Positions 1 to 34,318 of a DNA stretch of 34,318 nucleotides are shown here, piece after piece. This stretch comes from Trichoplax adhaerens (lineage: Eukaryota; Animalia; Placozoa), in assembly GCF_000150275.1 (NCBI RefSeq), contig NW_002060943.1, positions 12,494,794 through 12,529,111 on the forward strand, read 5' to 3'. The translations under genes were made by a program, and so were the position numbers. The notes below the pieces were generated by a model. The model worked only from the letters and a program-made list of their open reading frames with translations, had not been told where the DNA came from and did no database searches. Positions within the stretch are counted from its first letter, which is position 1. Each line of letters begins with the position of its first letter.

Positions 1-1155
1 CATTTTGTGCAACATTCTTAACTAAAACGAAACGTTTATTCTATTTTTGATAATTTTTGATAATTTTGATAAGGTTCAGCAGTAAATAGTTCTTGTCGAT
101 TCTACAGCCCAGATGCAATCTCGTTTCTACTGCAATAAAGTTACTAACTTCATTGAACTCTATATGATATTAATTTGTAATAGCATCACTGTGTGATAAA
201 GCGTCTAACTTTAAGCAAAGACTTCCGTATCTTGAGAATAAATTACATCTTCCACCAAGGACCAGATTAGCTACGACTAACTAACTTCAAAGACGAAATC
301 TCCTGCTTATATGTACATTTAGTTGCAAAGTATCATCAGGATACAGAGATCAACATCTATCTTAGTTAGCCTAGGATTTCGTTACTTGCGTATGTTAAGG
401 TGTTAAGGTTACCTAATACAGCATCTCTAATAACTACTGCAATCTATACTTTTTCTAGTCTTAGTTTTGTAATCGCGTAGAGTTTAGAATGTAAATTTCG
501 CGTAAAGGGACGTATCAGTCTCACAATTACCATTACGGATACTTGTATTTAAATAGTATAGTATTCAAGTATTTGGCAAAGTTGTTTGCTCAGAGCTCAT
601 AGTTGAGCGTGAACGATTAGTAAATTGAATTTCTCTTCAGAGATTATAAGTCCTGTATGGCCAGGTATTAACTTAGGATTTACGTACATTGCGTTATTCT
701 TAGCTCGAGGTTATGGGCAGTTTAGAGAATAGAGAAATAAAGCATTACTATGCTTAACCGAAGATCACCAAGTTGTTGTGAGTCAGTAGGTCGAATATAT
801 CAGCTATCCGAGAGTCGGAGTACCTCGTGAGTTAATCCCAGCTCCATCTCATCACGATATACCAAACTGTAACAATATTATAACTACTAGCACGAATACT
901 CATACCACCTTAGAATCACTGTTTAAGTTATATTGGGGCTGTACTACACACTACTACTACAATAGGTTTGTCATTGAACGATTTTCGCGATCTATTCGAT
1001 CTTATTAGACTAATAGACCGACTTAGAATTGAACAGGGTTGAAACGCCTATACTTTAAGAAATACTTGGTGGACATGTTGTTTACCGACTGCAATACTTC
1101 AGTATGGTGTCGTATTGTGCTGTTAGTGCTGTAATTATAATGAAAAGCAGAATAC

Positions 1156-3912
1156 CTAAAGCAAATATCTAATCAAACACCTTACAAAACGCTCAATGGT
1201 ACCTGCTAACTCATCTTCCTCTTCTTGCTTCTCGTGTTTCTCTTGCTTTTCTTGCTTTTCTTGCTTCTCTTGCTTCTCTTGCTCCTTTTGTTTCTCTTTC
1301 TCCTCTAGCTCCTCTTGATGCCTTTTTTCCCCTTGCTCTTCTTGCTTCTCTTGCTTTTCTCGCTTCTCTTGCTCCTCTAGCTCCTTTTGCTTCTCTTTTT
1401 CCTCTTGCTCCCTTTTTCCCCCTTGCTTCTTTAGCTTCTCCTCTTGCTCTTCTTGCTTCTCATGCTCCTCTTGTTTCTCCTCTTGCTTTTCTTGCTTCTC
1501 TTGTTCCTCTTGTTTCTCTTTGAGTGATTTCTTATTCGTAGAAATAGCTTCTTCACGCTTACCTTCAGCTTGATATACATTTCTTAGATTGTTATATGAC
1601 TTTGCGACATCAGGATGGTTGTGACCCAAAACTGATAATAGAATGTTATAGGATTGCTCGTACATAGAAATAGCTTCTTCATGCTTGCCTTCAGCAAGAT
1701 ATACATTTCCTAGACCGCTATACGACTTTGCCACATCAGGATGATTGCGACCCAAAACTGATAATTGAATCTTAAGGGATTGCTTATACATAGAAATAGC
1801 TTCTGTATGCTTGCTTTGATCGCTATAGACATGACCAATGTTGCAATATGTTATAGCAATACTTGGATGATTGTCGCCAAGTTGTGTCAGTTTAATCTTG
1901 AGTGACTTGTTATACATTGATAGAGCGTCATCATACTTGCCTTGATGATGATAGACATTTGCAATGTTGTGATATGTTGTAGCAATACTTGGATGATTGT
2001 CGCCAAGTTGTGTCAGATTAATCTTGAGCGATTTATTATACATTGATAGAGCGTCATCATACTTGCCTTGATGATTATAGACACTTGCAATGTTGTTATA
2101 TGTATCAGCAATACTTGGATGATTGTCGCCAAGTTGTGTCAGATCAATCTTGAGTGACTTGTTATACATTGATAGAGCGTCATCATACTTGCCTTGAATA
2201 TCATAGACACTTGCAATGTTGTGATATGTATCAGCAATACTCGGATGATTGTCGCCAAGTTGTGTTTGTCGAATCTTGAGTGACTTGTTATACATTGATA
2301 GAGCGTCGTCATACTTGCCTTGATGATCATAGACAAGACCAATATTGTTATATGTTGTAGTAATACTTGGATGATTGTCGCCAAGTTGTGTTAGATTAAT
2401 CTTGAGTGACTTGTTATACATTAATAGAGCGTCATCATACTTGCCTTGATTATCATAGACACTTGCAATGTTGTTATATGTATTAGCAATACTTGGATGA
2501 TTGTTGCCAAGTTGCGTCAGTTTCATTTTGAGAGACTTGTTAAACATTGATAGAGCGTCATCATACTTGCCTTGACGATTATAGACACGACCAATGTTGT
2601 GATATGTTGTAGCAATACTTGGATGATTGTCGCCAAGTTGTGTCAGTTTAATCTTGAGTGACTTGTTATACATTGATAAAGCGTCATCATACTTGCCTTG
2701 ATCATCATAGACAAGACCAATGTTGTGATATGTATCAGCAATACTTGGATGATTGTCGCCAAGTTGTGTCAGTTTAATCTTGAGTGACTTGTTATACATT
2801 GATAGAGCGTCATCATACTTGCCTTGATCTTTATAGACATTTCCAATGTTGTGATATGTATCAGCAATACTTGGATGATTGTCGCCAAGTTGTGTCAGAT
2901 CAATCTTGAGTGACTTGTTATACATTGATAAAGCGTCATCATACTTGCCTTGATGATAATAGACACTTGCAATGTTGTGATATGTATTAGCAATACTTGG
3001 ATGATTGTCGCCAAGTTGTATCAGTTTAATCTTGAGTGACTTGTTATACATTGATAGAGCGTCATCATACTTGCCTTGATTATCATAGACATTTGCAATG
3101 TTGTTATATGTATCAGCAATACTTGGATGATTGTCGCCAAGTTGTGTCAGATCAATCTTGAGTGACTTGTTATACATTGATAAAGCGTCATCATACTTGC
3201 CTTGATCATCATAGACACTTGCAATATTGTGATATGTATCAGCAATACTTGGATGATTGTCGCCAAGTTGTGTTAGATTAATCTTGAGTGATTTGTTATA
3301 CATTGATAGAGCGTCATCATACTTGCCTAGGTCTTGATAGGCTTGTCCAATGCTGTTATATAATACAGCCATACTTGGATCGTTATTTTCAAGAATTTTC
3401 AGTTTAATCCTTAATGATTTATTGTATTCCTTTAAAGCCTCGTCACGCTTGCCTTGATTCTGATAGACCAAGCCAATGTTCTGATAGGACTTACAGACAC
3501 TAAGATGTTCACTCCCTAACGATTTTAATTTTATTTGAAGTGATTTGTTGTAATCACTCAAAGCACCCATAAAATCACTTTGAAGTCGTTTACAGTCGCC
3601 CTGGATATCGAAACAATAAGAAATCTTGACCTCTTCTAGTTTCTTAGCTAACTTTTCTGCTTTTCCACTGTATTCATTGGCTTCTATCAATTGATATTTT
3701 TCCAGGTAAGATTGAGCCATAGCGAGATAAATAGAATATTTAAGTTGACGACGACTATCACTACTCTCCGCTATCGATTTGATTCGAGTTACAGCTTTCT
3801 GAAAATAAAATAATGCGTCTCCATAATTGCCTTCGCCATGATATTTCACGCCCTTTTTGCGTATAGATTCAATCTCGTCAAATATCGTAGAATTGCTAGT
3901 CTGATTGGCCAT
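1156..3912 (-). CDS. 42-residue TPR-repeat protein (kinesin-light-chain/NPHP3-like TPR type): N-terminal helical cap, ~15-17 TPRs, Q/E/K-rich C-terminal stalk
   Basis: Uninterrupted 918-aa ORF with the 42-aa unit IAxTYxNIxxVYxxQGKYDDALSMYNKSLKIxLTQLGDNHPS repeated in tandem. The true C-terminus may extend to ~1082 (see findings). Confidence 0.93.
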   Translation of the reverse strand: MANQTSNSTIFDEIESIRKKGVKYHGEGNYGDALFYFQKAVTRIKSIAESSDSRRQLKYSIYLAMAQSYLEKYQLIEANEYSGKAEKLAKKLEEVKISYCFDIQGDCKRLQSDFMGALSDYNKSLQIKLKSLGSEHLSVCKSYQNIGLVYQNQGKRDEALKEYNKSLRIKLKILENNDPSMAVLYNSIGQAYQDLGKYDDALSMYNKSLKINLTQLGDNHPSIADTYHNIASVYDDQGKYDDALSMYNKSLKIDLTQLGDNHPSIADTYNNIANVYDNQGKYDDALSMYNKSLKIKLIQLGDNHPSIANTYHNIASVYYHQGKYDDALSMYNKSLKIDLTQLGDNHPSIADTYHNIGNVYKDQGKYDDALSMYNKSLKIKLTQLGDNHPSIADTYHNIGLVYDDQGKYDDALSMYNKSLKIKLTQLGDNHPSIATTYHNIGRVYNRQGKYDDALSMFNKSLKMKLTQLGNNHPSIANTYNNIASVYDNQGKYDDALLMYNKSLKINLTQLGDNHPSITTTYNNIGLVYDHQGKYDDALSMYNKSLKIRQTQLGDNHPSIADTYHNIASVYDIQGKYDDALSMYNKSLKIDLTQLGDNHPSIADTYNNIASVYNHQGKYDDALSMYNKSLKINLTQLGDNHPSIATTYHNIANVYHHQGKYDDALSMYNKSLKIKLTQLGDNHPSIAITYCNIGHVYSDQSKHTEAISMYKQSLKIQLSVLGRNHPDVAKSYSGLGNVYLAEGKHEEAISMYEQSYNILLSVLGHNHPDVAKSYNNLRNVYQAEGKREEAISTNKKSLKEKQEEQEKQEKQEEKQEEHEKQEEQEEKLKKQGGKREQEEKEKQKELEEQEKREKQEKQEEQGEKRHQEELEEKEKQKEQEKQEKQEKQEKQEKHEKQEEEDELAGTIERFVRCLIRYLL
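1215..1520 (-). repeat. Low-complexity 9-nt-based coding repeat (CAAGAGAAG / CAAGAAAAG, encoding QEK/QEE), predicted coiled-coil or single-helix stalk
   Basis: The + strand is (ttcttgctt/ctcttgctc)n and the protein reads ...QEKQEKQEEKQEEHEKQEE... Confidence 0.9.
1860..3330 (-). repeat. Coding tandem array of 126-bp units (12 GKYDDAL blocks, ~11 complete near-identical units)
   Basis: The + strand motif gcgtcatcatacttgcc recurs every 126 nt, and synonymous sites are almost invariant. Confidence 0.97.
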
Positions 3913-5910
3913 ATTTTACTTTTCAACAACAATCAAAATATACGATTTGAGAAAAATAGTCACAATTTGTCTACTCGATAGGGTTAACAATTTTGATCGC
4001 TGTACAAATGAGTGATGAAATACGTAAAGAGCACACTATCATGGATGCTCGATGCTTTCAAATCAAGATCAGCATTACAAAGTCGTATTTCAGTTATTCT
4101 CTATCTGAAGTGGAAATAGTTGCCATTTCAGAGAATGACATAAATGTCTTTAGTAGCGAACAGATACTTTATTATAGTATGTAATTCGCGTAAGAGTGCG
4201 GTAGTTACTAGGAAGCAGCGTGCAAGCTGTGATGAAATAATATGAGAACCACTAACACTGTAACTATTATAGCTAACGCAAACTGAGGTAGAAATCGGTA
4301 GCATTTACAGCTTTGAAGATAGAAAATATACCATACTAGTCTATGAAAATAGAAGAGAATGCAATTTGCCTATTAAAGTACAAACACAAAATCTTAATTT
4401 AAATCGGTAGAATTATCCGCAAAATGCTGTATCGTAGGTTGATTTTTGATTATTTTCCATCCAAACAGTATTGACTTAATAGTTGTTTGCAATCGTACTT
4501 AAAGTCTTCGATTCATGTATAACATTTATTCCTTAATGTGGATTGAATATGAATAGTCTAACAGATTTTCATTACCTTCCAACTGAAGCTGAGGAAAACT
4601 TGAACAATAACTTGATTTAAGCTTAACTTATTGTAAAGGTAGCTGCGGATAATTATCGATATAACCGAACAGATAATAGTGATTGTTAAGTGTACTTTGT
4701 CCTAGTACAACAAATCGCATAATTACTACTTGCTTCTGTTAATACTGTATAATGTACAAGCTGCTAGAGACAATGTAGTAACCACATGGTGGTTAGCAAG
4801 ATCTTGTCAAATAAACAGACTATTTACAATGTATACGGTATGTCTTCTGTGCAATAAAACTGCTGTTAGGTGAGCACATACTATTATCGGATAAATATTC
4901 AATCTATTGCATCTTTCATAATATTGTCGCAATCAGTCAATCTTACTACATTTTATATTAGAAACCTTTTTTATTAAATATAATTCAGCTCTAGCATTAC
5001 TGTAATACGTGTTGTCAACGCTAAATTTATACATTAACAAGCAGTTTTAATCATACTGCCAATGGCAACAAAATCTTGCTGAAAAACGTGATACATCGAT
5101 GATCTAGTATTGATTAGCGAAGCAGCCATAACAAAATAAAGCATCCTATTCAACATTTGAAAGAAATCCTGTATTTAGTACGAAAGAAATCTATCTAATA
5201 CAGATACCAAAGTTTATCCCAGATTTATAATTATTGGATTATCATAGGAATATAGTTTCTTATTCATGTACGTATCTCTTGTAATTGTAGAAATGTTTGC
5301 ATAACACAAAGCAATTGATTACTATGCAACATTGACATTGTCTCAAAATAAGATGAAAAAAACGCAGTATTACTAGATAAAGCCACTTAATCTAGCAAAA
5401 GGCAATTTCGAATAGTTTATGTAAATATTGCATATCAACATTTCGTTGTTTCTATTTTACACTACGGATTATAAGGTAAAAGTGTATAACCGTAAGAGCC
5501 AAAATAACTTGAGCAATCGATGCTGCTTGTCACAGCGACATATCTTAAATGAAATTAAAAAATTTTAAAATAGAAGCAAGTGTTATAGTTCATCCTTCAA
5601 TATAGTAAAATGGCACCGTAAAAGCCATGACTGAAATAAACGATAAGAAAGTAGCTATAGCACACATCTTGTCAGTTTATTAACAGACCTGCTGTAGTAA
5701 AAAAATAAAATATTCTCATATTGTCAACAATATCGGTAGAACGAATATAGGATTACTGTCGGTAAATTACGTAGAGACATGTTAAATCTTGATTGCTAAC
5801 ACAAGATAACTATCAAATCACGTAATGTTGATCCTTTCAAATAGCTAATTGTTAGAAGCGGCTGATTCGTTGACTTTTGCTATCCTAAATTGATTTTTCA
5901 ACTATAAATA

Positions 5911-7010
5911 TTAATACCATCTTTCAGGTGTGCCAATAAGGCCACTTCGTTGGGGATTCGTAAACTTATACGTAATAATATAAAATACAAGCGGTAGAGG
6001 AATTAATCCTAACAGCACTTGAGCTGCAATAGGTGGGTTTTTTAGTCCATTGGTTGCAGCAGCAACGCCTATGGCAAGAGCCAGCCAGTGCATCAGAGTA
6101 ATGATGGTTAATCGCTTACTTTTGATAACATCCAGACCAGAAAGACTAGAAATAATGGGAATAAATTAAACAAGATCTGTTATAATCTTATGAACGATTA
6201 CCTATCGATATAGTATAATTAAATTATTTTGGATATTTCATTTTACAATCAGAGAAACGATCATCCTTTTACTGCGTCCATGCTATTAAAGGTTACTAAT
6301 GGTACGCTATGTTATTTTCATTCTGTTTTAAATGATTTCTACTTTCTCGATACTTACGCTGACGTTATTGCCAGCTAAGGTATAAGCAGTTGTAAGCGTT
6401 GCTGTTACTATTACAATGTATGGAAAACCAAAATCTAGGATATCAATGATAGTTTCATTAGCAACGTTGATAAGACAGTAGAAAACACATAGACGTTCAA
6501 TAAACCAATCCCCGAAGCAATTGACTTACAAAGTACTCCACCTAGAACGGCTTGTGTAACGATTAAGATAGGAAAAAAATACAGTGCAGCATAGATAGAC
6601 TTTTTCATGCCCAAAATATTGAATTTTGAGGCAATCATTGTTCTAGCAACGGCCATCAAGATTAAAGCGATGAAATAATATTTTAGTACGATACTATACC
6701 TATAAGTGTGAACACAAAAGCTATTCAAGATGAAATCAGTTAATGTGTACAATTCATTGGATGGAGATACAAGATGATCATTAAAATTGACTGGTGTTAA
6801 GCTCAGGCTATTCACAGCCAATATATCTATATTGACAGATTATATTATATGTCTACTTACAATGGACAAATAGCTTCAGCTGCACAATGAATGGTAATTT
6901 TGTAATCGATTGTGGGATTATAAAATATTGTATACTAGTCTGATAATTCTTTAACGCCACAACCTTCTAATGTTATGCTACCTATATTCCATGGCGAAAA
7001 GGAATGCGCT
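5911..7010 (-). pseudogene. JKAMP: Unprocessed, 5'-truncated pseudogene of JNK1/MAPK8-associated membrane protein (JKAMP/JAMP)
   Basis: Spliced exons (~7010-6861, 6700-6530, 6434-6358, 6145-5911) give GCGVKELSD*YTIFYNPTIDYKITIHCAAEAICPLYSIV...KSIYAALYFFPILIVTQAVLGGVLYFGFPYIV...HWL...LIPLPLVFYIITYKFTNP. This matches recalled JKAMP motifs (LSDWYTMLYNP, KSIYAALYFFPIL, KFTEP). The conserved Trp codon is TAG (6935-6937), there is a 4-nt insertion frameshift near 6135, and no N-terminal exons were found. Confidence 0.85.
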
Positions 7011-8006
7011 AGTCAGTCTCAAACGCCAACGAGAGAAATAGTTCTAGCTTGTATCAATTGATCTTAATTGAGTAATCCTATCTCACTTTTGAGCAAATGT
7101 ACCTTTGCACGTAATCTGCTAATGTTTCTACAGATTGCTTAGGACTAATATAAGATTTATTCGTACTTAGCTACTCGCTTATATACATTTCCGCGTTAAC
7201 AATCTTAACTCCTTACTTACTACACACTTCAGTATTAACATCTCAAATACAGGATAGTTTACACCTTTTATGTGAAGCTCTAGTGTGAGCACTGCAGCAC
7301 TCCTCTTTAAAAGGATACAGTTACTAAGCTAGCTATATTTATTAACGAAGGTAAAAAATTCGAACGCAGAAGGTAACTTATACTCTACGGAGATCTTAGC
7401 GTCAATAGGAACTGCAGAAAGTGAGTGTTCAACTTGAGCGCATAAGATAATGAGGTTTTCTATAATACTTGTAATGTGGGTACAGCGAAAATTATATACT
7501 ATACAGACTGCGGCTGCCTATGCATATAACGTGGCCTCTTCTTTTATATTAATAAACTTGCATAGTTATCTTTTAATTGGTTAATTTTCCCTTAATTTGA
7601 ACATGATGGATAATTAATGCATACTTATTAATCAGGATTTAATCCCCGAAACTGAAATATGAGTCAAAACAGAGCAGGAATCCTCCGTTAATCAGCAGCA
7701 GGCAGTTAAGATTGTGCACCTTGCAAATGCCAATTACGAAACTCATTACTCCAATAAGGCTATTAATCGATCCATATATCGTCAATAGGTTGCTATTTCC
7801 TTATTCTAGAAGAGTAATTGTGCCAATAAGCGTAATCTGGGCTGACAAGAAACTTTGAATTCATTGAACTACTAGAAGGACTGAATCTTTCAAATTAGAA
7901 CAGTTAGAGTGGTTTTATTTAAAGAAGAGTTATAAAATTGAAATTGTAGAATTGAGAATCTACTTATCGTATCGACTCCAGATTTTGTTGTTTTATCATC
8001 TGAGAA

Positions 8007-9110
8007 ATGCACGCTATAAAAAGGCTATTGGACATATTTAATCGGAAAAGCAAGAGTACCGAACAGGATACGTCTAATTTGATTGATGATTCAATCCTTG
8101 CTCAACAGGCTCAATTACTATATGAAGATGATCTGAAAAGTGGAGAGGAACGCCTTGCCCCGAATATTGAAGAAATGGTAGTTTTATCCCATATTTCTTT
8201 TGATTATGAGAAGTTATGTGATATTTATCTACGCGTTTCCTACATGCATATTCAACGCAAAGAATTCACTAAGGCTGATCAATGGTGTAGCAAAGCCTAT
8301 GAGTGGGCTAATACATATAACGTATTGAATAATCTTACGCTAACTCGTTGTATAAAGAGAAGAGGCGATATAAAAAGACTGGAAGGTGATTTAAGTCGTG
8401 CACTGGAAAATTATTCCCAATCATTAGAAGTCAAAAATAAGGCGTACGACATTGATAATGAAGAGACTATTAATTCAGCGCGAATTATTGGACATATTTA
8501 TTATCTTCAGGGCAAGTATGATAAGGCTCTTGCACAGTATTCTATGATAATTGAAAACAGATCATTGTGGCTTAAAAATGAACGTGATGAAATTATTACT
8601 AAAGATTTTGCCTCAGCGGGATTTGCATGTATTAAGCTCGGAAAGTTTAGTAGCGCGCTTGAAAATTTTCAACGCTCTCTCCATTTAAGCCTTATGATCG
8701 ATAGAGAAGACTTAGCTGCTGTATCCTATAATCACATTGCAAGTACTTATGATGATCAAGGCGAGTATAGTAAAGCTATTGACAGTTATAACGAATTACT
8801 GATCTCGTCCAAACTTGATGATAATCATCCAATTTTTGGTGAAACGTATAACAACATGGCAATTGTCCACTGCCATCAAGGAAACTTCGATCAGGCTTCT
8901 ACTTTAATTAGCAAAGCGCTTGAAATTTCTCTACCGAAATTGGATAAGCATCATCCCCATATCGCTTTGGTGAAAAAAAATTTAGCTCTCATTGTGTCTT
9001 ATCAACAATCACAGGATCATTCAGCAAATAAAAGCAGCGATATTGCTATTCATGATTTGGCAAAAATTTTGCAAAATAACCCTGAAAATTATCGAACTTC
9101 ATTGCAGTAG
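8007..9110 (+). CDS. Single-exon TPR protein (367 aa) with diverged 42-aa-type repeats
   Basis: Intact ORF with TPR motifs such as SYNHIASTYDDQGEYSKA and DNHPIFGETYNNMAIVHCHQG. It shares the C-x3-GDIKRL cap motif with the other TPR loci. Confidence 0.85.
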   Translation: MHAIKRLLDIFNRKSKSTEQDTSNLIDDSILAQQAQLLYEDDLKSGEERLAPNIEEMVVLSHISFDYEKLCDIYLRVSYMHIQRKEFTKADQWCSKAYEWANTYNVLNNLTLTRCIKRRGDIKRLEGDLSRALENYSQSLEVKNKAYDIDNEETINSARIIGHIYYLQGKYDKALAQYSMIIENRSLWLKNERDEIITKDFASAGFACIKLGKFSSALENFQRSLHLSLMIDREDLAAVSYNHIASTYDDQGEYSKAIDSYNELLISSKLDDNHPIFGETYNNMAIVHCHQGNFDQASTLISKALEISLPKLDKHHPHIALVKKNLALIVSYQQSQDHSANKSSDIAIHDLAKILQNNPENYRTSLQ

Positions 9111-10729
9111 TTATCTTGATGATACCGATAAAATTAAAATAATTTAACAAGGGCTATGAAAGCTGTAATTTAGTTCAAATTACTCATGATACTCAAAGAG
9201 TATAGCATACTAGGTTAGTATACCAGTACTGTGATATCGAGATATGCTGCGATTTACTTCTGAGCTTATCTGCAATCAAGTTTTATGATGGAGTTCTTCT
9301 TCATAGAGAATCAGACTATAGTTAATAACAGTCTGAATAAACTAAGAATGCTAGATTAATCTTCGCCATGGTAACTAATTTATTTTACTGATTACAAAAG
9401 AGGTGACATTGTCAAAGTATACGATATGAACTTGACTGGCTTACCTAATAATCATTTCTTGTTGTTAGTCCATCGATTTAACTGGGCACTGCATACTGCA
9501 CATGTCTAAAATTCAACGGTATGGACGCTAATATTTGCTAATTTAGATACTATGCATGTTTAGTGCACTTATAGGGGTCTATTTAGAATAATCTTGCTGG
9601 CTCAGTTTAGGAAGATTCATAAGATATCATCGATTAGTGTTGGGGTTATAGCTTATAATACTTTAATTCGAATCACGTTTTAGAGTAACGTAAAATTACG
9701 GTGCTACAGTTATAAAGCCATAAATGCTTCCAAAGTATATTTAATTAACGTATCGTGATTTTGATAATTTTGTTTGAATGTGCCATAATAAAGTAATAAA
9801 GAAGGTTAAAGTTTTCGATCTCTTTTTTAATTTGAGTTGGAGAAAAAAATGTAGCACTCTTACAATTATTCCATACAAATACGTGAGCTGAATGCAAGAT
9901 TTAGGCGACTAATCTTACCAGTCCTTAACTGTTTATTTATTGACTTCTTCCATGGCTATCCAATAATAGTGCCATAAATTCTGATTTTAATAAAGCTTGT
10001 AACTAGTAAACTAGCCTATCCATACAGAGATGCAGATTAAAAGAGTTCTTCTAACAGGTACAGTGTCCTTAAATTGTTTAAAATTTATTATTATATTCAA
10101 TTTAGTAAAGTAAAGAAATGTCATACTGAGAATTTTGCATGAAAAGTTAAATTAAAAGTTTGTTAAAATTTAGTAGCTTGATCCCTATATTTTATATTTC
10201 ATAGCATAAGCATGCTAGGTGAACTAATGGATATTTAATTATGATAACTTTGCTAGCTCAATTTAGGAGGATTCACAAGGTATAATCGACCAGAATTGAT
10301 GTTATTAGTCGCAATAGTTTAATTAACATTATATTACAGTAGTATAGAATTATAATTCTAAAGTTGCGGTGCCACTAAAGCTCTCCAAAAGTATATAGTG
10401 TTTAAGGAGGTATAATTTTGATAATTTTGGATAAACGTATTATTGGAAAAGCGTATAAGCAGTGATGCTAAATCAATTATCAATCTGCTGATATAATCTA
10501 TTGATAAATCTAATATTGGCAGCTAATTAGAGGGATTGGTTAATTTATGTTAGATTGAATACTACGATATTATGGCCTGATCTGGTCTCATTATACATCT
10601 ATCGTTTATCCGATACTAATATGGAACACATTAATATTAATTCTGCACAAAAGTTTCAGTAGCTTCGTACATGAAACGCATGTTTGATCAGTTTTATCTT
10701 TTTCCTACTCTAAAATTTTTTGCTGATTT

Positions 10730-11070
10730 AGGAGAAATAGTTTTTATCAAAGTGTAATGTAATGAAATGAAATATGTAGAGATCAAGCTACGAAACTTTA
10801 ACAAACTTTGATTCTACTTTCGTTGCACTCCGGTCGACTTAACGCTAATACTTTGACACTAAATAAAATTTGGGGAAATAACCGAACAACAATTTATTTC
10901 AAAACAAAAATGGAGAGAAGTATAAACCGAACAACCTTACAAATACTTAGCTTTAAGTATTATTAAAATAAATGACAGACTTAAAAACTGTCAACGACCA
11001 AACAACCTTTCAAAAAGAAGAACGTTTTAACTTACGACAATTCGACCCCGAAGGCCTTTTAAATTCAACA
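10730..11070 (+). other. Possible highly degenerate GIY-YIG endonuclease relic
   Basis: Frame-shifted fragments occur in the expected order: G..VFI....NEMKYV(G)SS, then GK*PNNNLFQ..(W).KYKPNN, then FQKEERFNLRQFDPEGLLN. Several stops and frameshifts must be tolerated. Confidence 0.3.
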
Positions 11071-12099
11071 AGTTCTTCAAATAAAATCTTCTTCTACTCT
11101 CTCTCTAAATTTTCTAATTGCACTATCATTTATAGGCTTCGTAGAGCCGTCAGATATCTCTTATGCATAGGCAAGTAATAAACGGAGAAGAAAGAGTCAC
11201 TGGATAGGCTTTGTATGTAAGCCTCCAAATTTATATTAATTTAAATTACTGATCTAGCACCGTTAGGTGCTGATCTTTTGCAATAACTAAACTACTTTAA
11301 AAAAACTTGAATAATCTATGACAGTACCGGTATAAATCTTACTGTATATTGTGGGAGGAACTCAATTTTATTAACAAGAAACAAATTTACGGTACCGTAT
11401 GATCAAGCTGATTTATTAAATCTAAAATTTATCGATGTTTGCAATCGATTTAGGTGTTAGTCGTATGATATCATTAGCGTAGATGGCCAAATGACTGACG
11501 ATGGTTGTATCTATAGAATCTGTATGGTCTAACATATACAGTATGTTTAAAATCGTAAATACTTCTACCTAATAAGTAACATGCAATGTTCTGTAATCAA
11601 AGGATCAAAGTCAAAGATTAAACTTTAAATAGTGTTTTATTAATCGTAAATCATTTAAAGTGTAGCAGCTTTAATTTAAAGAGTAAGAGTATTATAAAAC
11701 TTCTAATGCAGTAGTATAGTTGCCATTACATGACGACGAATTCTATAAACGCGTAAATATATACTTATGGATACACATATTTTTGATTATGACATTACAG
11801 TCAAAGTAAAATACTTAATCTGAACATGATATTAGTTTGTAGCTTCATTCCGGATACTATACAATCTAAATTAAATTTGGTCTACTGGATATGCTGCAAC
11901 ATGATTAGCTGTAAATGATCAAGTATGTATCTATTATTAATAAAACGCACGATGTACGATGCTATTAAGCTACAATGCTATGGAAAGTAATTACTTTGTC
12001 ATGCATCCACAAGATGGGCGCATCACATTACATTCGCAATTCAGCAGACATCATTAACTGTATCAGCTGCATATTTTAAGTTTAGAGTAGATTTACTAC

Positions 12100-13326
12100 T
12101 TACTCTTCATCAGATTCCCTTTTTCTTTCTGCTTTATTACTGCCAGCTGCTTCGTTGCATAACTTCTTGCATGTAGAGTTGCAAACTTGGCCGCACTGAA
12201 ATTTTTTCAAGCTTTCTTTAAATTCTTCAATTTGATCTTCCTCAACGTTGATATAGTCTTCACTTTGACGTTCATTACCTTCAGCATCAATGATTGTTGT
12301 GACGGTATGTTTCTGATCGCCGATAGTTTGTGTAATGACAGTTTTACTCTCACCATTTTGCTTCTTAAAAGACGACTTGTAATAAGCGTATTTATCTTTA
12401 CCATTACTTTGAGTTCTACTTTCCGTATGAGATCTTGATGTAACGATATCTTGTGGGCGGTTAGCTAATGATGAATTATCGTCGCTGGTTCGGTAGCATT
12501 CCTCAGGACAGGCTGAATAATCGTCCGATGTTGCTTCTCCAAATATATCAGCAAAGGTATACCATGGCCTGTCATTCAGCAATGAAAACCATGGGGCAAT
12601 AACTTTCCTAGCGGTGGATTTTTTACTTTTACCGGTTTTACTTGTATTCTCTCCTGATGATGGCTTGCTCAAATTTGGCTCTTTGGCTGTCTCATCCTCT
12701 TTCTTGGATGCAGATTGCGATTGGCTCGACTTTTCCGTTGTACAACATTCCTTGGATGCTGCTTCCTTACAAGTTGCATTACACTGTTTTGGAGCGGATC
12801 GTTGTCTTTCGGAAGGTAACAATCCGACAATTTTGTATTGACAAGGATGGTCATAATTACTAAACAAATCATCATAGGCATCAAACCATGGATTAGAAGC
12901 CAGTGGAAGAGGGGAGTAATGGCTGCTTGAATAGCTAAAATAAAAATGCAGGAAATAAGATTGATACATTTACATGTAGTACTCACTTTGATGGTTAAAT
13001 TATGATTTCAACGTAATACTGAAGCTCGTCAATACTGAATGCGCCGAAATCGATACATGTCTCTCCATTCGACAATCTGCTTTTCTTGGATCAAGACTGA
13101 GATTTGGTTACTACTTTGATTGCTAATGCATACTTTAAGTCGATTTTGCTAACCACTGCTGTAGTATAATGATTGGCAACGATCACAGCAATTCTTTTAT
13201 TATTGTTGGAAAGTGCAGTCTTTGCTCTACGTCATGCAGACGAACTTTTATAAAGTGCATATGGATTGCTTACCAGTATGGTGATTGATAGTAGCTATTT
13301 CTTGGGTAAACGATAGTATATGCCAT
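12100..13326 (-). CDS. MLF (myeloid leukemia factor)/HAX1-like protein, paralogue A; 2 coding exons (13326-13274, 12934-12100)
   Basis: Exon 1 MAYTIVYPRNSYYQSPY ends at GTAAGC and joins in phase at ttttag|CTAT. The C-terminal TVITQTIGDQKHTVTTIIDAEGNERQSEDYINVEEDQIEEF resembles the MLF/HAX1 C-terminal motif (IGDxxHxxxxxxxxxGxExxxxDxxNxxExxxxxF). Confidence 0.7.
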
Positions 13327-13440
13327 TTTGAATGTACTAATCGTTAATTGTAGTGTGAATTGGAGCTTGGTGTATGTCTTTGCAGTGTTTGAAAACGTTT
13401 GCGAATTGGATTTCTGAATCCGATCGATCGGGATTTGCCA

Positions 13441-13681
13441 ATATTTATAGGCTTTGAAACTGCAATCTAGTCGCTTCTAGAATATACAATTGGCAAGATT
13501 ATCATGAGTAATGCCATCGCTTCCATGTTTTTCATTAATGATGAAGCTGATTTGCTTATATACGGGCCAGAATTGGCGTAATTAGCATGAGTAATGCCGA
13601 TTGCTTCCATATTTATCCTTGATGATGGAGCTGATTTGTTTTTATATGGGCAGAAGCTTCCAGTCAATTCTAGAGGATTTG
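13441..13681. promoter_or_regulatory. Candidate heat-shock promoter: TATA box on the minus strand (ctataaatat, 13441-13450) with HSE-like pentamer arrays
   Basis: cTTCt-aGAAt-aTACa lies at ~13475-13489, ~25 nt upstream of the TATA. A phased six-pentamer run aGAAg-cTTCc-aGTCa-aTTCt-aGAGg-aTTTg lies at 13652-13681. Confidence 0.5.
13503..13660. repeat. Imperfect tandem duplication of ~83 bp in the intergenic promoter
   Basis: catgagtaatgcc...gcttccat...gatga.g.agctgatttg...tata..ggg occurs twice, at ~13503 and ~13586. Confidence 0.85.
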
Positions 13682-14258
13682 TTCGGTAGACGCCCCCTTT
13701 TAGTTTTGTAGTGTAATTAGACAGGGTGACATATATTTTGCTGCAAACGTCTGATAGTAAGGTAAGGTTTAGAGAGTAGATTATAGTAAAACCACATAAA
13801 GTAGTTGTCGTAACTGGCCCATAGTATCTTGTAAAATCGTTGAAGAATCAAATTGATATCACCTATACCGGTGGCGTCATGCGGTCCGTCTGGTCCAGGC
13901 CAAGTATACGTGTAATGGTATACTGTATGCTGTTTCAGGACGGTATAGGATTACTATAGAACTCCTATTACACGTGATCGGTCATACTGTCTATAGTACT
14001 GTAATCACTGACCCTGTAATCTACAGTATTGCAGAACCAGGAGAAGTGTCACTATCCGTCCGGCTGCTGGCCGCTCGAATGGCCGAGATTGATCTGGAAA
14101 GCAAAATGGAAAATGTATAAGTAGGGGGCCAGCTTTGGCCCATTTGAGTCAGATTTATTTCATAATCGTTCCGCTGACCTAAGCGATCCATAGTTTAAGC
14201 CAGTTGGCTATTTTCTGGTTATCTCTTTTACTGCAGCTTCCGTTTGCAATTCAGAGCA

Positions 14259-15481
14259 ATGGCTTTCACATTCTATTTTCCAGTAGAATCTGCTTCCGAT
14301 AGAAGAAATGTCTACTGTCAATCACCTTGGTGGTAAGTTGATAGAATGCTAATAAGACATTTGACGAATGCTTCTTCTATAGAAATAGGCATCAGTGTAG
14401 TTGTTGCACGTATACTCTATAAGTATCGATATGATTCATCGATAAAGAATCTGTAGTTGCAGATATATTCCTAGAAAATACGGTAGTATTATGAGCTATC
14501 TGCTGGTTTCCAATCGGATGACGCAATTAATATGCATAACCAAAAATGGATTTATGGTTATTTCTGTCATTTTATAGGGGTTCAGTAAGCCACAATTCTC
14601 CTCTTGCGCTCACTTCCGATCTATGGTCGAGTCCTTATGATGATTTCTTCGATAGCTTTCGTCGCCCTTATCGATACAGTATTGTTAAGCGCAAGTTAAA
14701 TCCCGCCAAGCGACAACAATCAGATACTGAACAGTATGTTGAAGATGCGGAAGAATCCGCTGCTGCTGATGAGAAATCGGGTCATAAAGAAGGGTCTAGC
14801 CCTTCGAAGGAAACATCATACAAGGAGGAAAATAGCGCAAAAAAATCACAACCAGCTACAAGTCAAGATGACCAACAAACCAAAAAGGCACGCATCGAGG
14901 AAAGATTGCCATCGTCTAAGCGGAATGCTGGTAAAAAAAGTAAAAATAAAAAATCGGCAATCGCTAGTAAATATCGTGGGTTGGGACCTTGGTTACCAAC
15001 GCTTGTGAGTAGACCATGGCACAACGTTGCTGATGTACTTGAAGATACGACCCCAGACAATATTTTTGGTTGGCATCATCAAAACGGTGAAAGCGATGAC
15101 GAAAGTTCATCATCGGATAGCAATGCAAAAGATTTTGTAACATCTAAATCCTATATGGAAAGTAGAACTCAAAAGAATGGCAAAGATAAATACACCTATT
15201 ATAAATCCTCTTTTAAGAAACAAAATGGTGAGAATAAAACAGTGATTACCCAAAGTATCGGCGATCAGAAACATACTCTTACAACAATCGTTGATGCTGA
15301 AGGTAACGAACGTCGAAGTGAAGACTATGTTAACGTTGAAGAAGATAAAATTGAAGAATTTAAAGAAAGTTTGAAAAGATTACAGAATAGTGGATTGAGC
15401 GACGCTGCACCTAAAAAGCTTTGCAATGAACCCGCCAACAGCGATGAAGCAGAAAGTAGAAACGAATCTGTTCAACAGTAA
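14259..15481 (+). CDS. MLF/HAX1-like protein, paralogue B; 2 coding exons (14259-14332, 14578-15481)
   Basis: Exon 1 MAFTFYFPVESASDRRNVYCQSPW ends at TG|GTAAGT and joins in phase at ttatag|G. The C-terminal ~90 aa are nearly identical to paralogue A, and the intron position and phase are the same. Confidence 0.72.
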
Positions 15482-15991
15482 TTAACAGTGACCTTGTTTT
15501 AAACGTAATGTGTCGCGTAGTAAAATTCTATATTCATTATTTTGTACTTGGCAATGACCAAGTGATTGTCAGTAATATTTTATTAGCATATTATGTTATT
15601 TATACGATAGCAGCATACTTACTATATGTTCTTGGTGACATTAAGTTAGATAGCTTCGTTTATCCTTCTATCATAATGAGGACATTTGTGCTTTGTGCTA
15701 TGTATTCGTTAATACTTTCGTTCTGATAGTTTAGTAATATCCTGAATAATAGCACCAAATGCACTAACAATATCCAATCATGTAGAACCAGTTGCCATAT
15801 AATATCCATGCGACTTCTAAATTAGCATTTTGCTGTTTATTTATTATTTGTATTACACGTTCTTGTGTTGATATACAAGAATAAAGAAATCTTTTATTTG
15901 AGCTACAATTGCAAAGCGCAATGATTGCTTCAGTAAGTTTAGACTCTTGTTTTGCTAGCTGATGAGATAAGGGAATACTCAATTTTTAGTA

Positions 15992-17155
15992 GTGTATTTA
16001 AACTATACAGTATAGCATCGTACTTATGCTAGGAAGTGTACATACGTTGAAAGGTAATGTAGATATAAATTTTCTTTTTAATGTATCACTTTGTGCGGAT
16101 TATACTGCCGTTCATTTAAACGGGTAATTTACTAGTATTTATAACTCATTCATGTTCAGTGTTACTACGACAATGAGTGGGTATAAATGTAACTAGGAAT
16201 ATACTTTTCCCTACAATTTACTTTATTCTGCTATATAGCAGTATGTAGCTGTTTATACTTACATCTGCGTATTGTGTACCATAAGTCTTAAAATTAATGA
16301 AGCGCTAGTAATCCATCGATGTCGCTTTTAGATAAGTATTCGTCAGTGAGATTGATGCCATTCTATCCATTAAAAAACTGTGCCATGAAATTAGCGTCGT
16401 TGCTATACTCTTGGAAAAGACGATAATCCTCTGACAATTATACCTATGATAAACGAATTCTGCAAGACAACTGCTATGAGATCTAGGGATCACTGATCCA
16501 ATTGATGGCGAAGTTCTGTAGAATTCATGAACTAATTTCATCAAGAAATTTTAAGTCAACTTTGAGTACGTGTATTTATACTATACTGTATAGTATTGCA
16601 CTTATGTTAGGAAGCGTATATATTAAGATAATCTAGATATGAATTTTCTTTTTATGTGTCGCTTTGTGCAGATTATGTTCCCGTTCATTTAAACGGGTAA
16701 TTTACTAGTATCTACAACTGATCCATTTCAATGTTTCTATAACAGCAGATGGGTATAAATATGTATAAATGTATACTGAGAATATGCTTTTCCCTGCACT
16801 TTATTTATTTCATTCTGCTATATGGCAGTAAGTAGCTGTTTGTACTTGTATTTGATGTATGAAATACTTAATCCTGAATTATGTCCCATAAGTCTTCAAT
16901 TAATGGATTGCTAGTAATCCATAGATATCGCTTTTAGATAAATATTAGTTGGTGGGATTGAAGCAATCCTACCCATCAAAACTGAGCCATGAAACTAGTG
17001 TTATTACTATACCCTTGGAAAAGATCATAATCCTCAGACAATTATACCTATAATAAACGAGTTCTCCAAGACTACTGGAAATGAGATCTTGGTATTATTG
17101 ATCCATTTGATGTTGATGTTCCGTAGAGTTAATGAGCTAATTTCATCAAGTAGTT
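15992..17155. repeat. Tandem duplication of a ~570-600-bp non-coding segment (copy A ~15992-16550, copy B ~16571-17155)
   Basis: Shared blocks include cttatg.taggaag, ccgttcatttaaacgggtaatttactagtat, cataagtctt, gctagtaatccat, gccatgaaa and cttggaaaaga. Confidence 0.92.
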
Positions 17156-18260
17156 CCACACTAATCACTTATTTTATAAATGCTCATGATGAACGAATTC
17201 TCCAAGACAACAGGAAATGACATCTTAATGTCATTGATCCATTTGATGGTGATATTTTGTAGAATGAATCAATTAATTTCAAGAAGAAATTCCTTACCAA
17301 TTACTTATTCTACAAACGCTTATGATAAATGAATCCTTCAAGACAACCGGAAATGACATCTTGAGATCATTAATCCATTTGATAGTAATATTCCATAGAA
17401 TGAATGAACTAACTCCATGAAGAAATCTCGTACTAATTACTTATTCTACATACGCTTATGATAAAACGAATCCTTCTAGACAACTGGGAATGACATTTTC
17501 ATATCATTGATCTAATTCGTGGTGCTGCTTTAGAGAATTAATGCAGTAATTTTAGGAAGAAATTCCATACCAATTACTTATTCTACAAATGCCTATGATA
17601 AACGAATCCTTCAAGACAACTGAGAAAGATATTTTAATATCATTAATCCAATTCGTGGTGCTGTTCTAGAGAATTAATGAAGTAATTTCATGAAGAAATT
17701 CCGTGCTGATTACTTGTTCTACAAACGCTTATGATAAACGAATCCTTCAAGACAACTGAGAATGACATTTTAATATCATTAATCCAGTTCTTGGTGCTGT
17801 TCTAGAGAATTGATGAAGTAATTTCATGAAGAAATTCCGTATTAATTACTTGTTGTACAAACGCTTATGATAAACGAATGCTTCTAGACAACTGAGAATG
17901 ACATTTTAATATCATTAATCCAGTTCTTGGTGCTGTTCTAGAGAATTCAGTGAAGTGATTTCATAAAGAAATTCCGTACTAATTACTTGTTCTACAAACG
18001 CTTATGATAAACGAATGCTACTAGACAACTGAGAATGACATTTTAATATCATTAATCCAGTTCTTGGTGCTGTTCTAGAGAATTAATGAAGTAATCTCAT
18101 AAAGAAATTCCGTACTGATTACTTGTTCTACAAACGCTTATGATAAACGAATGCTTCTAGACAACTGAGAATGACATTTTAATATCATTAATCCAGTTCT
18201 TGGTGCTGTTCTAGAGAATTCAGTGAAGTAATTTTAGGAAGAAATTTCATACTAATTATT
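17045..18260. repeat. Tandem array of ~9 units of 136-137 bp (minisatellite), non-coding
   Basis: An atgataaacgaat-type start occurs at 17050, 17186, 17322, 17458, 17595, 17731, 17867, 18004 and 18140. The unit length is mostly not a multiple of 3. Confidence 0.96.
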
Positions 18261-18798
18261 CTACCAAGGCTCAGCCTGCAGGCTTTTGCCATCCAATATT
18301 GTGTTGCATAATTGCATACTATAGAATAGTAGCTGTCCCATTTACTAGCGTTGAGATAAAGCTTTAGTAGAACACATCATCACGCAGTTTCCAATGCAGC
18401 AATCGTAGGGAATTACATAGGGCGTCTTTTGCGATCGGCTTGCAGTCAATTCAGCCACAGGTCAAAATAAACTGATTTTAGACTTGCGCTGAGTGAGTGT
18501 ATGAGTTACTATGGAGTAAGTTTGATGAATCATTCTGGCCTACAGTATGAATACTCAAAACAGTCATAGCGGCCATACTAAAAGTTGATAAAACCTCGAC
18601 GTTGCCTATAGAAATCGGTGGACGACCTCGATACTGTTGGACGTATGGCAGCCCCAAGTGATGCTATTTCAGCTGATGATTTATTGCAGCTAGTGGGCAT
18701 TAGTGTACCTACAGTCTCCATTTAGAATTCAACTGGATGGGAAATCAGTTATAACCTTATATTGCTGCAGGCTGTAAGGAACTTTAGAGGCATACAAC

Positions 18799-21700
18799 AT
18801 GGGAGATAGAGTTCGTCTTATTGAATATTATTTATTGGGTTTCCATCTAGCAAATCATGAAGCAAATCAGAAGGAAATCGAAGTGATGGTGCGAGCAAGT
18901 GGAAACCAAGGTAACCACAACAGATTAAAATGAAACGAATGGGAATCGTTGTAAATGTGATTAATAATTGTGACATGGAAGAAATGTTGATTTCTTGACG
19001 ATTGTCAGATAAAGCAGTTTGTGTATTGCATACGTTGAAATACTTGTAGACTGTAGTAAAGGTAGAGAGGATTGATATATCTGTTTTCAATCTTGTGAAT
19101 GTGGCTGCAGCCATAGCTCATGTTGCAAGCGCAAGCGATGACTGATCACATAATAACGTGATAGCATCTACAACGCATTTTCACTGATGATTTTGCCATA
19201 GTATAACCTCAGTCTTGCTTTAAGATCATTAATGATATACGTTCTCGATTTGTTGTTGTTCTTCCATTAGCGTTGCTTAGCATGCTAGAGAAATTGAGTG
19301 ATGGTGACTTTATCGGCGTGATAGATTTGGTTAACTCAGCCAATATACTAGGAGAAGATATTAGCAATGTCTTATTCTTGAAAGACGGTAATGACGTCAA
19401 TTCTTGATCACTTATTTAATGCACTGTACTCGTAGTATGACAGCTCTTTTCTGTCATTTCGATTTCTTTAGTTACGGCACAAGATCTCATCCAAGATAAA
19501 GTATCCTCCTATTTATCGTCAACTGTAGATGAAGATCAGTCGAATGATAGGTAATATCATATCGTAGACACTCACTCAACGATGTTTTATTAGCCTTACC
19601 TGATTGCGTTTTCATTTCTCGGTTACATGAGAGCAGGCACTTAATGATCCTTGTAGCTGGAGTTGCTTATTTGCAATGCTTCATGCAATGCAACTGGACT
19701 GGCCCTAGAATAGCTTCTGACGCATTGCCTAGAGTACAAGAACTAAATTCATGTGCTCAAAAATTGCTCAGCTGCGATGAAGAAGTAAGCTTTCAACACG
19801 ATACAAATCTTCAGGGCTTATTATACTATATATAGCTATTACTCATGGTCCAATTTTTCCTCTAGCCTCCTTACCCTTTGGCTGATTTCTACGGTCTCTT
19901 ATGGATCTCTCGATTATTATTATTTAATTGCCGAAATCAATTGAGCTGCCTAAAGGTAGTAACAAACTATTGTATCTCCAAAGGACGTTCGAGTTCAGAG
20001 TTTAAAATAGATATTTAAGTAATCAATTGATTTCATAAATCCTTCCTCGACTTATACATGGGTTGTATTGCATCGTCCATCTATATTACTGTTTGAATAA
20101 AAGAGTACTTTTATCTGTAGCACGTATTTTTATGTTTTTCAATAGACAGCTCCAATATGGTGCATAAGATGTCTTTATGCCCATCAGCAATTATTTAACG
20201 ATACCATTCCAGATCTCATGCAAGCGATTTTCGCACAGATTGACATAGGTAAGATCTTACGGTAACGGATTGATATTCTCGTAAAGACCTGATATACCAG
20301 ATATAGCATCAAGGTTTACGTTGAATGTAAATGACATACGCGTATTTTCATTCCTAGTTACCGAAGGTCTTTTGCAAGAGGAAGATTTTCCATCGTAAGG
20401 AAGCTGTACTTGTTCGATTTAATATCATTTTATTTCCTTAAAATAGGTTCATTTTCAATACTTCATTGTATCTAACAAATATGGCTTATGTAATATCATG
20501 ATTGATAGGCTACTTTGCTGTCAAGTCTACGTGGAATATTCTCACTTGAAACGGTGTTACCATGGTTATTTTGAAGCTAAGGTATATAACTAAAATAGAT
20601 ACTTTTAGATCTAGTACCACAAATCAGCAAGTTGAATTGATTAGACGATGTCTCACTCTTTTAGAAATTGCTTCGAAAAGCGGAGTCTGTGATCGGCTTA
20701 AAGTTGGAGCTAACAGGTATCAATTGCACGACAATTAATATTTCAGATTAATACCCTTATTAATGCGATAGCTAAAATCCTTTCGTCTTGGTATTAGGTC
20801 GATTAGGAAAACGTACTCGTTTTCAGGAAAAAGAGTTGGCTCAACTTACCGCTTCAATCAAGTACGAAACGTTGAAAGGTTTGTAACTGTATTTATAGGT
20901 AGAAAGTTATCATTGCTACGTAGCCTAGACCTGTATCATGCAGAATTTTTAAGTTAATGTGTCATTAGATTTTCGTTAGTCGTGTGCTTTCTTTTCTAAA
21001 TAGATAATCGGATAAGCATAGAAGAATTTTCGAAACTGGAAACTGCTGCCCTCCCAAAAGTATGACAGTACTCGCTTTTTACAACTACTTGAGTACATAA
21101 CGTTAAAGTAGCATTCAGAATGTTTTTCTAAGACTCTATAATTATTTGATCTGTTTTAATTCTGTAATTATATTTAGGATGTTGCATTGGATGATGATAC
21201 TGTAATGCATCGCATTCAATTTTCGGACAATCAAGGAGACATTCCTGTTTTATTGCCTATAGAGGAAATAGTAATACTAGCCAATGGGTATGCTCGCATA
21301 TCATAAGCGTTTTGCTTTGCTAGCATTGTGCTCAACTTATTATCATTGTACTATATCAATTAAAATAAGCAATGGCTCTACGAAGCACAGCGTAAAATTG
21401 ATTTCCTTCCTGCACGAATAATTATAGAATTGAAGTCTTGCAAATAACGCCTGACCATGAATTACTGAAGGAAGAAATTTTGGCTTATATTAATGTAAGG
21501 TTTCTTTGCATCTGCATTTCAGAACTTTTAAATTTTCATAATTGAAAATATCTATAACTTGTGACTTTTTCTAGTGCAATCTTATGTATCCTCAAGACTG
21601 GTCTATACAAATGATGAGCCTCATGATTCGTTCCAAAATAGAAAGTAAACATCACCGCACTGTGGAAAGATCAATGATGCAATTGCAAGCTTTAGTTGAT

Positions 21701-24386
21701 AATGTTAATGCTACACTACCACCTGTAAGGATACTTATCTTCGTTAATCAATTGTGTTACAGCAAAGGTTATGGATATGTTTTAAACTTTTACTTGTAAA
21801 ATTATTCAGGTTGCTCACAGATTGAAATTTGCTAATACTGTTAATTTTCCTCCTATTTGGATAATGCAGGTACACTTTGTAAACTAAATGACTTACCTCA
21901 CTAAATGATTTTATTACCAAAATAGTTAAATAATGTTTGATCTAGCTTGAATTAGCGAAAATTTTAACTGACCTCGGAGCAATTAAGAGTGCCTTGGAGG
22001 TATATGTTCGTCTAGAAATGTGGGAAGAGGTTATTATGTGCTATCACGCGATTGGTCAGCGAGATAAGGTAGGGATCAAACTATTGTTTATTTGCAATAT
22101 CAAATTAGTGTTATGAAATACTCAGTAGCATGTGCATGTAATATCAATTAGTAGGTCCATTATGTCTACAGTATTTACATTCTACGTATTTTGAAGTACT
22201 GTAAAACATCTAAGATCATATTCGTTTAAGTCTATTAGCATTGATAATGTAATTAGTAAGCTGTAAATGTATTAAACGCTGTAAATTATTCTTCCATAAA
22301 GGCAGAGCAGCTTACGAGAGAACGTCTTAAAATCCAAGAAACACCGACCTTGTGGTGCTTATTAGGGGATATTCGAAAGGTAGTTAAAAGTCTGTCCTCG
22401 CATTAAAAGTAGAAGTAATACCGAAAGAGTAATAATCTCTATACTAAAACTGTTTTGTGTAGGAAGCTGAGTTTTATGAACGGGCTTGGAAAGTTTCAAA
22501 GCATCGCAATGCCAGATCTCAGCGTTCTCTTGGATTTCTCTATTTGTATGCCGAAAAGGTAAATATCAATATCCGATACAATACACAATTTTAGAACTAC
22601 AGCAACTTCCAATATTTAATCATCTCTTTTTAATGTGATCAGTATGAAGAATGCATTGCATGTTTTAAGGAAACGCTAAAAGTTAACTCCATGCAGGTTA
22701 GTAAAGAGTGACTTAAACCTGAATGTTACCTAAAATATTTTTATGAATTATTTGGACAAATCAAATGAAAAGTAAACGTATACAAATTATTGGAAATAAT
22801 GTATTGGTCTTCAGGAACACGTCTGGTTCTCCTTGGGATGTGCTGCAATGAAAACAGAAGATTACCACCTTTCTGCTGAGGCTTATCGACAATGTGTTCG
22901 ATTGGATTCAGATGTAAATAGATTGCTAAAGCCCTTACTAATTTACTGTATGTAGCAAAACTTTGTCTTAACTAATTAAATCTTTCGATGGATGCCAGAA
23001 AGCTGAAGCTTGGTCCAATTTATCGACAGCTTACATCAAATCGAAGCAAAAGTAATCATTAGATAGCGATATCCTTGCGGACATGTTGAAATGATTTTTG
23101 ACTATTTCATTAATATCACAATTTTCAGGCATCGCGCATACCGAACTCTTCAAGAAGCGCTAAAGTGTAGCTTTGAGAACTGGAGAATTTGGGAAAATTA
23201 CTTGTTTGTATGCGTAGATATTGGCCAGTTTGAAGACGCAATTACAACTATTCACCGTCTTATGGATCTAAAAGAGAAATATATAGATGCTGAAATTCTT
23301 GATATTCTTGTTGAAGCTGTCATAACTGGAAAGGCTGATTCGCAAGGTGAATCTGGTAAGATGATAGCTTAATCGTAAGTTTCAGTCAGTATCGAATCGA
23401 ACTGTACGTTTTACTGTATTTTCTTTTTTTATGTCTCCATTGCAGCAGCGAAACAAAAACCCATATTGTTAAAACTGTTTGGCCGTGTTACTTCAAAGGT
23501 GCTGCAAAGAAATTCTATGAATTTAGCTTTCTTATCTAGTGAATGCGTAATAGTAGCCCTTCCCAGTCACTATTATCTTGCTTGTTCGTAATTCGTGTAA
23601 GTGTTTTAGTGACGAAAATATTCTTCGTTACAGATAACGAACAACGCAGCGGTGTGGTATAGTTATTCCAAACTCTATATGCAATCTGATTTGAAAGAAG
23701 ATTCTGATAAGGTTTTTACGTATCTGAAAGATAAGTTTGCTAACGTAATAATGCAAATAATGACTATTCTATGATGTGATCTATGTTGCAGCGAATTTCA
23801 TTACTTCAGAAATCTGTACGTGTTGCTAGCCAAAAACCTAAATGGGAAAGTAATTTGGAAGATATAAAATTAATTGCCTCGTATGCGAAGATGTTATCGG
23901 AAGGTTCATTAACTAAAATACATCTAAGTAATTTTTCTCATATTGCTAGTAAAGATCTGCTTGTTAAGATGTGTTACAAGCAGTAGAAGCACCCTTCGTT
24001 TCAGGATACGAATTCATTTTAACTTGTAAAGACCTACCCTATATATATATCTATCATAATTGATAAACCCAATGAATTCCATTTCATCTTACGTAGGCGC
24101 TTTAAGCATTGGAATGGACAAACGTGATGTGTCAGAATTAGTTCAGATATTATCATCGACAATATTATCCTTAAATAGTATAGTGAATAAAATTAAGGTA
24201 TGATCGGAGTACTATTTCTTACAATTTGACAAATTTTAGTAGTGCGTGTTAAAACTTTTTTTTCCGTTACAGCATCAAATTTCATATGTCAATACGGAGG
24301 TTGACAGCCAATTGGGGACAATTTGCTCAAATTTGGAGGAAAATATAAATAGTCTCAATAATTCTATCCAGACTATTCGTTCATGA
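18799..24386 (+). CDS. TTC27: Tetratricopeptide repeat protein 27 (TTC27/Emw1 family), ~27 coding exons
   Basis: GT-AG exons run from MGDRVRLIEYYLLGF (18799-18910) to ...IQTIRS* (24273-24386). Hallmark motifs are GVAYLQCFMQCNWTGP, ELTGRLGKRTRFQE, DVALDDDT, RTVERSMMQLQALVD, RLEMWEEVIMCY, ETPTLWCLLGD, AEAWSNLS, RTLQEALKCSFENWRIWENY and LFGRVTSK. Confidence 0.95.
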
Positions 24387-26075
24387 TGTGTACAACGAAC
24401 TCATCGTATTAATGTATTTCATGGATATTTACGTTATTCTTTACAAATATAGCCAAAGCAATATTTTTATTGAAAATTTCAGTAATTTTGTTTTGAACTT
24501 TTGAAATCGGAGAGAATAAAGTCTTCTTGAGATTAATATGTTGCTTCCTATATGGTAGTTTGATTGATTTTCCTGTAGATATTTCCACTGAAATTAGATT
24601 ACAGATAGAGGGGTAGGCTGTTAATAGGCTATCCTCAAACGTCTGCCATCACTTTATTCCGTATGATCCAGTCTAAAATTACTTTTCGTGTGGTATATAC
24701 TTATGATGCATAACTTTGAGCTATAGACAAGTTTTCTTTAATGTACAATAGCAAAATATGTACTCAGACCTTGGAATCGCATCGTTTTAACGGGGCAATT
24801 TTGAAGTAAAGAGACTTTAACAGCAAAACTTATTCCCTAATTATAATAGACTAGTAAATTACTCGTCTCAATGAACGAAGAGATAATCTATATAAAGCAA
24901 TAAATTAAAAGAAAATAAACAGATAGACTATCTTAGACAGGTTTATTTTGAGTTTACGTTTATAAGCAATTTAAGTGTAAATTTTGGGCCTGTACAGGTG
25001 TTGCAGCTAATCTGCTATCGATAATTCTTTAACATAGAAAAAGACAGCTAGGACGGAGAATTTATATGTACTGTATATATAATATTTAGTACTCTTTGTT
25101 TGCTGTTGATGAGTTATCATGGTTTAGAAGCTATTATACGTATACTTTAATAAGATACTCTTTTCGACTGCAATTATAATCACCTTTAATTGATATTTGA
25201 TATCTACAATAGTTTACAACATTGCAAGTATTCATCAAAATACTGGCAGTGAATTTTTTATTTACATCTTGTACTTTCTTACCTTGCTTGTAATACCATT
25301 ATTTTAGGTAGGGCGGTATCAAGCTAGTAAAAATAAACATTGACTTTTGAGTCAGAAATTAAAGACGTAAAAGTCTGTTGTTTTGTAGATTATCGTTAGG
25401 CTACGGTATCTTTTCTAGTCCTCTCAATTCGCTAAATCTTATTAAAAGATGTATTACCGAATCAATATAAATTGGACGAAAGAATTTCTAATTTATCCTC
25501 TACTTAAAATTGTTCCATATCATGTAATGGCTGTAATTTCTATCTTTATATATCTGCAACTGAACGATAAGTACTTTACAAAGCCTAAGCTAATTAGACA
25601 CAAGAAAAGACAAAAATTTCAGAAAAGTAAACGATTCCGAAGACGAAAGGTAGTGTTTAGTATTGAATGTTTTGCCTTATATTCATAATTACTTCAAAGT
25701 AAACGTTTTACAAATCTGATATTTCTTATTCAGTTAGCTCAGCAATCGATTAAATCACTTAAAATATTAATAGTAACTCTATGAAATAAAAATTCCTTTA
25801 CTCTATGAAATCTTTATTCAAGATGAAATGATGTTGTAGCATCAATCTAGAACAGTCTATGTGTTAATTATAATCGATGAAATGATAGCTATAGAGTATG
25901 GGATCTAATACTGTAGTCGAATTTTTTGCTCCCTTATATTAAAATCTGTAGGATCAATTGGTCAACGTAATGTTGTGTCGGCTGATCATGTCATGATTGT
26001 TCTGTTATTAAGGCTAGGATTGATCATCAAGCATTGCCTTCGCCTTCTCCGTCATACGAAGGGCAGCAGTATCAT

Positions 26076-28522
26076 ATGGGTGATCTTGGCAAATGCGAGT
26101 ACCAAATTATAGACTTAAGGTTAATCTTTCGATTCTTTCTAGTAAGATTTTATGAAATGGTGTTTGATTATTAGAATTATTTGATGATGGTTTAAAGGTG
26201 ATGAAAGATTGATAACTAGCAGAGTTACTCCTAAAATTAAACATTTAAAGCTATTGCAGTCAAATTCTAATTTTGGATTGCATTATAGTCGACTAGATTT
26301 AGCAAACTATTCAATTAATTTAATTCCCAAAGCAATAAAAGGAGTGGAATATGTAAGTGGAGCTACTATCAGTATACTCTTATTTACGTATGTAATTCAA
26401 GAAATGAAGGTAATAACTTCAGCTTCTTTCGTTAAAATGATCGTAAGGATGAAATTAATTTAGCGGATAATAAACTGCAAGAAATATCTGATGAAATCAC
26501 TCAATTAATAGCTTTAAAGTATTTTTATATATCAGGAAATGGCTTGACTTCTTTGCCGGTAAAACAATTTGATTAGTTCATTCCTCCTTTTGTCTTTAGC
26601 TCTCTACTACAAGACTTGAAATTTTGTAAAGTGTTGATCTATATATTTGATTTTATTACTGTCCATACAGACTGATATAGGATATCTATCTAATCTTGTC
26701 TGTTTGGATGTTCAGTTTAATGCGATATCGGCTTTGCCAGGTAAGCGATGTTTTAGGCTACTGATGAATTTAAAAAGCAGCTTGTGAACACGCTGAATGT
26801 AGGATTTTTATATACTGATATTCTTTACTCACGATCTTGCAACATCCTTTAGATTCTATCACTTTACTCAGCGATTTGGAAACTTTTCAGTGTCATCATA
26901 ACAAGCTAATAGTTTTACCTGTAGCAATTGGAGCGTTGCATTCTCTTACTTTGTTAGATTTGAGGTATTGAAAGTGAAATATCCTAAGAGCTAGACAAAA
27001 TATCTTATTAAATTTCTACATTTTGACTTTCAGTATCGAATGATAGAGAGGGAATTTAGCATAGCTAAATAACTAAATAGCTTGCTTATAACCTTTTAAT
27101 AGTTGATATTTTAATTATTTTACTTCTTACCAAAGCTACAATCATTTGGAAGAACTACCTCAAAGCATAGGAGAACTTTATAATTTAAAGGTAGCTTTAG
27201 AATTTAATAAATACTTTTACTCCTTAAAATGGAATATTCAATCAACTAGTATAGATCTGTCTCTACATTATTTCTAAACTATTCCCAGCAATTATACTTG
27301 GATCATAATCAGTTACGTTGGCTACCCGTTGAAATTGGTAACTTATTGAATTTGCAAGAGTTTTACGTATCATCATGTTTCCTAAAACGATTACCGAATT
27401 CCATATGCAAGCTAACCAACTTGAAAGATTTGATTTTGGACGATAACAGGTGGTTTTCATCTTTCTAAGATATTAAACATTATATTATCAACAGCGCTGG
27501 TTCCAGAGCTACTATAAATTCAATTTAATGCTAGGAACCATTTTTACGTGATACTATCATAATTCAATACACTAATTACAAAGATTGGCAAATTGTTCCT
27601 AAAGCTCATGAATTATTATCGTCTTCAATAACTTTGCTAGCATATTATTTCCCATTGAACAGCTTTAGTTGTAAACTTTATTTGTTATAACGCCAGTACA
27701 TCTCCAGACGTTTCGATAGAATTTCATCATGACGAGATCCATATCTACTGTTTCATCAGCTTCTACTCCAATTTAAAGCCATAGTAAATGAAAATAAAGT
27801 ACCTTATAACCCCAAGAGCACGCTATTAAATATTCTGAATGTGATCTTGGAGGTTTTTAGATACACGATATTATCTAATCCAATATAACGCAAAATTTAT
27901 TACAGGCTAGTTGAGTTACCACCTAGAATTGGAGATTTAACAAATTTAGTTACTTTATATCTTCGACGCAATCGGTTGAAAGGGTTTCCGCTCTCATTGG
28001 AATTATTGCCGCATTATGTTAACCTACAAGGCAAGATAGGATCTATGTTAGATGAATGAGTAATTTGTTGTTAATACTGTAGAATCGACTACTGTGTTTT
28101 AATCATGATAATTTTATTTTAGTCAGCGGAAATCCTTTACTAAGGCGCCATGACGAGCAACAAATCAAGAAATTAAAAGTTTCCTACATAATGAATGTGT
28201 CTCCGCTGTTTGACATTGCAGCTACTTACGTCAAGAAGAATTTAAAACTAGATGTAAATGTTGTTCTATCTCCAAAATTGCAAGGTAAATTCTAGCTACT
28301 CTTTGGCATGATGAGTAGACTTACATTTCATCATACGTACAATTTTCTACTAATCTTATATTATTTTACGCAGACATCATTACTAACTGCTCCTATTGCC
28401 ATCGTTGTCAACGACCATTATTTAAGAATTATCAAAGTGATTACAAGATTTATTATCATCTTGGAATTGGATATGGCTTGATCCTATATTGGCAGTACTG
28501 TTATTCATGTTGTCTGCGCTAA
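26076..28522 (+). CDS. Leucine-rich-repeat protein, LRRC28/LRRC58/LRRC69-like (about 10 LRRs, BC/SOCS-box-like segment, Cys-rich C-terminus), ~10 exons
   Basis: Spliced LRRs include INLADNKLQEISDEITQL, LDVQFNAISALPDSI, LYLDHNQLRWLPVEIGNL, LYLRRNRLKGFP and VSGNPL. These are followed by VSPLFDIAATYV..LSPKLQDII and CSYCHRCQRPLF...YCYSCCLR*. The start codon is uncertain and upstream exons at 25.3-26.0 kb are possible. Confidence 0.82.
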
Positions 28523-28891
28523 ATTTGTTTGTAGATTATAGACTTATGGAAATGGAAGTTTGCGATGCATTTTGCCAAATGTTGTCACTTTTAAATAAGA
28601 CAGCTTTACTTGCTGTAGCCTATAGGTTGTAAAAATTACAGACTTTTTACTACATTGTATATCTTTTGCAAGAAGATAACTTTCTGAATTTCATTTCTTT
28701 ACGATCATTAATACATCACATAGCTTCTTTAGTTGCTAGGTTTATAAATCGGTTAAAATCGCTGCGTTATTAAACACCTGCAAGATATACCGCACAATCT
28801 GTTTTGAAAAGGAAAAGAAAAATGTAATGATTGTACTAATGGATCATCATTTAAGGCTAATAAAGTAATAGTAATTTAATTAGTTATTGTC

Positions 28892-29122
28892 TATGCTACT
28901 TCCTCCTAAAATATCAAGGTTTTGGATATGGATAGGAAAAATTGGTCAACTCAGACGAGCATGTGTCGCTATTTATGATGAGTAAAATGGTGATACGATT
29001 GCATTGTATATTTTACTATAGTATATGTTACTTCTTCCTAACATGTTAAGGTTTTGGATATGGATAAGAAAAAACTCAATACGGACGGGCATATATCGTT
29101 GTTGAGATGAATAAAATGGTGG
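28892..29122. repeat. Two diverged direct repeats of ~100 bp spaced 132 bp apart
   Basis: tatg.tacttc.tcctaa.at..aaggttttggatatggata.gaaaaa...gatga.taaaatggtg occurs at 28892 and 29024. Confidence 0.8.
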
Positions 29123-29259
29123 TATCAGAATAACGAGACTATTTACAAATATGAAAAATCGCTTAATATAAATTTGCCGGTTTTCAGATCATAATCATTC
29201 CCGTATAATCAAAATATTGCGCATGGGACTTATATACGAGTGCATAGTCAACTGTTAAA

Positions 29260-30788
29260 GAATGAACAGGCTAATTTTCTACGCGTAAGAAATCTTTTCA
29301 AATTAGAGAGTTACTTTTTGACCCCCAATCATCCTGATGTTGCTGAATTATGTAACAATTATACACTTTGAGTACAAACGATCATGAAAAACCTATTTCT
29401 ATGCATGAGAATGCACTCAGTATTTGTTAATCAGTCTTTAATCACAATCATTCTGATATTGCTCAACCATGAAACAACATAGAAATTAAGCATTCTCGAT
29501 AGAATAGTTTAAATAAGCTATTTCGATGCATGGAAAATTACTCAAATTGAACTATCAATTCTTGTGGCAGTCACCGCTATGCCGCTTAATCATAAAACAA
29601 CATTGGAATTGTTCACTATGACCTGAGTAAATATGGAGAAGCTGTTTCCAGGTATAAGAGTTCACTCAATATCAATTATAAATAATTATCAATGCATGGT
29701 CATGATTATCCCTGTATTGCCTATTTATATAGCAGTATAGAAGTTGCGTATGATAAGAATAGCAGGTATCAAGAATTTATTTCTATGTATTAGAAAGCAC
29801 TCAAAATTCTAGTGTCAATTTTCGATTGCGATCATCCCGATATTACTAGTTCATATGACAAGGTGTGTTTATGTAGATCATGATATATATATGAAGAAGT
29901 TAATTTAATATATAAGAAGCCGCTCAAAATTCAAATATCAGTCTTTAATCCCAATCATTCTGATGCTGCTCAATTATATAATAATCTAGGAACCGTATAT
30001 TCCGAGCAGCTAAAGCATGAAGCGGTCATTACTCCGTAGGAAAAAACACTCAGAACTAATCGTTTAGTCCGTGATCATAATCATCCCTGTATTACCCGAT
30101 TATGTAAAAACATGGGAAGTACCTAAAGGCAATAGGGCAAGCATGAAGAGATCATTTTATGCTTAAGAAGTCACTAAAACTTTGATTATCAGTTCTAGAC
30201 CATAACCATTCTGATGTTACTAACGCATGGAATAACATTAGTCTTAATTATAATGACCAGGGTAAGCTTAAAGAAGTAATTAATACGAATATGAATACAA
30301 AGTCACTCGAAATCCACAATTACCCCCAAAATGCTGGATAATACGTGTATAGTAATATGGGAATATTTATCAAGACCAGAAGAAACAGGAAAAGGTTATT
30401 GCCATGTATGAGAAATTACTCGAATTCTATTTTCGGTCCTTAGCGACGATCGTAATGATTTGCTGCAACATACGCGTATTGTAATCTGGACAAGTATGCA
30501 AAGGCTATTCCTATACTTTGGAAATCACTCCAAATTCGATTTTCAGTTCTTGATTATCATTATTCTGATGTTGCTAAATCATGTAACAACTTAGGCATCA
30601 TTTATTTTGATTAATGCAAGCACGAAGAAGCTGCTTTTATGCCATATAAGTCGCTTTAGCTTAAATTGCTATTCTTATATCAGAATCATTCTGATATTGA
30701 GATGGCCAAAAGCAATTTGGCCCATTGCAAGCTTGTTAATCCATGGATTTCTAAAGCTTACAGAAAAACTTTTTTAGCCCATAATTAA
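29260..30788 (+). pseudogene. Decayed 42-aa-TPR array pseudogene (~12 units)
   Basis: NHPD/NHSD-encoding blocks (aatcatcctgat, aatcattctgat, etc.) recur about every 126 nt from 29327 to 30684, flanked by KSLxIxxSV and YNNLG-like remnants. There are many stops and indels. Confidence 0.88.
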
Positions 30789-32279
30789 TCATTGATTTAT
30801 GTGGCCATAACAACTTCAAATTGAAACATAGCACTTTCCAATTAGGTTTATAATAATAAAGAAAATAAAGCTAGTAAAATTTACTTGAAATCAAAGCCGG
30901 TATTGTGAGGGCAACAAATTAAATACAGCGAGTTAAATAACATAATTTGTTGCACAGATAGTATAAGGTATATTGTAGGAATATTATCAGTTTGTTAAGG
31001 TTAACGTAAGTTATTTCCTAATAGGTCACCTTTATTATTACATGGAAATGTTCAATTTTTGCGGCGTTAAGAAATCTTTATAACCATCATTAAGTATAAT
31101 TAATAAACTGTAAATCCCGCTAGCCTATCTGAGAACCATTCGAAACACGTAAATGTGTAACTAACTTATACACTTTGAGTTATTTTGCAGTTACATTTGC
31201 TATGGGTCGGTTCTGCTTAGCTCCATTCGTAGGTGATGATGATTCTGAGAATAGTTAGTTCTAAGTGCAGCAGTCAGTCGTGACCAATGTTAGATATAGT
31301 ATAATTTCAAGGCCAGCCGATTATGCTACATATGCTTATTTTAATGAAGTAATTAAGACGATTGTAATTGACTATTTGTATATACAATGAATAGCAATGT
31401 CAATTGTACGAAAATTGTTTGTATAAGAGTGTGCATACAATTAAAATATCGAAAACAAATATTATGCTTACTTGAAGTATGCGGAAGTGAGATTTCGCGG
31501 AAAATAATGTGTCAATACTGTTAATTAATGTACACACTAGAGTGCCCAAGTTGCAGTAAATCACTACCTGATGTAATACAATTATTAATAATTTACAGCA
31601 GAAGAGAGCCGTAATTAGACATGAAGTATTACTAGTGGGATATTCTACTACTTAATGAAGCTATTACCAGTTAACGTGTTCAATCTAATTATATTAAAGC
31701 GATGTGATCAAGATAGCATCTTGAAGATATTTATTAGATATATGGTCGTCATGTAGTTATAACGTTATATTTTGCCATAAAAGATTGTTACATTTAAACT
31801 ATTGGAATATGTTCATATACTCGTTTTTACGTACCCTTAGCACTGTTTAATAGTCTCAATTGCACTCAGAACTAACGCTAAATTCCTTTTTGGCTTTAAT
31901 CATGATCATCTTAAGATTTTAATGTCATATGTTAATTAATTAATGAATTCTATCATAATGAATAAGTTGTTTTTAAATCGAAGTAATGAGGGCAGTTGCA
32001 AAACCATAGCAACAATGACATAGATGATTCCAACAATACTAATTTGACAAATAAAGATCAATACTTACTTAATTATGGCGATTTCTGTATTAATTTCAAG
32101 GTCCTCCTACTGATTTTGTAAGGAAAATCTCCAATTATCCTTTAAGGTCAAGAAGCATGCCATTAATAAAGACGCGAATATCTAAAAGGTGCAGTTTTGC
32201 TCTCTTAGAGTCCGTATTTCAGAATATTCTATTTACAAGACGATAATAGAAGATAGTTGACCCCATATCTTCTCCAAAT

Positions 32280-34318
32280 ATGGCTACTAGATATAGCGAA
32301 TTAAAAATTTTTCAGAAAATTCAACTCCTATATGAAGAAGGCGAGAAGAAGTATATAGCGCAGGATGACCTAAATGCAATCTCAAATTACGAGCAAGCTC
32401 TAGATCAAATTCAGTCGTTGCCAAAAAAGGATACTGATCTAGAACTCCAGTATAAGATTAATCTTCGGATTACTGATATTTATATTCGGCATGGCGAATG
32501 GAGTCAAGCTACTAAATTTAGGCAACATGCTCTATATATGGCTAATAGAATGAAAAATCAGGTCTACATTGCCGATTGCATAGACAGGCAAGGAGACATT
32601 AAAAGAATGACTGGCGACGAAAGTGGAGCCTTATCTGATTTTCGGATATCACTGGATATGAAGTTAAAATCACTTGATGGCGACAATTTAAGCATTGGTG
32701 ATACCTATCATAAAATAGGACGTGCCTACTTTAGTCAAAAAGAATATAATAGGGCACTTTTAATGTATCAAAAAGCACTTGATATTCGAATCAGAAAGCT
32801 TGGTGATGATGATCTAATTGTAGCTCAATCCTATCATAATATAGGACTTGCCTATAGCAACCTAGGCATGCTTGAGATGCTATCAATATGAATAAAAAAT
32901 CACTTGAAATAAATCTTGCCAAGCTCGATAATGATCATTATCACGTTACTACTTCTTACGATTTCATGGGAAATTTATATAAGAAGAAAGGGGCGTATAA
33001 AGAAGCTCTTGCAGTGTTTAGAAAAAGTCTTGAAATTAGATTGCAACGGCTTGGTAGTAATGATGTTAGTGTTGCATCATCGTATCGAAATATAGGGCTT
33101 CTGCATCGTAGCGCTAAGCAAAATAATCAGGCTATACGGATGCTTGAAAAAGCAATCGAAATTTTAACTTTTAATTATGGAGAAAATCACCGAAACATTG
33201 CCAATATCTATAATGAAGTAGCTACATGCTATAGTCATTTGCATCAGAAAGATGTAGCCGCGAATATAAGACGAAAGGCTGATAGCATTCGTAAAATTTT
33301 AAGTCATTCGCCACAGAAGAACAGTCACCGAGTATTTCAACCACTTAGCCATGTTTCCCGACAATCAGAAGGTAAATTTCTATGCATGCGATTAGTACAA
33401 CTATATTTATAATTAATTTCTGCTTAGTACTGTATATGTCATCCACTTTTTTTCTTTCTATTGCAAAATATGCACTTAATTTCTAAAACAGAAGATGATT
33501 TTAGCTGCTGTTTCATCTTAAATAGTCGTGTCGTACTAAAGGCAACGGAAATCTTGACCATTAGTTCTTAATTAGTTATGATAATGTGCACGTATGCTAA
33601 CAGGTAGTTTATATCTAATTCATTAAAATAAGCAGTCTCTCTTGTACTATTCTTGACATCGTTTAAATCACATTTATTTCGTTTGAATCACTCTGAATGT
33701 AGGTCATGAAAATGGCCAATCAGTCTTTCAGCAAATTGAGACTAGAAGGGATAGAAAGAGTAGCGATCATGGTAAATATAAGAAACCTTAGTCATTCCCT
33801 GGATATCACTGCACATTCGTAACCTTTGCTCCACTAATAAATTTTTATTTTTCTATCTGTTGTATATCATATTTGAATGATATTTGGATAGGTACTGGTA
33901 TACAAAGCAAAAATTACTTAAAAGCGTATAATAGAGCAATAAAGCAAGGAAAGCGTCGCAATAATTTGATTCGTGCTATGTTTGTTGGGCCTCGTAATGT
34001 CGGTAAATCATCGATTATGAGAGTTTTCACTCAACAAAGGCTAAGCGGTCATGACTCACCGACACAAGTTGCTGAATGGTCGGAAAGAATGATCAAAATC
34101 AATGCTTATGACATTTATGATGGGAAATTTTGTGCTATGAGTGAAATATTAGAAAAAAATGTGATCGCGTCTATAGAAGAATCGCCTCAAGTTACCAAAG
34201 AGCTTGATGACAATCCAAACTTCAAGAAGCAGATTATCGAAACTCCCATATTAAGTAAAGATAATGCGCAAGCTGCAACAAACAAATCATCATTAAATAA
34301 TCTATGCCTCGACTCTTC
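32280..34318 (+). CDS. TPR-Roco-type protein (N-terminal TPRs followed by a Roc GTPase), 3'-incomplete; carries a 1-nt frameshift near 32876 (pseudogene or sequence error)
   Basis: ORFs 32280-32891 and 32888-33412 join as LGMLE(D)AINMNKKSLEI if one base is restored. Phase-1 splices 33371|33703 and 33771|33892 lead to YLKAYNRAIKQGKRRNNLIRAMFVGPRNVGKSSIMRVF, with Walker A at 33987-34010. The frame is open to the window end. Confidence 0.78.

Follow-up and report, generated by a model that had tools for sequence, protein, structure and literature searches.

What does a run of almost identical 126-bp repeats in the genome of the placozoan Trichoplax adhaerens encode, and do the few codons at which the repeats differ form a binding surface under diversification? 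The repeats lie in a window of 34,318 nucleotides (GCF_000150275.1, contig NW_002060943.1, positions 12,494,794 to 12,529,111), which is the whole stretch of DNA analysed here. A preliminary description, made from the letters alone, had read them as a TPR array with a hypervariable code, and had suggested a modular, rapidly re-programmable surface of an innate immune or allorecognition receptor. The analysis below follows this proposal from the anatomy of the gene to the selection on its codons, its paralogues and its kinship.

Anatomy of the TPR reading frame

The array lies in frame within a single uninterrupted ORF on the minus strand (1156–3912; 918 codons plus stop, 918 residues), and no frame break was found. 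Tandem Repeats Finder detected in the window a period of 126 bp at 1836–3328, with 11.8 copies, 90% matches and no indels. This result, the ORF list and the unit table agree with one another and confirm the array of about eleven 126-bp units first noticed. From the N-terminus, the TPR-only protein consists of a cap (residues 1–96; 3625–3912), recognized by its identity to Roco-type N-termini of Trichoplax sp. H2, three diverged entry TPR units (residues 97–222; 3247–3624), the central array of 11 near-identical 42-residue KLC-type TPR units (residues 223–684; 1861–3246), two and a half diverged exit units (residues 685–790; 1543–1860) and a Glu/Lys/Gln-rich low-complexity tail (residues 791–901; 1210–1542; E 39%, K 25%, Q 20%), which is built on a 9-bp repeat (TRF 1223–1520, period 9). 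In the register of the preliminary description the full units, 0 to 10, occupy 1861–3246 and the flanking half-units at 3247–3372 and 1735–1860 are of the same type, giving 11 full TPR units of 126 bp and two partial ones.

Pfam assigned the ORF to TPR_12 (E = 8e-216, 699 bits), TPR_10 (E = 4e-136, 440 bits) and TPR_NPHP3 (E = 3e-109). With cut-offs of about 30 bits, the scores place the repeats in the KLC-type 42-residue class, and KLC1/KLC2 chains match the protein at E = 1e-39 to 1e-44. The AF2 model of the array shows regular helix-A/helix-B pairs every 42 residues with pLDDT mostly 85–95, and the closest folds to it are the OGT TPR superhelix, consensus TPR superhelices and KLC1 TPR (TM 0.89 by target, rmsd 1.9). 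At E ≤ 0.01, the Pfam scan of the ORF returned TPR types only and no NACHT, NB-ARC, Roc-COR, death-fold or other signalling or effector domain. Because the assembled ORF contains neither NACHT/NB-ARC nor a signalling domain, the protein as assembled is not an NLR by architecture. No entry of the public protein collection is identical to the 918-residue protein, and protein searches with the whole protein, the N-cap, and the exit units plus tail returned no match above 55% identity and no sister-lineage orthologue.

The last 17 codons, LAGTIERFVRCLIRYLL (1159–1209), carry GTAAGG at 1185–1180 on the minus strand, ten codons ahead of the stop. They may form a short amphipathic terminus, or stem from a frame that reads on beyond a splice donor. 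A tail-anchored membrane protein was considered and rejected, since it needs about 20 uncharged hydrophobic C-terminal residues and the last 17 carry three Arg and one Glu, and are maybe intron read-through.

Variable codons and selection

Compared in pairs, the 11 units share on average 91.3% of their nucleotides; the mean drops to 65.9% within seven codons and rises to 96.4% when these are set aside. The HiC class of repeats is recognized by an identity of at least 85% between repeats over at least 100 residues, and the eleven units span 462 residues at 91% nucleotide identity. The seven codons encode unit positions 3, 6, 9, 10, 13, 14 and 32, of which all except position 9 constitute the hypervariable six. 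They make up 17% of the unit, yet of the 7.7 nonsynonymous differences that separate two units on average, 6.4 fall in them, far above an even spread. In the full units, the residues are D6 T3 N2 at position 3, H7 N4 at position 6, A7 G4 at position 9, S5 N3 L2 R1 at position 10, D6 N2 and one each of Y, K and H at position 13, H4 D3 N2 and one each of R and I at position 14, and K5 D3 N2 R1 at position 32. The first reading had listed these residue sets correctly, except that its additional I, C, H and S stem from the half-diverged unit 11. Its statement that every unit bears a different combination was borne out, as the signatures at positions 3, 6, 10, 13, 14 and 32 are distinct in 11 of 11 full units. 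Near-identity was also claimed for silent sites; it holds outside the seven codons, but is overstated at synonymous sites of the framework, which differ by about 11% among units (pS = 0.115).

The location of these residues was obtained by alignment to consensus-TPR crystal chains (9qhb, 8bu0) and from published maps. Unit positions 3/6/10/13/14 align to canonical TPR positions 2/5/9/12/13, which are the most variable, concave-face and ligand-contacting positions of TPR proteins (Magliery and Regan 2005, PMC1261162). The alignment supports the assignment of these helix-A positions to the canonical ligand groove. The proposal that all variable sites lie on one face of helix A therefore stands for these five and fails for the other two: position 9 (A/G) corresponds to canonical position 8, where a small residue serves packing, while position 32 belongs to helix B according to both the alignment and the AF2 secondary structure. 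Position 7 is Asn in 11 of 11 units and aligns with the consensus N6; in the OGT TPR lumen, an Asn ladder holds peptide backbones (PMC11145291). Hydrophobic core and turn residues are retained in each repeat, as is the Asn corresponding to the asparagine ladder, the peptide-backbone anchor of other TPR superhelices; five groove residues of helix A and one residue of helix B would be under diversifying selection.

Variation at groove positions does not by itself imply selection. A recent burst of tandem duplication would leave an identical framework, and the groove, as the least constrained surface, would then drift neutrally as in every TPR protein; the same positions vary most across all TPRs whatever their function (PMC1261162). 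Drift predicts dN close to dS. When the units of the window gene are compared in pairs, the hypervariable codons reach a dN of 0.59, as compared to a dS of 0.14 in the framework, where omega is 0.23. A tree built from 131 distinct units places 220.5 changes of the nonsynonymous and 14.5 of the synonymous kind at the six codons (omega 2.4–2.8; binomial P = 1e-5 against neutrality) and omega was 0.31 at the other 36 codons; this count assumes a single tree, an assumption that unit recombination violates, and units of different paralogues are not independent samples. When each codon is tested separately against the synonymous changes counted at that codon, P falls below 0.01 at codons 10 and 32 only, and the weakness of the single-codon tests for the other four, which need pooling or the framework dS, is in favour of drift. 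Nevertheless, pairwise and tree counts agree that nonsynonymous change at the hypervariable codons runs at 2.4–4 times the synonymous rate, with a framework omega of 0.2–0.3, and hypervariable dN exceeds framework dS in 13 of 13 genes with six or more near-identical units. Codon states two or three bases apart are common (position 3 has GAT/ACA and position 32 has AAA/GAT/CGA), with third positions and adjacent codons constant, and the framework dS of 0.12–0.14 is not depressed relative to the 3–5% divergence of non-coding flanks between paralogues. Taken together, these observations make neutral drift decidedly unlikely. They support the conclusion that the hypervariable sites evolve faster than silent sites on a framework under purifying selection, and the diversifying selection that the preliminary description had supposed is supported by the pooled rates at the six codons. 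Positive selection at a few interaction-surface positions, which is the other mark of HiC repeats, is likewise seen here, with the surface placed by alignment only. That the array forms a diversified binding surface is well supported.

Turnover of the array among paralogues

A genome-wide survey found the same positions to be the most variable in 22 paralogous ORFs. Among 141 units from 12 genes, at least 90% of the framework is shared and 114 different signatures occur. One paralogue (C1414:12.755 Mb) shares with the window a segmental duplication, delimited by blastn of the two loci at 641–4096. In six close paralogues the flanks differ by only 3–5% (95–97% identical), the N-cap has 93% amino acid identity (pS 0.06, pN 0.03), the entry and exit units are kept one-to-one, with entry-unit signatures matched (122–124 of 126 nt for entry and 122–126 of 126 nt for exit units), and the last 17 codons are conserved in six of six copies. 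Between these conserved ends lie 3–13 unrelated central units. The comparison supports a turnover of both array length and content between near-identical paralogues, in line with the part of the earlier proposal that spoke of a modular and rapidly re-programmable surface.

Concerted evolution, which had been proposed along with it, is apt in part. Central units are as close to units of other genes as to those of their own gene, so that strict intragenic concerted evolution finds no support; a shared unit pool is suggested rather than homogenization within the gene. New arrays would arise in the germline by duplication, loss and reshuffling of units, presumably via unequal recombination, the recombining units being drawn from a genome-wide pool common to at least a dozen genes, and point substitutions would subsequently be fixed at groove positions.

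The window sequence comes from a Sanger-era assembly, gaps flank the locus and the unit order is given as assembled. The printed array might be a mosaic, in which reads of several 94–97% identical paralogues were merged, so that its order and combination of units correspond to no real allele. At least six near-identical paralogues exist, many of them on small unplaced contigs or beside gaps, and one of the paralogues carries a perfect six-unit block two to three times. In public runs (Logan short contigs) the array interior is broken into pieces of about 100 nt or less that fit several places, which neither confirms nor refutes the unit order. Against a mosaic, the ORF is intact with no frame break, independent DNA runs from two organisms recover the unique flanks at about 99% identity, and the pattern is independent of the locus, being seen again in over 20 ORFs, some of them genes within multi-megabase scaffolds. 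We regard a mosaic as very unlikely. RNA-library contigs span both unique ends of the ORF, in line with its transcription. In all runs the contigs exit the window at 4084 and then track paralogue sequence; misassembly at this point was rejected, as the loose contig ends mark the boundary of the segmental duplication, where contigs follow the paralogues.

Lamprey VLRs and the repeat-variable di-residues of TALEs had been offered as analogues. The likeness is loose: all of them are repeat scaffolds with variation limited to a few ligand-facing residues per repeat. VLRs, however, are LRRs assembled somatically from cassettes, and TALEs read one DNA base with each repeat, while the placozoan array supports no one-repeat-one-letter code; a TALE-like code and somatic assembly were both dropped for want of any supporting feature. 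Diversity of somatic origin, or made by a dedicated mutator (VLR-like cassettes, DGR-like mutagenesis) instead of germline evolution, is exceedingly improbable. It draws on that analogy only, and the genome-wide unit pool could in principle serve as donor cassettes. A VLR-like system has an incomplete germline gene with donor cassettes, and somatic variants within one individual; the germline gene here is complete, and many loci of the germline assembly hold complete, in-frame and differently composed arrays. The codon changes show no adenine-specific or other one-sided pattern, and the window ORFs scanned include neither a reverse transcriptase nor a deaminase.

Roco kinship and possible function

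The N-cap is 49–51% identical to the N-termini of two Trichoplax sp. H2 proteins annotated as 'Nephrocystin-3' (RDD40155, RDD39303), which are TPR-Death-Roc-COR proteins. The genome has roughly 45 COR loci, and a TPR-Roc gene begins within the window at 32280. By sequence, the cap and repeats are related to the Trichoplax TPR-Death-Roc-COR-Death (Roco) proteins (RDD40155, RDD39303, RDD40336; Civiero et al. 2014, PMC4104024), which they resemble in N-cap homology, repeat type and genomic neighbourhood. Unlike these, the window ORF stops after the Glu/Lys/Gln tail, without Death, Roc or COR.

It could be that the ORF represents no more than the 5′ exon, encoding the sensor, of a longer Roco-type gene (TPR-Death-Roc-COR-Death), whose other exons fall in the downstream gaps and whose GTAAGG donor is followed, in the assembled frame, by ten codons and a stop of intron read-through. 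The homologous cap and the donor-like motif would fit such a gene, as would the position of the window, which starts exactly where a 2.1-kb N run ends, with a second gap of 3.6 kb next. Furthermore, the paralogue at 12.755 Mb sits 3 kb upstream of same-strand Death, Roc-COR and Death-like ORFs, which are 90–96% identical to RDD40155. The segment shared with this paralogue, however, ends 515 bp past the stop, beyond which the DNA differs. The linker between TPR and Death in the H2 Roco proteins is different and non-charged, present in other paralogues and absent here, and the remaining copies of the subfamily have no adjacent Roc-COR. The assembled ORF lacks Roc followed by COR, the order in one protein by which a Roco protein is recognized, and no COR match was found in the assembled DNA downstream on the minus strand, where gaps begin 1.15 kb from the ORF. 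A larger gene is unlikely; if it existed, it would encode a complete sensor-switch-effector receptor, with the reading of the array as a binding surface unchanged.

The explanation that we prefer, and consider probable as a whole, is that the ORF encodes a long TPR superhelix whose 11 central repeats form a fast-changing, modular binding surface, the sensing arm of its family. The gene belongs to a placozoan family in which other members carry the same cap and repeats ahead of Death, Roc-COR GTPase and Death modules; since these members couple the cap and repeats to such modules, the array is most likely the ligand-sensing arm of the family. The likely ligand would be an extended peptide or a disordered protein segment, itself variable. 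In the window copy, a charged helical tail would replace the signalling modules and make the protein a stand-alone binder, an adaptor or a decoy. An immune or allorecognition role is a candidate only, suggested by analogy and by the kinship to Roco/Death paralogues.

The likeness to fungal NLR sensors, already noted in the preliminary description, has gained in substance. In fungal NLRs such as Pa_2_10340 of Podospora anserina, the HiC TPR repeats have internal identity above 85% and a TPR_10/KLC-like unit of 42 residues, and a KLC2-based model places a few positively selected positions on their concave side (Dyrka et al. 2014, PMC4986451). Unit type, internal identity and selected positions are shared, and the site pattern matches; repeat number, which in the fungi differs between alleles or paralogues, was compared here between paralogues, where it ranges over 3–13 central units. 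In the fungal proteins, however, the arrays are C-terminal to NACHT/NB-ARC with HET, PNP or sesB effectors, while the placozoan array is N-terminal in an animal ORF without a nucleotide-binding domain, whose relatives use Roc-COR and Death. HiC repeats occur in just 0.8% of metazoan repeat proteins (PMC4986451). In Ectocarpus, NB-ARC-TPR and LRR-ROCO candidate receptors are born and lost at high rates, shuffle their repeats and bear the mark of diversifying selection at residues of the concave face (Zambounis et al. 2012, PMC3341825; PMC11378527). The fast turnover and concave-face selection are alike, and the repeats there are attached to STAND or Roco switches; each is an exon of its own, subject to exon shuffling and alternative splicing, whereas the placozoan array is one exon throughout. 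OGT and kinesin light chain TPRs share the fold and, in each repeat, the conserved Asn at canonical position 6, next to which side chains determine the choice of ligand; in contrast, their repeats are ancient, have diverged from one another and are conserved among species, with no near-identical family in rapid turnover.

Near-identical repeats with selected hypervariable contacts are the hallmark of receptors that track changing ligands, and the cases documented to date come mostly from NLRs of fungi and receptors of brown algae. A placozoan, an animal among the simplest, would carry the kind of fast-evolving binding surface seen in fungal immune-type receptors. A large placozoan family akin to Roco-GTPase/Death rather than NACHT/NB-ARC proteins would point to an independent route to diversified intracellular recognition near the base of the animals, and would provide concrete candidates for the basis of placozoan non-self or symbiont recognition. 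The publications consulted on placozoan immunity and Roco genes do not mention hypervariable TPR arrays; in a published comparison of two Trichoplax genomes, TPR genes remained unmatched singletons. A bolder extension, possible but tentative, would give placozoans dozens of germline TPR arrays that act as 'paratopes'. Unequal recombination would keep rebuilding them from the unit pool, selection would favour new groove residues, and the arrays would feed Roco-GTPase/Death signalling, with stand-alone copies as decoys or adaptors; the purpose would be to tell self from non-self or to keep the animals' intracellular bacteria in check. If true, placozoans would possess an equivalent of the allorecognition NLRs of fungi that relies on another molecular switch. 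On the practical side, the arrays may be regarded as natural libraries on a consensus-like TPR scaffold.

Two smaller observations concern the length and composition of the gene. The tail varies in length in other runs, where contigs omit 60 or 87 bases at 1350/1377–1438. The central repeats are about 90% alike at the nucleotide level in the window ORF as compared to 61–63% in the Roc-COR-linked paralogues examined.

The array and the position of its variable sites

The window corresponds to C1414:12,494,794-12,529,111, a contig of the 105.6-Mb assembly of 1414 contigs. A 126-bp period was detected by Tandem Repeats Finder at 1836-3328 (11.8 copies, 90% matches, 0 indels), and the array lies in frame within a single unbroken ORF of 918 codons on the minus strand (1156-3912). 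Pfam matches in the ORF belong to TPR-type families alone (TPR_12, E = 8e-216; TPR_10, E = 4e-136; Nephrocystin-3 TPR model, E = 3e-109), and nucleotide-binding, GTPase, death-fold and enzymatic domains were all absent from the Pfam search of the 918 codons. By architecture, the protein is not an NLR. Division into 42-residue units, using the register of the preliminary description, gave on the minus strand an N-terminal cap (residues 1-96), three diverged 'entry' TPR units (residues 97-222), eleven near-identical TPR units (residues 223-684, window 1861-3246) and ~2.5 diverged 'exit' TPR units (residues 685-790), followed by a charged tail of ~110 residues (Glu 39%, Lys 25%, Gln 20%) based on a 9-bp repeat and by the final 17 residues. 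The length of the tail varies at 1350-1438, where contigs from two DNA runs omit 60 or 87 bases and show six letters foreign to the window at the joint.

Every residue set previously listed for the variable positions was recovered, and each of the eleven units has a different residue combination (11/11 distinct). The mean pairwise nucleotide identity is 91.3% for whole units, 96.4% outside the seven named codons (unit positions 3, 6, 9, 10, 13, 14 and 32) and 65.9% within them; of a mean of 7.7 nonsynonymous differences per unit pair, 6.4 fall in these codons. The near-identity described earlier therefore holds for the framework, but its extension to silent sites was worded too strongly, as these do differ (framework pS = 0.115).

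The repeats were aligned by HMMER to the crystal chains of the consensus TPR proteins 9qhb and 8bu0, which places unit positions 3, 6, 10, 13 and 14 at canonical TPR positions 2, 5, 9, 12 and 13. The most variable TPR positions are 2, 5, 9, 12, 13, 33 and 34, all on the concave face, and peptide contacts in HOP co-crystals are made by positions 2, 5, 6, 9, 12 and 13 (Magliery and Regan, PMC1261162). In the same alignment, unit position 9 (Ala/Gly) is the small packing residue at canonical position 8, and unit position 32 is canonical position 31, directly ahead of an insertion of eight residues, which lengthens the unit from 34 residues to 42. Unit position 7, an Asn in 11/11 units, is consensus N6. 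The Asn ladder of OGT presumably occupies this same canonical position 6. In the OGT TPR superhelix, the conserved ladder grips the backbone of lumen peptides and selectivity comes from adjacent side chains (PMC11145291).

Residues 97-810 were predicted as a regular stack by AlphaFold2 from the single sequence (mean pLDDT 85), with helix A running from position 41 of the preceding unit to position 14 and helix B from 18 to 36. With these limits, positions 3, 6, 10, 13 and 14 form one helix-A stripe. Alignment and model thus agree with the proposed clustering on one face of helix A for these five positions, but not for position 32, which is located on the extended helix B. The best structural matches by Foldseek include OGT TPR domains, consensus TPR superhelices and the KLC1 TPR (TM 0.89 by target, rmsd 1.9 Å).

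Selection at the hypervariable codons

Among the near-identical units of this gene, dN is 0.59 at the six hypervariable codons (positions 3, 6, 10, 13, 14 and 32) against a framework dS of 0.14, and framework omega is 0.23 (Nei-Gojobori). For a pooled set of 141 units (131 distinct), from 12 genes with framework at least 90% identical to that of this gene, a tree was built and changes were tallied by codon parsimony. On this single tree, an assumption violated by recombination among units, the six codons underwent 220.5 nonsynonymous and 14.5 synonymous changes, giving an omega of 2.8 relative to their own silent changes and 2.4 relative to the framework. The other 36 codons of the tree underwent 159 and 141 changes, respectively (omega 0.31). 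Neutrality was exceeded at the six codons taken together (binomial P = 1e-5), and codon by codon P<0.01 was reached by 10 and 32 only. Hypervariable-codon dN was greater than framework dS, with ratios of 1.2 to 15, in each of the 13 genes in which near-identical units number at least six; these genes share units and are hence non-independent. The non-coding flanks of two paralogues are 3-5% different and their caps show pS of 0.03-0.06; judged against these values, the framework dS is not spuriously depressed. The diversifying selection suggested for the variable sites is thus supported both pairwise and by tree count.

Paralogues and proposed exchange of units

The closest named relatives are proteins of Trichoplax sp. 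H2. A six-frame genome search with the array gave at least 121 matching stretches in ~44 distinct open frames, among 449 first-look candidates. The same variable positions recur in paralogues: all of the 22 paralogous ORFs that were divided into units have 3, 10, 13 and 14 among their most variable positions, and usually 6 and 32 as well. The 141 pooled units contain 114 different six-residue signatures, with 8-11 amino acids per hypervariable position (chiefly Asn, Asp, His, Lys, Thr, Ser and Gln) and framework positions invariant at 90-100%.

Six close copies, namely this gene, one on contig C1383, two on contig C1333 and two more on C1414 (12.56 and 12.755 Mb), have the cap, exit units, charged tail and last 17 residues in common. 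Their entry and exit units pair one-to-one (122-126/126 nt identical), and their central arrays range from 3 to 13 units, whose signatures are unrelated. The central units of this gene are equally close to units of other genes and to their own neighbours, and one is 125/126 identical to a C1383 unit. This suggests a shared unit pool reshuffled by unequal exchange. The concerted evolution proposed earlier fits in part only: strict within-gene homogenisation is not supported, as central units are no closer within the gene than between genes. In the C1383 copy, two-unit alternations and runs of near-duplicates indicate that units duplicated recently and then acquired point changes at groove codons.

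In a paralogue on C1333 (G000:C1333:9000-18000, 838-aa ORF), a six-unit block is present two to three times, nucleotide-identical; a higher-order duplication of very recent date would explain this, or else an artefact of assembly in a small, gap-rich contig. A more distant paralogue (G000:C1413:6,715,000-6,724,500, minus-strand ORF, 1331 aa) has 30 units with 83% mean identity and ends in Cys-Cys-Ser-Ile-Ile, which looks like a CaaX prenylation box and, if real, would be a different means of membrane addressing for the array.

Part of the stretch is contained in 20 public runs. DNA runs from two organisms recovered the unique flanks at ~99% identity over 1100-4100, and the array interior as short pieces only. 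An RNA-seq library has contigs over 1273-1855 and 3377-4013, in keeping with a transcribed gene, either this one or its orthologue. Contigs of all four compared runs depart from the window at 4084-4096 and continue as sequence upstream of five paralogues; this switch at 4084 marks the 5' boundary of a segmental duplication.

Kinship with Roco proteins, and comparison with known systems

Over its first 190 residues, the protein shares 49-51% identity with the N-termini of the H2 proteins RDD40155 and RDD39303, which carry Death, Roc, COR-A and a C-terminal death-like domain beyond the TPRs; RDD40336 is similar. The genome contains ~45 COR loci, and an earlier list of Roco genes (Civiero et al. 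2014, PMC4104024) already had multiple entries for Trichoplax, with TPR, CARD and death domains. Paralogues on contig C1389, directly upstream of Roc-COR ORFs, vary at the same positions, but their repeats are older and 61-63% identical.

Two features qualify the picture of a TPR-only protein, and the ORF may instead be the opening exon of a larger gene of Roco type: the window begins exactly where a 2.1-kb N run ends, with a 3.6-kb gap beyond (G000:C1414:12,487,534-12,494,793), and GTAAGG occurs ten codons ahead of the stop. Moreover, Death/Roc-COR/Death-like ORFs 90-96% identical to RDD40155 follow the 12.755-Mb paralogue 3 kb downstream on its own strand, though small gaps lie in between. 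Nevertheless, the duplication common to the window and this paralogue stops 515 bp after the ORF stop, the charged tail replaces the Roco linker, and a COR match was not found in the assembled sequence downstream, where the 2.1-kb and 3.6-kb gaps lie. The larger gene is hence rather unlikely, but a serious rival reading. Assembly gaps cluster beside several copies of this TPR family, as they would if they contained repeat arrays that failed to assemble.

The closest described phenomenon is that of the highly internally conserved TPR arrays of fungal NLRs, with which this gene has the 42-residue unit in common; those arrays exceed 85% identity and are polymorphic in repeat number, and their positively selected positions map to the concave side of a KLC2-based model, while among metazoan repeat proteins just 0.8% were found to have such repeats (PMC4986451). 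Analogous diversification, via exon shuffling, is known for brown-algal NB-ARC-TPR and LRR-ROCO genes (PMC3341825, PMC11378527). The placozoan immunity literature found lists NACHT/NB-ARC proteins with TPR or WD40 repeats and leaves repeat hypervariability and Roco-linked arrays unmentioned (PMC6321704), and the H2 genome paper says of TPR genes just that they stayed unmatched singletons (PMC6057997). The array is probably a diversified, reprogrammable binding surface, a reading with good support. By analogy, a receptor with immune or allorecognition function may reasonably, if tentatively, be suggested. A known evolutionary device appears here in a new setting: an animal host, a Roco-related protein and an N-terminal array. 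Added here are the intact gene copy, the layout of conserved ends and variable centre, numerical estimates of selection, the kinship with Roco/Death proteins and the charged-tail subfamily.

Members of this TPR family are clustered in the region, with further copies at 12.56, 12.755, 12.87 and 13.23 Mb of the 13.26-Mb contig. Within the window, 8007-9110 (+) encodes a TPR_12 protein of 367 aa whose repeats are diverged, and 32280-33412 (+) is the TPR start of an adjoining TPR-Roc gene whose nearest COR match is 8.6 kb past the window end. A non-coding tandem repeat at 17049-18258 (basic period 136 bp, higher-order 273 and 409 bp, 8.9 copies, ~86% matches) looks satellite-like. An exon-sized ORF at 6435-6821 (-) matching JNK1/MAPK8-associated membrane protein (JAMP, E = 3e-12) and a 289-aa ORF at 12100-12969 (-) with a weak Mlf1IP match under the curated cut-off are ordinary neighbouring genes.
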